Assembly (NCBI GenBank): GCA_963736855.1
Contig: CAVTQK010000009.1
Span: 1 to 64,000, forward strand
Direction of reading: 5' to 3'
DNA: 64,000 bases
Source: an uncultured delta proteobacterium
Lineage (GTDB): Bacteria; Desulfobacterota; Desulfobacteria; Desulfobacterales; UBA2156
Positions within the stretch are counted from its first letter, which is position 1. Each line of letters opens with the position of its first letter. A program made the position numbers and the translations under genes. The notes under the pieces were generated by a model. That model was not told the origin of the DNA. It was given only the letters and a program-made list of their open reading frames with translations, and ran no database searches. This document shows, piece by piece, positions 1 to 64,000 of the stretch.

Positions 1-169
1 GATAAGAGTTACTAATCAGGCCGATCATGCTCATCCTGCTATGCCCTCTTTATTCTTAGCGCAGCATCGGGCAGGTTGCTTTCCCAATGCTTCTGGAACT
101 TTTAATACCGTTTGTCCCAACCGGTCATTTCACCGGATGAGTGATGGCGGCCACATCTCGACAACCCGT

Positions 170-565
170 CAGACAGATCTCCCCGGATAAGAATGTGATC
201 TGTCGCTACACAACCGCGGCATTTACCCTACCTGCCTGCCGCAGGCAGGTCTCTTGAATCCGGGGCTTCGTCATGTTGCCTGCCTGTGCGTTCGCACGCA
301 GACAGGTGCCAACTTGCCCGGAAACTGGGCCTTGTATGTCCCGCTATAGCGGGATTCGTCGGCTCATAGCTTTGCACTCCGGGTGGGACGCTCCCTTCGG
401 TCGCTCTCGCCTCCGGCGAGACTTCCGCTTCGCATCGCCTGCGAACGGCCTCTCGCGATTCCGCCCTTGCCTTCGGCTAATACTTTTGTTAATGTTTTCA
501 AGCATTAACTGGATTCATGTATAGGGGACTTGCACCCCATAAGATCACGCCCATGCCGGGCGTAC
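170..565 (-). mobile_element. Group IIC(-attC) intron 5' fragment (domain I), no RT ORF in window
   Basis: Minus strand starts GTACGCCCGGCATGGGCGTGATCTTATGGGGTGCAAGTCCCC at 565, matching the class C intron 5' end. It abuts the AC of an attC R'' box. Recognisable similarity fades near 170 (boundary approximate). Confidence 0.8.
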
Positions 566-623
566 ACCGTTCACTGCACCAGACCGCAGCTTGCGCTGCG
601 GCTGGTGAGTTCACACGTGGGCA
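566..623 (+). repeat. attC site interrupted at R'' by the intron
   Basis: AC-CGTTCAC-TGCACCAG...CTGGTGAG-TTCACAC-GTGGGCA forms an imperfect hairpin. The R' box matches the complement of the next R'' (GCCCAAC) except for one missing T. Confidence 0.7.
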
Positions 624-645
624 CAAAAACATACGAAGGATTGAT

Positions 646-888
646 ATGGCATCCGAACTGAGTTATAAAATCATTAAAGCTGTTGGTGAAGAAAGCAGTA
701 AAGGCAATGATGCCTTCGAGAAACTTGAACAAATCGTGAATGAACATATCCGAGAAGGTTGGCAGCCAGTGGGGGGAGTTTCTATTTCTGCCGTAGTAGG
801 CGCCCCAAGACCGATGGATCGACAAAGGATAACTGGTTCATGCGTGTCGCGCAGGCTGTGGTGCGCGAAATTGAGAAATGATAATTAA
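646..888 (+). CDS. DUF1737-like small protein (cassette gene), possibly frameshifted near 803
   Basis: LEQIVNEHIREGWQPVGGVSIS motif. An alternative frame carries the AQAVV C-terminal motif and stops at 881. Confidence 0.55.
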   Translation: MASELSYKIIKAVGEESSKGNDAFEKLEQIVNEHIREGWQPVGGVSISAVVGAPRPMDRQRITGSCVSRRLWCAKLRNDN

Positions 889-911
889 TTCAAAATGGCG
901 AGGTAGATACC

Positions 912-1133
912 ATGCAAAAACAACTTACTGCAATTATCGAACGTGAGGGCGATAGTTATGTTTCTCTCTGCCCGGAATTCGATATTGCTAGCCAAGGAGA
1001 TACAATAGAAGAGGCTCGCAAGAATCTTCGGGAGGCACTTGAGTTATTTTTTGAAACAGCCTCACCCTCAGAAATTCGGGCACGCTTTCATGAGGAAGTA
1101 TATGTAACCCAAGTGGAGGTTGCCATTGGGTAA
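912..1133 (+). CDS. hicB: HicB-family antitoxin (short form, no DNA-binding domain)
   Basis: IIEREGDSYVSLCPEFDIASQGDTIEEARKNLREALELF, typical partial RNase H-fold HicB. Confidence 0.85.
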   Translation: MQKQLTAIIEREGDSYVSLCPEFDIASQGDTIEEARKNLREALELFFETASPSEIRARFHEEVYVTQVEVAIG

Positions 1134-1347
1134 GCTTCGTATCCTCTCCGGGAAACAGGTCTGCGCTGTTCTTTCGCGGCATGGATTCGAAGAAATTCGG
1201 CAACGTGGCAGCCATATCGTGATGCAGAAGCAACTTCCTGATACCACGATTACCGTACCGGTCCCTAACCACGAAGAATTGCGGATAGGAACACTACAAT
1301 CCATTATCCGTCAATCTGGCATTTCAAGAAGTGAGTTTGAATCATAA
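1126..1347 (+). CDS. hicA: HicA-family mRNA interferase toxin
   Basis: GFEEIRQRGSHIVMQK...VPVPNHEELRIGTLQSIIRQSG. TTG start after GGAGG, overlapping the hicB stop. Confidence 0.88.
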   Translation: MGKLRILSGKQVCAVLSRHGFEEIRQRGSHIVMQKQLPDTTITVPVPNHEELRIGTLQSIIRQSGISRSEFES

Positions 1348-1349
1348 TT

Positions 1350-1411
1350 GCCCAACAAGGCTTTTGCAGCGGATCGCAAGAAGCCGCGCCCGCTGAAAAG
1401 CAACATTCGGC
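1350..1411 (+). repeat. attC site
   Basis: GCCCAAC immediately after the hicA stop, TTGCAGCGG...CCGCTGAA inner boxes, R' ATTCGGC. Confidence 0.8.
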
Positions 1412-1434
1412 ACAAAAACCAAAAAGGGGGATTT

Positions 1435-1623
1435 ATGGAACCAGATAAAATAATGGATGGTTTGTCAAAAGAAATAAATCTTGCATTGACGGCGATGGCA
1501 AAAGCAAAGGATGTCAATGAAAAAGAGGCTCATAGTCGAATTGTAAAGAATTTATGTGAATCTTTGGGAGTGTTTTTAAATCTGGCGAGTGAAATAATGC
1601 CCTTTGATGATGCCGATGTATAA
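1435..1623 (+). CDS. Hypothetical 62-aa helical protein (cassette gene)
   Basis: AGGGGG RBS, ATG at 1435, lies between two attC sites. Confidence 0.65.
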   Translation: MEPDKIMDGLSKEINLALTAMAKAKDVNEKEAHSRIVKNLCESLGVFLNLASEIMPFDDADV

Positions 1624-1684
1624 AAAGAAAAAGCATGGTTGACATTCTTTTTACAAACTGAATTGCAGCAAATGAATCGCCTTC

Positions 1685-1807
1685 GGCGAACAACCCAGTG
1701 CAGGCGACAGCCAGAGCCAGGCGTTTTTGGAATGTTGTTTCAAGCCGGAATTTCTCCACTATTTAGGTCAGTGGACGCCTTGGCTGCTCCTAACCGGTGC
1801 GTTAGCA
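1685..1807 (+). repeat. attC site (long, about 123 bp)
   Basis: GGCGAAC...TGCAGGCGAC-AGCCA...TGGCTG-CTCCTAAC...GTTAGCA. Confidence 0.75.
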
Positions 1808-1987
1808 GCAATGATGAAGGAGGGATATCGCATGAGTGCCGAACTGGTGCTTGAGGCAACGAACACATCGCCGCTTATTGATGCATTGTGAAAAAACAAA
1901 ACAGAGCCGGATGAAGGGAAACCTCACGGCCGGAATCGATGAGGGGAGACTTGATAAGTCAAAAGACGAAGCCTGCCTCCGACTCTG

Positions 1988-4900
1988 CTATTTGTCGTCC
2001 AGGGCTTCCCGCACTTTGACGGTCAGGTCTCTAATGGAAAACGGTTTCTGGATAAAGTGCACTTCCTCGTCCAGGATGCCCCGGTGGGCGATGACGTTGG
2101 CGGTATAACCGGACATGAAAAGAACCTTGATTTCAGGATTCAGGGCCCGCATTTGTAAGGCCAGTTCTTTTCCGTTCATCTGCGGCATCACCACGTCGGT
2201 CATCAAAAGGTGGATTGGACCGCCATGCCCTTGGGCAAGACGCAGGGCCTGACCCGGATCTCCTGCGTCTAAAACCGTGTATCCCGATCGTTCCAGCATC
2301 CCCTTTGCCATGGTCAAAATCGACGGGTCATCCTCAACTAAAAGAACCGTCTCGCCGCGACCCATGGGAATTCTCAAGGGATCCAATGTCACTTTCCGTG
2401 ACGGCACTCCCCTCATGCCGGGGGATATAAATCTTGAAGATGGTCCCTTTCCCGACTTCACTGTAGACATCGATAAACCCGTTGTTTTGTTTTACGATTC
2501 CGTAAACGGTGGCCAGCCCAAGACCGGTGCCTTTGCCGACAATTTTAGTCGTGAAGAAGGGCTCGAAAAGATTCCCCAGGATTTTATTATCCATTCCGCA
2601 GCCGTCATCGCTGACCGCCAGCATGACATACTCTCCTGGGATGGATCCCGCATGCATCGCGCAATAGGACTCGTCAATAACGACGTTCTGTGTTTCGATT
2701 GTAACGTTTCCTGTTCCGGAAATGGCGTCTCTGGCATTCACGCAGAGGTTGGCCAGAACCTGGTCCACCTGTGCTGAATCCATCTTCACCGCCCACAGAT
2801 TCGCATCCGGCCTCCATATGAGATCGATATCCTCCCCGATCAGCCGCCGGAGCATCTTGAGCATCCCCTCCACGGTGTCGTTGAGATTCAGCACCTTGAG
2901 GGAAATGGCCTGCCTCCGGGCAAAGGCCAGAAGCTGCCGGGTCAGATCCGCCGAACGCAGGGCCGCCTTTTGAATCTCTTCCAGCTCAACATAATGGGGA
3001 TCATCGGGTTGCATTTCCATGAGCATCATCTCGACCCGGCCCAGGATGACGCCGAGCATATTGTTGAAGTCATGGGCCACCCCGCCGGCCAATCGGCCCA
3101 CGGATTCCATCTTCTGGGCCTGGATCAACTGTGCCTTCAATCGCTCCCGCTCTTTTTCCGACAGTATTCTTTCGGTGACATCCCGCCCGATGCCGCTGAT
3201 ATATGGGGGACCGTGTTCGGGTCGGACCAATTTGCTTCGATATTCGACATAAAATTTGGTCCCGTCTTTTCTATAGAAGGCGGCGATGCCTTCAAGATGT
3301 CCCTGTTTTTTGACGTCTTCAAGATATTGGCTGAAAAAAAGCGGCCTTGATTCAGGCTTCATGAAATCGGCCCCTGTCCGACCGATAAACTCGTCGGTAT
3401 CATATCCTAAAATGGTGCGAAATGCCCGATTTACCGTGAGATAACGTCCTTCCAAATCCTGGGCATAGATCAGATCCGAGATGGAATCAAAAAGCTCCCG
3501 GAATTTTTGATCCGATTCACGCAGGGCGTTTTCTGCCCGCTTGCGCTTGGTGATATCCGTCAATACCGCAAGGGTGCCCGTAACCGCGCCGGTGCGCGGA
3601 TCGAAGTGCGGGGTCCCGGCGACCAGGACCGACAGCCAGGTTCCGTTCTTGTGCTGGAGGTCGATCTCGTATCGGTCCGACTGTCCGGCGGCGCGTCGCG
3701 CATCGGCCGCCCGGGCGACGGCCAGCTGACCGGCCGGCACAAAGTCGTACCAGGATCGGCCGACCAGTTCCTCGGACTTTCGGCCCAAAAGGTCTGCCAG
3801 ATTCGGGTTGATGAAGGTCACGGTGCCGTCGATGTCGGTGCGTATGACGCCGCCGTTCATGTTCTGTATGATGTTTTCATGAAGTTCCTTGAGTTCACGA
3901 AGGGTTGCCTCGGCCTCTTTTCGCTCGGTAACGTCTTCCGAAACACCCTCTATCCATCCTTTGTCTTCAAAAATTTTAGCCGAATATTTTGCCCAGAAAA
4001 TAGAACGGTCTTTTCGATAAAAGCGCACTTCAAAATTTCTGACAAACCCTTTATTTTTGATTTCGTCCAACATTTTTTCCCGGGTTCCCGCATCGACATA
4101 ATTGCCGGAGGTTTTGTATTCGGCGACGAATTCTTCTCTGCTGTCATATCCGAACATTTTCGCAAGCTGTTCATTGCTCTCAAGGATTTTGCCGTCTGAA
4201 ATTCTGGTTCTGAATAAACCGACTTGTGCGTTTTGAAAGAGGTTGCGATAGGTCTCCTCGCTTTCTTTGATTTTATCCTCCGCCCGTTTGCGGTCGGTGA
4301 TATCCACACCCATGCCGATAAGACAGGTTGTTCCGTTCAGTTGGATTCGATTGCCTGTAAAATAGTAGGGCGTGCGCTTACCGTTTTTAGAAATGAAATC
4401 CGCCTCGGCATCGGCTTCCCCCTCGACGAAGACTCTCATGACTCTTTGCCGGATCAGATCCCTTTCCGCGCCCTCGAAAAAGTCCAGTGGATGCATGTTG
4501 GCGACTTCCTCTCCTGAATAGCCGCTTACATTCTCGAAATTTTTGTTCCAGCGTAAAAACCTGCCCTTCTCATCGAAAAGATAAAAAACGGCCGGCAGGC
4601 TGTTGAGGATCGAATCGGAAAAGATTTTTTCCCTCTGGAAACTTTTTTCCGCCTGCTTATGGTCGGTGATGTCCCTGACAATATGAACGGCTCCATTAAA
4701 TTGTCCTGCCTGATCCAGAATAGGATCGACGGTGATTTCAAACCATCCCTCACCGATCTGCAGTTCCATTTTTTCCCTGTGCAGACTCTTTTTTAGTCGA
4801 AGGCATGGACACCCGGGAATCGGTTCTTCGGTGGCATGAACGATCTCCCAGCAGTGTTTTCCGATCATCTGATCCATCGTGCGTCGGAAATACTGTTCCG

Positions 4901-6280
4901 CCGTCTTGTTGGAACGCACCACCCGCTGGTCTTTGTCAAGAATCCAGACGGCATCATTTGTCGCATCGAAGGTGGTTTGCCATTCCCGAGCCACTCGAAC
5001 CAACTTTTCCTCAATCCGCTTTTTTCTCGGTGATATCGCGAAAACTCCAGACCCGCCCCACGATGGTGCTGCCTATGCGCTGAGGCTGGGAGTAACGTTC
5101 GAATATGCGTCCGTCCTTGAAAGCCAGCTCGTCCATGGAACTTATGTCAGGTTTCCGGTAAAGATCGCGGACCTTTTCCAGAAACGATTCGGGATAAAGG
5201 AGTTGGTCAAGGACAAACCGAAGCAACGCATCGTCATCCCTCGCCGCGGTCATGGACTCGGGAATCCGCCACATTTCCAAAAACTTGCGGTTGAAACCGG
5301 TCACCTTGCCGGCACGATCCACAACCAAAATACCGTCGGTTGTGGATTCAAGCGCCGCAGCCAGCAGCGAATGGGACTCTCGCAACTCATCTTCCATCCG
5401 TTTGTGCCCGGTAATGTCGATGATGTTTCCGAACACGCGAGTTATCCGTCCACCTTCGCTCTCAACCTGTCCGATGGTCCGTACCCATATTTTTATCCCC
5501 TCTGCATTGATCAACTGTAATTCGAGATCAAAAGGTTCACCTTTTTCTCTGGCTTTCTGGAAAGCTTCGGTGATTTTCCCCTGATCCTCAGGAGCATAGA
5601 ATTGTATATCCTGTTCCGGACTACTGGGATCGTAGTTTTTCGATACGCCATGGATTCGGTATACTTCATCCGTCCAGGTGACACGATTTGTAACCGGATC
5701 ATATTCCCATCCGCCCAGTTTGCTTATTTGCTGAGTCTCATTCAGAAGTTTTTGGCTTTTTCTTAACGCTTCTTCGGCCTCCCTGCGAACCTGAAGTTCT
5801 TTTTCCAGTTGCAACATCTTTTGTTCAAGCTTTCTCACCAGGCGTTCGTTGTAAAGCCTGAGGATTTCCTCTTCCTGAAACGGAGCCGACGTTGAGGCCA
5901 TATCGCGGTGCTTGGCATGCTCCATCACGTCCCGAACAGCCTCCATGAATGCATCCGGTTCGCAGGGCTTGAGAATGAATCGGTCCGCGCCGATCTTGAG
6001 GGCGAACTCTTCATCCTTCGAACCGGTGTAGGTGGCGGTGTAAACGATGAACGGAATATGCCGCAAGCGCCTCGTCTGTCTTGACTTTTCGGCATAACTG
6101 AAAGCCGTCCATGACCGGCATGAGGATATCGCTGATGATCAGATCAATCCCGCCGGATTTCAATCGTTCAAGGGCCTCGACGCCGTTTCCGGCAGGCTCG
6201 ACAACATGCCCGTTTGCCTTGAGCAGGAGCTCAAGAAGATAGCGGGAATCCTCTCTGTCGTCCACGACGAGTATTTTCAT
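1988..6280 (-). pseudogene. Hybrid sensor histidine kinase REC-(PAS)n-HisKA-HATPase-REC, split by three +1 frameshifts (about 6065, 5022 and 2380)
   Basis: ORFs 6011-6280 (REC), 5011-6066 (REC end plus PAS), 2334-5003 (PAS repeats, AHDFNN H-box, GKGTGLGL) and 1988-2470 (REC) join seamlessly if one base is removed at each junction. Confidence 0.8.
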
Positions 6281-6309
6281 CCTATCGTTCCTTCGACTCT
6301 CACAATGTT

Positions 6310-6347
6310 GATAAAATCGTAAAAAAGCTGATTTTTACGAAGCCATC
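6310..6347. mobile_element. Minimal 38-bp MITE (two terminal inverted repeats only)
   Basis: GATAAAATCGTAAAAA...TTTTTACGAAGCCATC flanked by AATGTT and AATATT. Confidence 0.6.
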
Positions 6348-6353
6348 AATATT

Positions 6354-6543
6354 GATGAAATCGTAAAAAAGCTATTTTTGCTCGCTTCGTGATCATTTTC
6401 GGGAGATGCTCACGGCTTCTCTAAATTCCAAGAACTCGGCGCAAGCGCCTCAAACAGCTTGGAATTATTAACGCTCAGCCGTTCGCGTCTCTTTTTCCGA
6501 AAATGCTCAAATCTCGCTTGCAAAAGCTTTTTACGAAGGCATC
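6354..6543. mobile_element. MITE
   Basis: TIRs GATGAAATCGTAAAAAAG / CTTTTTACGAAGGCATC, flanks AATATT and AATATG, interior similar to 7238-7425. Confidence 0.75.
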
Positions 6544-6707
6544 AATATGTAACGGCTGATAATTCACAATTTTCTACTGAGTCATCTGCCCGGTGATATG
6601 CTTTTTCAAGAGTGTCGTCTTTAAGGTGGAGCTTGCCGGGGCGATGATGAAACAAACTATTGTCCAACTACCCGCATAAGCAACGTGAGAAGAGACGGTC
6701 TAAAAAG

Positions 6708-7202
6708 TTAATCCAGATCTAATGTTGCTTTACACCGGTTGCATTTTACAACGCCCCGGAAAACTTTATTGCCGCATTCAGGACAAATATAGCGGGCTTC
6801 CTCATCTCGAACCCATTTTTCAGTACCAACCTCTCGCCAATACGGAATAACCCGCAAAATAACCTTTTTTCCAATACTCATGGGAAAATTATCAATATGC
6901 TGACATGGAAATTCATTGCATTGATGACATCCGGTATATCCTTTTTCTCTTGTGCAGGCCCTGATCTCACATTGTCGGCAATGCATAAACAGTTCATCAG
7001 ATAAGCAGCCGCGGCATTGAATATTTTCTATTGCAAGATTTTCACTGTTCGGAAGATGACCCTTGCCGGGAACCTCTCCCTTGTAAAGATTCACTAACCG
7101 CTCTTTGAGTTTGTGATTATTATCACGGTGTGCGATATAAATGGCGCAGACCCCGCAATAAAGCCCACAAGGAGCAATAAGATTCTGATTTATCATTATC
7201 AT
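6708..7202 (-). CDS. DUF3795-family Cys-rich (Fe-S/Zn-binding) protein with C-terminal zinc ribbon
   Basis: APCGLYCGVC...CRGC...CRQCEIRAC...GCHQCNEFPC; CPECG...CNRC. Confidence 0.8.
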   Translation of the reverse strand: MIMINQNLIAPCGLYCGVCAIYIAHRDNNHKLKERLVNLYKGEVPGKGHLPNSENLAIENIQCRGCLSDELFMHCRQCEIRACTREKGYTGCHQCNEFPCQHIDNFPMSIGKKVILRVIPYWREVGTEKWVRDEEARYICPECGNKVFRGVVKCNRCKATLDLD

Positions 7203-7237
7203 TCTAAGACCTCTTGATTTATCATCTTCTTATATTT

Positions 7238-7425
7238 GATGATCGTAAAAAGGCCGATTTTTCTCGCGCCGCAAGTCTTTTCGGAAGATCCAAAGGGTTT
7301 CGCTAAATCTCAAGAACTCGGCACAAGTGCCTCAAACAGCTTGAGATTTTTAACGCTCAACACTTTGCCTCTCTTTTTCCGAAAAGACTTGAATGTCGCT
7401 CACAAAACCTTTTTACGAAGCCATC
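7238..7425. mobile_element. MITE with perfect 6-bp target site duplication
   Basis: ATATTT on both sides; TIRs GATGATCGTAAAAAGG / CCTTTTTACGAAGCCATC. Confidence 0.8.
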
Positions 7426-7436
7426 ATATTTCAAAT

Positions 7437-7504
7437 GCATAAACAACCGAACTAACCGGCGCCGATGGAACGCAGCGAAATTGCCGCCCTGTGTAGCGCC
7501 TTGT
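7437..7504 (-). repeat. Degenerate attC site interrupted at R'' by an intron
   Basis: Minus strand reads ACAAGGCGCTACACAGGGCGGCAATTTCGCTGCGTTCCATCGGCGCCGGTTAGTTCGGTTGTTTATGC. Confidence 0.65.
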
Positions 7505-7605
7505 GTACGCCCTGCATGGGCGTGAACTTATGGGGTGAAAGTCCCCTATATGTGAATCCTGTAAATGTCGGAAACATTGACACAAGTAGGAGTAGAAGGC
7601 AAGGG
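7505..7605 (+). mobile_element. Group IIC-attC intron 5' stub (about 100 nt)
   Basis: TTGT|GTACGCCCTGCATGGGCGTGAACTTATGGGGTGAAAGTCCCCTATA, near-identical to the intron end at 565. TTGT is the known IIC-attC IBS1. Confidence 0.8.
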
Positions 7606-7651
7606 AAGAATACGGATCCCGCACTATCCGAATCCGGGGTAAGGGGTCTTT

Positions 7652-9358
7652 TTACCGGGTTATTATTCCCCGGCTCTCTCGGGGCATCAGGCAGCGGCAC
7701 TTGTCCAGATAGGGACGGACCTCCGCATTTTCCGGAAAGCGCCGTAAAACCTCCATCGCCTTGTCAAACCGCTTCCGGTTCATGAAATGGATCCCCAGGC
7801 AGAGCGCCAAGGGCACGTTTCCCGGGAACCGCCGCACCCCTTCCTCGAGGCGCCTTTCGGCGGCGGCCATCTCGCCCGACTGCTGCTCCAGCATGGCCAA
7901 ACCCAGGGTGGCCCTGGGATCCGGGCAGGTGTCGAGGGCCCTAAGGTAAAGGCGACGGGCCACGGAAGTTTTGTCGGGGATAGACTCCACCCGGGAATAG
8001 TCTCCCTGGTGAAAGGTCATCCCCAGGCGTGAAAGAAAATCCGCGTGCAGCGGGTAGAGATCCTCCCGATCCTCAAGTTCGATGGAATCCACCGCCGCAG
8101 GCAGCATCTCGTGAAATCGGTTCCGAAGGGTCCGGCCGAACTCCAGGACAAGATCCCGGGGAAGTCGCGGATCCGTTTCGCAATAAGGGATGTCCTCCAC
8201 ACGCTGCAGCCAGACCTCGTCCGATTGGCCGGTTTTTCTGAGGAACTCCTCGGCGAGGGCTGTTCCCGGGAAAAGGGTCAGAATATAGAAAATGGCGGCC
8301 AGCGGCTTGATCTCCGCCATCAGGTCCACGGTGGCCTTAATGGAATCCGGTGTTTCCCCGGGACAGCCATAGATGAAATAGGCCCGGGGAAGGATCCCGA
8401 ACCGGGTGGTGAGGGCGAAAGCCCGACGGATTTGTTCCCGCTGCAAAGGTTTTCCTAGACGCTTGCGAATGGCGGCCGAACCGCTTTCCACCCCGTAGCT
8501 GATCTGGATGCAGCCGGCTTTCCGCATCCAGTAAAGCAGATCCTCGTCCACCCTGTCCACCCGGGAGATGGCCTGCCACGTGATGGGGAGTCGGCGGTCG
8601 ATGATGCCCCGACAAATGTCGATGACCTTGGCGGGATCCAGAGTGAAGGTGTCGTCCGAGATGAAAAAGTGGCTAATCCCCCGGCCGGAAAGGATCTCCA
8701 GTTCTTCCAGGAAGTAGCGGGTCGAGTGGAAGCGGGTCGGCCCGGGCCAGAACCGGGGAGATCCGCAAAAGGTGCACCGCCCCGGGCAGCCCCGGGAAAG
8801 GATAAGGTGCCGGAAGGTGAAGCTTAGGGCCGGGTGAGGCAGCGCGTCCAGATCGCGGATCGGTTCCCGGGGCCCTGTCCTGACCGGCCGGCCGCCATCG
8901 CGGAAGGCAAGGCCCGGTATCCTGCCAATCATCCCCCTGTCCCCGGCATCCAGGGCCCGGAGCAGTTCGAGAAAAGTGTACTCTCCCTCACCGAGGATAA
9001 CGTAATCGATTTCTGGAAAATGACGGAGAAGATGGTCCCAGAGAAAGGTGGCGCCCACCCCGCCGAAGACGATGGAGATTTCCGGGCGAAGGGCTTTGGC
9101 CATCTTGGATATATCGATCGCCCCCCAGCGATTGGCATGGAGAACCGAGAAGCCGATGACATCCGGCTCTGCACCAGCGATCATCTCGCGGATCGCCTCC
9201 GGTCGATCCTTGAAGGCATGCAGATCCGCCACCGCGACCTCGACACCCTCCGATTTAAGGAGGGCGGCCACATAAAGCAGGCCCTGAGGGACGGCCTCGA
9301 TATCCTCCTCGTCGAGCCGCGGATCGAGGAAATACGGATAGATGAGAAGCGTCTTCAT
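7652..9358 (-). CDS. B12-binding domain radical SAM protein with C-terminal TPR-like region
   Basis: N-terminal cobalamin-binding fold, SRGCPGRCTFC, DDTF, YGVESGS, helical TPR-like tail. Confidence 0.88.
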   Translation of the reverse strand: MKTLLIYPYFLDPRLDEEDIEAVPQGLLYVAALLKSEGVEVAVADLHAFKDRPEAIREMIAGAEPDVIGFSVLHANRWGAIDISKMAKALRPEISIVFGGVGATFLWDHLLRHFPEIDYVILGEGEYTFLELLRALDAGDRGMIGRIPGLAFRDGGRPVRTGPREPIRDLDALPHPALSFTFRHLILSRGCPGRCTFCGSPRFWPGPTRFHSTRYFLEELEILSGRGISHFFISDDTFTLDPAKVIDICRGIIDRRLPITWQAISRVDRVDEDLLYWMRKAGCIQISYGVESGSAAIRKRLGKPLQREQIRRAFALTTRFGILPRAYFIYGCPGETPDSIKATVDLMAEIKPLAAIFYILTLFPGTALAEEFLRKTGQSDEVWLQRVEDIPYCETDPRLPRDLVLEFGRTLRNRFHEMLPAAVDSIELEDREDLYPLHADFLSRLGMTFHQGDYSRVESIPDKTSVARRLYLRALDTCPDPRATLGLAMLEQQSGEMAAAERRLEEGVRRFPGNVPLALCLGIHFMNRKRFDKAMEVLRRFPENAEVRPYLDKCRCLMPRESRGIITR

Positions 9359-9453
9359 GCTAGAGGCAAAGCGTTGACAAGTTGCTGCTTTTTTAGGGTG
9401 GATACATACCGTATCTCAAAACAGATTACAAGAACAGGCGGTTTCGGCCTGGC

Positions 9454-10758
9454 TCACCGGTAAATGATGGAAGGCAGCCAAAGGGTGAGCGGCGGCCAGA
9501 AACAGGAGATCAGCAGCGCACCCATGGCCACCGCCACCAGCGGCATCGCGGCCCGGCTCACCTGGCCTAAAGGCAGGCCGGAAATGCCGCAGCTCACGAA
9601 AAGACAGATACCTACCGGCGGGGTGAGCATGCCGATGGCCAGGTTGACCACCATCAGCACCCCGAACTGGACCGGATCCACCCCCATCTGGGGCGCCAAT
9701 GCGACCAGCACCGGCACGAGCAGAATCAGGGCCGCGGTGGTTTCCATGACGCAACCCATGACCAATAGGCCCGCCATGACGAGCAGCAGCAGCCCCCAGG
9801 GGGGCAAGGCCAGGGTGTTGATGGCGTTTTGCACCAACTGGGTGGTCTGCTGCATCGCCACCAGCCAGGTGAAGACCTTGGCCATGGCGATGATGAACAA
9901 GATTGTGGCGGCCACAATCTGGGAGCGGACGATCAGGGCCGGCATATCGTTCCATTTGAGCTTTTTGTTGATGGCCATGGCGACGACCAGTGCATAAAAG
10001 ACGGCCAGGGCCGCGGCTTCGGTGACGGTGACCACTCCAGAGAGAATCCCTCCCAAAACGATCACAGGAGCTCCCAGGGCCCAGATCGCCTCCTTTGTGG
10101 CGATCCCGACCTGCTTGAGCGAAAAGGGGCGGCGCATGCCGTATCCGCAGCGCCAGGATGTCCAGACCGCCACGGCCATGAAGCTTAACCCGAAGAGCAG
10201 TCCCACCAGTATCCCTCCGACAAAGAGCCGGGCGATGGATACATTGGTCAAAAAACCGAAGATGACCATGGGGATGGACGGCGGGATGATCACACCGATG
10301 GAACCGCCCGCAGCCACCAGGGCCGCGGAAAAAGCCGGCGGATACCCCTGCCGAACCATGGCCGGTATGGCGATAGCCCCCAGGGCGGCCGTGTCGGCGG
10401 CAGCGGACCCTGAAATGCCGGCAAAGAACATGGAGGCTACAATAACAGCACAGGCCAGTCCTCCCGGCACCCAGCCCACGAGGCTGTCGGAAAAATCGAT
10501 GAGCTGGCGCGATATCCCCCCGGTTTCCATGATCGCACCGGCGAGCATGAACAGGGGGATGGCGAGCAGGTCAAAAGAATCCACCCCGGCAAAAAGCAGT
10601 TGAATAATCGTCTGGCCCAAAGCCGAGAGCTGCACTCCTGCTGGAAAAACCCCGGGGGTGAGCATCAGACCGATGGCCGGCAACCCGATGGACAGGGCGA
10701 TGGGCATCCCTAAAGCGATGAGAAGAAATAGACAGGCGAAAAGAATACCCACAATCAT
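9454..10758 (-). CDS. dctM: TRAP transporter large permease
   Basis: LLAIPLFMLAG, SGSAAAD, IIPPSIP, GMLTPPVG. Confidence 0.93.
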   Translation of the reverse strand: MIVGILFACLFLLIALGMPIALSIGLPAIGLMLTPGVFPAGVQLSALGQTIIQLLFAGVDSFDLLAIPLFMLAGAIMETGGISRQLIDFSDSLVGWVPGGLACAVIVASMFFAGISGSAAADTAALGAIAIPAMVRQGYPPAFSAALVAAGGSIGVIIPPSIPMVIFGFLTNVSIARLFVGGILVGLLFGLSFMAVAVWTSWRCGYGMRRPFSLKQVGIATKEAIWALGAPVIVLGGILSGVVTVTEAAALAVFYALVVAMAINKKLKWNDMPALIVRSQIVAATILFIIAMAKVFTWLVAMQQTTQLVQNAINTLALPPWGLLLLVMAGLLVMGCVMETTAALILLVPVLVALAPQMGVDPVQFGVLMVVNLAIGMLTPPVGICLFVSCGISGLPLGQVSRAAMPLVAVAMGALLISCFWPPLTLWLPSIIYR

Positions 10759-11225
10759 GGCGTCTGACGCCTGAGCGATCGAGCCATATCGGCCAGCACA
10801 TGAATCACAAAAATAACTGCGGCAATGGGGATTGAGGCAAAAGGGATCGACATGGGAATCTGCAGCGAAGATGAAGTGTGCTCTCCGGCCTTGATCGTGT
10901 AAACGGCACCGAACCAGGCAATCAAGGAAAAAACAACCAGAGTCAACACCTGCAGGGCCACCACGATGATCTGCTGGACAACCGGCCCCAGGTGATCGCC
11001 GAAGCCCTTCAATCCGATGAAGTTGGCCCGCTTGTAGGCGACCGTTCCGCCGAGGAAGGTGATGGCCACGAGCAGATGGCGGCTCACCTCCTCGGACCAG
11101 CCCAAAGAGGCCCCGGCATAGCGGAAGATGACCTGGGCGAATAAAATGATGCAGATCGCCGTTCCGATGATAAGCAGTACTTTTTCAACGATACTGTTGA
11201 TCACCTGGCTTACAATCTGTACCAT
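10755..11225 (-). CDS. dctQ: TRAP transporter small permease
   Basis: QVIFRY...WSEEVSR, four TM segments, lies between dctP and dctM. Confidence 0.9.
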   Translation of the reverse strand: MVQIVSQVINSIVEKVLLIIGTAICIILFAQVIFRYAGASLGWSEEVSRHLLVAITFLGGTVAYKRANFIGLKGFGDHLGPVVQQIIVVALQVLTLVVFSLIAWFGAVYTIKAGEHTSSSLQIPMSIPFASIPIAAVIFVIHVLADMARSLRRQTP

Positions 11226-11268
11226 TAATTTTTTCCTGAAGACCCCGTTCGGCAAATTCCCTATCAAA

Positions 11269-11405
11269 TCCGAAGCACGAAACGCCAAGCAAATTCAAAT
11301 TGCCCGAAAGAAAATGACGGAAACCCGGATGTCCAGTCACCCAAGAGAGGGTGTGTCGTTTAGATTATTCGGATTGATTCCGGATTCCGAGTTTCGTGCT
11401 TCGGA
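11269..11405. repeat. Intergenic element with perfect 15-bp terminal inverted repeats
   Basis: TCCGAAGCACGAAAC ... GTTTCGTGCTTCGGA. Confidence 0.65.
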
Positions 11406-11415
11406 CAGACTGCTT

Positions 11416-12390
11416 TCATTTAACGATCTGCTGAATCTGGTCCACCAGTTTTTTAGTGTCGCCTGTAGCGCTCTCGATCACGGTGGCTGTCGCCTTGCGA
11501 AAAGCCGTAAGGTCCGGCTTTTCTTCCACCTGCATTCCGGCCGCCTTAAGCTCGGCCAGTTGCTTGGCCTCATTGTCGCGGATATAGCTGCGTCCCTGAA
11601 GCGCCGCCTTCTTGGCACAGTCCAAAATGACCTTGCGTTCGGCTTCCGGCAGACCGTCGATGAAGGCCTTGTTGGCCACAAAGACGAGGGCCGAATAGAC
11701 ATGGCGGGTCAGGGTCAGATGCTTTTGGCCGGCCTCGATCAGCTTGGCCGCGTGAATCACGGCGATGGGGTTTTCCTGGCCGTCGATGACGCCTTGCTGA
11801 AGCTGAGTGAAAATGGGCCAGGCCATCGGTGTGGGGTTGGCCCCGATGGCTCTCCAGATAGCCAGGTGCGTGGGGGCTTCCATGGTGCGGATTTTCAAGG
11901 CCTTAAGGTCTTCGGGCGTTTTTACCGGGCGCTTGGAGTTGGTGACGTTGCGAAACCCGTTGTCCAGAAAGGCCATAGCGAGAAAGCCGGATTTTTCGAA
12001 TTTTTTTCCAAGTTCCTGGCCGACAGCCCCGTCCAGGACCTTATCGGCCGCCTCGTAGGAAGGAAATACAAAGGGCATCTCCAGGGCTTTAATCTCCGGC
12101 ACAAAGGCTTCGATGGGACCCGTGGTGCACACCGACATCTGGGTGGTCCCCAACTGGATCTGCTGGAGCACCTGGGTTTCGCTGCCCAGGGCCGCGGAGT
12201 GGTGTACGTTGACAACGCACTTGCCGGGAAGGGCTTTTTCCACGCACTCCTTGAACCAGACCGCGGATCGGGTGTGGACAAAGTCCGGGTTGGTGACCGT
12301 GGCGATGTTGATCTGGGTCTGGGCACCAACCGTGCCTGTCAGGGCCGCCATGCAGACGGCTGCCAAAAGAGCGATGATCGGATTGCGCAT
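11416..12390 (-). CDS. dctP: TRAP substrate-binding protein
   Basis: Signal peptide, NGFRNVT, LKIRTM, QGVIDGQENP. Confidence 0.93.
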   Translation of the reverse strand: MRNPIIALLAAVCMAALTGTVGAQTQINIATVTNPDFVHTRSAVWFKECVEKALPGKCVVNVHHSAALGSETQVLQQIQLGTTQMSVCTTGPIEAFVPEIKALEMPFVFPSYEAADKVLDGAVGQELGKKFEKSGFLAMAFLDNGFRNVTNSKRPVKTPEDLKALKIRTMEAPTHLAIWRAIGANPTPMAWPIFTQLQQGVIDGQENPIAVIHAAKLIEAGQKHLTLTRHVYSALVFVANKAFIDGLPEAERKVILDCAKKAALQGRSYIRDNEAKQLAELKAAGMQVEEKPDLTAFRKATATVIESATGDTKKLVDQIQQIVK

Positions 12391-12419
12391 GGGTGTTACC
12401 TCCTGTTTTGCTTGAAGGG

Positions 12420-14072
12420 TTATTTTGGTGTTGCTTCCTTGCCGTAACAGTTGATTCCCGTATAGGTCTTTCGGAAAGTCTCCAGCATGCGGGGCAATTT
12501 GCGTTCCGGTACCCGCACCGCAGATAGGCGGTCTCTGATCTGAACCGGAGTGAGTCTCACATCAATTTTGCGTTGGGGAACGTCGATGTCGATGATATCG
12601 CCGTTTTGGATTGCGGCGATGGGTCCGCCGTTATAGGCCTCCATCTCCACATGGCCGACGCTCAGCCCGCTGGTGGCTCCGGAAAAACGGCCGTCTGTAA
12701 TCAGAGCCACCCGTTGATAGCCGGCCCCCTTGATGGCATCGGTGGGAGTGAGCATTTCCGGCATTCCCGGTCCGCCGGCCGGGCCTTGAAAGGGAAGGAC
12801 GACGACGTCGCCCTCGGCGATCTGTCCGGACGCAATGTCGTTCAGGAGAGATTCTTCCGTAAAAAACACCTTTGCCGGTCCTGTGAAAACAAGCATCTCG
12901 GGATTGACTGCGGTCTGTTTGACCACGGCGCTGGAAGCAATATTCCCCTTAAGCACGGCGATCCCGCCTTCGGCGTGATAGGGATTATCCAAGGGTCGGA
13001 TCACCTGTGAATCTGCCACTTCCGCCTCGGAAGCCACCCGGCGGATTGAGCTGCCGGTGACGGTCGGATTTTCATTGAGAAGAGGAAGGAGGCGCTTCAG
13101 GACAGCCGGTATCCCGCCGGCGGCGTCCACATCTGCCATCTCGTAGGGGCCCCCGGGAATGATTGAACAAATGTTCGGCGTATGTCGGGAAATTCGGTCA
13201 AATTCCTCGACCTCGATATCGATCCCGGCTTCGCGGGCAATGGCCGGGATGTGCAGGACTGTATTGGTCGATCCTCCCATGGCCATGTCCACGCGGATCG
13301 CATTTTCAAAGGCGGCCCGGGTCATGATGGTGCGGGGCCGCACATCGGTCTTGACCAGCTCGACAATGCGCCGGCCGGATTCATAAGCTTGCTGTTTTTT
13401 TTTCGGATCCAAAGCGATGGTGGTAGCACAACGGGTCACCGACATTCCCAGGGCCTCGGTTACCACCGCCATGGTGTTGGCGGTATAAAGCCCGACGCAG
13501 GAGCCGGCCCCGCAGACCATATCGTCAAGCATCTGTTCGGCTTCATCCGCGGAAATTTTTCCGGCCTTGACACGGCCCACGATGCCGAAGCCGACAATCG
13601 GATGGCATTTCCGGCCTTGGACCACATTGGCCTTCATGGGTCCGCCGGTGAGAATTAAGGCGGGAAGGTCCAGGCGGGCCGCGGCCATCAGCATGCCGGG
13701 GGTGATCTTGTCGCAGTTGGTCACGCCGACCCATCCATCCAGCGAGTGGGAGAGAACCATAATTTCGATGTTGTCGGCGATGTGTTCCCGACTGGGAAGG
13801 CTCAGGCGCATCTCCACAAACATGGCAATGCCGTCGCAAACACCGGGCACTCCCCATTGAAAGGGGACACCGCCGGCATCGCGGATACCCCTGCAGACTT
13901 CCCGGGTCAACTCGTCCAGGTGGATGTGCCCGGGGATCAAGTTATTGAAGCTGTTGGCGACACCGATAAAGGGCTTACCGGCTTCAAAGTCCTCCCGTCG
14001 GGTACCGGCGGACATCAGCAGTGCCCTGTGGGGAAGGGTTTCGATGTTTTTTTTCAAGATGTCCGAGCGCAT
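12420..14072 (-). CDS. ilvD: Dihydroxy-acid dehydratase (IlvD/Edd family)
   Basis: PGHIHL, VCDGIAM, NCDKITPG, GSC..LYTANTM, GGPGMPEML, TDGRFSG. Confidence 0.9.
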   Translation of the reverse strand: MRSDILKKNIETLPHRALLMSAGTRREDFEAGKPFIGVANSFNNLIPGHIHLDELTREVCRGIRDAGGVPFQWGVPGVCDGIAMFVEMRLSLPSREHIADNIEIMVLSHSLDGWVGVTNCDKITPGMLMAAARLDLPALILTGGPMKANVVQGRKCHPIVGFGIVGRVKAGKISADEAEQMLDDMVCGAGSCVGLYTANTMAVVTEALGMSVTRCATTIALDPKKKQQAYESGRRIVELVKTDVRPRTIMTRAAFENAIRVDMAMGGSTNTVLHIPAIAREAGIDIEVEEFDRISRHTPNICSIIPGGPYEMADVDAAGGIPAVLKRLLPLLNENPTVTGSSIRRVASEAEVADSQVIRPLDNPYHAEGGIAVLKGNIASSAVVKQTAVNPEMLVFTGPAKVFFTEESLLNDIASGQIAEGDVVVLPFQGPAGGPGMPEMLTPTDAIKGAGYQRVALITDGRFSGATSGLSVGHVEMEAYNGGPIAAIQNGDIIDIDVPQRKIDVRLTPVQIRDRLSAVRVPERKLPRMLETFRKTYTGINCYGKEATPK

Positions 14073-14147
14073 GATCTTTTTCCTCCTTCATCTTCCAATT
14101 GTGTTGCCATCAACCAGGGAAAAAGATAAGTTTACTAAAAATAAACT

Positions 14148-14182
14148 TGTTGCAGATTATTCAACTTATTTCTTGATGTCAA
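14148..14182 (-). promoter_or_regulatory. Putative sigma70 promoter for ilvD-dctPQM with overlapping palindromic operator
   Basis: Minus strand TTGACA-17 bp-TAATCT; GTTG...CAAC inverted repeat at 14148-14165. Confidence 0.45.
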
Positions 14183-14379
14183 GGTTTTTTTCGGTATAAT
14201 GGACCCCGGTTCCGGCCCATGTGGCCGGCGGCAAGGCAGTTTGTTCGCCGGTGCAGTGTGACCCTTTAACGGTTGCAAGGGAGGCGCGGGGCAACTTCTT
14301 ACCCAACCCCGGCGGGGAGAGGACAAGGAGGGACGGCCCTATTGTTTCAGAAAAGATACCGATTGACTGGGGAAACAAA

Positions 14380-14985
14380 ATGATTGAACAACAGGTTGCG
14401 CGAAGGATCCGCGAGATTCGCAAATCCAAGGACTTAACCCTGGAACGCCTGGGAGAAAAGGCCGGCATCTCCCGCGGAATGCTATCCCGTCTCGAGAACA
14501 ACCAGTGTTCCCCGCCCATCGCCACCTTGTCCAAAATCGCCCAGGCCCTGGAAGTTCCCATCGGCGTCTTTTTTCAGGAAGACCTCCCGGCGGCATCCCA
14601 ACGATTTGCGATAACCCACCGCGACCAGCGTGTACAGGCGGTCCGCCATGGGGCTCAGATCGGTTTCACCTATTGGGCATTCAACAAAGCCAGGAATCTG
14701 CACCTGATCGAGGCCTTCATCATTCAGCATCCGGCTGTAAAAAAAGCGCCCAAGATGCTTTTTGATCATCCCGGGGAAGAGTTTTTGCTGGTGCTCAGCG
14801 GAAGCGTCGAACTCGTGATCGGCCGGGAAATCATTCGACTGGACACGGGCGATGCCGTCCATTTCGATCCTTCCGTGGCGCACAGGGTGCAAAACCGGGG
14901 AAAAACCCGCGCTGAATGCCTGGTTGTCGTGGCAGGAGAAAAAAGCTATGCCCGACCGGCAGGAACCGGAATTGAACAAAGATAA
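14380..14985 (+). CDS. XRE-family HTH plus cupin transcriptional regulator
   Basis: LTLERLGEKAGISRGMLSRLENN; HPGEEF...GDAVHFDPSVAH. Confidence 0.9.
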   Translation: MIEQQVARRIREIRKSKDLTLERLGEKAGISRGMLSRLENNQCSPPIATLSKIAQALEVPIGVFFQEDLPAASQRFAITHRDQRVQAVRHGAQIGFTYWAFNKARNLHLIEAFIIQHPAVKKAPKMLFDHPGEEFLLVLSGSVELVIGREIIRLDTGDAVHFDPSVAHRVQNRGKTRAECLVVVAGEKSYARPAGTGIEQR

Positions 14986-15038
14986 ATCATTCGGTTACAT
15001 GAGGGGTCAAGGAGGCCTCCGGGCCATAAGATCCAGGC

Positions 15039-16751
15039 CTATCCGGTTCGGAAGAAAGACTTTTCCAGAAAGGCGTCGGTCCATTGAATAAAGGTGGGTC
15101 TTCCATGGGGGCAGTGGGCGGGATTACGGCAAGCATGAAGCTTATCGATAATATCCGCCATCGCCTCCTTTGATAGGATCTGCCCGGCCCGAACCGCCGC
15201 ATGACAGGCGATGACCGCCAGGCAATGGTCACGGGCTGCTTCCAAAAACCCGGCAATGCCGGTATCGGCCGCCTTCTCCACCATTTCCCGGATCAGGGGC
15301 ATCAACGACGTGCCGCTCAAAATCCCGGGAACCGATTTGACGACAAAGGCGTTCTCTCCAAAGGGTTCGATTTCCATCCCTAAAGCGTTGAGAAAAGGAA
15401 GAAGCTTCTCGAGGATCCGGGACTCCCGAAAGCCGAACTCCAGGGTCTCCGGAAAGAGCAACTGTTGCGCCAACGGCCGATCGGCGTTTTGAATCTGTTC
15501 GAACAAAATCCGTTCATGGGCCGCATGTTGGTCAATCAGCATCAGCCCTTCTTTCGATTCGCACACGATGTAGCTTTCACGAAACTGTCCGATCACCCGC
15601 AATAAATCGGTCTGTGAAGCTTCCCAGAGGGGCGTCTGCACATTTGCACTTCCAGGGGCTTTCTGCAGGATCGACATGGGGATTGGCTCATAGAGAGCAG
15701 GCTGATCCCGAATCTCCAGGGGCCTTGGGCTTGAGCCGCTTCCGGGCTTTAAGGAAAACGATTCGGCCGCCTCAAGAGCCTTTGCAACCGCATCGGTCAC
15801 CTGATCGTGAATCCACTGCCGGCGGACGAATCGGACCTCATTTTTAGTCGGATGTACGTTGACGTCCACCTGATCTTCAGGGATTTGAATCTTGAGGACG
15901 GCCATAGGAAACAGCCCTTTTATCAGTCTTCCCCGAAACCCTTCCATCAGGGCGTGCAAAAGGATCCGGTCTCTGACGAATCGGCCGTTGACATAGATGA
16001 AGATGGACCGACTCGTGGTGCGGGTCTCTTTTGGCAGGACGACCCAACCGTTAATCACAAGGTCTTCCCTGGTGTGCCGGACCTCTTTAAAGCTATTGGT
16101 GAGGTCGCTTCCCAGGACTTCAACGGCACGCGTCAGAGCCCGGGGCTCCGGGGAGAATTGTCGGATCGTCCTTCCGTTGCCGGTTAGTTCAAAAACCACC
16201 TGCGGCCACCCCAGGGCGATCCGATCGACGGCGTCCGCGATATGCCCCATCTCCGTGGAAATGCCTTTTAAAAATTTACGCCTGGCCGGCGTGTTGAAAA
16301 AAAGATCTTCCACAGCAACCAGGGTTCCTTTGGGGGCGCCGGTCTGGGCTACCCGCAGGATTTTCCCCCCCTGGACCCGAATCTCGGTCCCCGGTTGATC
16401 CGGATCATCGTTGGTCACCAGTGTCAAGCGGGAAACCGCTGCGATGCTGGGGAGCGCCTCGCCGCGGAACCCCAAGGTCTTGATGGCAAAAAGGTCTTTA
16501 TCCGTTTGGATTTTACTGGTCGCATACCGTTCCAGCGCCAGCAATGCATCGTCTCTCCCCATCCCGCATCCGTTGTCTGATACGCGAATGAGGGAACAAC
16601 CCCCTTTTTCCACCTCTACGAGCACACGAGTACTTCCCGCATCCAGGGCGTTTTCCACAAGTTCCTTCACCACCGAAGCGGGGCGCTCGACGACCTCTCC
16701 GGCAGCGATCTTGTTGGAGACCGCTTCGGGAAGGATCCGAATCCTCGGCAC
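15039..16751 (-). CDS. mutL: DNA mismatch repair endonuclease MutL
   Basis: IAAGEVVERPASVVKELVENALDAG, GFRGEAL, DQHAAHERILFE, CPHGRP. Confidence 0.97.
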   Translation of the reverse strand: MPRIRILPEAVSNKIAAGEVVERPASVVKELVENALDAGSTRVLVEVEKGGCSLIRVSDNGCGMGRDDALLALERYATSKIQTDKDLFAIKTLGFRGEALPSIAAVSRLTLVTNDDPDQPGTEIRVQGGKILRVAQTGAPKGTLVAVEDLFFNTPARRKFLKGISTEMGHIADAVDRIALGWPQVVFELTGNGRTIRQFSPEPRALTRAVEVLGSDLTNSFKEVRHTREDLVINGWVVLPKETRTTSRSIFIYVNGRFVRDRILLHALMEGFRGRLIKGLFPMAVLKIQIPEDQVDVNVHPTKNEVRFVRRQWIHDQVTDAVAKALEAAESFSLKPGSGSSPRPLEIRDQPALYEPIPMSILQKAPGSANVQTPLWEASQTDLLRVIGQFRESYIVCESKEGLMLIDQHAAHERILFEQIQNADRPLAQQLLFPETLEFGFRESRILEKLLPFLNALGMEIEPFGENAFVVKSVPGILSGTSLMPLIREMVEKAADTGIAGFLEAARDHCLAVIACHAAVRAGQILSKEAMADIIDKLHACRNPAHCPHGRPTFIQWTDAFLEKSFFRTG

Positions 16752-16813
16752 GCTTCCTCCTCATCCGGACGAGCGGATGCAGACAACCCGGCGGGTCCGG
16801 TTTAATCCTATCC

Positions 16814-16990
16814 TTATTTCTTTTTCTGGATGGTTTTGGTTAAAAATTCGGCCTCGATAGGAGACAGATCGAATTTCAGGCACGCGTCGCGGATGAGCTC
16901 CCCCATGGTCTTTTCAGGGCTAAAAGACGCCTCCTCTAAAACCCATTTCACCGCTTTTCTCAGGTCTTCACCTTCCGGCTGAATGGACAT
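16814..16990 (-). CDS. Small 58-aa hypothetical protein (below the ORF-track cutoff)
   Basis: AAGGAG RBS right after the gatA stop; MSIQPEGEDLRKAVKWVLEE...DACLKFDLSPIEAEFL; fills the gatA-mutL gap. Confidence 0.75.
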   Translation of the reverse strand: MSIQPEGEDLRKAVKWVLEEASFSPEKTMGELIRDACLKFDLSPIEAEFLTKTIQKKK

Positions 16991-17000
16991 GTCGACTCCT

Positions 17001-18461
17001 TTACAACTGAGGTTTCTTCAAATGAAAATCGGTGGCTTTTTCAAAATGATACGCCGCCCGATAGAGCATCGTTTCGTCAAAATGATTTCCCATGAGCTGC
17101 AATCCGATGGGAAGCCCCTCCTTTGAAAATCCGCATGGGATGGAGATTCCGGGAATGCCGGAAAGATTCGCGGACAGAGTGAACACATCGGACAGGTACA
17201 TGGTCAGCGGGTCTTCGACCTTTTCGCCGATGGGAAACGCCGGAGTCGGTGCCACAGGGGAAAGGAGAATCTGACAGGTTTCAAAGGCCTTCTTGAAATC
17301 CTGAATGATCAGGGTCCGGATCTGGGACGCTTTCTTATAGTAGGCATCATAATAACCGGCGGAGAGACAGTAAGTGCCGATGACGATTCGGCGTTGGACT
17401 TCCGGCCCAAACCCTTTGCTTCGGGTTTTGCAATACATGCTGCTCAGGTCGCCGGCCTCCGGATCCCGAAAACCGTATTTTACGCCGTCATACCGAGCCA
17501 GGTTGGAGCTGGCTTCCGAAGGGGCGATCACATAATAGGCGGCCACCGCATAGGGGGTATGGGGGAGCGATACTTCCACACATCGGGCGCCCAGGCTTTC
17601 GATTGTTTGTATGGACTTTGAGAAAGCTTCGGAGACATCCGCGTCCATGCCCTCCGGGGATCGATACTCCACGGGCACGCCGATAGTGACGCCTTTGAGC
17701 CCTTCTTTGAAATCTCTTGTATAGTCAGGCACAGGCACCGACGCCGAGGTGGAATCCTTAGGGTCATGCCCGGATATGACGCGCATCAGCAGAGCGCTGT
17801 CGTAAACAGACTTGGCCAGCACGCCCACCTGATCCAGAGAGGAGGCAAACGCCACCAATCCGAACCGGGATACCCTGCCGTAAGTGGGTTTCATCCCCAC
17901 CACGCCGCAGTGGGCGGCGGGCTGCCGTACGGATCCCCCGGTGTCCGATCCGAGGGCACCCAGGCACATGTCTGCGGCAACCGCGGCGGCCGAACCCCCG
18001 CTGGATCCTCCCGGAATCCTGGAAAGATCCCACGGGTTCCGGGTGACTTTAAAGGCCGAATATTCGGTGGAAGACCCCATGGCGAACTCGTCCATATTGG
18101 TTTTTCCGATAATGACGGCACCGGCCTCCCGCAACCGTTGTATTGCTGTGGCATCATAAGGCGGGATAAAATTTTCCAGGATTCTGGAGCCGCAGGTGGT
18201 GCGGATACCCCGGGTGCACAGGACATCTTTCACGGCAACAGGAATTCCTAAAAGCCCGGAAGGATCTCCTGCATCGATCCGCCGGTCCGCTTCCCGGGCT
18301 TGTTCCATGGCGGATGTTTCAACAAGAGTGATAAAGGCGCCCACCTTGTCTTCGATGCTGCGGATTCGTTCCATCACGGCCCGGATCAGCTCCACGGCCG
18401 TAATCTTCTTTTCTCTCAAGAGGGCCTGGGCCTGTTGTATCGTCAGCATGTGCAGATTCAT
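17001..18461 (-). CDS. gatA: Asp/Glu-tRNA amidotransferase subunit A
   Basis: GKTNMDEFAMGSS, GGSSGGS, GSDTGGSVRQPA, SSNLARYDG. Confidence 0.97.
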   Translation of the reverse strand: MNLHMLTIQQAQALLREKKITAVELIRAVMERIRSIEDKVGAFITLVETSAMEQAREADRRIDAGDPSGLLGIPVAVKDVLCTRGIRTTCGSRILENFIPPYDATAIQRLREAGAVIIGKTNMDEFAMGSSTEYSAFKVTRNPWDLSRIPGGSSGGSAAAVAADMCLGALGSDTGGSVRQPAAHCGVVGMKPTYGRVSRFGLVAFASSLDQVGVLAKSVYDSALLMRVISGHDPKDSTSASVPVPDYTRDFKEGLKGVTIGVPVEYRSPEGMDADVSEAFSKSIQTIESLGARCVEVSLPHTPYAVAAYYVIAPSEASSNLARYDGVKYGFRDPEAGDLSSMYCKTRSKGFGPEVQRRIVIGTYCLSAGYYDAYYKKASQIRTLIIQDFKKAFETCQILLSPVAPTPAFPIGEKVEDPLTMYLSDVFTLSANLSGIPGISIPCGFSKEGLPIGLQLMGNHFDETMLYRAAYHFEKATDFHLKKPQL

Positions 18462-18474
18462 AATAAGCCCTCCC

Positions 18475-18765
18475 TTACTCCTGAATGACTTTCGGGACGA
18501 TGAAATCTCCGTCATTTGCTTGAGGCGCGTTGGAAAGGGCCAGTTCCCTGTCGAGATGCTCGGCCCGTTCATCCTCACGAAATGCGTTGGTCAGGGAAAG
18601 GGTATTAGACGTCGGGGGGACGTTTTGGGTATCCACTCGGTTCAACTGAGCCACGTATCCGAGGACTTCACCGATCTGCGCGCACATCCGATCGACGGTC
18701 TTGTCGTCCAGATCGAGACGGGCGAGCCCGGCCACCTGGATAACCTCTTCACGGGTGATGTTCAT
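18475..18765 (-). CDS. gatC: Asp/Glu-tRNA amidotransferase subunit C
   Basis: ITREEV..VA.LARL...FRED...ALSNAP...FIVPKVI. Confidence 0.95.
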   Translation of the reverse strand: MNITREEVIQVAGLARLDLDDKTVDRMCAQIGEVLGYVAQLNRVDTQNVPPTSNTLSLTNAFREDERAEHLDRELALSNAPQANDGDFIVPKVIQE

Positions 18766-18772
18766 GGTTTCC

Positions 18773-19486
18773 TCACTGGGAATTTCGGTTGACAATAATG
18801 GGTTGCAGGCGTTCCTTTTTCAGGTTTTCCAGCATGACCGAAGCTTCCTCCCTGCTGCTAAAAAGCCCTATTCGAACCCGATACCACACGCCTTTATCGG
18901 GGATCATTATCCCCTCGAAATAGGCAGGATACCCTTTCTTCTTTAAGTCCTCTGCCAACTTCCGGGCGTCGTTTTGGTTGGGCAAAGAAGCCACCTGAAG
19001 GGTCATCCGTTTTTCGGATCCATTCGTGCTGTTATTCATCGTCGTCCCGGAAACGCCGGCATCCTTTTTCCCGTTTTCCATGCCTGGGGTAGTCAGGGCT
19101 CTGGGTTCCGTCTTGCTTTCAGGTAAAGGCGGCTTCTGCGGTGCCTGGGTTTTTGGGACTTCCGGCGTCTCTTTTTTGACTGCCGGTTTCTTTCTCGACT
19201 CCCTCAACGCATCGTAAAAACTAAAGTCTGCCGGGGCTTCCTGGGACTTGGCCGGGATCTTGAATTGCTTGATTTCGCTTTCCAGCAACGACGCTTTTGC
19301 CTGAGCCAGTTGCTTTTTCAACTCCTCTATATCGTAGTGTAAAGGGGCGACCCCTCTCCCCACCAGGACACCCAAAAAGAACGTCCATGCCGAGACGAAT
19401 AGGATCGCTGCGATCCACAGCGTACGCCGGGTTTTTAGCCTGCGGGCGGGGGAAGACTCGCCGCTTTCTTTATCACCTCCGGCCAT
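18773..19486 (-). CDS. SPOR-domain membrane-anchored protein (FtsN-like)
   Basis: N-terminal TM, FSFYDAL, LQVASL...WYRVRIG; downstream of argS. Confidence 0.88.
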   Translation of the reverse strand: MAGGDKESGESSPARRLKTRRTLWIAAILFVSAWTFFLGVLVGRGVAPLHYDIEELKKQLAQAKASLLESEIKQFKIPAKSQEAPADFSFYDALRESRKKPAVKKETPEVPKTQAPQKPPLPESKTEPRALTTPGMENGKKDAGVSGTTMNNSTNGSEKRMTLQVASLPNQNDARKLAEDLKKKGYPAYFEGIMIPDKGVWYRVRIGLFSSREEASVMLENLKKERLQPIIVNRNSQ

Positions 19487-19495
19487 GTGCAATTC

Positions 19496-21160
19496 CTACA
19501 TCTTTTCCGGAGCCGATACACCCAAGAGAAAAAGCCCGTTTTGGATCACCTCTTTGATCGCAAGGACCAGGGATAATCTGGCGCGTGTCAAGTCCGGGTC
19601 ATCGGTTAACACCCGATGTTTGTTGTAGTAGGTGTGAAAGAGGGAGGCCAAATCCATGAGATAGAAAGTGACCCGATGGGGTTCCATGAACACAGCGCTT
19701 TGCCGGATCACGTCCAAATAGTCGGAAAGAGCTTTGAGCAGCCGGATCTCTTCATGGGCCAGCAGCAGGGATGCCGTTTCTTCGGAAAAGGACGCATCCT
19801 CGATCCCTCGTTCTTTTCCCACCTTGAGGATGCTGGAGATCCGGGCATGGACATACTGAACATAATACACCGGGTTTTCATTGGATTGTTTTTTCGCCAG
19901 GTCCAAGTCGAAATCGAGGGGGCTTTCGTGATGGCGTGTCATAAAGAGGAATCGGGCGGCATCTTTTCCCACTTCGTCGATGACTTCGCGAAGGGTCACG
20001 AACTCGCCGGCACGCGTCGACATGGCCACCGGAATACCTCCCCTGAGCAGGTTTACCAACTGAACCAGGATCACCTTGAACCTTTCTTTCGCGTGTCCCA
20101 GGGCCTCGACGGCGGCTTCCATGCGAGGGATATATCCGTGATGGTCGGCTCCCCAGACATCGATCACTTTCTCGAATCCCCGTTCGAACTTATCCCGATG
20201 ATAGGCGATGTCGGAGGCAAAATAGGTGGGCTGGCCGCCATTCCGGACCACAACCCGATCCTTCTCGTCCCCGTATGCGGTGGTCCGGAACCATAGTGCG
20301 CCGTCTTTTTCATAGACGACGTCCCGAGCCTTCAACTCGGACAATGTTCGGTCCACCTTTTTTGCATCATAGAGGCTTTGCTCGCTGAACCACCGATCAA
20401 AAGTTACACCGAAACGAACCAGGTCTTCCCGCATCCCTTCTGTGATCTTTCCGGCCGCATACCGGGCGCAAAAAGCGATCCCTTCGGCTTCGGGGCCCAA
20501 GGCCATCCCCCTGCCCTTCAATTCGAGGATCTCCCTTGCCAGGTCCCGAATATAACCCCCCTGGTAGCACTCTTTCGGAAACGGTTCCGTATCGCCCAAC
20601 AGGGCTTTAAGCCGCAAAAAAACAGATCGTCCCAGTGTTTCGACCTGTCTCCCGGAATCGTTGACATAGTATTCTTTTTGCACGTCATACCCGCAAAAAG
20701 AAAGGATGTTGGCCACACTGTCCCCCACGGCAGCTCCTCGGCCATGCCCCACATGCAGCGGTCCCGTGGGGTTGGAGCTGACGTATTCCACCTGGATCCG
20801 TCTCCCCTTTCCCAGATCAACGGCACCATATCGCTTGCCTTGGATATGGACGGCCTCCAGAACATGGTGCCAGGCCGAAGGGTGAAGATGGAAATTGATG
20901 AAGCCGGGTCCCGCCACCTCCACGCGTTCGATCCAATTTCGGACATCTTTCATGTGACCCACGACAGCCTCGGCGATTTTTTTCGGCGACATCTTCTGAA
21001 CCGAGGCGGATATGAGGGCAAAATTGGTGGAAAAATCGCCGTGGGCTTCGATTTTCGGCGTTTCCAGGACCACTTCGGGAAAGTCCGGGGAAGGGAGGAT
21101 CCCCTTTTCATGGGCGCCTCGAGCCGCCGAAAGGATCATGCTCTTTATCGTGTCTTTCAT
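19496..21160 (-). CDS. argS: Arginine--tRNA ligase
   Basis: HGDFSTN, VAGPGFINF, SSNPTGPLHVGHGR, WGADHHGY, YVQYVHARI. Confidence 0.97.
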   Translation of the reverse strand: MKDTIKSMILSAARGAHEKGILPSPDFPEVVLETPKIEAHGDFSTNFALISASVQKMSPKKIAEAVVGHMKDVRNWIERVEVAGPGFINFHLHPSAWHHVLEAVHIQGKRYGAVDLGKGRRIQVEYVSSNPTGPLHVGHGRGAAVGDSVANILSFCGYDVQKEYYVNDSGRQVETLGRSVFLRLKALLGDTEPFPKECYQGGYIRDLAREILELKGRGMALGPEAEGIAFCARYAAGKITEGMREDLVRFGVTFDRWFSEQSLYDAKKVDRTLSELKARDVVYEKDGALWFRTTAYGDEKDRVVVRNGGQPTYFASDIAYHRDKFERGFEKVIDVWGADHHGYIPRMEAAVEALGHAKERFKVILVQLVNLLRGGIPVAMSTRAGEFVTLREVIDEVGKDAARFLFMTRHHESPLDFDLDLAKKQSNENPVYYVQYVHARISSILKVGKERGIEDASFSEETASLLLAHEEIRLLKALSDYLDVIRQSAVFMEPHRVTFYLMDLASLFHTYYNKHRVLTDDPDLTRARLSLVLAIKEVIQNGLFLLGVSAPEKM

Positions 21161-21392
21161 CGGGGTTACCGGTATCCTTCTTTTTTCCACCTCTTGATTC
21201 AAAGCGTCTAATCCATAAAAACTTTTACCCGGCAAGTCAAGACGATTGGTCGGTTCTCCTCCGAAGGACCGTCCCATAGGCAGGCCTTTTGAACCAGGTG
21301 GCATCCGACATACGGATCCGGATGGTGCTGAAATACTTCTCCCGGATCCTGTGAGTCGGAAAACTTGCAAATTCGTTTTGAAAAGGCTATCC

Positions 21393-22115
21393 ATGCCAAT
21401 ATCTGATACAGGCGAAACCGCTTTTCAGGAAACCGGGATTTTGATAAACGCTTCCGAAGCTCTTCAACAGGCGATGACCCCTTCCGAGCGCAAACTTCTG
21501 TCGCGGCTGAATACCCCGGCCAGGATCCAGACGTTTCTGGATACCCTCGAGTACAGCGTGGAAGATGTCTACCGGTGCCCCTTGCGGGTATTCCGAGAGC
21601 GCATGGGGCATTGCTTCGACGGCGCCGTGTTTGCCGCAGCCGCGCTTTCTCGCATCGGATACCCGCCGTTGATCCTGGACATGCTCCCCAACGACCGGGA
21701 CGACGACCACATCCTGGCGCTCTACAAATCCGACGGCCACTGGGGAGCTTGTGCCCAATCCAATTTCTCGGGGCTGCGCTTCCGGGAGCCGATCTTCCGG
21801 AATCTGCGGGAACTGATGCTGTCCTATTTCGAGCCTTTCTTCAACATTGCCCGGGAAAAGACCCTGCGGGGTTACACCCGACCGCTGAACCTGAACGCTT
21901 TTAACGGGTTCCACTGGATGACCCGGGACGAGGCGATGGATCGGATCGCCTGCAGGCTCAACGGAATCCAAAAAAAGTCGCTTTTAACCGATCCAATGAT
22001 CGACGGTCTTTCACTGGTGGATGAACGATCTTACGATGCCGGATTGCTCGGCGCTAAAAAGGAAGGTCTTTTTCGACCGTTAAAAACGAAATCTTCAAGG
22101 AGAAACGAGGGATGA
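21393..22115 (+). CDS. Transglutaminase-like (papain-fold) hypothetical protein
   Basis: GHCFDGAVFAAAAL...DDDHILALY...HWGA; start uncertain. Confidence 0.6.
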   Translation: MPISDTGETAFQETGILINASEALQQAMTPSERKLLSRLNTPARIQTFLDTLEYSVEDVYRCPLRVFRERMGHCFDGAVFAAAALSRIGYPPLILDMLPNDRDDDHILALYKSDGHWGACAQSNFSGLRFREPIFRNLRELMLSYFEPFFNIAREKTLRGYTRPLNLNAFNGFHWMTRDEAMDRIACRLNGIQKKSLLTDPMIDGLSLVDERSYDAGLLGAKKEGLFRPLKTKSSRRNEG

Positions 22116-22831
22116 ACAACAAAAGAGTCATCGAAGCATCGATTCTCGGCGTATTGTTATGCGCCGGCATGGTCTTTCTCGGATACTTTCTTTCCACCGG
22201 CGCATTGAGAGTCAAGGGGCTGGACCGCACCGTCACCGTAAAAGGGCTCTCCGAGCGTGAAGTCCCTTCGGACGTGGCCATCTGGCCCATCCGGTTCAGC
22301 GAGGCAGAAAACGACCTGGGCAGCCTTTATGCCCTGGTGGAACGGCACACCGGCGCCATTCTGGATTTTTTAAAAACCAACGACTTTTCCGAGGATGAAA
22401 TTTCCGTGTCCCCGCCGGCCATCGTCGACCGCCAGGCCCAGGGGTACGTGGACGCCAACAAAGTGAAATTCCGGTTTGCCTCCAACTCCACCATTACGGT
22501 CTATACGGGAAAGGTGGATGCCGCGCGGCAGGCCATGAGCAAACTCATCGAGCTGGGTAAACAGGGGATCGTGATCGGCGCACAGGAATACGAAACCAAA
22601 ACAGAGTATCTCTACACGAAGCTCAACACCATCAAGCCGGAGATGGTGGAGGAGGCCACCCGAACAGCCCGGCAGGTGGCTGAAAAGTTCGCCAAGGATT
22701 CCAACAGCCGGCTGGGAAAGATCAAGACCGCCCAGCAGGGCCAGTTCACCATCACCGACCGGGACAGCAGCACCCCCCACATCAAGAAAGTGCGGGTAGT
22801 CTCCACCGTCGAATACTATCTGTCGGACTAA
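22112..22831 (+). CDS. SIMPL (DUF541) domain protein
   Basis: N-terminal TM, RTVTVKGLSEREV, KKVRVVSTVEY. Confidence 0.88.
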   Translation: MNNKRVIEASILGVLLCAGMVFLGYFLSTGALRVKGLDRTVTVKGLSEREVPSDVAIWPIRFSEAENDLGSLYALVERHTGAILDFLKTNDFSEDEISVSPPAIVDRQAQGYVDANKVKFRFASNSTITVYTGKVDAARQAMSKLIELGKQGIVIGAQEYETKTEYLYTKLNTIKPEMVEEATRTARQVAEKFAKDSNSRLGKIKTAQQGQFTITDRDSSTPHIKKVRVVSTVEYYLSD

Positions 22832-22865
22832 GGGGAATTCCGGAAAAAAGAAAGGTTTCAAAGCC

Positions 22866-24545
22866 ATGAAAGGAAACCGGGCTCTGGTCAGGATGCTTTA
22901 CGATGTTGGGGTGAACACCCTTTTCGGCCTTTGCGGAGACACCAGTCTCCCTTTCTATGAGGCCCTCGCCGGATTCGAGCATCCGATCCGGCACATCCTT
23001 ACCCGGGACGAACGTTCCGCGTCGTTCATGGCGGACGCCTATGCCCGTTTCAGCGGCAAGGTGGGGGTCTGCGAGGGCCCCAGCGGGGGCGGCGCACTCT
23101 TTATTCTCCCAGGGGTGGCGGAAGCCAACCAGTCTTCGGTGCCGCTGGTCTGCATCACTTCGGATATTGATGTCGGGCAACGGGATCGCGGGACCCTCAC
23201 CGAGCTGGACCAGGATGCCTTGTTCGGACCCGTCACCACCTGGACCCGAACACCGACAGGCGGCAGGGAACTCCCCTGGGTCGTCCGGGAAGCGTTTCGA
23301 AGGGCGGTTTCGGGGAGGCTTGGGGCCACTCACATCGGACTCTCTCTTACCGTCCAGGAGGCCGACGTACTCGAACGCGATATCTACATCGATCCCTGCT
23401 TCGGCGCCTATCCCGCCTACCGGACCGCCCCGGAACCGGGGTCGGTGAAGCGCGCCGCCGAACTCCTCGCTGAAAGCCGGCATCCCGTCATCGTGGCCGG
23501 AGCCGGAGTCATCCGGTCCTGGGCGTGGGCCGAGCTCAAGGTGCTGATCGAAATGCTCGGGTGTCCGGTGGCCACCTCCATCAGCGGAAAAGGAGCCATC
23601 GCCGAAACACATCCCTTAAGCCTGGGTGTCGTCGGAAGCAACGGCGGGCTTCCTTTCCGCCATGACTTTATCCACCAGGCAGACCTGGTTTTCTTCATCG
23701 GATGCCATGCGGGATCGGTGACGACCATCAAGTGGACGCTGCCCCCCGACAGGAAGAAAAAAATCCTTCAGCTCGACGTGGATGCTTCCAGGATCGGCGT
23801 CAATTACCGGGTGAAAGAAGGCATCGTCGCCGACGCCAAACTCGGGATTGCCGCATTGATCGAGGCTTTGGCCGATCGATTGGGGGGCTCAAGGGCAGGA
23901 AAAACCGACCCCCACCGCATTGCGGAAAAACGAGCGGCCTATATGGATTCCATAGACGCATTTGCTTCCGACGCCGTCCCGATCCGGCCGGAGCGCTTCG
24001 TTAAAGAACTCGAGAATGCCCTGCCGGAGGACGCCCTTGTCATCGCCGATCCGGGGACACCCACGCCGTATCTGGCCGCATATTATCGTCTTCCAATGGC
24101 CGGAAGATGCTTTGTGGCGCCCCGCGCTCACGGCGCTCTGGGATATGCCCTTCCGGCAGTGGTGGGCGCCCATTACGCCCAGCCTGATAAAAAAGTGGTC
24201 GGCATCATGGGAGACGGCAGTTTCGCCATATCCGCCGGAGAACTCGAAACGATTTCCCGGTTGAACATCCCGGTTTTGCTGATCGTGCTTTCCAATGCCT
24301 GTTTCGGATGGGTAAAAGCCGGTCAGAAGGCCACGGGAAGCCCCTTTTTCGGCGTCGACTTTTCCGCGATAGACCATGCCGCCGTAGCCCGGGCCTTTCG
24401 GATTAAAGGGATACGGGTGGAGAATCCATCCGCCCTGCGATCCGCCCTTGAAAACGGAATTAGATCTCCAAGGCCGATCCTAATCGATGTCGTGGTCCAA
24501 CCCCTCCATGAGGCCAAGGCTCCGGTCTCGAAATGGGTCGCCTGA
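22866..24545 (+). CDS. Thiamine diphosphate-dependent enzyme (acetolactate synthase-like)
   Basis: RDERSASFMADAYAR catalytic Glu; GDGS...SNACFG ThDP-binding motif. Confidence 0.9.
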   Translation: MKGNRALVRMLYDVGVNTLFGLCGDTSLPFYEALAGFEHPIRHILTRDERSASFMADAYARFSGKVGVCEGPSGGGALFILPGVAEANQSSVPLVCITSDIDVGQRDRGTLTELDQDALFGPVTTWTRTPTGGRELPWVVREAFRRAVSGRLGATHIGLSLTVQEADVLERDIYIDPCFGAYPAYRTAPEPGSVKRAAELLAESRHPVIVAGAGVIRSWAWAELKVLIEMLGCPVATSISGKGAIAETHPLSLGVVGSNGGLPFRHDFIHQADLVFFIGCHAGSVTTIKWTLPPDRKKKILQLDVDASRIGVNYRVKEGIVADAKLGIAALIEALADRLGGSRAGKTDPHRIAEKRAAYMDSIDAFASDAVPIRPERFVKELENALPEDALVIADPGTPTPYLAAYYRLPMAGRCFVAPRAHGALGYALPAVVGAHYAQPDKKVVGIMGDGSFAISAGELETISRLNIPVLLIVLSNACFGWVKAGQKATGSPFFGVDFSAIDHAAVARAFRIKGIRVENPSALRSALENGIRSPRPILIDVVVQPLHEAKAPVSKWVA

Positions 24546-24569
24546 AGGTTTAAAAGTCCGGGAGCTCCC

Positions 24570-25295
24570 ATGAAAAAAATCGTCATCGGCATCCTGATGC
24601 TGGACCATGCGCTCACCCGACCTCCGGGTGATCCTGGGAATCCGTCTACTTTTTCCTTTCCCGTGATCCACACCACTGTTTCCGGCGTATCTCTTGAGCG
24701 CCTCCTGATGAAAGATCCGGGAATCATCGACCCCTTAACCGCCTCGGCCCGGCGTCTCGTGGAATCGGGCGCTTCGGCTATTGCCGGCGGCTGCGGCTTT
24801 TTCATATATTTCCAGGAAGCTCTCAGCAGCCGCCTGGAAGTCCCGGTCATGCTCTCCAGCCTGCTTCAGATCCCTTTTATTCAAAAGACAGTGGGACCGA
24901 ATCGGCGCATCGGTGTTCTTACCGCCCACGCCGGACGCCTGACCCATGAACATTTGCTGATGGCGGGGATGGATCCCAAGTTCCCCGTGAAAGTGGCCGG
25001 CCTGGAAAACGAGCCTCATTTTCGACAAGGCATTCTGACGGAAGGCGGTATTTATGATTTTGCCGGAATTCAGAAGGAAGTGGTGGCCAAGGCTATAGAA
25101 CTGGTGCAAGCCGACGATGGGGGATTCCCGTTAGGCGCCATTTTGATGGAGTGCACCAACCTGCCCCCTTTTGCGGCAGCGATCCAGGAAGCCCTGATGC
25201 TCCCGGTCTTTGACGTGACCACGATGGTGAATCACCTCTACCAGGCCATGGTCTCGAAGCAGGTTTTCTTGACATTTTCGATTCTTGGGTGCTAA
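24570..25295 (+). CDS. Asp/Glu/hydantoin racemase-family protein
   Basis: PPGDPGNPSTF, GGCGF, ECTNLPP two-Cys motifs. Confidence 0.8.
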   Translation: MKKIVIGILMLDHALTRPPGDPGNPSTFSFPVIHTTVSGVSLERLLMKDPGIIDPLTASARRLVESGASAIAGGCGFFIYFQEALSSRLEVPVMLSSLLQIPFIQKTVGPNRRIGVLTAHAGRLTHEHLLMAGMDPKFPVKVAGLENEPHFRQGILTEGGIYDFAGIQKEVVAKAIELVQADDGGFPLGAILMECTNLPPFAAAIQEALMLPVFDVTTMVNHLYQAMVSKQVFLTFSILGC

Positions 25296-25363
25296 TCAGA
25301 AATACTTGTTAGAAATTTTTATTTCAGGGTTTTATAGTCAACCATTTTAAGAGGAGAACGGTC

Positions 25364-26347
25364 ATGCGTAAAACAGCCTTCGTGATTGCAGTCGTGCTGG
25401 GTTTTTGCCTGGCAGTCGGCGGAAGCGTTTCCGCCAAACAGATCACCCTCACCTTCACGGCCGGAAGTGCCGGCGGCGGCTGGTATGCGATTGCCGGCGG
25501 AATAGCGCCCATCATTCAGGAATTTGATCCCGAACTGGTGGTCAAAGTGGTTCCCGGCGGCGGCGTACAAAACCCGGCCTTGATATCCGAAGGAAAAATG
25601 GAAATGGGATTCGGGCTTCCCTTCATGAATGCCGCGGCATACCAGGGGATGGATCCCTTTGAAAAGCCTTTGAAGAACCTGCGGGCTCTCGTGGGCGGCA
25701 TGGTGATGAATTACTTTCACCTCTACGTCGGGGAAGAAGTCCCCGTCAACTCCATGGATGAGGCATTTGGACAGAAGAAAAAGCTGAGACTGGCCGTCAC
25801 CCAACCCGGCAGCTCCGATGTCTGGGTCTTCGAACGGATTCTGGAATCTTATAAGACCAGCATCAAGGACCTTGAAAAACAAGGCTTCCAGTTTGCCCGG
25901 GGCAACTACGCTTTCCAGGCCAACCAGTTCAAGGATAAAAATGCGGACGGCGTCTTCACCTTCCTTTCGCTTCCGGGTGCCGCTGTGATCGAGGCATCGG
26001 TGGGGAGAAACCTCAAACTCATCGACTTTTCGGACACGGCCTTAAAGTATCTGGAGCAATACGGGATCGTGGCCGCGGAGATTCCGGCGGGAACCTATCC
26101 CAAGGCCTCCAATAACAACAAAGCCATCAAAACCGCGGGGGCCGGCAGTGTGATCACGGTTTCAGCCGAGATGTCCGACGATATCGCCTACCGGATCACC
26201 AAGGCCTTCAACGAGAACCTGGAAAAAATCCGCAAGGTTCATGCGGCCCTTGAACCGTACACTGTCGCACAGGGGGTCACCGGCTGCGGCGTCCCGCTTC
26301 ATCCCGGCGCCATTAAGTACTACAAGGAGAAGGGGATTTTGAAATAG
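25364..26347 (+). CDS. TAXI-family TRAP substrate-binding protein
   Basis: Signal peptide, AGSAGGGWY, PAGTYP, PLHPGAIKYYKEKG. Confidence 0.92.
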   Translation: MRKTAFVIAVVLGFCLAVGGSVSAKQITLTFTAGSAGGGWYAIAGGIAPIIQEFDPELVVKVVPGGGVQNPALISEGKMEMGFGLPFMNAAAYQGMDPFEKPLKNLRALVGGMVMNYFHLYVGEEVPVNSMDEAFGQKKKLRLAVTQPGSSDVWVFERILESYKTSIKDLEKQGFQFARGNYAFQANQFKDKNADGVFTFLSLPGAAVIEASVGRNLKLIDFSDTALKYLEQYGIVAAEIPAGTYPKASNNNKAIKTAGAGSVITVSAEMSDDIAYRITKAFNENLEKIRKVHAALEPYTVAQGVTGCGVPLHPGAIKYYKEKGILK

Positions 26348-26416
26348 TCGAAAGAACGACCTGTTTTCCATCGATGATTCAGGATTTATTTTGCCGCTTT
26401 TTAACGGATCCTTCCA

Positions 26417-26449
26417 GGGGGTGACCGCCGCGGGCGTCACCCCCTTTTT
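26417..26449 (+). terminator. Hairpin plus T-run between the TAXI and permease genes
   Basis: GGGGGTGAC...GTCACCCCC TTTTT. Confidence 0.6.
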
Positions 26450-26466
26450 ATCGAAAGGATGATTCC

Positions 26467-28348
26467 ATGAGGACGCTCGGCCGCGGGTGGATGATCCCGG
26501 TTTATGCCCTGGCCGTGATTGCCGGTGTATTTCATTTTTATACCTCTGGATTCGGCTCTCCGGAGCCCCGGGTGTTTCGAGGTCTTCACCTTTGCATGCT
26601 CCTTCCGGTCATCTTCCTTTTTTATCCTGCGCGCGCCGGATCTCCCAAGAACCGGCCCAGCACCGTCGACTTAGCGGCTGTTGTGCTGTGTTTGGCAGCT
26701 ACCCTGTATACCGTCTATCACGCGGATCGGCTCAACGAACACTTCATCGGTTTTCATAATGTCCGAACCGAAGAAGTGGTCCTCGGCGCATTGCTCGCCC
26801 TTGCCGTCATCGAGGGGTGCCGCCGGTCCATGTCCAAATGGTACGCCCTGACCGTGAGCGTTGTTTTGTTCTATCTTTTTACCTGTGAATACTGGCCCGG
26901 CATGTTTCGTTTCAAAGCCTTCAGCTTCGATCGGGCCATCGAGATTTTGTACCTTCCCAACGATGACGGCATGTTCGGGTTTTTGACCGGCATCTCCGCC
27001 GAAATCCTTTTTATCTATATTCTCTTTGCCGCCGTACTCACCGCCAGCGGGGCCGGGAATTTTTTAATCGAATTTGCCTCCTGGGCCGCCGGATGGGCCC
27101 GGGGCGGATCGGCCAAGATCTCGGTGATTTCCTCCGCCTTATATGGCACCGTTTCCGGATCCTCGGTGGCCAACGTTTACGCCACCGGATCCTTCACCAT
27201 CCCGATGATGAAGAAAAGCGGTTACAGCCCCAAGGAAGCGGCGGCCGTGGAGGCCGTCTCCGGCGTAGGCGGCCAGATCATGCCCCCCATCATGGGAGCG
27301 GGCTCCTTCATCATGGCCGAAATAACCGGCATCCCCTACTTCACCATCATCAAGACCGCCGCCATCCCCGCAATCCTGTATTATCTCGGGGTCATGTGCA
27401 TGGTCCATTTCATTGCTGTCCGTCGAGGCATTCTATGCCATTCGAAAAGAGGACAGGCCGAAACCCAGGGATCTCTTGCGGCATGCCTACTTTACAATCC
27501 CTTTCATAGTCATCGTCTTTTTGCTCGCCACCGGGTATTCGCCGTCCAAAGCGGCCTTCCATACCATCTGGATCACCCTGATTTTGAGCTGCTTCGATCG
27601 GAAAACCTGGATAAACCGGACCAAGCTTTTAGACATCTTTTTCAAATCCCTGATCAACTGCGCCCTGATCGCCAGCGTCCTGGCAGGTGCGGGCATGGTC
27701 GTCGGAATCCTCACCCGGACGGGAGTGGCGCTGTCTTTCGGCACCATCCTGGTTTCAGCCTCCAAGGGTGTCCTGCTTTTGGCCGCGCTTCTTGTCTTTA
27801 TGGTCGTCAGCGTCCTGGGAACCGGCATTCCGACCACAGCCTCCTACATTATCAGCGTGACGGTGGGTGCGCAGGCTCTCACCAATTTCAACGTGGAATT
27901 ATTGGCCGCCCATCTCTTTGTATTTTACTACGCCGTCCTGGCGGATCTCACCCCCCCTGACGCGGTCACCTCCTTTGCAGCCGCCAACCTGGCCGGCTCC
28001 GAGCCGATGGCCACCGGGATCGAAGGATTCCGCCTGGGAATCGCCGGTTTCCTGGTCCCCTTTGCTTTCCTTTACCAGCCGGCCTTGCTCCTGAAGGGAA
28101 CCTATCTGGATATCTTGATGGCTTTTGCAGTGACTGTGATCGGCATCATTTGTCTGGCCTGTGGTGTCATCGGTCAATACCGCACCCCCTTGAATTGGAT
28201 CCAGCGGAGCTGCTTCCTGAGCGCGGCCGCCTTTCTGGTCTTCCCGGGAAAATGGAATATAACGGCCGGCCTGGCCCTGGCAATGAGCGCGGGGGTATGG
28301 TCATGGCTTGGAGATGACCCAAAGAGAAAAAAAGGAGCTTTCGGATGA
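26467..28348 (+). pseudogene. TRAP fused 4TM/12TM permease with a single +1 frameshift near 27432
   Basis: ORF 26467 (SGSSVANVYATG, GGQIMPPIMG) continues in ORF 27413 (GIPTTASY, DLTPPDA); removing one base gives 627 codons. Confidence 0.85.
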
Positions 28349-29529
28349 TTCGACCGTTGCCTGAAAAAACGGACATCATCGTTGTCGGCGCCGGGCTCAT
28401 GGGGACCAGCATCGCGTATCATCTGGCTAAATTGGGGGCCAATCGCGTCCTGGTTCTCGAACAGGGGTTTGTGGGCGCCCAGGGGGCCACGGCAAAAAGT
28501 CTGGGAGGCATCCGGATCCAGTTTGCCACTGAAATCAACATCCGCTTCTCCCTGGCCTCGAAGGCGGTCTTCGAGCGGTTTGAAGAGGAATTCGGAGTCA
28601 AGTTGCATTATACACCTTCAGGATACCTGTATTTAACCAGCAGCGACAGGGGACGCAGCATCTTTGAAAACACGGCGGCCATGCTGGAGCGCATGGGGCT
28701 TTTCGCCGAGATTCTCGATCCGGAAGAGATCTTTCGACGCTGGCCGTTTCTGGAAACCGCAGATTTAAAAGCCGCCTGCTGGACCGCCGGGGACGGCTAC
28801 TACAGCATCAATGAGGTGGTCCAGGGGTTTGCCCAGGGGGCCCGGCGCCTGGGCGTTCAAATCCATGAAGAAACAAAAGTCATTGAAATTATGACCGAAA
28901 AAGGGCAAGTGACCGGGGTTAGGACGCACACGGGGAAAATCATCCAATCGGACTGGGTGGTCAATGCCGCAGGACCCTGGTCCGGCTGGGTTGCCGCATC
29001 GGCAGGGGTCGACCTTCCCGTGGGGCCCTTAAGACGACACCTCTTCATGACAAGCCCTTTCGATGCACTCCCAGCGCTCCTTCCTTTCATCCTTCATTTC
29101 GATACAGGTTGGTATATGCGGCGGGAGGGCCCGGCCCTGCTTCTGGCAGGTCCCTCGGATAATACGGAGGCCCAGCGTACATTCAGCGAAAAAGTCGATT
29201 TCGACGCCCAGGAATGGACGGCGGAACAGTCCATACGCCGGGTTCCGATCCTCGAAAAGGCGAGCATCCTGCGCGGCTGGATCGGTCATTATGCCCTGAG
29301 CCCGGATCACCACGCAATCATCGGAACGTATCCGGAACTTGCCGGGTTCGTCGTGTGCACCGGCTTCAGCGGCCATGGGTTCCAGCACAGCCCCATCGCC
29401 GGGAAGGTGACCGCCGAGCTGATCGTCCTGGGACGGTCGGAGACATTGGACATCCGCGCCTTGAGGCCCACACGCTTCCGGGAAAAAGACCTCATCGAAG
29501 AGCCCCTCACCTCATTCCGTAATCTATAA
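28345..29529 (+). CDS. FAD-dependent oxidoreductase (DAO/sarcosine oxidase beta-like)
   Basis: VVGAGLMG, VVNAAGPW, SPDHHAIIG, GFSGHGFQHSP. Confidence 0.9.
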   Translation: MIRPLPEKTDIIVVGAGLMGTSIAYHLAKLGANRVLVLEQGFVGAQGATAKSLGGIRIQFATEINIRFSLASKAVFERFEEEFGVKLHYTPSGYLYLTSSDRGRSIFENTAAMLERMGLFAEILDPEEIFRRWPFLETADLKAACWTAGDGYYSINEVVQGFAQGARRLGVQIHEETKVIEIMTEKGQVTGVRTHTGKIIQSDWVVNAAGPWSGWVAASAGVDLPVGPLRRHLFMTSPFDALPALLPFILHFDTGWYMRREGPALLLAGPSDNTEAQRTFSEKVDFDAQEWTAEQSIRRVPILEKASILRGWIGHYALSPDHHAIIGTYPELAGFVVCTGFSGHGFQHSPIAGKVTAELIVLGRSETLDIRALRPTRFREKDLIEEPLTSFRNL

Positions 29530-29540
29530 AGGGGTATAAA

Positions 29541-29570
29541 AACGCGGGGCGGCCAGAAGGCCACCCCGTT
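29541..29570 (+). terminator. Hairpin ending the catabolic operon
   Basis: CGGGGCGGCC-AGAA-GGCCACCCCG just after the stop codon. Confidence 0.5.
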
Positions 29571-29919
29571 AAAGAAGGGCTCTTGGCCGGCTTGGGTTCG
29601 TCCTCATCTCATCTAAAAAAATCAAGCAGTTAGAAAAACAGGTCGAATAAAACTGCCTATGTTTTTCAGTTGATTTGTTTCTTTTTTTGTATAGAATATC
29701 GTCTTACTTCCTTCTGCGTCTTCCATCGGTACCATGAATCTCGGCCATAAAGGTAAGTATCATTCTTAACCTGGAACCCATCAAAAAGATCATGTACGGA
29801 AACATTGGAAAGATCCTTTTGGTCGGATCATCCATAGATAATTCAGACATAAAGCAGAATGAGGAGGCATTTTTACAACTTAAAACGATCTATCCTTATA
29901 AAATTTTGAACTCTGATAT

Positions 29920-29953
29920 TCAGAAAATAGAGTCTGCATGATATATGTTAGGC
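29920..29953 (+). other. attI-like array entry site (R box GTTAGGC with no upstream attC hairpin)
   Basis: GTTAGGCAT at 29947 is the exact complement of ATGCCTAAC closing the first cassette; AT-rich non-coding leader. Confidence 0.6.
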
Positions 29954-29958
29954 ATTTT

Positions 29959-30702
29959 GTGAGCACACGCATCGACCATGAAAGCCTCGCCATTGGTGCG
30001 TGCTACGCGATTGCGCACGCTGTCAGTGTTCTCGAGGATGCCGCGATCCTGTATTCACAGAAGCGCGCCTCAAGCAGCTTCCACCTTGCTGTCATGGCTC
30101 GCGAAGAACTTGGACGCTTCAATCTTCTCGCGGAGCGGCATCACGGATTGCCCGCCAACGAGTGCGTTGATGCCACCGAGCTCGCGCGACACTTGCAACC
30201 TCACAAGATCAAGCTTCTGGCAGGCCAATCGGTTGTGCCCGTGCCTATGACACCCCAGGAACTAGTCGCGTGGAAAGCCGCAATCGAGCGAAATGATGAA
30301 GCGGCGAGTTCAACCATCTCACAACAGATTCGCGCGCGCGCCGTAAAGCTGAAGCCTCACCAAGCGGCGGCGTTGCACCAACATCGACTCAAGGCTCAAT
30401 ACGTTGACCTTGACCCACGAACTGGTCAGTGGTCCCGCCCCTCCGAAGTGTCGATGGCTGACGCGTCTACGCTCATCCGCACAGTCATGGCTGAGATTGC
30501 AAATGCACTTATTGCCGCTCAGGGTGCTGCGTGGCTTCACGCTGCATACGCTTCATCGGAGAACGCAGACCTGACATGGGCCCGTTCACGCATCGCATCT
30601 TTGCACGCCTGGGCGAAGGCGATGCCTAACAATCGTGTGGACACGGACGCAGGAAAGGCGCGCCGCTTCGCTCTGCACCTCACCTGCGCCGGTCACGCGT
30701 GA
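29959..30702 (+). CDS. AbiV-family (HEPN) abortive infection-like protein; natural stop may be TAA at 30629 if one base is missing
   Basis: LEDAAILY...FHLAVMAREELGR...HKIK...HRLKAQYVD...WSRP pattern; the ORF reads through the attC. Confidence 0.7.
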   Translation: MSTRIDHESLAIGACYAIAHAVSVLEDAAILYSQKRASSSFHLAVMAREELGRFNLLAERHHGLPANECVDATELARHLQPHKIKLLAGQSVVPVPMTPQELVAWKAAIERNDEAASSTISQQIRARAVKLKPHQAAALHQHRLKAQYVDLDPRTGQWSRPSEVSMADASTLIRTVMAEIANALIAAQGAAWLHAAYASSENADLTWARSRIASLHAWAKAMPNNRVDTDAGKARRFALHLTCAGHA

Positions 30703-30710
30703 CGTTCCCG
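30624..30710 (+). repeat. attC site
   Basis: GCCTAAC-AATCGTG-TGGACACGG-ACGCAGG...CCTGCG-CCGGTCAC-GCGTGAC-GTTCCCG. Confidence 0.85.
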
Positions 30711-30723
30711 GCGACTCCGTCGT

Positions 30724-30759
30724 CGGTAATCGCGGCGCTGACTTCGTCCGCGATTGGAC
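30724..30759 (+). repeat. Atypical 36-bp palindromic cassette junction
   Basis: AATCGCGG-CGCTGACTTCGT-CCGCGATT-GGAC. Confidence 0.6.
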
Positions 30760-30786
30760 CTCAAGACAAGCTACGAAAGGATCATC

Positions 30787-31650
30787 ATGACGCTCAGTTA
30801 TGTGAAGGCAGAGACAATCCGATTGCGCGAACTCGGCTTCGATGAGAAGTGGCTTCAGGATCGGATAAATGAGGACCCTTCCATCCTCGGCCTTGGCGAT
30901 CTGATCGTCATCACACGAGAACACACCCAACCAAGCGGAGGCCGTATCGACTTTCTAATGTACGACCCAGAAGACGGTATCCGATATGAGATCGAGGTCA
31001 TGTTGGGTCGGGTCGACGAGAGTCATATCATTCGCACCCTCGAATATTGGGACATCGAAAGAAAGAGGTTCCCGAGCCTCCAGCATCGAGCCGTGATCGT
31101 TGCGGAGGAAATCACCAACCGGTTCTTCAACATCATCTCCCTGCTCAACCAGGCGATTCCAATCCTCGCAATCCAGCTCAATGCCTTTAGGATCGACGAG
31201 AAGGTCGTCCTGCACTTCACTACCGTGCTCGATCTGCCAGAGCCGGAATCGGACGAGGAGGGAACCGCGGAGAAGGTTGATCGCGGATATTGGGAAAAGC
31301 GCTCCAATCCGACTTCCATGCGGATTGTGGACAGGATGATCGGGCTTGTCCCAACCACTGACGGTCCGGTTCGCACAACCTACAATAAGTACCACATCGC
31401 CGTTGGAACAACGGGGCAGAACTTCCTGTGGTTCCATCCCCGGAAGAGCGCCTCCCACTGCCATATGCACGTGCGGCTACTCGACGGCCAAGAGAGAACC
31501 GACACTCTTCAGAAGCTTGAAGATGCCGGAATCTATTCGGGGCCTCGTGGTCGCGAGGTCAAACTGCGCTTGTCTGAGAAAGAACTGAACGACAACGAGA
31601 AACTGATTAAGGACATGCTCGCGGCTTGCGAAAGGCAGTCGAGGGAATAA
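30787..31650 (+). CDS. NucS/PD-(D/E)XK-like nuclease domain protein with C-terminal DUF4268/DUF5655-like domain
   Basis: EKWLQ..I..DPSILG...RE.....GRIDFL...YEIEV...EYW. Confidence 0.65.
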   Translation: MTLSYVKAETIRLRELGFDEKWLQDRINEDPSILGLGDLIVITREHTQPSGGRIDFLMYDPEDGIRYEIEVMLGRVDESHIIRTLEYWDIERKRFPSLQHRAVIVAEEITNRFFNIISLLNQAIPILAIQLNAFRIDEKVVLHFTTVLDLPEPESDEEGTAEKVDRGYWEKRSNPTSMRIVDRMIGLVPTTDGPVRTTYNKYHIAVGTTGQNFLWFHPRKSASHCHMHVRLLDGQERTDTLQKLEDAGIYSGPRGREVKLRLSEKELNDNEKLIKDMLAACERQSRE

Positions 31651-31659
31651 CAGGTTGAG

Positions 31660-31699
31660 GTCCAACAGCCGCTGACTTCGTCCAGCGCCGCGATTGGGC
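31660..31699 (+). repeat. Atypical 40-bp palindromic cassette junction
   Basis: GTCCAAC-AGCCGCTG-ACTTCGTC-CAGCGCCGCG-ATTGGGC, 9 bp after the stop codon. Confidence 0.7.
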
Positions 31700-31718
31700 C
31701 TGCCTCTTAGAAAAGGGT

Positions 31719-31766
31719 TTGACTCCCCATCATCTATGGCTTATAATTGGGACCTAATTTAGGGTC
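31719..31766 (+). promoter_or_regulatory. sigma70 promoter and likely operator of the RHH-mazF cassette
   Basis: TTGACT-17 bp-TATAAT, followed by imperfect palindrome GACCTAATTTAGGGTC. Confidence 0.7.
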
Positions 31767-31795
31767 TTTATCTTAGACTATTTAAGGAGGTCCTC

Positions 31796-32029
31796 ATGAT
31801 TCAAGCCAAATTTAGCCTCAAGGAATCGCACATTCAATTTATTGAACAATGCAACCGGTATGGATTTAAGGATAAAAGCGACGTGGTGCGTACCGCCATC
31901 GACCGCTTGTTTACAGAATTAACCCGGCAGCGCTTGCGCGAGTCGGCTGCTTTGTACGCCGATGTTTATGAAGAAGATGATGAAACGCAAGAATGGACAG
32001 ATGCAGCGCTGTCAGAGTGGCCAACATGA
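31796..32029 (+). CDS. RHH/CopG-type antitoxin
   Basis: Short beta-helix-helix N-terminus (DKSDVVRTAI), acidic tail, ATGA-coupled to mazF. Confidence 0.75.
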   Translation: MIQAKFSLKESHIQFIEQCNRYGFKDKSDVVRTAIDRLFTELTRQRLRESAALYADVYEEDDETQEWTDAALSEWPT

Positions 32030-32382
32030 GCAAGCTAAAGCGGGGAATGGTCATCGACGTCAATCTTGATCCTACCAAGGGTTCGGAAACCGGGAAAATT
32101 CGGCCATGCGTGATTGTCACGAACAACACGTATAATGCGCGTGTCCCAGTCATCCAGGTGGTGCCATTAACGGCATGGAGTGAGAGAAAAGCCAGCATCA
32201 TCACTAATGTGGAAATTGTCCCATCCTCGCATAACGGGTTAACCAAAAAAACGGTGGCGGATTGCCTGCAGACCCGTCCTATTGATCACCGCGCTCGATT
32301 AGTCAAAGTACGAGGTAAACTGGAAGACGAGATCATGGCAAAAATTGACGATGCCTTAAAAATTGTTTTCGACCTCGCGTAG
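32026..32382 (+). CDS. mazF: MazF/PemK endoribonuclease toxin
   Basis: KRGMVIDVNLDPTKGSETGKIRPCVIVTNN...VVPLT...DCLQTRPID. Confidence 0.92.
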   Translation: MSKLKRGMVIDVNLDPTKGSETGKIRPCVIVTNNTYNARVPVIQVVPLTAWSERKASIITNVEIVPSSHNGLTKKTVADCLQTRPIDHRARLVKVRGKLEDEIMAKIDDALKIVFDLA

Positions 32383-32451
32383 GACTGAAACCAAAATCAA
32401 AACACAAGGGCATAGAAGGCAGGAAGATCCCAATCCGCATCTCATCGCTTG

Positions 32452-32519
32452 GCCCAACGAGTCGTTCCACCGGATCAGCGGGAAAGAGCGCCCGCCTCCC
32501 GGTGTACTCTGCGTTCGCC
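32452..32519 (+). repeat. attC site
   Basis: GCCCAAC-GAGTCGT-TCCACCGG...CCGGTGTA-CTCTGC-GTTCGCC. Confidence 0.85.
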
Positions 32520-32531
32520 GTAATAAAATAC

Positions 32532-32565
32532 TTGACATATGTTGTATTAAAGCTACAATATAACC
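32532..32565 (+). promoter_or_regulatory. sigma70 promoter with overlapping TTGTA-N7-TACAA operator; likely leaderless transcript
   Basis: TTGACA-16 bp-TACAAT-6 bp-ATG, no RBS. Confidence 0.65.
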
Positions 32566-32901
32566 ATGGGTGATTCCAAAATAGAACTTCTCGAATATTT
32601 AACCGAAGACGGAGAAAATCCCTTCCATAAATGGCTTAATTCACTAAAAGATCGATTCGCACGTGCGCGGATTCGAGTTCGGTTGAATCGTGTAAGACTT
32701 GGAAACTTTGGTGATTGCAAACCTGTTGGAAAAGGCGTGAATGAGTTGCGGGTGGATTATGGCCCCGGGTATCGGGTTTATTATGGAAAACCGGAGACGA
32801 CCATCGTGATTTTACTGTGCGGAGGTTCTAAAAAATCTCAGTCAAAAGATATTCAGATGGCTCAAGCATATTGGACCGATTTCCAAAGGAGAGCGAAATG
32901 A
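32566..32901 (+). CDS. RelE/ParE-superfamily addiction module killer protein (HigB-like)
   Basis: PFHKWL..LKD...RI..RL.RVRLGNFGD.KPVG.GV.ELRVDYGPGYRVYY. Confidence 0.92.
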   Translation: MGDSKIELLEYLTEDGENPFHKWLNSLKDRFARARIRVRLNRVRLGNFGDCKPVGKGVNELRVDYGPGYRVYYGKPETTIVILLCGGSKKSQSKDIQMAQAYWTDFQRRAK

Positions 32902-33197
32902 AAAAAGTAACTGAAAAATACGAAAATAATCTCAAAGAAGATCTTCTCGATCCTATTGAGGCCGCAGAATATTTAAATGCCGCATTGGAAGATGGTTCCC
33001 AGGAAGTGTTTTTAATGGCGTTAAAAGACGTTGCAAACGCAAAGGGAATTTCTGAAATAGCACGAGAAACGAAACTCAACCGTGAAAATCTTTATCGAAT
33101 TCTTTCAACGCAAGGCAATCCAAAATTAAAAAGTTTGAGTTCTGTTCTTCATAGTGTTGGGTTGAAACTGTCCGTTGAAGTAGAAAATCAGGTTTAA
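32898..33197 (+). CDS. Addiction module antidote protein (HTH, HigA-like)
   Basis: AAEYLNAALEDG...AL.DVA.AKG...LNRENLYR.LS..GNP. Confidence 0.92.
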   Translation: MKKVTEKYENNLKEDLLDPIEAAEYLNAALEDGSQEVFLMALKDVANAKGISEIARETKLNRENLYRILSTQGNPKLKSLSSVLHSVGLKLSVEVENQV

Positions 33198-33206
33198 GAA
33201 CTATTC

Positions 33207-33265
33207 GGCGAACATATCGCGTCAGCCGACCTCGTAAACTCGGCGGCTGACGCCGATTGTTCCGC
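33207..33265 (+). repeat. attC site (59 bp)
   Basis: GGCGAAC (exact complement of the preceding GTTCGCC)-GTCAGCCG...CGGCTGAC-GTTCCGC. Confidence 0.88.
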
Positions 33266-33320
33266 GTAGGAACTGACGAGAGGGTAGAATTCCGTTTTGA
33301 CAAATACGAGGAAGGAGCCA

Positions 33321-33767
33321 ATGGACATTCCTGAATACATATCCCAGGTAGAAGTCCAGCGGGTTTGCCGAGAGCTGGGAATCCGCGACTGGACTAGACT
33401 GACAGAGGCGCGTGTACCCTTGGAGGAAGCTGAGATCATCCAAGGAGAGATAGGTGGAGAGGCAACACTGATCTCGAGCGATGAGTTCCGGCAAGGACTA
33501 GAGGTAGAATTGGAGCACGGCTTGTTGTTTCCAGATGCGAATGTCACCAACAACCATCCGATTCTTACAGGCAGGATTGTGCTTGCCCACCTGAAAGAAA
33601 TGCTGGACTACTATGCACGTCTCGAAGTGGCGGAACTTGAGGGGGATCTCCTGAAAGCTGCACGAGCAGGAGACCTGGAAAAACTGGCACAGAAGTATCA
33701 GCAGCTACTCGTAGCCCGTGCGGAGCTATCGGTCCACGAGAGAGCTTCGGGCGTCAAGGCTGACTGA
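33321..33767 (+). CDS. DUF5661-like protein (last cassette gene)
   Basis: AAGGAG RBS; GLEVELEHG...IVLAHLKE..DYY.RL. Confidence 0.75.
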   Translation: MDIPEYISQVEVQRVCRELGIRDWTRLTEARVPLEEAEIIQGEIGGEATLISSDEFRQGLEVELEHGLLFPDANVTNNHPILTGRIVLAHLKEMLDYYARLEVAELEGDLLKAARAGDLEKLAQKYQQLLVARAELSVHERASGVKAD

Positions 33768-34087
33768 GGCCCGACCCTCCCCCGGTTTCGTGAGCAAGGG
33801 GTTGTCTCGCTTGGGGTGCGCAAACGACAGAATCATGACGATTGGCCGGCGTTCTTTGACTCAATGGCAGTCAATGGGCTTCCATACACGAGTATCCATG
33901 CCCTCTTCTGCTATCAAAAATTCAGATCCTGCCAGAGGTTTCTTGATTGGACCCGCCGGACCCCGACGATCCCGCTGACTACCGCAAGGGGGCCAAAATC
34001 GTCGGTTTTCACCGCAATAAAAAGAAAAAGCGCAAAAATGCGAAGTGATCATCTTTGCGCCCTGGTCATACGGTATGCCTAAAAATC

Positions 34088-34113
34088 GAAGCCGGTCAAA
34101 GATGACCGGCTTC
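34088..34113 (-). terminator. Hairpin terminator downstream of tRNA-Val
   Basis: GAAGCCGGTCA-AAGA-TGACCGGCTTC, then GATTTTT on the minus strand. Confidence 0.65.
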
Positions 34114-34130
34114 TAACTAACTGAAATTAT

Positions 34131-34205
34131 TGGTAGGCACGATGAGATTTGAACTCATGACCCCTACCGTGTCAGGGTAGTGCTCTCCCACTGAGCTACG
34201 TGCCT
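34131..34205 (-). tRNA. tRNA-Val (GAC)
   Basis: AGGCACGTAGCTCAGTGGGAGAGCACTACCCTGACACGGTAGGGGTCATGAGTTCAAATCTCATCGTGCCTACCA cloverleaf with CCA end. Confidence 0.97.
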
Positions 34206-34450
34206 TTTTAGGTTGAAGCAATTTGATACACGGGTGTTTTTTTGCTGTCAAGGAAAATCCGGAACTGTCATATGGGTTCTTTTGGATAGCTTTCCTAAAT
34301 CATTTTTCTTGTCAAAAGCGGCCAACCATTATAAAAAGATCGACCAACATCACTTTTAAAGCACGAAACGGGAAGCAAGCACCACGCCCCGGCTTTACGG
34401 AATCCTTTTAGTGAATTTTTCTTTTATTTTACCTTCTAGGAGGGACTCTC

Positions 34451-34855
34451 ATGAAACGCATCGAAGAACTGAAGTTTCCCGAAGACCGGCTTTATGCAAC
34501 GGACCATGAATGGGCCCGGCTCGAGAATGGTGGGGCTAAAATCGGCATCAGTGACTATGCCCAGGATCAGTTGGGAGACATCGTCTATGTGGAGCTTCCT
34601 TCCATCGGAAAAACTTTCAAAAAGGGTGAGGTTTTCGGGACCGTGGAATCGGTCAAAGCGGTCTCCGAGCTATATATGCCGATCGGCGGAGAAGTGACGG
34701 CTATCAACGAAACGCTGGCCGATTCGCCCGAGCGGGTCAACCAGTCCCCTTATGAAGACGGGTGGATGATCGTGGTAAAGCCGCTGGATCCATCCGAAAA
34801 AGAAGGCCTCATGACTCAGCCTGCATACCTTGAAATGCTGAAAGGACTTGCCTGA
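34451..34855 (+). CDS. gcvH: Glycine cleavage H protein
   Basis: HEW, GISDYAQDQLGDIVYVELP, VESVKAVSE lipoyl Lys. Confidence 0.97.
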   Translation: MKRIEELKFPEDRLYATDHEWARLENGGAKIGISDYAQDQLGDIVYVELPSIGKTFKKGEVFGTVESVKAVSELYMPIGGEVTAINETLADSPERVNQSPYEDGWMIVVKPLDPSEKEGLMTQPAYLEMLKGLA

Positions 34856-36186
34856 TGCGCTACCTGCCGCATACCGAAGAAGAGATCTCGGAAATGCTCA
34901 AGGTCGTTGGGGCGGACTCCCTCGAGGATCTTTTCACACAGATCCCGAAGGAATATTGCTGCCGCCTCCGCCTGGCGCTCCCCGAGGCCAAAACTGAATG
35001 GGAGCTTAACGCACACATGGACCGTCTGGCCGGGCGAACAGCATCCGCAGCTCAATGGAAAAACTACATGGGAGCCGGAAGCTACGAGCATTACATCCCG
35101 GCCGTGCTTTCCTACCTGCTGGGCCGGGGTGAGTTCGTCACCTCCTATACCCCGTATCAGCCGGAGATTAGCCAGGGGACCCTCCAGGGAATCTACGAAT
35201 ATCAGACCCTGGCCGCCCGTCTTTTGGGAATGGAGGTCGCCAACGCCTCCATGTACGACGGCGCATCCGCCCTGGCAGAAGCCCTCTTGATGGCCTGTCG
35301 CATCACCCGGAAAAACCGTGTGGTCATTTCCAGGGCCATCCATCCTCATTTCCGGCGTGTGGCTCAAACCTATTTTGCCCCCACAGAGTATACCCTTGAG
35401 GAATTCCCTTTCGGCGAGGATGGAAGAAGCGATCCGGACGGTTTTACAGCGCAGGAGGATTTGGCGGCGGTGGCGGTGCAATCCCCCAACTTTTTCGGGT
35501 GCATCGAAGACTTAAAGGCCTGCGCGGAGAAGGCCCGTCAGGCAGGCGCTCTGTTCATCACCGCTTTTACCGAACCTCTCGCCTACGGTCTTTTGAAAAG
35601 CCCGGGAAGCCTCGGGGCGGACATCGCCTGCGGGGAAGGTCAGAGTTTGGGGATTCCCCAGTCCTTCGGGGGGCCGGGCTTGGGAATGTTTGCAACCAAA
35701 ATGGCATACGTTCGAAACATGCCGGGCCGTCTGGTGGGAAAAACCGCGGACCTGGATGGAAAAAGAGGCTTTGTCCTCACCCTTTCCACTCGGGAACAAC
35801 ACATCCGCCGGGAAAAGGCCACCTCCAACATCTGCACCAACAACAGTCTCTGCGCCTTGTCCGCCGCCATGTACATGGCAGTCCTTGGAAAAACCGGGTT
35901 CAAGGCTCTTTCTCAACTCAACATGGACAAAAGCGCTTATCTCAGGGATCGCCTTTCCCAAAAAGGATTCCTTCAGGCATTCACGGCCCCCAACTTCAAT
36001 GAATTCACCGTGAAGGTCGGTCCGGAATTTGAAAAAAAGCGACGGTCGCTCATGAACAAAGGGATCATCGCGGGGGTTCCTCTTTCAACTTATTATCCGG
36101 AACTTTCCGGGCATTATCTCTTCTGTGTTACGGAAACCAAAACTAAAGAAGATTTGGACACCCTGGTCTCGGAGATGACATCATGA
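34855..36186 (+). CDS. gcvPA: Glycine dehydrogenase subunit 1
   Basis: TSYTPYQPEISQG, ANASMYDG, REQHIRREKATSNICTN. Confidence 0.97.
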   Translation: MRYLPHTEEEISEMLKVVGADSLEDLFTQIPKEYCCRLRLALPEAKTEWELNAHMDRLAGRTASAAQWKNYMGAGSYEHYIPAVLSYLLGRGEFVTSYTPYQPEISQGTLQGIYEYQTLAARLLGMEVANASMYDGASALAEALLMACRITRKNRVVISRAIHPHFRRVAQTYFAPTEYTLEEFPFGEDGRSDPDGFTAQEDLAAVAVQSPNFFGCIEDLKACAEKARQAGALFITAFTEPLAYGLLKSPGSLGADIACGEGQSLGIPQSFGGPGLGMFATKMAYVRNMPGRLVGKTADLDGKRGFVLTLSTREQHIRREKATSNICTNNSLCALSAAMYMAVLGKTGFKALSQLNMDKSAYLRDRLSQKGFLQAFTAPNFNEFTVKVGPEFEKKRRSLMNKGIIAGVPLSTYYPELSGHYLFCVTETKTKEDLDTLVSEMTS

Positions 36187-37640
36187 AGGAAACAATCGGA
36201 ACAACCGGCCTGATCTTCAACGAGCCTTTGTTGTGGGAAAAGGGACGCAATGGAAGGATCGGATATTCCCTGCCTCGCCAAGATGTCCCATCCCAAACCC
36301 TGAATGCCGAATGGGTCTACGATGGACCGGATTTTCCGGATTTAAGTGAAGTGGATGTAGTACGCCACTACACGCGGCTGTCCCAGTGGAACTACGGCGT
36401 GGATTCCGGGATGTATCCCTTGGGATCCTGCACCATGAAATACAATCCCAAGACCAATGAGAGGCAGGCCGCACTTCCCGGATTTGCCGGCGCCCATCCG
36501 CTTCTCCCTGAAGATCTCTGCCAGGGAACCCTTGAACTCCTGTACGATCTTCAACAGTACCTTGCGGAGATCACGGGCATGGACGCCGTCTCCCTCCAGC
36601 CCGCCGCCGGCGCCCAGGGAGAGTTTGCCGGGATGCTCCTCATCCACGCCTTTCACAAAAGCAAAGGGAAACCCCGGTCTAAAATCCTCGTACCGGATAC
36701 GGCCCATGGCACCAACCCGGCAAGCGCTGCTCTATGCGGGTACCGAAGCGTCGCCGTCAAATCGGGTGCCGAGGGGGTCCTGACCCCGGAGACGGTGGCC
36801 CAACTGATGGACGAGGAAACAGCGGGAATCATGATCACCAACCCCAACACCCTCGGGCTTTTCGAAAGGCACGTGAAAGAGATCGCCGCCATCGTCCATG
36901 GGAAGGGCGGGCTCGTTTATTGCGACGGTGCAAATATGAACGCCCTCATGGGGATCGTGGACATGGCCGCCATCGGGATCGATGTGCTCCATCTCAATCT
37001 CCACAAGACCTTTTCCACGCCCCACGGCGGCGGAGGTCCGGGATGCGGACCCGTATGTGTCAGGGAACACCTTAAGCCTTTTCTGCCGATCCCCCGTATC
37101 ATCCAAAAAAACGGGAAGTTTTCTCTTTCCGAGAATTTCCCGGAATCCATCGGAAAGCTTCACGCATTCTTTGGAAATGTCGGCGTGATGATTAAGGCCT
37201 TCAGCTATATTTTGAGCATGGGACCGGATCACCTGAAAAAGGCCAGCCAATTGGCGGTTCTCAACGCCAATTATGTCAAGGAAAAGCTCAAAGACCTTTT
37301 TTACCTTCCCCACGATGTCTGGTGTATGCACGAATGCGTGTTTTCGGACAAAAACCAACTGGCCGACCATGTGTCCACCCTGGATATGGTCAAGCGCCTG
37401 ATGGATTATGGGTTCCACCCGCCCACCATCTATTTTCCCCTGGTGGTCAGCGGGGCCATCATGATCGAACCTACCGAAACCGAATCCAAGGAAAATCTCG
37501 ACGACTTCATCGAAGCGATGCGCGCCATCGCCAAGGAGGCCAAGGAAAATCCGGGACTGCTGAAATCCGCTCCCACCCGATCCAAGGTCAAGCGTCTCGA
37601 CGAAGTGGCCGCAGCCAGACGTCCCTGTTTGACCGGCTGA
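36183..37640 (+). CDS. gcvPB: Glycine dehydrogenase subunit 2
   Basis: PLGSCTMKYNP, AHGTNPASA, HLNLHKTFSTPHGGGGPG. Confidence 0.97.
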   Translation: MKETIGTTGLIFNEPLLWEKGRNGRIGYSLPRQDVPSQTLNAEWVYDGPDFPDLSEVDVVRHYTRLSQWNYGVDSGMYPLGSCTMKYNPKTNERQAALPGFAGAHPLLPEDLCQGTLELLYDLQQYLAEITGMDAVSLQPAAGAQGEFAGMLLIHAFHKSKGKPRSKILVPDTAHGTNPASAALCGYRSVAVKSGAEGVLTPETVAQLMDEETAGIMITNPNTLGLFERHVKEIAAIVHGKGGLVYCDGANMNALMGIVDMAAIGIDVLHLNLHKTFSTPHGGGGPGCGPVCVREHLKPFLPIPRIIQKNGKFSLSENFPESIGKLHAFFGNVGVMIKAFSYILSMGPDHLKKASQLAVLNANYVKEKLKDLFYLPHDVWCMHECVFSDKNQLADHVSTLDMVKRLMDYGFHPPTIYFPLVVSGAIMIEPTETESKENLDDFIEAMRAIAKEAKENPGLLKSAPTRSKVKRLDEVAAARRPCLTG

Positions 37641-37663
37641 TCAGGGTGCACCATAAAAGCCCG

Positions 37664-38380
37664 ATGAACTTATCATCCGGCCATCGATCCTGGCTTGCGT
37701 TCGAATTGCCGCTGATTCCCTATCCGGAAGCCCTGGAATTACAGCATCGTATCTTAGGACAGCGAATCGACGGCACCCTGGATTCCGACGTGGTCCTTAT
37801 CCTTGAACACCCACCTGTTTTTACCCTGGGTCGCCGCGGGGGGCTGGAGAATATGAGGGTCTCTCAAGGGTTTCTCGAGGAACAGGGTGTTGCGGTGGTT
37901 CAGACCGAACGGGGAGGGAACATCACCTACCACGGACCCGAACAATTGGTGATCTATCCCATCGTCGATCTTAGACGCCATCGCCTCTCCATTACCGATT
38001 ACGTCTCCGGTCTCGAGGAGATCATGATTCGCCTTTCAGCTCGATGGGGAGTTGCTGCCCGACGCCGGCCGGAAAATAGAGGCGTCTGGGTGGAAGAAAG
38101 GAAATTGGGCAGCGTCGGAATCGCCGTCCGAAAAAACGTGGCCTTTCATGGATTGGCGTTCAATGCCGCCTTAGACTTGACGCCCTTTTCCTGGATTCAG
38201 CCCTGCGGCCTTTCCGGGATACAAATGACTTCCCTGGCCCAGGAAACCGAAGCCCTTGTTTCCATGGATGAAATCCGTAAAAATGCCGCTCAATGCCTCG
38301 AGGCGGTCTTCGGGGTCAACCTTTATGCAGCGGAACACGGTTTTAATGTCTTCAAAGCCCGTAAGCTGAGAGTAATTTAA
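37664..38380 (+). CDS. lipB: Lipoyl(octanoyl) transferase
   Basis: LEHPPVFTLGR, RGGNITYHGP, KLGSVG, HGLAFN, PCGL. Confidence 0.95.
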   Translation: MNLSSGHRSWLAFELPLIPYPEALELQHRILGQRIDGTLDSDVVLILEHPPVFTLGRRGGLENMRVSQGFLEEQGVAVVQTERGGNITYHGPEQLVIYPIVDLRRHRLSITDYVSGLEEIMIRLSARWGVAARRRPENRGVWVEERKLGSVGIAVRKNVAFHGLAFNAALDLTPFSWIQPCGLSGIQMTSLAQETEALVSMDEIRKNAAQCLEAVFGVNLYAAEHGFNVFKARKLRVI

Positions 38381-38515
38381 GGAAATCGGATTCAGCAGTG
38401 GCCCTCGCTTTGCAACGGCTTCCTGAAACGATCACGCCGGAGGAACATCAGCGGTGGGTCGACCGTTTCACTACTATAGCATCCGTCAAATAGATCCTAT
38501 CTCCGACCAACCGGC

Positions 38516-39052
38516 TCATTCGCCTAAGTTTACAGAGGGTATCGTTCTTCTTCCGAGAACATTGACCGCTTTATGATCCGGAAGGGGCTTACTTTTGGCC
38601 TCTTCCTTAAAAAGCGTTTCCAGATAGGGCAAAGCGGATCCCTGCTCAAAGACCGAGTCTTCTAAAATGCCGTCCGGTGTGAAAACCAGTACCAGCGTGT
38701 CGTAACGTGTTAGATTGGTGTATCCCGAGAAGCTGATGCTCGACCCTGTAAAATCCGTTATCGGAATTCCGAAGGCGAGGCTGTTCTGGGCAAAAATGGA
38801 ACGCTCATACACCAAGAGATCTCTCCCCTTAAGTTCAGCAATCCGGCTTGGCGCCCCGTAAATCGCCAGCGCCTCCCCTATGGTGGTCGACCCGAGCCGA
38901 AGCGCTTCCATTTGGAGCGTGACCGGGTTTCCCTTTGCCTCTCGGAGGATCCGATAGGAAAGGCATCCGTTTCCAGTCAACAGGAAAAAAACAGAGCAAA
39001 GGCCGAGCAGGATGCCTTTAAAACGGAAGTCCATAAGCCGTTTGTTCCGCAT
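38516..39052 (-). CDS. Putative lipoprotein, SmpA/OmlA (BamE)-like fold
   Basis: Hydrophobic leader ending GNGC; LRLGSTT..EAL..YGAP...LVLVF..DGIL. Confidence 0.55.
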   Translation of the reverse strand: MRNKRLMDFRFKGILLGLCSVFFLLTGNGCLSYRILREAKGNPVTLQMEALRLGSTTIGEALAIYGAPSRIAELKGRDLLVYERSIFAQNSLAFGIPITDFTGSSISFSGYTNLTRYDTLVLVFTPDGILEDSVFEQGSALPYLETLFKEEAKSKPLPDHKAVNVLGRRTIPSVNLGE

Positions 39053-39401
39053 TTAAGCTGACCCCGAAATGCGTTAAAACATTATCCTTATCAAAAAAGA
39101 GCGCCACCTGATCGTACTGCGTATCGAAGTTGCCCATGGTCAAGAGCACGAGCCATAAAGCCGTCCCTTTGGTCACGGCTCTCCGGTAGATATAGGCGTT
39201 TCCGTTTGACAGTTTGACCATCTCTGTGGGAGCCCCGAACAGCCGGGTAACGTCTGCGGCCACGGTTTTACCCGGCGAAAGAGCATCGATTTTGGACGCG
39301 TCGAACGGTTGATACTCCTTGGTCTTTCCGATGACGGTGCACCCCGTCACGGTCCAACACACGATCATGCCGATGAAAACGGCAATGCTTTTCCTCATCA
39401 T
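39018..39401 (-). CDS. Putative lipoprotein, SmpA/OmlA (BamE)-like fold
   Basis: Lipobox VTGC; PGKTV..DV..LFGAP...LFFDKDNVL. Confidence 0.6.
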   Translation of the reverse strand: MMRKSIAVFIGMIVCWTVTGCTVIGKTKEYQPFDASKIDALSPGKTVAADVTRLFGAPTEMVKLSNGNAYIYRRAVTKGTALWLVLLTMGNFDTQYDQVALFFDKDNVLTHFGVSLNAEQTAYGLPF

Positions 39402-39484
39402 TCTTCTCCCCTTTTTCAGCTCATTATGTGATAACCCGAATACCGTCGGCTTGGAGGCGAGCACATTAATCCAACTATCATTCG

Positions 39485-39784
39485 CTAATCCTCCCTTATC
39501 TTTTTCAGATACACCTCCCATTCCATCGGCAGCAGGTGTTTTTTTTGAGTATTGCATTCTTTGCAACTGGTTACCAAGTTTCCCCTGGTGCTTTTTCCCC
39601 CTCTGGACAGGGGAACGATATGGTCCATGGTCAGAGCCCTTGCCGGAAACGGTTTTCCGCAGTAATGGCACTTCCCTTTTGCGAGCTTTCTTTTCCACCA
39701 TTGGGTCTTCCTGAGTTCCCTGGCTTTCCTGCGTTCCGCTGCGAGACGTGTTTCATCGAAATCGATTTCAAACGAATCCGTCAT
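39485..39784 (-). CDS. Small HNH endonuclease-domain protein
   Basis: CHYC...TMDHIVPLSRGGKS..GNLVTSCKECN. Confidence 0.9.
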   Translation of the reverse strand: MTDSFEIDFDETRLAAERRKARELRKTQWWKRKLAKGKCHYCGKPFPARALTMDHIVPLSRGGKSTRGNLVTSCKECNTQKKHLLPMEWEVYLKKIRED

Positions 39785-39867
39785 TTTTCATCCATAATTG
39801 TCAATCAAAACCTACAAGCACCGTTTGATCGCTTGCATTAAATCCAAACGGGAATGAAAAACCCGGG

Positions 39868-40782
39868 TCATTCGTACCCAAATCGCTTCAATGCCTTCGT
39901 GTCCTTCCTCCAATTTTTCTGGACCCGAACCAAGAGTTCCAGAAAAACCCGACACTCTAAAAAGGCTTCGATTTCCTGCCGGGCATCGGCCCCGATCTGC
40001 GAAAGCTTTTGTCCGGCTTTTCCGATCAGGATCCCTTTCTGGGAGTCGCGCTCCACATGAATGGTGGCCTTGATCCGCACAAACGGTCTTTCCGTGCTTC
40101 GGAAAAAGTCGTCCACCGTCACTGCCGTGGCATAAGGAATCTCCTGTCCGGTCAACCGGAAAACCTTTTCCCGGATCCGTTCGGCTACCAGAAACCGCAT
40201 GGACATATCGGTGATCGTATCGTCTCCGAAGTAGGGCGGTCCTTCGGGAAGAAGTCCTTCAAGGGTGCAAAGGAGCGATTCGATTCCCATCCCGTTTTTC
40301 GCACAGATGGGAAAAATCGCCTTAAAAGGATATGCCCCGGCCCATTGTCTCGTCAAGGTGGAAAGGGTTCCTTTATCAACAAGATCGATCTTGTTGAAGG
40401 ATAAAACAGCCCTGGGATTTTTCGACCGAATCGCCTTGATGAGGACTTCTTCGGATTCCAGGTCGGCCGCACCGGCATCAAGAATCAGGAGAACGACATC
40501 GGCTTCCGAAAAAGCCGACAGTGCCTTATTGACGAGCCTGGCGTTGAACGGGGTTGCGCCCTGAAACACACCCGGCGTGTCGAGGAAAAGGATCTGAGAA
40601 CCGGGCCGATGCAAGATTCCCAGGATCCGGTTTCGGGTGGTCTGGGGCTTTCTTGAGGTAATGGAGATCTTTTCCTTGATGACCCGGTTTAAAAAGGTCG
40701 ATTTTCCGGCATTCGGTGGACCGATGAGGGCCACATATCCTGACCGGAAAGGGACGGGATGAGAGCCTCGATTTATCCTCAT
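39868..40782 (-). CDS. era: GTPase Era
   Basis: GPPNAGKST, KPQTTR, DTPG, NKID, SQKGILIGK KH domain. Confidence 0.96.
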   Translation of the reverse strand: MRINRGSHPVPFRSGYVALIGPPNAGKSTFLNRVIKEKISITSRKPQTTRNRILGILHRPGSQILFLDTPGVFQGATPFNARLVNKALSAFSEADVVLLILDAGAADLESEEVLIKAIRSKNPRAVLSFNKIDLVDKGTLSTLTRQWAGAYPFKAIFPICAKNGMGIESLLCTLEGLLPEGPPYFGDDTITDMSMRFLVAERIREKVFRLTGQEIPYATAVTVDDFFRSTERPFVRIKATIHVERDSQKGILIGKAGQKLSQIGADARQEIEAFLECRVFLELLVRVQKNWRKDTKALKRFGYE

Positions 40783-40822
40783 TCCAGGATCTGGTCGCTT
40801 CCGGTTGATTTTCTTTCTCTCT

Positions 40823-41401
40823 TTACAGACCGGCTTCGATGGCATCCCACAACTGGTCTTTCCCCTGTCCGGTTTTTGCCGAAAAAAGAATCAGCTCATC
40901 CGGGTCCAGGTTAAACGCCCTCGAGGCGCCGGATCGCTGAAAAAGCTGCCGGGTCTTGGACAGCTTGTCCGCTTTTGTCAAAACAATGATGCCGCGTTGA
41001 CCCTGCCGGGCGAGCCACTCCATCAGAGCCAGTTCCTCATCCCCCGGAGTCCTGCGGACATCCATGACCACCACGACGCCTTTGAGCTGGCTTCTTTTTC
41101 GAAGATACATCTCGATCCATTGTTTCCAGCTTTTTCTCAAGGTGATGGGGACCTTGGCATATCCATAACCCGGCAAATCCACAAACATCAGCATCCCATT
41201 GATGAGAAAAAAATTCAACTGTCGGGTCTTTCCCGGCGTGTTGCTTGTTTTCACGAGATTTTTTCGGTTAACCAGGGTATTGATCAGGGAAGATTTCCCT
41301 GCATTGGATCGTCCCGAAAAGGCGATTTCCGGAAAATTGCCGACCGGATAATGGCTGGGATTTACCGCGCTTTTGATAAACTCTGCGGAACGGATCTTCA
41401 A
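40823..41401 (-). CDS. engB: Ribosome biogenesis GTPase YihA/YsxC
   Basis: GRSNAGKSSLIN, TPGKT, VDLPGYGYA, TKADK. Confidence 0.96.
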   Translation of the reverse strand: MKIRSAEFIKSAVNPSHYPVGNFPEIAFSGRSNAGKSSLINTLVNRKNLVKTSNTPGKTRQLNFFLINGMLMFVDLPGYGYAKVPITLRKSWKQWIEMYLRKRSQLKGVVVVMDVRRTPGDEELALMEWLARQGQRGIIVLTKADKLSKTRQLFQRSGASRAFNLDPDELILFSAKTGQGKDQLWDAIEAGL

Positions 41402-41481
41402 GGGTTCAAGGCTCCAGTCGATGCCGGTTCTCGTCAAATATGCGGCTGCCGATTGCCTCATCCATGCCCACTAGAAAGATC

Positions 41482-41724
41482 TCAACCGGATAAGGGCCGT
41501 CTGCAAGGCCCTCTTTTTTTGAGGTAGTCTTCCAAACGATTCATCCCTTCCGCGATGTTTTCTATGGAATTGGCATAGGAAAACCGGAGGTACCCCTCTC
41601 CGTTTTGTCCGAAATCGATCCCCGGCGCCACACCCACATGGGCTTTTTCCAGGAGATCAAAGGCCAGCTCATACGATTTTTCATGGATGTATGCGGCATT
41701 GGCAAAAACATAGAACGCCCCGGT
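41482..41724 (-). pseudogene. C-terminal remnant (about 80 codons) of a class I/II PLP aminotransferase
   Basis: TGAFYVFANA...LLEKAHVGVAPGIDFGQNGEGYLRFSYANSIENIAEGMNRL; no start codon; begins 3 bp after the hisG stop. Confidence 0.85.
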
Positions 41725-41727
41725 CCT

Positions 41728-42600
41728 TTAAACCACCTTATTCAAGGGGTATTCGATGATCCCCTCGGCGCCCCGTTTTAAAAGCTCCGGGATCAGGTCC
41801 CGAACGATCCCGCTGTCCACCACGGTCTCCACCGAGAACCATTTACTCTGGTACAGCGGAGCCACGGTGGGGGCGTTCAGGCTGGGGAGGAGAGCCACCA
41901 CTTTTTCGAGGCATTGTTCAGGGACGTTCATTTTCAATCCAACGAGCTTTTCACCCAAAAGCGCCCCTTTGAGCAAAAGGGCGATCTGTTCGATCTTCTC
42001 CCGCTTTTCGGGATTTTTGAAGGATTCGCGATTGGCGATGAGCTGTGTGTTGGTCTGCATCAATTCGAGGATGATCCGAAGCCCATGGGCCCTGAGGGTG
42101 CTTTCGGTCTCCGTTACCTCCACGATGGCGTCGACCAGCCCGGATACCACCTTGGCTTCGGTGGCTCCCCATGAAAATTCCACATTCACACCAACGTGAC
42201 GTTCCTTGAAAAAGCGCTGGGTAAACTGGACCAGCTCCGTGGCGATCTTCTTGCCGCTTAGGTCTTCGAGGGACCGAATGGGTGAATCGTACGGCACAGC
42301 GAGGATCCAGCGGGCAGGCCGTGAACTGATTTTCGAATAAACCAGATCTGCGACCACGTGGACATCGGAGGCGTTTTCCGCAATCCAGTCCTTACCGGTC
42401 AAACCCGCATCCAGCGTCCCCCCTTCCACATATCGGGACATCTCCTGAGCGCGGCAGATGGCGCACTCAATGAAAGGATCGTTGATCTCCGGAAAATAGC
42501 TCCTCCCGTTCACTTCGATGGTCCATCCTGATCGTTTAAACAGAGCGATAGTGGCGTTATGAAGGCTTCCCTTGGGTATTCCGAGCTTGATTTTCGTCAT
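41728..42600 (-). CDS. hisG: ATP phosphoribosyltransferase (long form)
   Basis: LGIPKGSL, RAQEM, DAGLTGKDW, GATEAK, VTETESTL, C-terminal regulatory domain. Confidence 0.95.
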   Translation of the reverse strand: MTKIKLGIPKGSLHNATIALFKRSGWTIEVNGRSYFPEINDPFIECAICRAQEMSRYVEGGTLDAGLTGKDWIAENASDVHVVADLVYSKISSRPARWILAVPYDSPIRSLEDLSGKKIATELVQFTQRFFKERHVGVNVEFSWGATEAKVVSGLVDAIVEVTETESTLRAHGLRIILELMQTNTQLIANRESFKNPEKREKIEQIALLLKGALLGEKLVGLKMNVPEQCLEKVVALLPSLNAPTVAPLYQSKWFSVETVVDSGIVRDLIPELLKRGAEGIIEYPLNKVV

Positions 42601-42977
42601 TTTCCGTAGACCTCCCTGGGATCGAACACCGGCGAGCCTACAACATGAATGGAACCGTTGCGCACTTCTTTGTGAAAACAGCTTCGATGGCCGGTATGAC
42701 ATGCGGCCCCGCCCACCTGTTCCACCAGCAGGAGTACAGCATCGTCGTCGCAGTCGATTCGGATTTCTTTGACAATCTGGTAACGCCCGGAAGTATTTCC
42801 CTTGATCCAGAGTTCCTGGCGACTGCGGCTGAAAAACGTGGCCCGCCCGGTTTTAAGTGTCAAATGCCAAGCCTGTTCGTTTATGAACCCCAGCATGAGG
42901 ACTTCCCGGGTTTCGTAATCCTGTACCACCGCGGGGACAAGCCCTCCCATCTTGTCAAAGCTTAACTTCACCATCAT
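42597..42977 (-). CDS. hisI: Phosphoribosyl-AMP cyclohydrolase
   Basis: GLVPAVVQD, SRSR..LW.KG.TSG, DCDDD, ACHTG.RSCF. Confidence 0.96.
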   Translation of the reverse strand: MMVKLSFDKMGGLVPAVVQDYETREVLMLGFINEQAWHLTLKTGRATFFSRSRQELWIKGNTSGRYQIVKEIRIDCDDDAVLLLVEQVGGAACHTGHRSCFHKEVRNGSIHVVGSPVFDPREVYGK

Positions 42978-43153
42978 CGATTCCTTAATGACATGAAAAC
43001 AAGAAAATTAAGAATATAAACTAATTTAAATAACGTCGCACCCTCAAGTTGTCAATTGCTTTTTAGTGCGATTCAGATGGATCCGGCCCTTGTCTTGTTA
43101 AGCTTTACCTGGTAAAATTACTTATTAGCGAACACAGCCTCTGCCGAACACCC

Positions 43154-45556
43154 ATGACAAAAAAAAACGCACAGATACTCAAAAAGCGTGCAAAAAAATC
43201 GGGCTCCTGGAAACAGGGACTTCTTTTCCGTTGGTTCGCCTACACGGCGATCTTTTTGCTGATGCTGGGAATCCTTGGAATGACGGGCATCTATTTCTAT
43301 CTGGCGGAAGATCTCCCCCAGATCGAGTCCCTGAAGGATTACCGGCCTCCCGTTATCACCACGGTGTACTCGGACGACAACCGGAAAATCGGTGAATTTT
43401 ATAAAGAGCGGCGGATCGTCGTTCCTTTGGCTGATATTTCACCGATACTGAAAGCAGCCTTCATCGCCGCCGAAGACTCCCGCTTCTACGATCATGAAGG
43501 GATCGATTTCATCAGCATCCTCCGGGCTTTCTTCAAGAATATAGAGGCAGGCGCCATCGTTCAAGGAGGAAGCACCATTACCCAGCAGGTGACTAAATCC
43601 TTCTTTTTGACCCCGGAAAAAAGCTACCGGCGGAAACTCAAGGAGGCCATCTTGGCCTATCGGATCGATAAATCGCTTTCCAAAGAGGAGATCCTCTATC
43701 TTTACCTGAATCAAATTTACATGGGGCACGGCGCCTACGGCGTCCAGGCCGCCGCAGAAAATTATTTCGGGAAGTCCGCCAAGGATCTCAATCTCGCCGA
43801 GTGCGCCATGCTCGCCGGGCTTCCTCAGGCCCCCAGTAAATACTCTCCTGTCGGCTATCCCGACAAGGCCAAGGAGCGACAGATTTACGTGATAAACCGG
43901 ATGGTGGCCGAAGGCTTCATCACCAACCTGGAAGCCACCGAGGCCATTAATACAAAGCTGGAAATCCAACCGCGCAAAAACTGGTTCATCGAAGAGGTCC
44001 CGTACTACACCGAGCATGTGAGGCAATATGCGGAAAACAAGTACGGCCCCGACGCCCTCTATACGGGAGGGCTTAAAGTGTATACCGCCGTGAATATTGA
44101 GATGCAAAATATCGGGCGGTCGGAAATCGATATCGGACTTCGTGACCTGGACAAGCGCCAGGGATATCGGGGACCTGTCGCGCACTTGGCCATCGAGGAG
44201 ATCGAAAATTTTTCGAAAACCCTCCAAGAAGAGATGGGGGCAAATCCCCCCGATGCCGGACAAGTCATCAAGGGAGCGGTGGTGGAAGTCAACAACACCG
44301 CCTCTCGCGTTACGGTCAGAATTGGGCGTTACCTGGGAACCCTCCTGCTGGAAGACATGAAGTGGGCCCGGAAGCCGAACCCGGATGTGGAATACCATGA
44401 ACCTGGATTGAAGCATCCGTCGGATGCGCTTTCGGTGGGAGACGTGATCTGGGTCAAGATTAAAGTGGCACCAAAAGACCCCAAGTCCTTATACTATCTG
44501 GCACTGGAACAAGACCCGAAAGTCCAGGCCGCCCTCCTGTGCATCGAAACAGAAAGCGGGTATGTCAAGGTGATTGTAGGGGGAAGGGATTTCCGTGAAA
44601 GTCAGTTCAATCGCGCCACCCAATCCAGGCGACAGCCAGGCTCGGCCTTTAAACCGATTATTTATGCGGCGGCCCTTGACAAGGGTTATACGCCCGCCAC
44701 CATGATCATCGATTCCCCCATTGTCTTTCGAGACACGGAGGATAATTTCTCCTGGAAACCCAAAAACTATAAGGAGAAGTTTTTCGGCCCCACCCTTTTG
44801 CGGGAGGCCCTTGCCAAATCACGAAATGTCGTCACCATTAAGATACTCCAGGACATCGGGGTCAATTACGCCATTGATTATGCCCGAAAACTCGGTATCA
44901 CCTCGGATCTGTACGGAAACCTCTCATTGGCCCTTGGGGCTTCAGGGGTATCTCTCTTCGAACTGACCCGCGCCTACTCTGTTTTTGCCAATTCAGGATA
45001 TCTGGTGGAGCCCGTGTTTATCACCCGAGTCCTCGATCGGGACGGCAAGGTCCTGGAAAAGACGGAACTTAAAATCCAAAAAGTCATCGAAAAAAGCACG
45101 GCGTATTTGTTGACGAATCTCATGGAAAGCGTCGTAAAAGATGGAACCGGATGGCGTGTACGGGCTCTCAACCGGCCGGTAGCCGGCAAGACCGGTACCA
45201 CCAACAACCTGTTCGATGCATGGTTTATCGGATATACGCCCCGATATGTCACAGGCGTCTGGGTGGGGTTTGACGAGGAGAAGTCTCTTGGCGAAGGGGA
45301 AACCGGGTCACGTTCCGCCAGTCCCATCTGGCTGGAGTTCATGAGAAAGGTCCTTGCCGACAAACCTGTCCGTGTGTTTCAGGTTCCCGAGGGAGTGGTG
45401 TTCATCAAGATCGACTCAAAGACCGGTCTTCTTCCCATTCCCGAATCCGAGAAGGTGATCTTCGAGTGCTTTAAAGAAGGGACGGCGCCCACTCAGCATA
45501 CCCGACGGCCCGGGACGATCGCCAACCCCGAGGAGTTTTACAAATCCGATTTATAA
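43154..45556 (+). CDS. mrcA: Penicillin-binding protein 1A
   Basis: AEDSRFYDH, GGSTITQQ, RKLKE, PGSAFKP, SRN, GKTGT. Confidence 0.93.
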   Translation: MTKKNAQILKKRAKKSGSWKQGLLFRWFAYTAIFLLMLGILGMTGIYFYLAEDLPQIESLKDYRPPVITTVYSDDNRKIGEFYKERRIVVPLADISPILKAAFIAAEDSRFYDHEGIDFISILRAFFKNIEAGAIVQGGSTITQQVTKSFFLTPEKSYRRKLKEAILAYRIDKSLSKEEILYLYLNQIYMGHGAYGVQAAAENYFGKSAKDLNLAECAMLAGLPQAPSKYSPVGYPDKAKERQIYVINRMVAEGFITNLEATEAINTKLEIQPRKNWFIEEVPYYTEHVRQYAENKYGPDALYTGGLKVYTAVNIEMQNIGRSEIDIGLRDLDKRQGYRGPVAHLAIEEIENFSKTLQEEMGANPPDAGQVIKGAVVEVNNTASRVTVRIGRYLGTLLLEDMKWARKPNPDVEYHEPGLKHPSDALSVGDVIWVKIKVAPKDPKSLYYLALEQDPKVQAALLCIETESGYVKVIVGGRDFRESQFNRATQSRRQPGSAFKPIIYAAALDKGYTPATMIIDSPIVFRDTEDNFSWKPKNYKEKFFGPTLLREALAKSRNVVTIKILQDIGVNYAIDYARKLGITSDLYGNLSLALGASGVSLFELTRAYSVFANSGYLVEPVFITRVLDRDGKVLEKTELKIQKVIEKSTAYLLTNLMESVVKDGTGWRVRALNRPVAGKTGTTNNLFDAWFIGYTPRYVTGVWVGFDEEKSLGEGETGSRSASPIWLEFMRKVLADKPVRVFQVPEGVVFIKIDSKTGLLPIPESEKVIFECFKEGTAPTQHTRRPGTIANPEEFYKSDL

Positions 45557-45569
45557 ATGCGGGATGCAG

Positions 45570-46448
45570 TTATCGACCGGATGTTTCCTGAAGGATGTCT
45601 AGAAGATATTGCCCATAATGGTTTTTGGTCATATCGGAGGCGAGCTCCCTGAGCGCCGATGCGCTGATATAACCGAGCCGATAGGCAATCTCCTCAATGC
45701 ACGCGATTTTAAGCCCCTGGCGCGCCTGAATGATCTGAACAAAGTTGGCCGCCTGATGCATGGAATCATGAGTTCCGGTATCCAACCAAGCCAGCCCTCT
45801 TCCTAAAAGCTCGACCCGAAGCCGTCCCTTTTTCAGGTAAGCCAGGTTCAAGTCTGTGATCTCCAGCTCCCCCCGGGCCGAGGGATGCAGGGATGTGGCG
45901 ATATTGACCACCTCGTTATCGTATAGGTAAAGGCCGACAACGGCATAGCTGGACTTGGGGTGTTTCGGTTTTTCCTCGATTCCGACAACCCTTCCCGTCG
46001 AATCGAATTCTACCACGCCGTATCGTTCCGGATCCTTGACCGGGTATCCGAAAATAAGCCCGCCTTCATGAAGTCGAACCGCTTTTTTCATGATTTCCGA
46101 AAGATCGTGGCCGTAAAAAATGTTGTCCCCCAGAATCAGACAGACCGCGTCTTTGCCGATAAAGGACTTTCCGATGATAAAAGCCTGGGCCAGACCCTCC
46201 GGCTTCGGTTGTTCGGCATAAAAAAGGGAGAGCCCGACCTTTGAGCCGTTTCCCAAAAGCCTTTCGAAGCTGGGCAGGTCCTGAGGGGTGGAAATGATCA
46301 ATATCTCCCGGATACCGGCCAGCATCAAAACGGACAATGGATAATAGATCATCGGTTTATCATAAACCGGAAGCAGTTGCTTGCTGACCACACGGGTGAT
46401 CGGATACATGCGCGTTCCCGATCCGCCCGCCAAGATAATTCCTTTCAT
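45570..46448 (-). CDS. rfbA: Glucose-1-phosphate thymidylyltransferase
   Basis: [43 protein letters not shown]. Confidence 0.96.
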
Positions 46449-46477
46449 CGATTATCCTTTCCCAATGATTCACCTTC

Positions 46478-46630
46478 GATGAACTCGTAAAAAGTCGAAA
46501 ATCAGATGGCAAAGCAAAAAGTTCAAGTTCAAGGCGTCGCGAATCCCGTGTGATGAGGCGTACTTATCGTACGTCGAAATCGCAATGGGATGAAGCGCAA
46601 CGCAGAAATTGGACTTTTTACGAAGCCATC
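46478..46630. mobile_element. MITE with perfect 6-bp target site duplication
   Basis: ACCTTC on both sides; TIRs GATGAACTCGTAAAAAGTC / GACTTTTTACGAAGCCATC. Confidence 0.8.
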
Positions 46631-46665
46631 ACCTTCGACCTTTATGAATCCGAAGGAGTGGCTTA

Positions 46666-48231
46666 TTACGACAAGGAGATGGTTTCTCCCGTCCGCGGAA
46701 CCTGTACTTCGTATCCTTTCTTTTTCAGTGTATCGGCAAATGCCAGTGCCTGTGTTTCTTCACCATGCACAACAGCAATGCGCCTGACCTTTAAGTTGGA
46801 ATCCTTCAGAAACCGTAGCATTTCCTCTTTGTCTGCATGGGCGCTGAATCCACCGATGGTTACCACCCGGGCCTTGAGGAAAAACACCTGGTTGAAAAAC
46901 TTGATCTGCGGTGCTTCGCCTTTTCTCCCTTTTTGTGAATAAGCCTCACCCTGTTCTAAAATGCGGCGTCCCAATGTATTTTCCGCCATATATCCCACAA
47001 TTAGAATAGTATTCCTCGGGTCCTGAATCTTGTGCCGTAAGTGGTGGAGGATTCGCCCGCCTTCGCACATACCGGATCCGGATATGACGATGTGAGGGCC
47101 TTTTTTCCGCATCAGCTTCATGGAATCTTCCACCGAGGCCACGAATTTCAAAGAAGAAAACTCAAAAGGGTTTTTTCCTTTTTTTAAAAAATCCTCGTGG
47201 GATTCTCTATCAAAGATTTCCGGATGCTCGCCATAGATCTGTGTCAGTTCGATGGCCAGGGGGCTGTCCAGATATACCGGAATCCGGGGCACCTCGCCGG
47301 TAATAAAAAGCTCATGAATCACATAGAGCAGTTCCTGGGTTCGGCCGAAAGCAAAAGACGGTATCAACAGGACTCCGCCGCGACGGACGGTTTCTTTGAT
47401 GATTTCCCCGAGAGCCGGCCCCAACTCTGCTACCGGACCGTGTTCCCGGTCACCGTAGGTGCTTTCCATGATCAGTAAATCGAGGTTACGATCTTCCTGG
47501 GCAAAATCGGTGGTCGGATTCCTTAGGATGGGTTTGTCGAACCGTCCAATATCGCCGGTAAAACCCACGGTTCGGGCATCACCGTTTTCCTGAATCCTGA
47601 CAATGCAAAATGACGAGCCCAGGATATGGCCGGCATCGTAAAGGGTACACGTGGCGTCGTATCCCACCGGGATGGCGTGTTGGTAAGGATACCCTTCGAA
47701 ATGCGGAAGCGCCTTTTGAGCTTCTTCCACGGTATATAACGGATCCACACCTTCCAGCCGGTAGCGTTGGATAGTTTCCCGGATGACCTCCAGATTCAGC
47801 TGAGCCCGGCTCATTTTTAGCATCTTTTTGATCCGCCGATCATTTTGCTTTTCCCGGTGGTTTCTGATTTCGGTTAAAAAGGATCGCACCGTTTTATAAT
47901 TCAGATAATCGGCGTCGGATTGCTGGATATGGGCCGAATCCAGAAGAAGAGATCCGGAGGCGTCCGCTGTGGCCCGGGTACAGAAGACGCGGCCGTTGAA
48001 TCCCTTTTTCGTCACCATAGGAATGCGGCCGGAATGATCGATATGGGCATGGGAAAGGATGATGCCGGCGATCATTTGCGGGTCAAACGGAAGAACCCGG
48101 TTTTTTTCCAGGCTCTCCCTCCGCCGCCCCTGAAACAGGCCGCAGTCCAGAACGATCCGGTCCTTAGCCGTAGTCAACAGATGCAAAGATCCTGTCACTT
48201 CCCGCGCAGCACCGTAAAATGTGACATGCAC
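46666..48231 (-). CDS. MBL-fold beta-CASP ribonuclease
   Basis: GAAREVTGS, DCG, SHAHIDHSG, AGHILGS, ESTYG, FSAHAD, VHGE. Confidence 0.93.
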   Translation of the reverse strand: MHVTFYGAAREVTGSLHLLTTAKDRIVLDCGLFQGRRRESLEKNRVLPFDPQMIAGIILSHAHIDHSGRIPMVTKKGFNGRVFCTRATADASGSLLLDSAHIQQSDADYLNYKTVRSFLTEIRNHREKQNDRRIKKMLKMSRAQLNLEVIRETIQRYRLEGVDPLYTVEEAQKALPHFEGYPYQHAIPVGYDATCTLYDAGHILGSSFCIVRIQENGDARTVGFTGDIGRFDKPILRNPTTDFAQEDRNLDLLIMESTYGDREHGPVAELGPALGEIIKETVRRGGVLLIPSFAFGRTQELLYVIHELFITGEVPRIPVYLDSPLAIELTQIYGEHPEIFDRESHEDFLKKGKNPFEFSSLKFVASVEDSMKLMRKKGPHIVISGSGMCEGGRILHHLRHKIQDPRNTILIVGYMAENTLGRRILEQGEAYSQKGRKGEAPQIKFFNQVFFLKARVVTIGGFSAHADKEEMLRFLKDSNLKVRRIAVVHGEETQALAFADTLKKKGYEVQVPRTGETISLS

Positions 48232-48236
48232 GATGA

Positions 48237-50033
48237 CTACCTCCTTTTGATTTTCAAGAAGAGCTCTTCCAGTTGTTCCTTGCCGACGTCCGATGGCGCA
48301 TTGGTTAAAAGGCAAGAGGCCTTCTGGGTTTTCGGAAATGCGATAACGTCCCGGATGGATGTCTCCCGACAAAGAAGCATCACCAACCGATCGAACCCGA
48401 ATGCGATCCCCCCATGAGGAGGTGCTCCGGAGTCGAGCGCCGAGAGCAAGAAGCCGAATTTTTCCTCATAGTCCTCGGGTGGCAGACCCAAAACATGAAA
48501 TAATTTTTCCTGGAACTTCCTTTGATGATTGCGAATGCTTCCCCCACCGATTTCATACCCGTTGAGCACCAGGTCATAGGCGCGGGATCTTACAGAGAGC
48601 GGATCCGTATCGAGCAGCGGAATGTCCTCTTCCAGGGGTGCTGTAAATGGGTGGTGAAGGGCCTTGAAACGTTTCTCCGTTTCGTCGTATTCCAAAAGCG
48701 GAAAATGGGTAACCCAAACGAACTGAATTTGGCTCTCATCGATAAGACCCAGTTTTTTCCCCAGAAGGTTTCTCAGGCTCCCCATGGATTCGTTGGCAAC
48801 GCAAGATCGGTCGGCCACAAAAAACACAAGATCTCCCGGAGCCAAGTCCAGGCGACGGATCAGAAGGGCCTTTTCTTCTTCGGAAAAGTACTTCGCGATA
48901 GGTGATTGCCATTCGTTTTCTTTGATCTTGATCCACGCCAGTCCTTTGGCCCGGTAAATTTTCACGAATTCTGTCAGATCGTCGATTTCTTTTCGGGAAA
49001 ATCCACCGCATCTTTTGGCGTTCAGAGCCTTGACGATCCCCCCTTGTTTCACCGCGTTTGAAAAGAGATTAAAATTCGATCGGGAAAGGATATCCGAAAC
49101 ATCGCAAAGTTCCAGGGAAAACCGTGTATCCGGACGGTCCAAACCGAACCGATCCATCGCTTCGGTGTAGGTGATTCTCGGTAAAGGCGATGGAATGGTT
49201 TTTCCTAGTACGGCTTGAAAAATTCCGGAGACCATCCTCTCTGAAATCTCAATGATATCGTCTTCCCCGACAAAGGACATTTCCATATCGATCTGGGTGA
49301 ACTCCGGCTGCCGATCCGCCCGGAGATCCTCGTCTCTGAAGCATCGGACGATCTGATAATACCGGTCGAATCCGGAGATCATCAGAAGCTGCTTGAAAAG
49401 CTGAGGAGACTGGGGAAGAGCATAGAATTGTCCGGGGTTCAACCGGCTGGGGACTATGTAATCCCTGGCGCCTTCCGGCGTGCTTCGGGTCAGAAAAGGA
49501 GTTTCGATATCCACGAATCCGTTTAGGTTTAAAAAGTTCCGAACCGCCGTCGCGGCTTTATGCCGTGCCAGGATATTCTTCTGAAGCCTCGACCGTCGAA
49601 GATCGATATGCCGGAACTTGAGCCGGATCATCTCCGAGACATCGACGTCATCTTCGATGAGAAACGGCGGCGCCGAAGAGCGGTTGAGAATCCGAAGTTC
49701 GAAAACGAGCACTTCGATTTCTCCGGTTTCAAGAACCGGGTTGGTCATCCCTTCCGGTCTCCGGTCCACACGCCCCCGGACCGCGATGACGAATTCGCTG
49801 CGCAGGACATGGGCTTTCTGATGGACGGCGTCATCGACATCGGGGTTGAAAACTACCTGGGTGATCCCTTCCCGATCTCTTAAATCAATAAAGATCACGC
49901 CGCCATGATCTCTTCGGCGCTGGACCCAACCCATGAGCACCACCTCTTTTCCCGCGTCGCTTGCACGAAGAGCGTTACAGTGGTGAGTCCGTCGCAGATC
50001 TCCGAGGGCATCCATGTCCATCATATCCGGCAT
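48237..50033 (-). CDS. aspS: Aspartate--tRNA ligase (probably non-discriminating)
   Basis: [59 protein letters not shown]. Confidence 0.97.
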
Positions 50034-50090
50034 CTTTTTTCTTTCGGTTATCTCTTACGTAGAGGTTCGGGTTTCATGATGCGCTGCATT

Positions 50091-51353
50091 TCAGGTAGTA
50101 TTTACAATCCGCTCGATCACCGTCTGCATCAGCATGGAAAAAGGAACGGCCTCCTGCCGGGCCTCGCCCATATCCCGCAGCACCGCGGTTTTTTCTGAAA
50201 GTTCTTCTTCACCGATGATAATCACATACCGGGAGGCCAGTTTATCGGCCCGTTTCATCTGGGCTTTCAGCCCGCGATCGCCGAAATCCATCTCGGCGGG
50301 GATCCCTTTTTCGTTCAGCCGGCATACCCATTCGAATGCTTTTTCCTGGCTTTCCCTCCCGATGGCGGCGATGAACACCTTCGGATTTCCGGTTGGCAAC
50401 TCGTCATCCTTTTTCAAGATTTCCGCCAGGCGATCCAGCCCGATGGCAAACCCTGTGGCCGGGATCTCGGGTCCGCCCAGCGCTTTTACCAAGCCGTCAT
50501 ACCGACCACCGCCGGCGATGGCATTCTGCGCCCCCAGCGCATGGGTTTGGATTTCAAAAGTGCTTCGGGTGTAATAGTCGAGCCCGCGGACCAGCCGGGG
50601 ATCCGGGACATAAGCCACCCCAAGAACGGTTAACGCCGCCTTAAACCTTTGGAAATGTTCCTGGCAGTCTGGGCACAGAAACGCCACCATGTCGGGGGCT
50701 TGCGCCATGGCCTCACGGCATGAGGGCACTTTACAATCCAACAGTCGTAAGGGATTTTTCGTTTTGCGACGGGCGCAATCGGCACAAAGCTCGACATCCA
50801 TGCCAACGACATGCTCCATAAGTGCCTTTTTAAATGCCGGCCGGCAAACCGGACAGCCGAGAGAATTGATATGAGCGGTTGTATCCGAAACACCCAGTTT
50901 CGAAAAAAGGATTTTCAGGATGAACACGAGTTGGGCGTCAATCAATGGCGAATCGCTACCGAGGACCTCGGCGTTAATCTGATAAAATTGACGATATCTT
51001 CCCTTCTGGGGACGCTCCCTCCTGAACATGGGTCCGGTGGTGAAAAGCTTATGAAAGGGATCCCCTGCGTAGAGTTTGTGCTGAATATAGGATCGGACAA
51101 TGGAAGCCGTCGCCTCCGGTCGCAATGTAACGGGATCCCCTTTTCGGTCCTCAAAGGTATACATTTCCTTTTCAACGATATCGGTGTCCTTGCCGATGCT
51201 CCTGGCAAAAAGTTCGGTTTTTTCAAGAATCGGGATGCGGATTTCCCGAAATCCAAAATCCGATAAAACGGCCCTCGCCGTATCCTCAATGACCTGCCAG
51301 CGCTCTGATTCCCCGGGAAGAATGTCCCGAAATCCTCGAATCAGTTGAATCAT
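50091..51353 (-). CDS. hisS: Histidine--tRNA ligase
   Basis: KEMYTF, LRPEATA, FRRERPQKGRYRQF, LVRGLDYY, GGGRYDGL. Confidence 0.97.
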   Translation of the reverse strand: MIQLIRGFRDILPGESERWQVIEDTARAVLSDFGFREIRIPILEKTELFARSIGKDTDIVEKEMYTFEDRKGDPVTLRPEATASIVRSYIQHKLYAGDPFHKLFTTGPMFRRERPQKGRYRQFYQINAEVLGSDSPLIDAQLVFILKILFSKLGVSDTTAHINSLGCPVCRPAFKKALMEHVVGMDVELCADCARRKTKNPLRLLDCKVPSCREAMAQAPDMVAFLCPDCQEHFQRFKAALTVLGVAYVPDPRLVRGLDYYTRSTFEIQTHALGAQNAIAGGGRYDGLVKALGGPEIPATGFAIGLDRLAEILKKDDELPTGNPKVFIAAIGRESQEKAFEWVCRLNEKGIPAEMDFGDRGLKAQMKRADKLASRYVIIIGEEELSEKTAVLRDMGEARQEAVPFSMLMQTVIERIVNTT

Positions 51354-51651
51354 TTTCCCCGTCACCTATGGTTTCCAGCGGTTTTGCATGGATGCGTCTG
51401 CCCGTTTATGATGACACAAACTGATTTTAATACTCTTCCGACGACTGAAAAGTCAACATGAAGTTACTTTATTCCCGGAAACTATCCTACCAAGCAAATA
51501 CGAGGTTACCTGAATACTAGGTGAGCAAGTCATCGGATCAACCGAGAAACACAGGTAACCCATAATCCATTCGGGATGAGGACGGCTAAAAAAGGGAGAA
51601 CCCGTGCGGAAGAAATGAGCCCGTTCCGATGATGCAGACCGATTCGATGGG

Positions 51652-54600
51652 TCAAATCCTCTTGAGCGAAAGGGGGGGGTCCAGTCTTTGATTGGCGGCT
51701 TTAAGCTGCGCATCACCCGATATGACCGCCACGGCGTGGGAAGCTTCTTCACCGCTGAAATAACGCCGTGCGGCCTGAATGACCTGATCCCGGGTGAGGA
51801 CCAGAAGCGTTTCCTTGAAACGCTGCCGGTCGTCGTCGGAAAGGGAAATCAGGCTTCGGACAAAGGCCTTCTTGGCAGCAGGACCGGGAGGATCCGGCCG
51901 ATCAATTTCGGAGCAGACCTGCAGGAGGGCCTCCTTCACATCCGTGTTTGTGTAGTCTCCGGAGCAGATGAATGTCGCCGCTTTATCGTAGGTGTTCAAT
52001 GTCTCGACGATATGGGGATCCCGATACGAGCACAGGCTGAAAATACCAGTCTCCGGGTTATAGACGGCAAAAGCACCGTAGGCTCCGCCTTTTTCCCGGA
52101 TCTCTCGATGCAGATACGAAGACCGGAGGAGCTTGGCGATGACGGAAAGCGCCGGTGCATCCTCATGGACCATCCGCACAACCCTGAAAGACTTAGCCAC
52201 GAAAGAGACCGCCGATGCCGTGCTCCATCCCTCGCGAATCACACCACTATCGATTTTCATTGGAGGGGGGGCAAATCGAACCGTCGTAAGACCGGCTGGA
52301 GCAATACGTGACAAAAAGGAAGCGCGGCTCACACAGTCGGCGGCCTGCCGAATAGCTGCGGCGTCGCCGATGAAGGCCATTCGGATATTTTGCGGCTGAA
52401 ATACTCGTTTCCCGATTGCGTCAAGCCACTTTGCAAGTGCCGGCAGGTCTTCATCTCCGGCATCGGCCTTGAGATCTTTGATCGCTTTAAGCTGGGACAC
52501 CCCATTCCAAATCTCGTCCAGAGCGGTAGTGGGGGAAAAATTTCTGGATGCCAGAGACATGGCCAGCCGATGTCCGTTGTGGACCACCCCGGTTTCCAAA
52601 CCCGCCCGATATTCATGGAGAAGGGTTTCCAATCGAGACAAATCGAACATATCAAACGCCGGAAGGATTTCGTCTATTATCTCGAACACTTTATCCTGGT
52701 TCCGGTTCAGGCATTTGGCGCCCGATAAGATAAACGGCGCAGTCTCACCCAATATGTCGTGGCGGGCCCGGGAGTTTGCGGAAAAGCCGATCCCACCGGC
52801 CCACCGGTCGATCCTTTTGGCCATCTTGACATAATCGTTTACATGCGTGCCGATTTTGGAGAGGACATAACAGAAAAAAGGGACCAAGGGCAGGGTATCT
52901 TCGGCGAGCCCTGCGACTCCGGCAGCCGCTGCAAAATATAAAATGCCGGCAGTAGGTTGTTCGTAGCAGACAGCCGGGGTCTTTTCAAAATCAGAGGGCG
53001 TCATCCGAACCACATGCGGCGGGATGTCTTCGATTTCCAGTGTCGGCAAAACGGAGACGGGCTCCTCGGATTCCTGCAGCGCCAGCAGAGCGCGGGCATC
53101 GTCCTGAATTTTTTTGATCTCCTTTTCGGTAAGGTTTTTTTTAATGGCTTCCAATTTATCGCGGGTTTGGGACGCAATCTTCTCATCCATTTCCGAATCC
53201 GGAGAAAGCGTTAAAAGGATCCGGTGGGGATTATCAAGGAAAAATCGACGGATCGCTTCTTCGAAAAATGGACCTTTTTCCAGTGCGGCGAGGATCTTTT
53301 CCAGATCTGCCTCGAACATCAGCCGTTGAAATGGATCCCCCCCGTGCAGCCAGGATCCGAAAGAGGCCATGAGGAGCTTGATTCCGTATGGAAAGGGATG
53401 ATGCGTCACCTCTTTCCGATGGAACTCCAGTTGGTGGATGGCGGACTCAACCAGCTCTTTCTCGATTCCCTGGTCGGCCAGCCGGTTCAGTGTCTCAAAC
53501 ACGATGGTCTCCACATCGCCGGAACGCGCCGCCTCGATATCTTTCAGTCCGCAGGAAAACAGAGTGTCCCGATAATCCGATTCATATCCGGTTCCATCGG
53601 AAAGGGCGCTTCCCAACCGGGAATCCATGAGGGATTTCCTCAAAGGGGAGGCGGCGTTTCCCAAAAGGATCTCCGACAGAAGCGTCAGCGTCAGGATATC
53701 GAGGGATTTCCGCACGTCCGCTGTCAACCAGGCCACGCACGCCTGGGATTTTCTGGAACCGTCTTCACCCGGACTCAAGGGGTAGAAATAGCGCGCCTTC
53801 CTGGATTTGGCCCAGCGCTTTTGTGGAGCAATATCGGTTTCCGGGTCAATTCGGCCGAACCGATCCAGGACCGTTGGGGAAATGAAAGTCAGATGGTCTT
53901 TTAAAGGCAAGTTACCGTAAGTATAAAAAAAAGCGTTGCTCGGATGATAATGCGTTTCGTGGAATTGCTTCAATTGTTCATAAGTCAAATCCGGGATCTT
54001 GAGAGGATCGCCGCCCGAATTATACTGGTAGGTGGTAGAGGGGTACAGGGCGTTGAGAATGGATCGCACCATCACCTCGTCTGGGGACGACATGGCGCCT
54101 TTCATTTCATTGTAAACCACCCCTTTGAAAGTCAACAGTAATTCCTGGGAGTTTGCCGAATCCCCTTCGATCTCGAGCCGATGCCCTTCCTGTTTGAAAC
54201 TGAGAGCGTCCAGCTTGGGGTAAAACACGGCATCCAGATAGACGTCCATCAGGTTGTAAAAGTCTTTCCGGTTTTGGGTCGAAAATGGATAGATGGTGGC
54301 ATCCGGGGCCGTAAAAGCATTCATGAAGGTACTCAGGCTTCGCTTGAGCATTGAAAAAAAAGGGTCTCTCACCGGAAAGCGTTTCGAGCCGCATAATACC
54401 GTGTGTTCCAGGATATGGGCTATCCCCGTGGAATCCCTGGGGACGGTCTTGAAGGTCACGCCGAAGGCATTTTCCATGTCGTTGTTGGCAATATGCAGAT
54501 GCCGGGCGCCGGTGGCTTCGTGTTGAAGCTCGATAATGACGGCATCGATGCGCTTAAACGGCATACATCGAATCACCAAGTACCCTGATATACGCTGACC

Positions 54601-54660
54601 TTCCGAAAATTTTTCCTGACGAGTATCCGCTTTTTTCACAAATCCTTCTTTCAAATCCAC
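51652..54660 (-). CDS. Insulinase-family M16C presequence protease (PreP-like)
   Basis: HILEHTVLCGS inverted zinc motif, MNAFT, KGVVYNEMKG, IREKGGAYG, SYRDP. Confidence 0.93.
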   Translation of the reverse strand: MDLKEGFVKKADTRQEKFSEGQRISGYLVIRCMPFKRIDAVIIELQHEATGARHLHIANNDMENAFGVTFKTVPRDSTGIAHILEHTVLCGSKRFPVRDPFFSMLKRSLSTFMNAFTAPDATIYPFSTQNRKDFYNLMDVYLDAVFYPKLDALSFKQEGHRLEIEGDSANSQELLLTFKGVVYNEMKGAMSSPDEVMVRSILNALYPSTTYQYNSGGDPLKIPDLTYEQLKQFHETHYHPSNAFFYTYGNLPLKDHLTFISPTVLDRFGRIDPETDIAPQKRWAKSRKARYFYPLSPGEDGSRKSQACVAWLTADVRKSLDILTLTLLSEILLGNAASPLRKSLMDSRLGSALSDGTGYESDYRDTLFSCGLKDIEAARSGDVETIVFETLNRLADQGIEKELVESAIHQLEFHRKEVTHHPFPYGIKLLMASFGSWLHGGDPFQRLMFEADLEKILAALEKGPFFEEAIRRFFLDNPHRILLTLSPDSEMDEKIASQTRDKLEAIKKNLTEKEIKKIQDDARALLALQESEEPVSVLPTLEIEDIPPHVVRMTPSDFEKTPAVCYEQPTAGILYFAAAAGVAGLAEDTLPLVPFFCYVLSKIGTHVNDYVKMAKRIDRWAGGIGFSANSRARHDILGETAPFILSGAKCLNRNQDKVFEIIDEILPAFDMFDLSRLETLLHEYRAGLETGVVHNGHRLAMSLASRNFSPTTALDEIWNGVSQLKAIKDLKADAGDEDLPALAKWLDAIGKRVFQPQNIRMAFIGDAAAIRQAADCVSRASFLSRIAPAGLTTVRFAPPPMKIDSGVIREGWSTASAVSFVAKSFRVVRMVHEDAPALSVIAKLLRSSYLHREIREKGGAYGAFAVYNPETGIFSLCSYRDPHIVETLNTYDKAATFICSGDYTNTDVKEALLQVCSEIDRPDPPGPAAKKAFVRSLISLSDDDRQRFKETLLVLTRDQVIQAARRYFSGEEASHAVAVISGDAQLKAANQRLDPPLSLKRI

Positions 54661-54782
54661 TCGTAGGGTTGCAACCAGTCCAAATCGAATTTCAGCTAAC
54701 GTCTCTATGATTTTTTTGGAAGCCTTTTCCTACAGACACCCGAACATATTTTAGCAAACGGTTCTTTCTAATCATGGCCGTA

Positions 54783-55157
54783 TTAAGCGCTGATGTAAAT
54801 GCCGCGGCCCTTTCTCTTGATTTTTTCCAGCTTGTTCAGCCGGAAAATGATGTTTCGCAGTTTTTTATCGTCAAAGCCGGTTTGAGCATGAATTCCCGCT
54901 ATGTCTGTTCCGTCTTTTTGCTTCCGGATTACTTCCAATACGCGGTCCGTCGCATTGCCTCCGGATTTTTCCCGGATCGCTCTTTTCTTCCGGGATCCGG
55001 AAGAAATCTGATTCGTCAGGGCCTTGATCTGGCCTTCAATGCGCTCCATCCCCTTAAAAAGCTTTTCCACATCGCGCTTGGTGGGAATATGATATGCCTG
55101 CATGAAAAATTTCACCATGGCGTCAAAACTCACTGGCTTTCCTCTTCTCTTGATCAT
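54783..55157 (-). CDS. Hypothetical protein, coiled coil plus C-terminal winged-helix-like domain
   Basis: AAGGAG RBS; IPTKRDVEKL...; TGFDDKKLRNIIFRL...RGIY. Confidence 0.75.
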   Translation of the reverse strand: MIKRRGKPVSFDAMVKFFMQAYHIPTKRDVEKLFKGMERIEGQIKALTNQISSGSRKKRAIREKSGGNATDRVLEVIRKQKDGTDIAGIHAQTGFDDKKLRNIIFRLNKLEKIKRKGRGIYISA

Positions 55158-55376
55158 GTCTCCTCCTTTATCTTGTTTGATGCTAAAACGGTCATGATAT
55201 TTTAATAACTACTTGTTCCATAAGGAAAAGTCAAGTTCACATCAATTTCCCGTCTGATCGAATGGATTGAAATGATTTGAAACCCAACAACCTTAATGCT
55301 ATTTCATGGCATCGTAAAAGAGAATGAAAATGCTTATCCCCATTTAAAGGATTCGATGCCCCCAACGCTTGAGGCC

Positions 55377-55853
55377 ATGAATATCTTTAGGAAGATCCAT
55401 TTCCGCATCCACGATTTTTTACTGAAGGTTAAAAGCCTGGAAGGAGATCCTCATTTTATCGCACTGGGTCTTGCCATCGGCGTCTTTGTGGGGGTAACCC
55501 CCACCATCCCTTTTCATACCATTCTGGCGGTGGCCCTGGCGTTTCTTTTCAGATGCAGCAAGGCTGCGGCGGCCATCGGCGTCTGGTTCAGCAATCCCGT
55601 CACCATCCCCCTTTTTTATTTCTTAAGCTATCGCATAGGGACTTTTCTTTTCAGCATCTCGCCTTTTGATGCCCATCCCCGAACAGTCTTGGAATTGATG
55701 AAGGTAGGAGCGGATATTACGACAGCCATGCTCATTGGGGGAGTAATCCTGGGAATTCTGCCGGGTATCGCCGCTTATTTTACGACCCGAAGGTTGATCT
55801 GCCGATGGCAGGAAAAAAAGAGAGATGGCCGGGACAACCGCCGGGAGAAATAG
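55377..55853 (+). CDS. DUF2062 membrane protein
   Basis: PHFIALGLAIGVFVGVTP...SNPVT. Confidence 0.85.
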   Translation: MNIFRKIHFRIHDFLLKVKSLEGDPHFIALGLAIGVFVGVTPTIPFHTILAVALAFLFRCSKAAAAIGVWFSNPVTIPLFYFLSYRIGTFLFSISPFDAHPRTVLELMKVGADITTAMLIGGVILGILPGIAAYFTTRRLICRWQEKKRDGRDNRREK

Positions 55854-55878
55854 AAAGTCGGGGGCATAGCCTTCGCTT

Positions 55879-56454
55879 TTAACGGATAGAGAGAAAGAAT
55901 CGATGCTCCTTTTTCGAAAACTGCTTTTCATGCTCGTCTCCTTGCTGCGAGAAAAGCAATTGATCGGTTTCGAAGCCTAAATTCTTGGCCCTTTGGATCA
56001 AGAAATCGATTATCGTCGTGGGTAGTTTAGTATCCCTCGCCAGAATCCACAGATAGGACCGGGTATTTCCGCACACCAGAGCGTATGAATAATTCTGATG
56101 ATCAAGCTCAATAATATTGTACCCGCCATAAAACGGTCCGAAGAAAGAAACCTTGAATTGACCTTGATCGAATCCGGAAACGAAATGACCCCGTCCCACG
56201 GCCTCCTTCCACACGTTTAATTCAGGATCAAACCCCTCGTTGACGACATGCAGGCTCCCGTCTTCCTTTAGGGTGTAGATTCCCTTCACATGAGTCAGAC
56301 CTCTTTCGAATGAGTGATCCAGCCTTGCGATTTCATACCAAGTACCCAGGTACCGGTGCACATCGAATCCCTTTACGGCGGTGACCCCTTTCGGGATTTG
56401 TGCACATCCACATAGGGCAAACAAAAGCATGAACAGAGCTTTTTTCACAGCCAT
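55879..56454 (-). CDS. blc: Lipocalin lipoprotein
   Basis: Lipobox, FD..RYLGTWYEIARLDHSFERGL, VSFFGPFYGGY, YLWILAR. Confidence 0.93.
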   Translation of the reverse strand: MAVKKALFMLLFALCGCAQIPKGVTAVKGFDVHRYLGTWYEIARLDHSFERGLTHVKGIYTLKEDGSLHVVNEGFDPELNVWKEAVGRGHFVSGFDQGQFKVSFFGPFYGGYNIIELDHQNYSYALVCGNTRSYLWILARDTKLPTTIIDFLIQRAKNLGFETDQLLFSQQGDEHEKQFSKKEHRFFLSIR

Positions 56455-56569
56455 TCCTCAAATCGATTACGAGTTTGATGCCAACATCTCTCAAATTTCA
56501 TAAGGATATCTTTTCCCCCATGCAGGTTTAAAACACCGGGTCAGATCCATCTGATGTAGCACTTTGAAA

Positions 56570-57262
56570 TCACTTATTGCCTGTCAGAAATACAAGCACA
56601 TCAACCATTAAACCGTTGATGGCTCGGTATTTCTTGGACGAGGACGAGAGGATGGTCGTTTCCGGTTGCACGTACTCGGATGGAATCAGTTCTGCGCGGC
56701 AGTTCGATACCATCTCTTGTGCGGATTCCGGTGTGGTTTCAAGGTGAAACTGCAACCCGATCACGGACCGGCCGAGCTGAAAGGCTTGGTTTACACAAGC
56801 CTCACTTCGCGCCAGATGGAACGCACCGCACGGCAGGTCAAACATCTCCCCGTGCCAGTGAAAAACTTCCACCGAAGTTGGAAATCGAAACGTCGACGGA
56901 TCGCTCGACGGAACAGCCTCTATGGGAAACCACCCGATCTCTTTTACGGGGTTCGGATATACCCGGGCACCCATCGCACTCGCAATCAGTTGGGCACCCA
57001 GGCAGACTCCCAAAACCGGCTTTCCGGCCTCGATGACGCTGCGAATGAAGAGCTTTTCCTGGACAAGCCATGGAAATTTAATCTCATCGTTGACGCTCAT
57101 GGGTCCGCCCATCACGATGAGCAGGTCGATTGCTTCGAGTTGCGGCAATGCCGCCGTCTCAAAGAGCCGGGTACACGTTATCGTGTATCCAGCTAACTTC
57201 AGCCATGCCTCAATGCTGCCGAGGCCTTCAAACGGAATATGTTGAAAATAGTGTGCACGCAT
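56570..57262 (-). CDS. Class I glutamine amidotransferase (GMP synthase-like)
   Basis: GGPMS, GVCLGAQL, WHGE, QFHLE triad. Confidence 0.92.
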   Translation of the reverse strand: MRAHYFQHIPFEGLGSIEAWLKLAGYTITCTRLFETAALPQLEAIDLLIVMGGPMSVNDEIKFPWLVQEKLFIRSVIEAGKPVLGVCLGAQLIASAMGARVYPNPVKEIGWFPIEAVPSSDPSTFRFPTSVEVFHWHGEMFDLPCGAFHLARSEACVNQAFQLGRSVIGLQFHLETTPESAQEMVSNCRAELIPSEYVQPETTILSSSSKKYRAINGLMVDVLVFLTGNK

Positions 57263-58105
57263 TTAGAGATTCCGGGCACTGAATGTATCGCCTTCGTTCA
57301 TATTGCCCGATCGGAATCCTTTATCAAACCATCCCTTTCGCTGCTCAGAGGTTCCGTGTGTAAAACTATCCGGCACGACGTAACCACGTGTACTTTTTTG
57401 AATTCGGTCATCACCAACGGCACTGGCGGCGTTGAGGGCTTCTTCAAGATCGCCTTCCTCAAGCAGGTTCATTCTTTTCACATAATGGGCCCATACTCCG
57501 GCAAAATAGTCGGCCTGTAATTCAAAGCGCACAAGATATTTATTAAAGTCCCTTTCGCCGAGTCTTGAGCGTAGAGACATCAACTTGTCATGGATGCCAA
57601 GAAGCTTTTGAACATGGTGTCCCACTTCATGGGCAATCACATACGCTACGGCAAAATCACCCGGCGCTTGAAATCTTTTCTGAAGCTCATCACAGAAACT
57701 TAAATCGATATACACTTTTTGATCTCCGGGGCAATAGAACGGGCCGGTGGCTGCACTGGCAAACCCGCATGCAGACTGCACACTGCCGGTATAAAGCACC
57801 AGATTCGGATAACTGTAGCGCAACCCTTCCCGGCGGAACAACTCGCTCCAAACTTCTTCGGTCTCGGCCAGAACCACCGATACGAATTGAGCCAGTTGTT
57901 CTTCTTCGGCCGTTCGCTGTTGCGGAATCGCGGTCTCTGAATTGTTTAGCTGTGTCATCTGTATAAGTTGTGTCGGATCACCACCCAGAAGATAAATGGC
58001 GACCACGAGTATGATAGTTCCAATTCCGCCGCCCACCACCCCTTTTTTGACAAGTCCCCTCTGGTCTTGAACATTTGAGCTTCCTCTTCGGCCTTTCCAG
58101 AGCAT
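57263..58105 (-). CDS. Neutral zinc metallopeptidase (YpfJ-like)
   Basis: GPFYCP.D, AHEVGHHVQ, ELQAD, FTHGTS. Confidence 0.92.
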   Translation of the reverse strand: MLWKGRRGSSNVQDQRGLVKKGVVGGGIGTIILVVAIYLLGGDPTQLIQMTQLNNSETAIPQQRTAEEEQLAQFVSVVLAETEEVWSELFRREGLRYSYPNLVLYTGSVQSACGFASAATGPFYCPGDQKVYIDLSFCDELQKRFQAPGDFAVAYVIAHEVGHHVQKLLGIHDKLMSLRSRLGERDFNKYLVRFELQADYFAGVWAHYVKRMNLLEEGDLEEALNAASAVGDDRIQKSTRGYVVPDSFTHGTSEQRKGWFDKGFRSGNMNEGDTFSARNL

Positions 58106-58325
58106 TGCATTTCCCTCCTTGTTCAATCTCCTTCAGGTCAACCTCATGAAATTGCTTCATCTTTACGCTGATGAGGCGCAGATGCATCGCGCTTACTCTA
58201 TTTAATATACATTATCATATGTCGGTAAAGGAATCTACAAGACCAACATTAAAAATCGGCATCCCTTTTTGAACACAAAAAATGGGCATAAATCATAAAA
58301 TTTCGGTAAAGTCGAAATATCCGGG

Positions 58326-59312
58326 TTAGAGCGATTCGGGACGGTGGGGTTTGCCTAAAGCCGATGGTGCGGTCCCGGAGAAAAAATCCAGAAAAGATTT
58401 CATCCAGGGGCGGTATCGGGCTGCTTCTTGTGTCGCTGTCTTCCGGGCATAGGAAATGATCAGGAGGGTGAAAATCATGAGCGGAAACGGGGCCACCTGG
58501 AAGACCTGCGCCGGAACAGAAGGGATCCATCCCTGAAAATAAATACCCAGGACCTGCAAAAGGGAAAAAAGGTAGGCACCGGCGGCAGCGCGAACCGGGT
58601 GCCACCCGCCGAAGATGACCAGGGCCAGGGCGATCCAACCGGTCCCCTCTGCACCCTGGGGGCGGCCCCATCCGGGCTTGACAAACAGAGAAAATGCAGC
58701 ACCGGCGGCCCCCACCAGCACTCCGCCGGCTAAGGCATAGACCCACTGGAGACTTGCCGGGTTATCCCCTCGGGTAAAGGCTGCCTTGGGATCCTCCCCG
58801 ACCGCCCGCAGCCGAAGCCCCATCGGTGTCCGGTAGATATAAGCCCAGCAAAACCCGATTAACGCCAGGCTCGCATAGACCATCCAGTTGTGATGAAAGA
58901 AAATCGGGCCCAAAACCGGAACGTCGGATAGAAATGGGATCGGAAATGCTGAAAACTGTGGGCCGTGGAGGCGGGCATAAGGATTTCCGAGAAAATAGGC
59001 TAGATCTCGGGTGGTTAGCGTGAGCACAAACCCTACCGCCACCTGCGATTGTCCCAGCCAAAGACTGAAAAGAGCCACCACAGCAGCGACAAGGGCTCCT
59101 GCCAGACATGCCGCCAGGAACCCCAGGATCGCATTTTGGGTTTCGAAAGCGACCATAAACGCTACCATGGCACTGAGTAAAATGGTGCCGTCCAGGGACA
59201 GGTTGACGATGCCCGTCTTTTCCGTCAATGTTTCCCCGAGAGTGGCTAAAAGGATAGGCGTAGCGCCCGAGACGACTCCGGAGAGCAAAAGAATCCATTC
59301 GAGCCCGCTCAT
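58326..59312 (-). CDS. ABC transporter permease (nucleoside/CUT2-type)
   Basis: LGE..EK.G..NL..G, GLRLRAVGE.P, GWIALALVIFG. Confidence 0.9.
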   Translation of the reverse strand: MSGLEWILLLSGVVSGATPILLATLGETLTEKTGIVNLSLDGTILLSAMVAFMVAFETQNAILGFLAACLAGALVAAVVALFSLWLGQSQVAVGFVLTLTTRDLAYFLGNPYARLHGPQFSAFPIPFLSDVPVLGPIFFHHNWMVYASLALIGFCWAYIYRTPMGLRLRAVGEDPKAAFTRGDNPASLQWVYALAGGVLVGAAGAAFSLFVKPGWGRPQGAEGTGWIALALVIFGGWHPVRAAAGAYLFSLLQVLGIYFQGWIPSVPAQVFQVAPFPLMIFTLLIISYARKTATQEAARYRPWMKSFLDFFSGTAPSALGKPHRPESL

Positions 59313-59313
59313 T

Positions 59314-60348
59314 TCAATGCTCTTTCTCCGGACGCGCCTTTCTATGGTGCCAGGCAATGGCCGCCAGGGCGACAAGGACCCATGCACCCTGGATCACGCC
59401 GGCAAGTGAGGAATCGATCCTGAGCATCATGGGAAGCTGTATGCTTCCCACATTCAGGCATGTGAAAAAGAAGGCTACCACCGGCACCACGAAAACATTG
59501 TAATTGGAAAGCATGACCACCAGCAACGCCAGGTAGCCGTAGTTGCTGGAGATGGAGGGGATCAGCCGATGATACACTCCCGAAACCTGCACGCATCCTG
59601 CGATTCCGGCAAAACCTCCTGCCAGGAGCATTGCCAGGAGCATGTACCGGTTGGGTCTTTCCCCAAAAAGCAAAGTGGCTATCGGATTGCTCCCTGCAGC
59701 TTTCAGCACCAGCCCGAACCGGCTATGACGAAACATCCAGGCGGTCAGCAGCAGAGCGATCACGGCAAGGATCAAACCCGCCGGAGAAAGGCGCAACCCC
59801 GGTAAAAAGGAAAGCCAAAGATCCGTCGGAAAAACCTCCGTACCGCTCATGGAGGCCACCCCCGGGCGTTTCCAGGGACCGAAGATCAGGTATAAAAGGA
59901 TCCCTTGTGCGACGAAATTCAGCCCCAGTCCGGCAAAAATCTCGTGAACCTCTCCCTTGGTCTTCAGGATCCCCGCGCCTATAGCCCAAAACCCTCCCCC
60001 TAAGGCGGCTGCCGGAAAGGCCAAGGCCAAATAAAGGAGGGGAACCCGGCTTTCCACTCCCCAACGAAGAACCGCCGTGGCAAAAACAGCCCCCATGATC
60101 ATCTGCCCTTCGACGCCGATGTTCCAGAGACCGATGCGGAAGGTATACAAGAGGCCGACGGCGCAAAGGGTCAAGGGGATCCAGGCAGTGAGTACGGCGC
60201 CCATCTTGTTCAAGGACCCCAGCGACCCTTTGAGCAAATGGCAATAGGCATCCAACGGCGGCGCGCCGGCCAACACCAGGATTGCCGTAGTAAAACCGAA
60301 AACACCGGCCAGGGATAACCCGAAAGCCTTCCAGTGCCTCTGGATCAT
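59314..60348 (-). CDS. ABC transporter permease (nucleoside/CUT2-type)
   Basis: WNIGVEGQ, multi-TM, operon context. Confidence 0.9.
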   Translation of the reverse strand: MIQRHWKAFGLSLAGVFGFTTAILVLAGAPPLDAYCHLLKGSLGSLNKMGAVLTAWIPLTLCAVGLLYTFRIGLWNIGVEGQMIMGAVFATAVLRWGVESRVPLLYLALAFPAAALGGGFWAIGAGILKTKGEVHEIFAGLGLNFVAQGILLYLIFGPWKRPGVASMSGTEVFPTDLWLSFLPGLRLSPAGLILAVIALLLTAWMFRHSRFGLVLKAAGSNPIATLLFGERPNRYMLLAMLLAGGFAGIAGCVQVSGVYHRLIPSISSNYGYLALLVVMLSNYNVFVVPVVAFFFTCLNVGSIQLPMMLRIDSSLAGVIQGAWVLVALAAIAWHHRKARPEKEH

Positions 60349-60373
60349 GCTTTTGCTTTCGCTTGCCTGATCA

Positions 60374-61831
60374 TCAGACCTTCCCGGCGATGGCCCGGCC
60401 CAGATCATGGATATTCGTCTGAGCCGTCTTTATGTCCCGGATCACGCCGCCGTTGAAAAAGACCAGGACCCGATCAGCCACTATGAGGATTTCTTCCAGT
60501 TCCGAAGAGGAAAAGACGATGGCAGTCTTTTTTTCGCGGTAATGATAGAGATGTTCCCAGACCCAGAAAGTGGATTCAAGATCCAATCCCCTTGTCGGTT
60601 TTTCAAGAAGCAGAAGGTTGGGTGTATCCGGTAAAAAAGATAATAAAAGGCGCTGCTGATTTCCACCGGAAAGGGACTCAACCGGCATCCCCGGTTTTCC
60701 CTTGATCCGAAACTGCTTGATGCGCGCTTGTGCTTGTTGTTCAGCATCGTTCCAGCGCACCCGGAATCCATGGGAAGCCTTGAGAGCGAAATGCTCGGAG
60801 ATGGTAAGTCCCGTTATCAATCCCTCTTCCAGTCGGGACGTAGGCAAAAAGGTGACCCCTTTCTTTTGATAAGCGATGCAGTCTTTCCCGGCCATCGGCT
60901 CGCCCTGCAGATGGATCTTGCCGGATGTCGGAGTTTTCAGCCCGGCGGCCAGCCGCAGGAAAACGCCCTGACCGCTTCCTTCCAACCCTGCCAGGGCGAC
61001 AACCTCTTTCTCACGGATCACCACGCTGCACCCTCTCAAACCTGCCCGATCCCCAGTGGCCGAAACATTTTCCATGCTCAAAAGGGGCCCGCCCGCTGTG
61101 GTCTGAGAAAGCCTCAAGGGGGACGGCACCGACCCAAACATCATCTTCAGCAAGGTCTCCGTATCAAAAGGCCGCTCCATTTCACCGGTGACCCTGCCCT
61201 TGCGCAAAACCGAAACCCGGTCACAGAGTCTTTCGATGTCCTCGAGCTTGTGAGAGACCAGGATGAGCGTCTTTCCTTCTTTGGCCAGAGCCTTGAGCGC
61301 CTGAAAGAGGGTTTCCTTCTGAAAGCTCGATATCCCCGTCGTCGGCTCATCAAGGATCAGGACGTTGGCGCCCAGTGACAGGAGCCTGATGATTTCGAGT
61401 TGTTGACGTTCTCCGGTCGTAAGCTTTTGGACAGGGATTTCCGGGGGAAGGGTGAATCCTAAATGGAGGCAACGGGTTTCGAACCGTTTTTGGGTCGCCA
61501 TCCGGTTCAGCCGAAACCCCCGGGTTTGACCGATCATGAAATTTTCTAAAACACTGAGGACGGGAAAGTCGACCGGCTCCTGATACAGCATCCCGATTCC
61601 AAGCCTGGAGGCTTCCGCCGGGGTTTGGTATTCGGTGTCGGATCCATCGATTCGGATGAGACCGCGGGTTTTCGGGGTAAAACCGGCCAGAACCTTCATC
61701 AGGGTGCTCTTTCCGGCGCCGTTTTCCCCTAAAATCCCATGGATGCTTCCCGGAGCAAAACAGATGGTAATACCCTGATTGGCTTTCAGCGGGCCGTATT
61801 CTTTATGAATATCGATCAGTTCGACAGCCAT
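60374..61831 (-). CDS. ABC transporter ATP-binding protein (tandem domains)
   Basis: GENGAGKST, ILDEPT, LSGGNQQ, PTRGLD. Confidence 0.93.
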   Translation of the reverse strand: MAVELIDIHKEYGPLKANQGITICFAPGSIHGILGENGAGKSTLMKVLAGFTPKTRGLIRIDGSDTEYQTPAEASRLGIGMLYQEPVDFPVLSVLENFMIGQTRGFRLNRMATQKRFETRCLHLGFTLPPEIPVQKLTTGERQQLEIIRLLSLGANVLILDEPTTGISSFQKETLFQALKALAKEGKTLILVSHKLEDIERLCDRVSVLRKGRVTGEMERPFDTETLLKMMFGSVPSPLRLSQTTAGGPLLSMENVSATGDRAGLRGCSVVIREKEVVALAGLEGSGQGVFLRLAAGLKTPTSGKIHLQGEPMAGKDCIAYQKKGVTFLPTSRLEEGLITGLTISEHFALKASHGFRVRWNDAEQQAQARIKQFRIKGKPGMPVESLSGGNQQRLLLSFLPDTPNLLLLEKPTRGLDLESTFWVWEHLYHYREKKTAIVFSSSELEEILIVADRVLVFFNGGVIRDIKTAQTNIHDLGRAIAGKV

Positions 61832-61962
61832 CCGCGCTCCCGGATCGGATGCCATTTCAATGCATCTTTTGAATACAAGACAATAAGATGCGAAACGCAG
61901 AAGGGAGCGTTTTTCCTTCTGCGCTAAGCATAGATCCCTTTAAAAAGGCCGGGTTGGAGCAG

Positions 61963-63156
61963 CTACTTTGAGCCGCCCTGGCCGATCATTCCCTTCAGGA
62001 GCTGTTTCATGTACCAGATCTGGGAGTCTGTGGCGACTTCGTCTGTTTTGAGGAATACACTGCCGTCCTGGTAAGAAAGGGGTCCTTTGAAGAGGTTCAC
62101 TTTTTTGCCCCCTAAATCCTTGATGAACCCGTCCAGGGCTGTTTTGGCCTCCCCGGAAAGGGCCGGCCCGGTCGAAAAACCAACGGAACTGGTGTCCGGA
62201 TCATTGATGTTTTTCCAGTCCGGACCCAGCCACACCCATTTGGATTTCCAGGCGCCGGCCTTGGAAGCCTTGATGAATTCGAGATATCCGGGACCCCAGT
62301 TGAAATAAGGAACCCCCAGGCAAACTTCGGATGCGCCTTCACAGGCGCCGATGTAATCATAAGGGATAGCCCAGACCGACTTTCCCTCCTGCTTTTTCTG
62401 CTTGGCAACGATGACAGCTTCCGTGGTGTCGATGCCGGAGATGATCACATCATGCCCGGTGTTAAAGAAGTTCTGGCAGACCTGGGTGGGATCGGCCGTC
62501 ACTCCGGGGATGTTAAACCAGAAGCCGATCCAGGTCACCTGAAAGGAAAGTTCCTTGGGATCCCGCTTGAGGACGTTTTCCCAGGCATATTTGGCACCCA
62601 GAAAGCAGGCGGCGGCCAGGCGGCGAGTCTCTTCATTGATCAGAGGTCCCAGGTAACCGATCTTACCGGTTTTCGTGGTCATGGCCGCCGCAAAACCGGC
62701 CATCATCTTGCCGTATTCCATTTTTCCCATGAGGTTTGAAAGGTTTTTAGTGGCCTTTTTAGTCAGCACATCATCGCCGGAGATGTGAAGAAAATGGATA
62801 TCCGGGTGCAGCTTGGCCGCCTCCCGGGTACCGTCCTTCATGTCATCGGAATTGGCGATGATCAGACGCGCCCCTTTTTCCGCCAAATCGTCCACGAGTT
62901 GCGGGATCGTCACGCCCTGCCGGTCCGCCGGGTTGACCTTGTCGATATAGATCATTTTAGTGCCGGGCAGCTTTTTCTCTATATATTGACCGGCATCGTA
63001 ATGCGCCTGGCTCCAGCCGTGGTCGTTATAGGGACCCACCAGGAGCAATCCGAAGATAAACGGCTTATCAACAGCCCCAGCGGTTTTTGCTTTAACCATA
63101 AAGCAAGCCGCCGCCAGACAGACCATCAAAACTACCGCTACATTCTTTTTCCACAT
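61963..63156 (-). CDS. BMP-family ABC substrate-binding protein
   Basis: Signal peptide, VGPYNDHGWSQAH, KTGKIGYLG; GGAGG RBS. Confidence 0.9.
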   Translation of the reverse strand: MWKKNVAVVLMVCLAAACFMVKAKTAGAVDKPFIFGLLLVGPYNDHGWSQAHYDAGQYIEKKLPGTKMIYIDKVNPADRQGVTIPQLVDDLAEKGARLIIANSDDMKDGTREAAKLHPDIHFLHISGDDVLTKKATKNLSNLMGKMEYGKMMAGFAAAMTTKTGKIGYLGPLINEETRRLAAACFLGAKYAWENVLKRDPKELSFQVTWIGFWFNIPGVTADPTQVCQNFFNTGHDVIISGIDTTEAVIVAKQKKQEGKSVWAIPYDYIGACEGASEVCLGVPYFNWGPGYLEFIKASKAGAWKSKWVWLGPDWKNINDPDTSSVGFSTGPALSGEAKTALDGFIKDLGGKKVNLFKGPLSYQDGSVFLKTDEVATDSQIWYMKQLLKGMIGQGGSK

Positions 63157-63622
63157 GATATTCCCTCCTTTGGATTGAAAAGCTAAGAAGCCCGACCGCC
63201 CGTGCGATACGATCTTCATCCTTCTTACGGCAACTCCCCAAAGCATTCCGCAACAGGGGATAAACTGAAACCCTATTTTTTGTATCACAAAGCACTTTTC
63301 CTTTCTACTTGAAATTGAAAATAGGGGGTAAGCAGATGCAAATCGGTCGGAAAAAATGGATGCCTTTTCAGCCCCGCTACTGGAAGCGCTGCGTAGAAAA
63401 TCTCTGAAACAGCCCGGGACATCCCGCGTAAAACCTTCAAACAGGTTGACGGGACATCCGAGACCATGGTAATCGGCAATTACAGGTTCATGGAGGATGA
63501 TAAATTCGGGCCACAAGCCGAAAATGCATGGATCTTTAAAACAAAATCGACTCCCTGATCGACAAAAAACGCTTTAAAAATCAATGGTGTTTAAAGGTGA
63601 GCCTTTTTTAAGGATACTTGTT

Positions 63623-64000
63623 ATGCGAAAGTGGAAATGTACGGTTTGTGGTTATGTGCATACCGGGGATGAACCCCCGGAAAAATGCCCGGTCTGCGGT
63701 GCAGATAGAAGCCAATTTATCGAGGTGACCGAGGAAAAACCGATTCCTCCACCAAAAGCCGCTGAAAAAGAGCCGATACCTCAAGCCGTCCCTAAATCTT
63801 CTTTGGAACCCTTTGATATCCTCTCCCGATGGATATACAAGTTCCACATCCATCCCATGTCGGTGCATATCCCCAACGGCCTTTTACCCGTTTCGGTCTT
63901 TTTCGCTTTCCTTGCTGTTCTTTTCGCCTTTACTCCCTTGGCTACGGCGTCTTATTTCAATATGATTTTTGTCTTGTGCGCCATGCCCGCGGTTCTGTAT
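63623..64000 (+). CDS. Rubredoxin-like domain fused to a DUF2231-like membrane domain (runs off window)
   Basis: [13 protein letters not shown]...[10 protein letters not shown], then [15 protein letters not shown] and TM helices. Confidence 0.8.

Follow-up and report, generated by a model that had tools for sequence, protein, structure and literature searches.

The 64,000-nt stretch of DNA that was analysed (the window) carries an integron cassette array flanked by a FAD-oxidoreductase gene and a tRNA-Val. The cargo consists, in order, of HEPN_AbiV, a nuclease-like gene, mazEF, a RelE-type pair and a DUF5661 gene, and all parts of the array lie on the forward strand. The array begins at an AT-rich attI-like or secondary site (29940-29953; G|TT at 29947|29948), an end that it has in common with the contigs X1 and X2 discussed below. 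The HEPN_AbiV cassette (29948-30704; Pfam PF18728, E 2e-16; TIGR04498) is closed by a normal 87-bp attC found by the attC scan (30624-30710; G|TT at 30704|30705). Its reading frame (29938-30702) continues beyond the cassette's R'' and reaches a stop codon within the right arm of the attC, a sign of a possible frameshift close to the 3' end of the gene. The nuclease-like cassette extends from its TT start at 30754 to 31666, the last base of its R'' box (31659-31666), and the remainder of its own attC is gone. Its 287-aa ORF (30787-31650) has a weak NucS-like match (NF003270, E 6e-4, far under the cut-off) and a match to PADLOC PDC-S11 (E 8e-11). The mazEF-like toxin-antitoxin cassette (31694-32513; PF02452) ends in a normal attC with G|TT at 32513|32514. 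It is followed by a cassette with a RelE/ParE (HI1419-type) gene and an HI1420 antitoxin gene (32514-33259; TIGR02683 and TIGR02684, both above cut-off), closed by a normal attC that was recognized by its fold (from 33207; G|TT at 33259|33260). The last cassette (33260-33767) contains the DUF5661 ORF (33321-33767), identified by a profile match. No matching R'' or attC was seen after the DUF5661 stop within 33260-33800, and the end of the array falls about 360 bp short of tRNA-Val.

No intI gene is present in the window, and the four IntI matches above the family cut-off are all on other contigs of the genome. With several attC sites and no adjacent intI, the array resembles a CALIN, which Cury and colleagues reportedly defined in 2016 as an attC cluster lacking an integrase. 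One intI gene of this genome (G000:C13:157249-158180) is split by a frameshift and further array genes look frameshifted, which may be real decay or assembly error.

An earlier note on this DNA had pointed to two related short sites that bracket the nuclease-like gene, 30724-30759 and 31660-31699, and had proposed that they act as cassette junctions. Both the letters and the coordinates were confirmed. The sites follow the cassette end rule, in that 30754-30764 is the exact reverse complement of 31655-31665, and the mazEF cassette closes with a complementary R'' at 32451, again as had been described. Their crossovers are A|TT, at 30753|30754 (site 1) and 31693|31694 (site 2), and these junctions are true cassette boundaries. 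Contigs from four public runs (X1-X4) were aligned to the region, of which X1, X3 and X4 cover pieces only; X1 and X3 also place the start of the mazEF cassette at 31694, behind a sequence ending in G, as it would be after an ordinary attC, so that this boundary is fixed independently. In the available text of PMC5027507 and PMC5371416, canonical attC sites span 57-141 bp and have R and L boxes, extrahelical bases and an unpaired central spacer. Sites 1 and 2 have the R''-to-R' end complementarity of such sites (an 11-nt match for the nuclease cassette, plus the mazEF match). They lack an L box stem with an extrahelical base on the R''-L'' arm, a length of about 56 bp or more, and a G at the crossover, where A stands at 30753 and 31693; site 1 also carries AAT, not AAC. 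Three distant homologs of the nuclease (46-48% identity, and hence different cassettes) were found in 3 of 400 genomes. As the earlier note had suggested checking, full-length attC-like sites, judged by eye, follow all three, whereas the nuclease here keeps only the outer attC box.

A 22-nt motif (window 30728-30749) was used as a query to search related genomes. Species-representative genomes hold it at 46 loci, most of them in genomes with a Deltaproteobacteria or Desulfobacterota label, and metagenomes at no fewer than 123 loci, with 0 matches in viral contigs. The 169 loci among the matches listed gave 159 distinct contexts; a first sort placed 84 in the full class and 36 among those truncated at a contig end, with 16 short and 23 other contexts. 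Two loci (L014, L044) are in contigs of MAGs labelled archaea, where misbinning or cross-domain cassette transfer is possible. The 14-mer shared by sites 1 and 2 is found exactly twice in the 3.91-Mb genome, both times in the window and besides one longer truncated copy on contig C17, which disposes of the suggestion that it is an ordinary REP-like repeat.

Most of these contexts hold a longer element, of which the full form reads, in order, G|TT, hairpin A, arm B, TTC, arm C, hairpin D, attC and A|TT. The attC of this parent element is in turn composed of AAC, a left arm, a variable hairpin, a right arm and A|TT. Arm B is the reverse complement of the attC right arm, arm C is approximately that of the left arm, and the loop between B and C is 3-4 nt. 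The element is common in bacteria resembling sulfate reducers from sediment and is usually about 155-165 nt long; full copies with both ends (n=73) range from 120 to 170 nt and are mostly 154-170 nt. Its forward attC has canonical anatomy and a median length of 96 bp. The body, about 65 nt long and built of stacked hairpins, varies in length by steps not divisible by three, so a coding function is unlikely. An Rfam search of 11 loci at E up to 0.1 returned two matches, neither credible for the element, and the full element had no match in plasmids. BLAST gave matches in 38 of 401 genomes of the class, of which the weakest may reflect generic attC likeness. When 401 genomes of the phylum were searched with the attC left arm, the 6 matches comprised 3 in the element and 3 in coding sequence, and no gene-bearing cassette with the parent attC was found in this way.

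The surroundings of the element are those of a cassette. The base before hairpin A is G in 132 of the 140 contexts, among the matches listed, in which A could be delimited; an attI-like sequence precedes the element in 23 of the same 140, and IntI matches lie upstream on the opposite strand in 6 of the 169 loci listed. Full copies with both ends terminate in A|TT in 66 of 73 cases and then continue into 58 different 7-mers. The end rule was tested at loci with at least 900 nt downstream, for which 17 of the 27 collapsed loci described below were entered and 6 were long enough; the cassette after A|TT obeys it in 10 of 27 loci (permutation mean 0.76, maximum 5), the full copies accounting for 8 of 21. 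On its letters, the parent is an integron cassette, very probably gene-less, that carries a reversed copy of its own attC and is integrated at G|TT. Since it sits at both attI-like and attC G|TT sites, we infer that IntI integrated it. We also read the A|TT of the short sites as inherited from the parent cassette's own attC, given the A|TT end of the 66 full copies. The A|TT variant is not unique to the parent element, however, as ordinary attC sites with an A|TT end exist (G000:C9:669262 on the reverse strand, L021, L027 and L040). A looser attC scan of the genome, made with a crude scanner, gave 10 calls, 1 of them with an A|TT end.

The earlier note had also considered a small palindromic element that repeatedly replaces attC interiors and locks cassettes in place. 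The small palindromic element is real and locking or fusion is its likely effect; it does not invade attC interiors, and the palindrome is instead the body and right end of a cassette at ordinary G|TT sites (the 132 of 140 contexts above). A different origin would make the short sites attI-derived replacements of attC, or else traces left behind by a group II intron or an insertion sequence that targets attC. Replacement of attC by attI-derived sequence occurs in some class 1 cassettes, and the motif does directly follow attI-like sequence in the 23 contexts already mentioned. It sits, however, downstream of the attI crossover, as a cassette would, and is absent from the 1.8-kb AT-rich regions upstream of the genome's four intI genes, and the 11 loci searched gave no credible Rfam match. 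We regard such origins as hardly credible.

Alignment to the full element L030 (96% identity across 45 nt from its start) identifies site 1 as a collapsed gene-less cassette of 49 nt (30705-30753). It comprises hairpin A (30705-30727) and arm B (30728-30742), the reverse copy of the parent attC right arm, followed by the TTC loop, the first 4 nt of arm C and the last 4 nt of the parent attC, so that about 110 nt of the parent are missing; the same endpoint is found in L038, L047, L131 and L172. Site 1 is thus a junction, as had been claimed, but is not an attC that closes a gene. It forms the tail end of a gene-less unit, 49 nt in length, whose start is the G|TT at 30705. Site 2 (31667-31693) consists of 3 nt of the nuclease attC joined to the tail of a second collapsed element (31670-31693) with its A|TT end. 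This fusion of R'' and tail recurs in L226, and related fusions are present in L091, L032, L118 and L130.

In a refined sort, elements with at most 14 nt between GTCC and the crossover were classed as collapsed. Such forms make up 27 of the 159 contexts among the matches listed, with 11 different endpoints, and are spread over 14 hairpin-A variants plus 4 unassigned loci; two of the collapsed loci may be one context. The tail of site 2 is the commonest endpoint (9 of 27) and that of site 1 the second (4). Some collapsed copies retain subtype-specific letters of arm C (AGTGCC, AGCACC), and intermediate deletions were seen in L124, L177, L058, L091, L093, L101 and L183. L093 and L101 are cases of extreme collapse, with only about 24 nt from G|TT to A|TT. 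Searching 391 genomes of the order (this one and 390 others) for the collapsed pattern turned up 12 matches, made up of the 2 here, 8 collapsed copies in 7 other genomes, and 2 (L222, L223) that were discarded as chance; the reversed pattern gave 2 control matches. The commonest junction lies inside a direct repeat common to arm C and the attC right arm that flanks a large hairpin. As judged from these alignments, the short forms arise by internal deletion of the parent element, of about 160 nt, and not, as the earlier note had proposed, as a self-standing class of miniature non-canonical sites. A direct repeat on either side of a large hairpin is the geometry of replication slippage, which is the probable cause of the deletion. 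The 11 ragged endpoints and the intermediate deletions look like decay.

Several forms have the small loop inverted (L029, found on the reverse strand of the motif, L009 and L219). L029, with a 23-nt body, an attC of about 41 bp, canonical geometry and a GAA loop, is the best natural candidate for a truly minimal attC. An origin of the parent by reverse insertion of an L029-like sibling mini-cassette was considered and rejected, as hairpin D has the same orientation in L029 as in the full element. Hairpin-A loops read TNC on the top strand in 62 of 73 full copies, the same strand polarity as the TTC loop. From this common polarity and the orientation of hairpin D, L029 is better read as a derivative of the full element.

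Contigs X1 and X2 have the array start of the window and then other cassettes. The X2 contig (5111 bp, depth 20) runs from the array start through 2363 other letters into window 30703-30735, in which 1 letter differs, and then directly into 31670 onward. A related strain therefore has before mazEF, and without the nuclease gene, the merged palindrome that the earlier note had obtained by joining the two sites; the same palindrome is present in other genomes (e.g. L033, L037 and L055), and it is real rather than hypothetical. Instead of an intact copy 2, X2 may represent the state of the window from which the nuclease unit was lost through a deletion between the 14-nt repeats, and more than one order of events is conceivable. 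Where site 1 meets the nuclease, and the nuclease meets site 2, the exact junctions are taken from this assembly, and neither is spanned by an aligned contig.

X2 also bears on whether the short forms could have been created artificially, by PCR, sequencing or assembly that failed at a strong hairpin. Full elements are predicted to fold at about -74 kcal/mol, 20 of the 159 contexts among the matches listed break off at a contig end within 25 nt of the motif, and this genome does contain frameshifts, including that of the intI on C13. X2, however, has other cassettes upstream and 19 differences over 1.8 kb, and shows the same short form at the mazEF junction. Moreover, collapsed copies are present in genomes assembled in 1 and 2 contigs, one of which also has a longer copy. 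We therefore consider an artefact very improbable, and the collapse of a longer attC in assembly, the possibility that had been raised beforehand, is most unlikely to account for these sites.

The design is not confined to one set of arms. Besides a truncated copy of the main family at C17:89002 on the reverse strand, this genome has three elements of the same design with unrelated arms, all on the reverse strand: G000:C6:2965, with G|TT, and G000:C9:682059 and G000:C16:7107, both with A|TT. The C6 and C16 elements follow AT-rich attI-like ends, and no IntI matches were found on those two contigs. On C17 the truncated copy stands alone as an insertion, next to a gene labelled by eye as cold-shock-like. 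In the C9 copy, hairpins A and D are close to those of the main-family locus L044 and the arms are different, yet B still matches its own right arm. An architecture scan of the genome and of the loci then collected gave 93 elements, 87 of the main family or its variants and 6 with other arms, the main-family count being biased by the motif query. In a reversed-genome control, the scan gave 2 matches, simple hairpins without G before TT, versus 3 in the real genome. Within a subfamily, B, C and both attC arms vary together. Tabulated as third base of AAY over crossover base, the 93 elements comprise 89 T/A, 3 C/G, 1 T/G and 0 C/A, with the main family having been selected for AAT, and the homologs L073 and L082 differ by exactly this pair. 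L070 is a tandem of two elements from different arm families, and L027 looks like their hybrid. Judged by the architecture of these copies, the self-antisense design is a class and not one sequence.

Folds were predicted with DNA energies for 90 of the 93 elements, 3 being not scorable. The isolated forward attC is predicted to pair arm to arm in 82 of 90. Within the whole element this fold is never the predicted winner (0 of 90), the outer B pairing prevailing in 88 of 90, so that the element is predicted to have two folds, with the reverse copy out-competing the attC fold. The first 4 nt of the element match perfectly with the bases before AAT in 69 of 73 copies and with those before AAC in 0 of 73 (3 of 4 in 63). 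This fits a reading in which the outer stem matters, though hairpin A alone would explain the match. The element evidently moves despite its disfavoured attC fold, and either kinetic or IntI-assisted folding would allow this or the outer stem would be the real site. We favour the inner attC as the working site, because the element is at G|TT sites almost everywhere, and the reverse copy would then be a brake or a by-product. In the available text of PMC2811028, IntI1 needs an identical first nucleotide in both partners, and both paired positions were changed there. The inner fold keeps a G opposite the crossover, which leaves a single T:G wobble with a G|TT partner, whereas the A:T of the outer fold would mismatch; a wobble at the first nucleotide thus differs from the double change described in that part of PMC2811028.

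The principal competing reading is that the collapsed AAT...ATT hairpin is itself an IntI substrate, that units of about 50-55 nt are mobile, and that site 2 is a working 40-bp attC. The full element has the counterpart of such a site in its perfect outer B:B' stem, which hairpin A lengthens when the element is circular. The predicted dominance of this stem in 88 elements agrees with this reading, as does the joint change of the AAY third base and the crossover base, including that between L073 and L082. Mismatch correction between the paired arms can nevertheless yield such covariation, and could keep the copies matched without selection. An association of endpoint with subtype points the same way: the 4 collapsed copies of one hairpin-A variant are all ultra-short versus 3 of 23 others (Fisher p 0.002, in a post hoc comparison of kin that are not independent), and a collapsed lineage that kept moving could produce this. 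Site 2 is predicted to fold weakly with its R ends paired (-7.8 kcal/mol), but its unpaired base is on the wrong arm and its inner stem is only 5 bp. According to the text available from PMC2727003, loss of the extrahelical bases lowers attI integration only about 6-fold and hurts attC-attC excision far more, and the modest attI effect leaves room for residual activity of the collapsed forms. Against this, A at both paired positions mismatches all G|TT partners, a change for which the available part of PMC2811028 gives a 1,000- to 10,000-fold drop with IntI1. The 11 ragged endpoints and intermediate deletions resemble decay, and X2 keeps 6 nt that are missing from site 1, so that it did not arise from sites 1 and 2 by an A|TT crossover. 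On balance an active site of this kind is unlikely, and the more general proposition that collapsed sites still recombine in some way is possible but doubtful. In a wider version, the excised single strand would be a hairpin-capped double-stranded attC, a dumbbell that switches between locked and recombinogenic states; A|TT would keep G|TT partners from recombining with the outer stem. Collapsed units, at about 50 nt, would stay IntI substrates; no natural cassette would be smaller, and they would open a second channel for recombination. We hold this version to be improbable.

We think it probable that sites 1 and 2 are collapsed remnants of a self-antisense gene-less cassette, produced by deletion and followed by fusion. 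Under this explanation, IntI would use the ordinary bottom-strand attC fold of the parent, where the A at the crossover gives only a T:G wobble. Both attC arms are predicted to be tied up by pairing with the reverse copy, so that excision would be damped. With a reverse attC copy for a body, the element would have short direct repeats flanking a large stable hairpin, and slippage between these repeats would remove the interior and join B-TTC-GTCC to the last 4-11 nt of the attC. Two copies of the element would once have flanked the nuclease cassette, of which copy 1 was reduced to 49 nt. Copy 2 would have collapsed as well, and a further deletion through the shared arm sequence CGCTG(A), running from the nuclease attC into arm B, would have removed most of the nuclease attC together with hairpin A. 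The remnants keep the junction letters without the attC left arm and extrahelical base and are probably poor IntI substrates, and collapsed forms, which hold only an outer-type hairpin, should be weak substrates in general. The remnant, the nuclease gene and mazEF are now likely to be one fused cassette.

Cassettes fused by partial attC loss are on record in the available text of PMC8876359 (blaGES-1/aacA4, blaOXA-10/aadA1), with slippage at attC stem-loops given as the cause. As in those fusions, an attC interior is deleted here, the outer junction letters are retained and the neighbours are joined. The present case differs in that a whole gene-less cassette is deleted, recurrently in many genomes and with few preferred endpoints, and in that the crossover base is A. 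The accessible portions of 10.1101/2023.11.21.568050 and PMC8876359 describe ORF-less cassettes of Vibrionaceae, Treponema and Xanthomonas that act as promoters or RNAs. Like these, the parent is bounded by attC and placed among ordinary cassettes, and it very probably has no ORF; unlike them, it has a body in which two hairpins enclose a reverse-complement copy of its attC arms. The words 'inverted', 'palindrom' and 'hairpin' are absent from the text that was available of the Vibrionaceae preprint (10.1101/2023.11.21.568050). The forward site of the parent has the anatomy of a canonical attC, from which it departs by A|TT in place of G|TT, and the collapsed sites depart further in having no left arm and a length of 26-40 nt. 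In the mostly open-access main texts that were searched, neither a cassette bearing a reversed duplicate of its attC nor a family of attC sites with A|TT was described. Cassette fusion by attC loss and gene-less cassettes are thus already known, and it is the self-antisense design of the parent that looks undescribed.

The short sites would be decay products of a known type, yet they mark boundaries that attC searches based on length and fold would probably miss. The parent matters more than the short sites, as its sole cargo is a reverse attC copy that stays complementary across unrelated arms. It offers a natural test of competing folds in the control of excision and of the tolerance of a T:G wobble at the crossover, and possibly informs the origin of attC-only cassettes. 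Its collapse would be a recurrent route to the fusion of defence and toxin-antitoxin cassettes.
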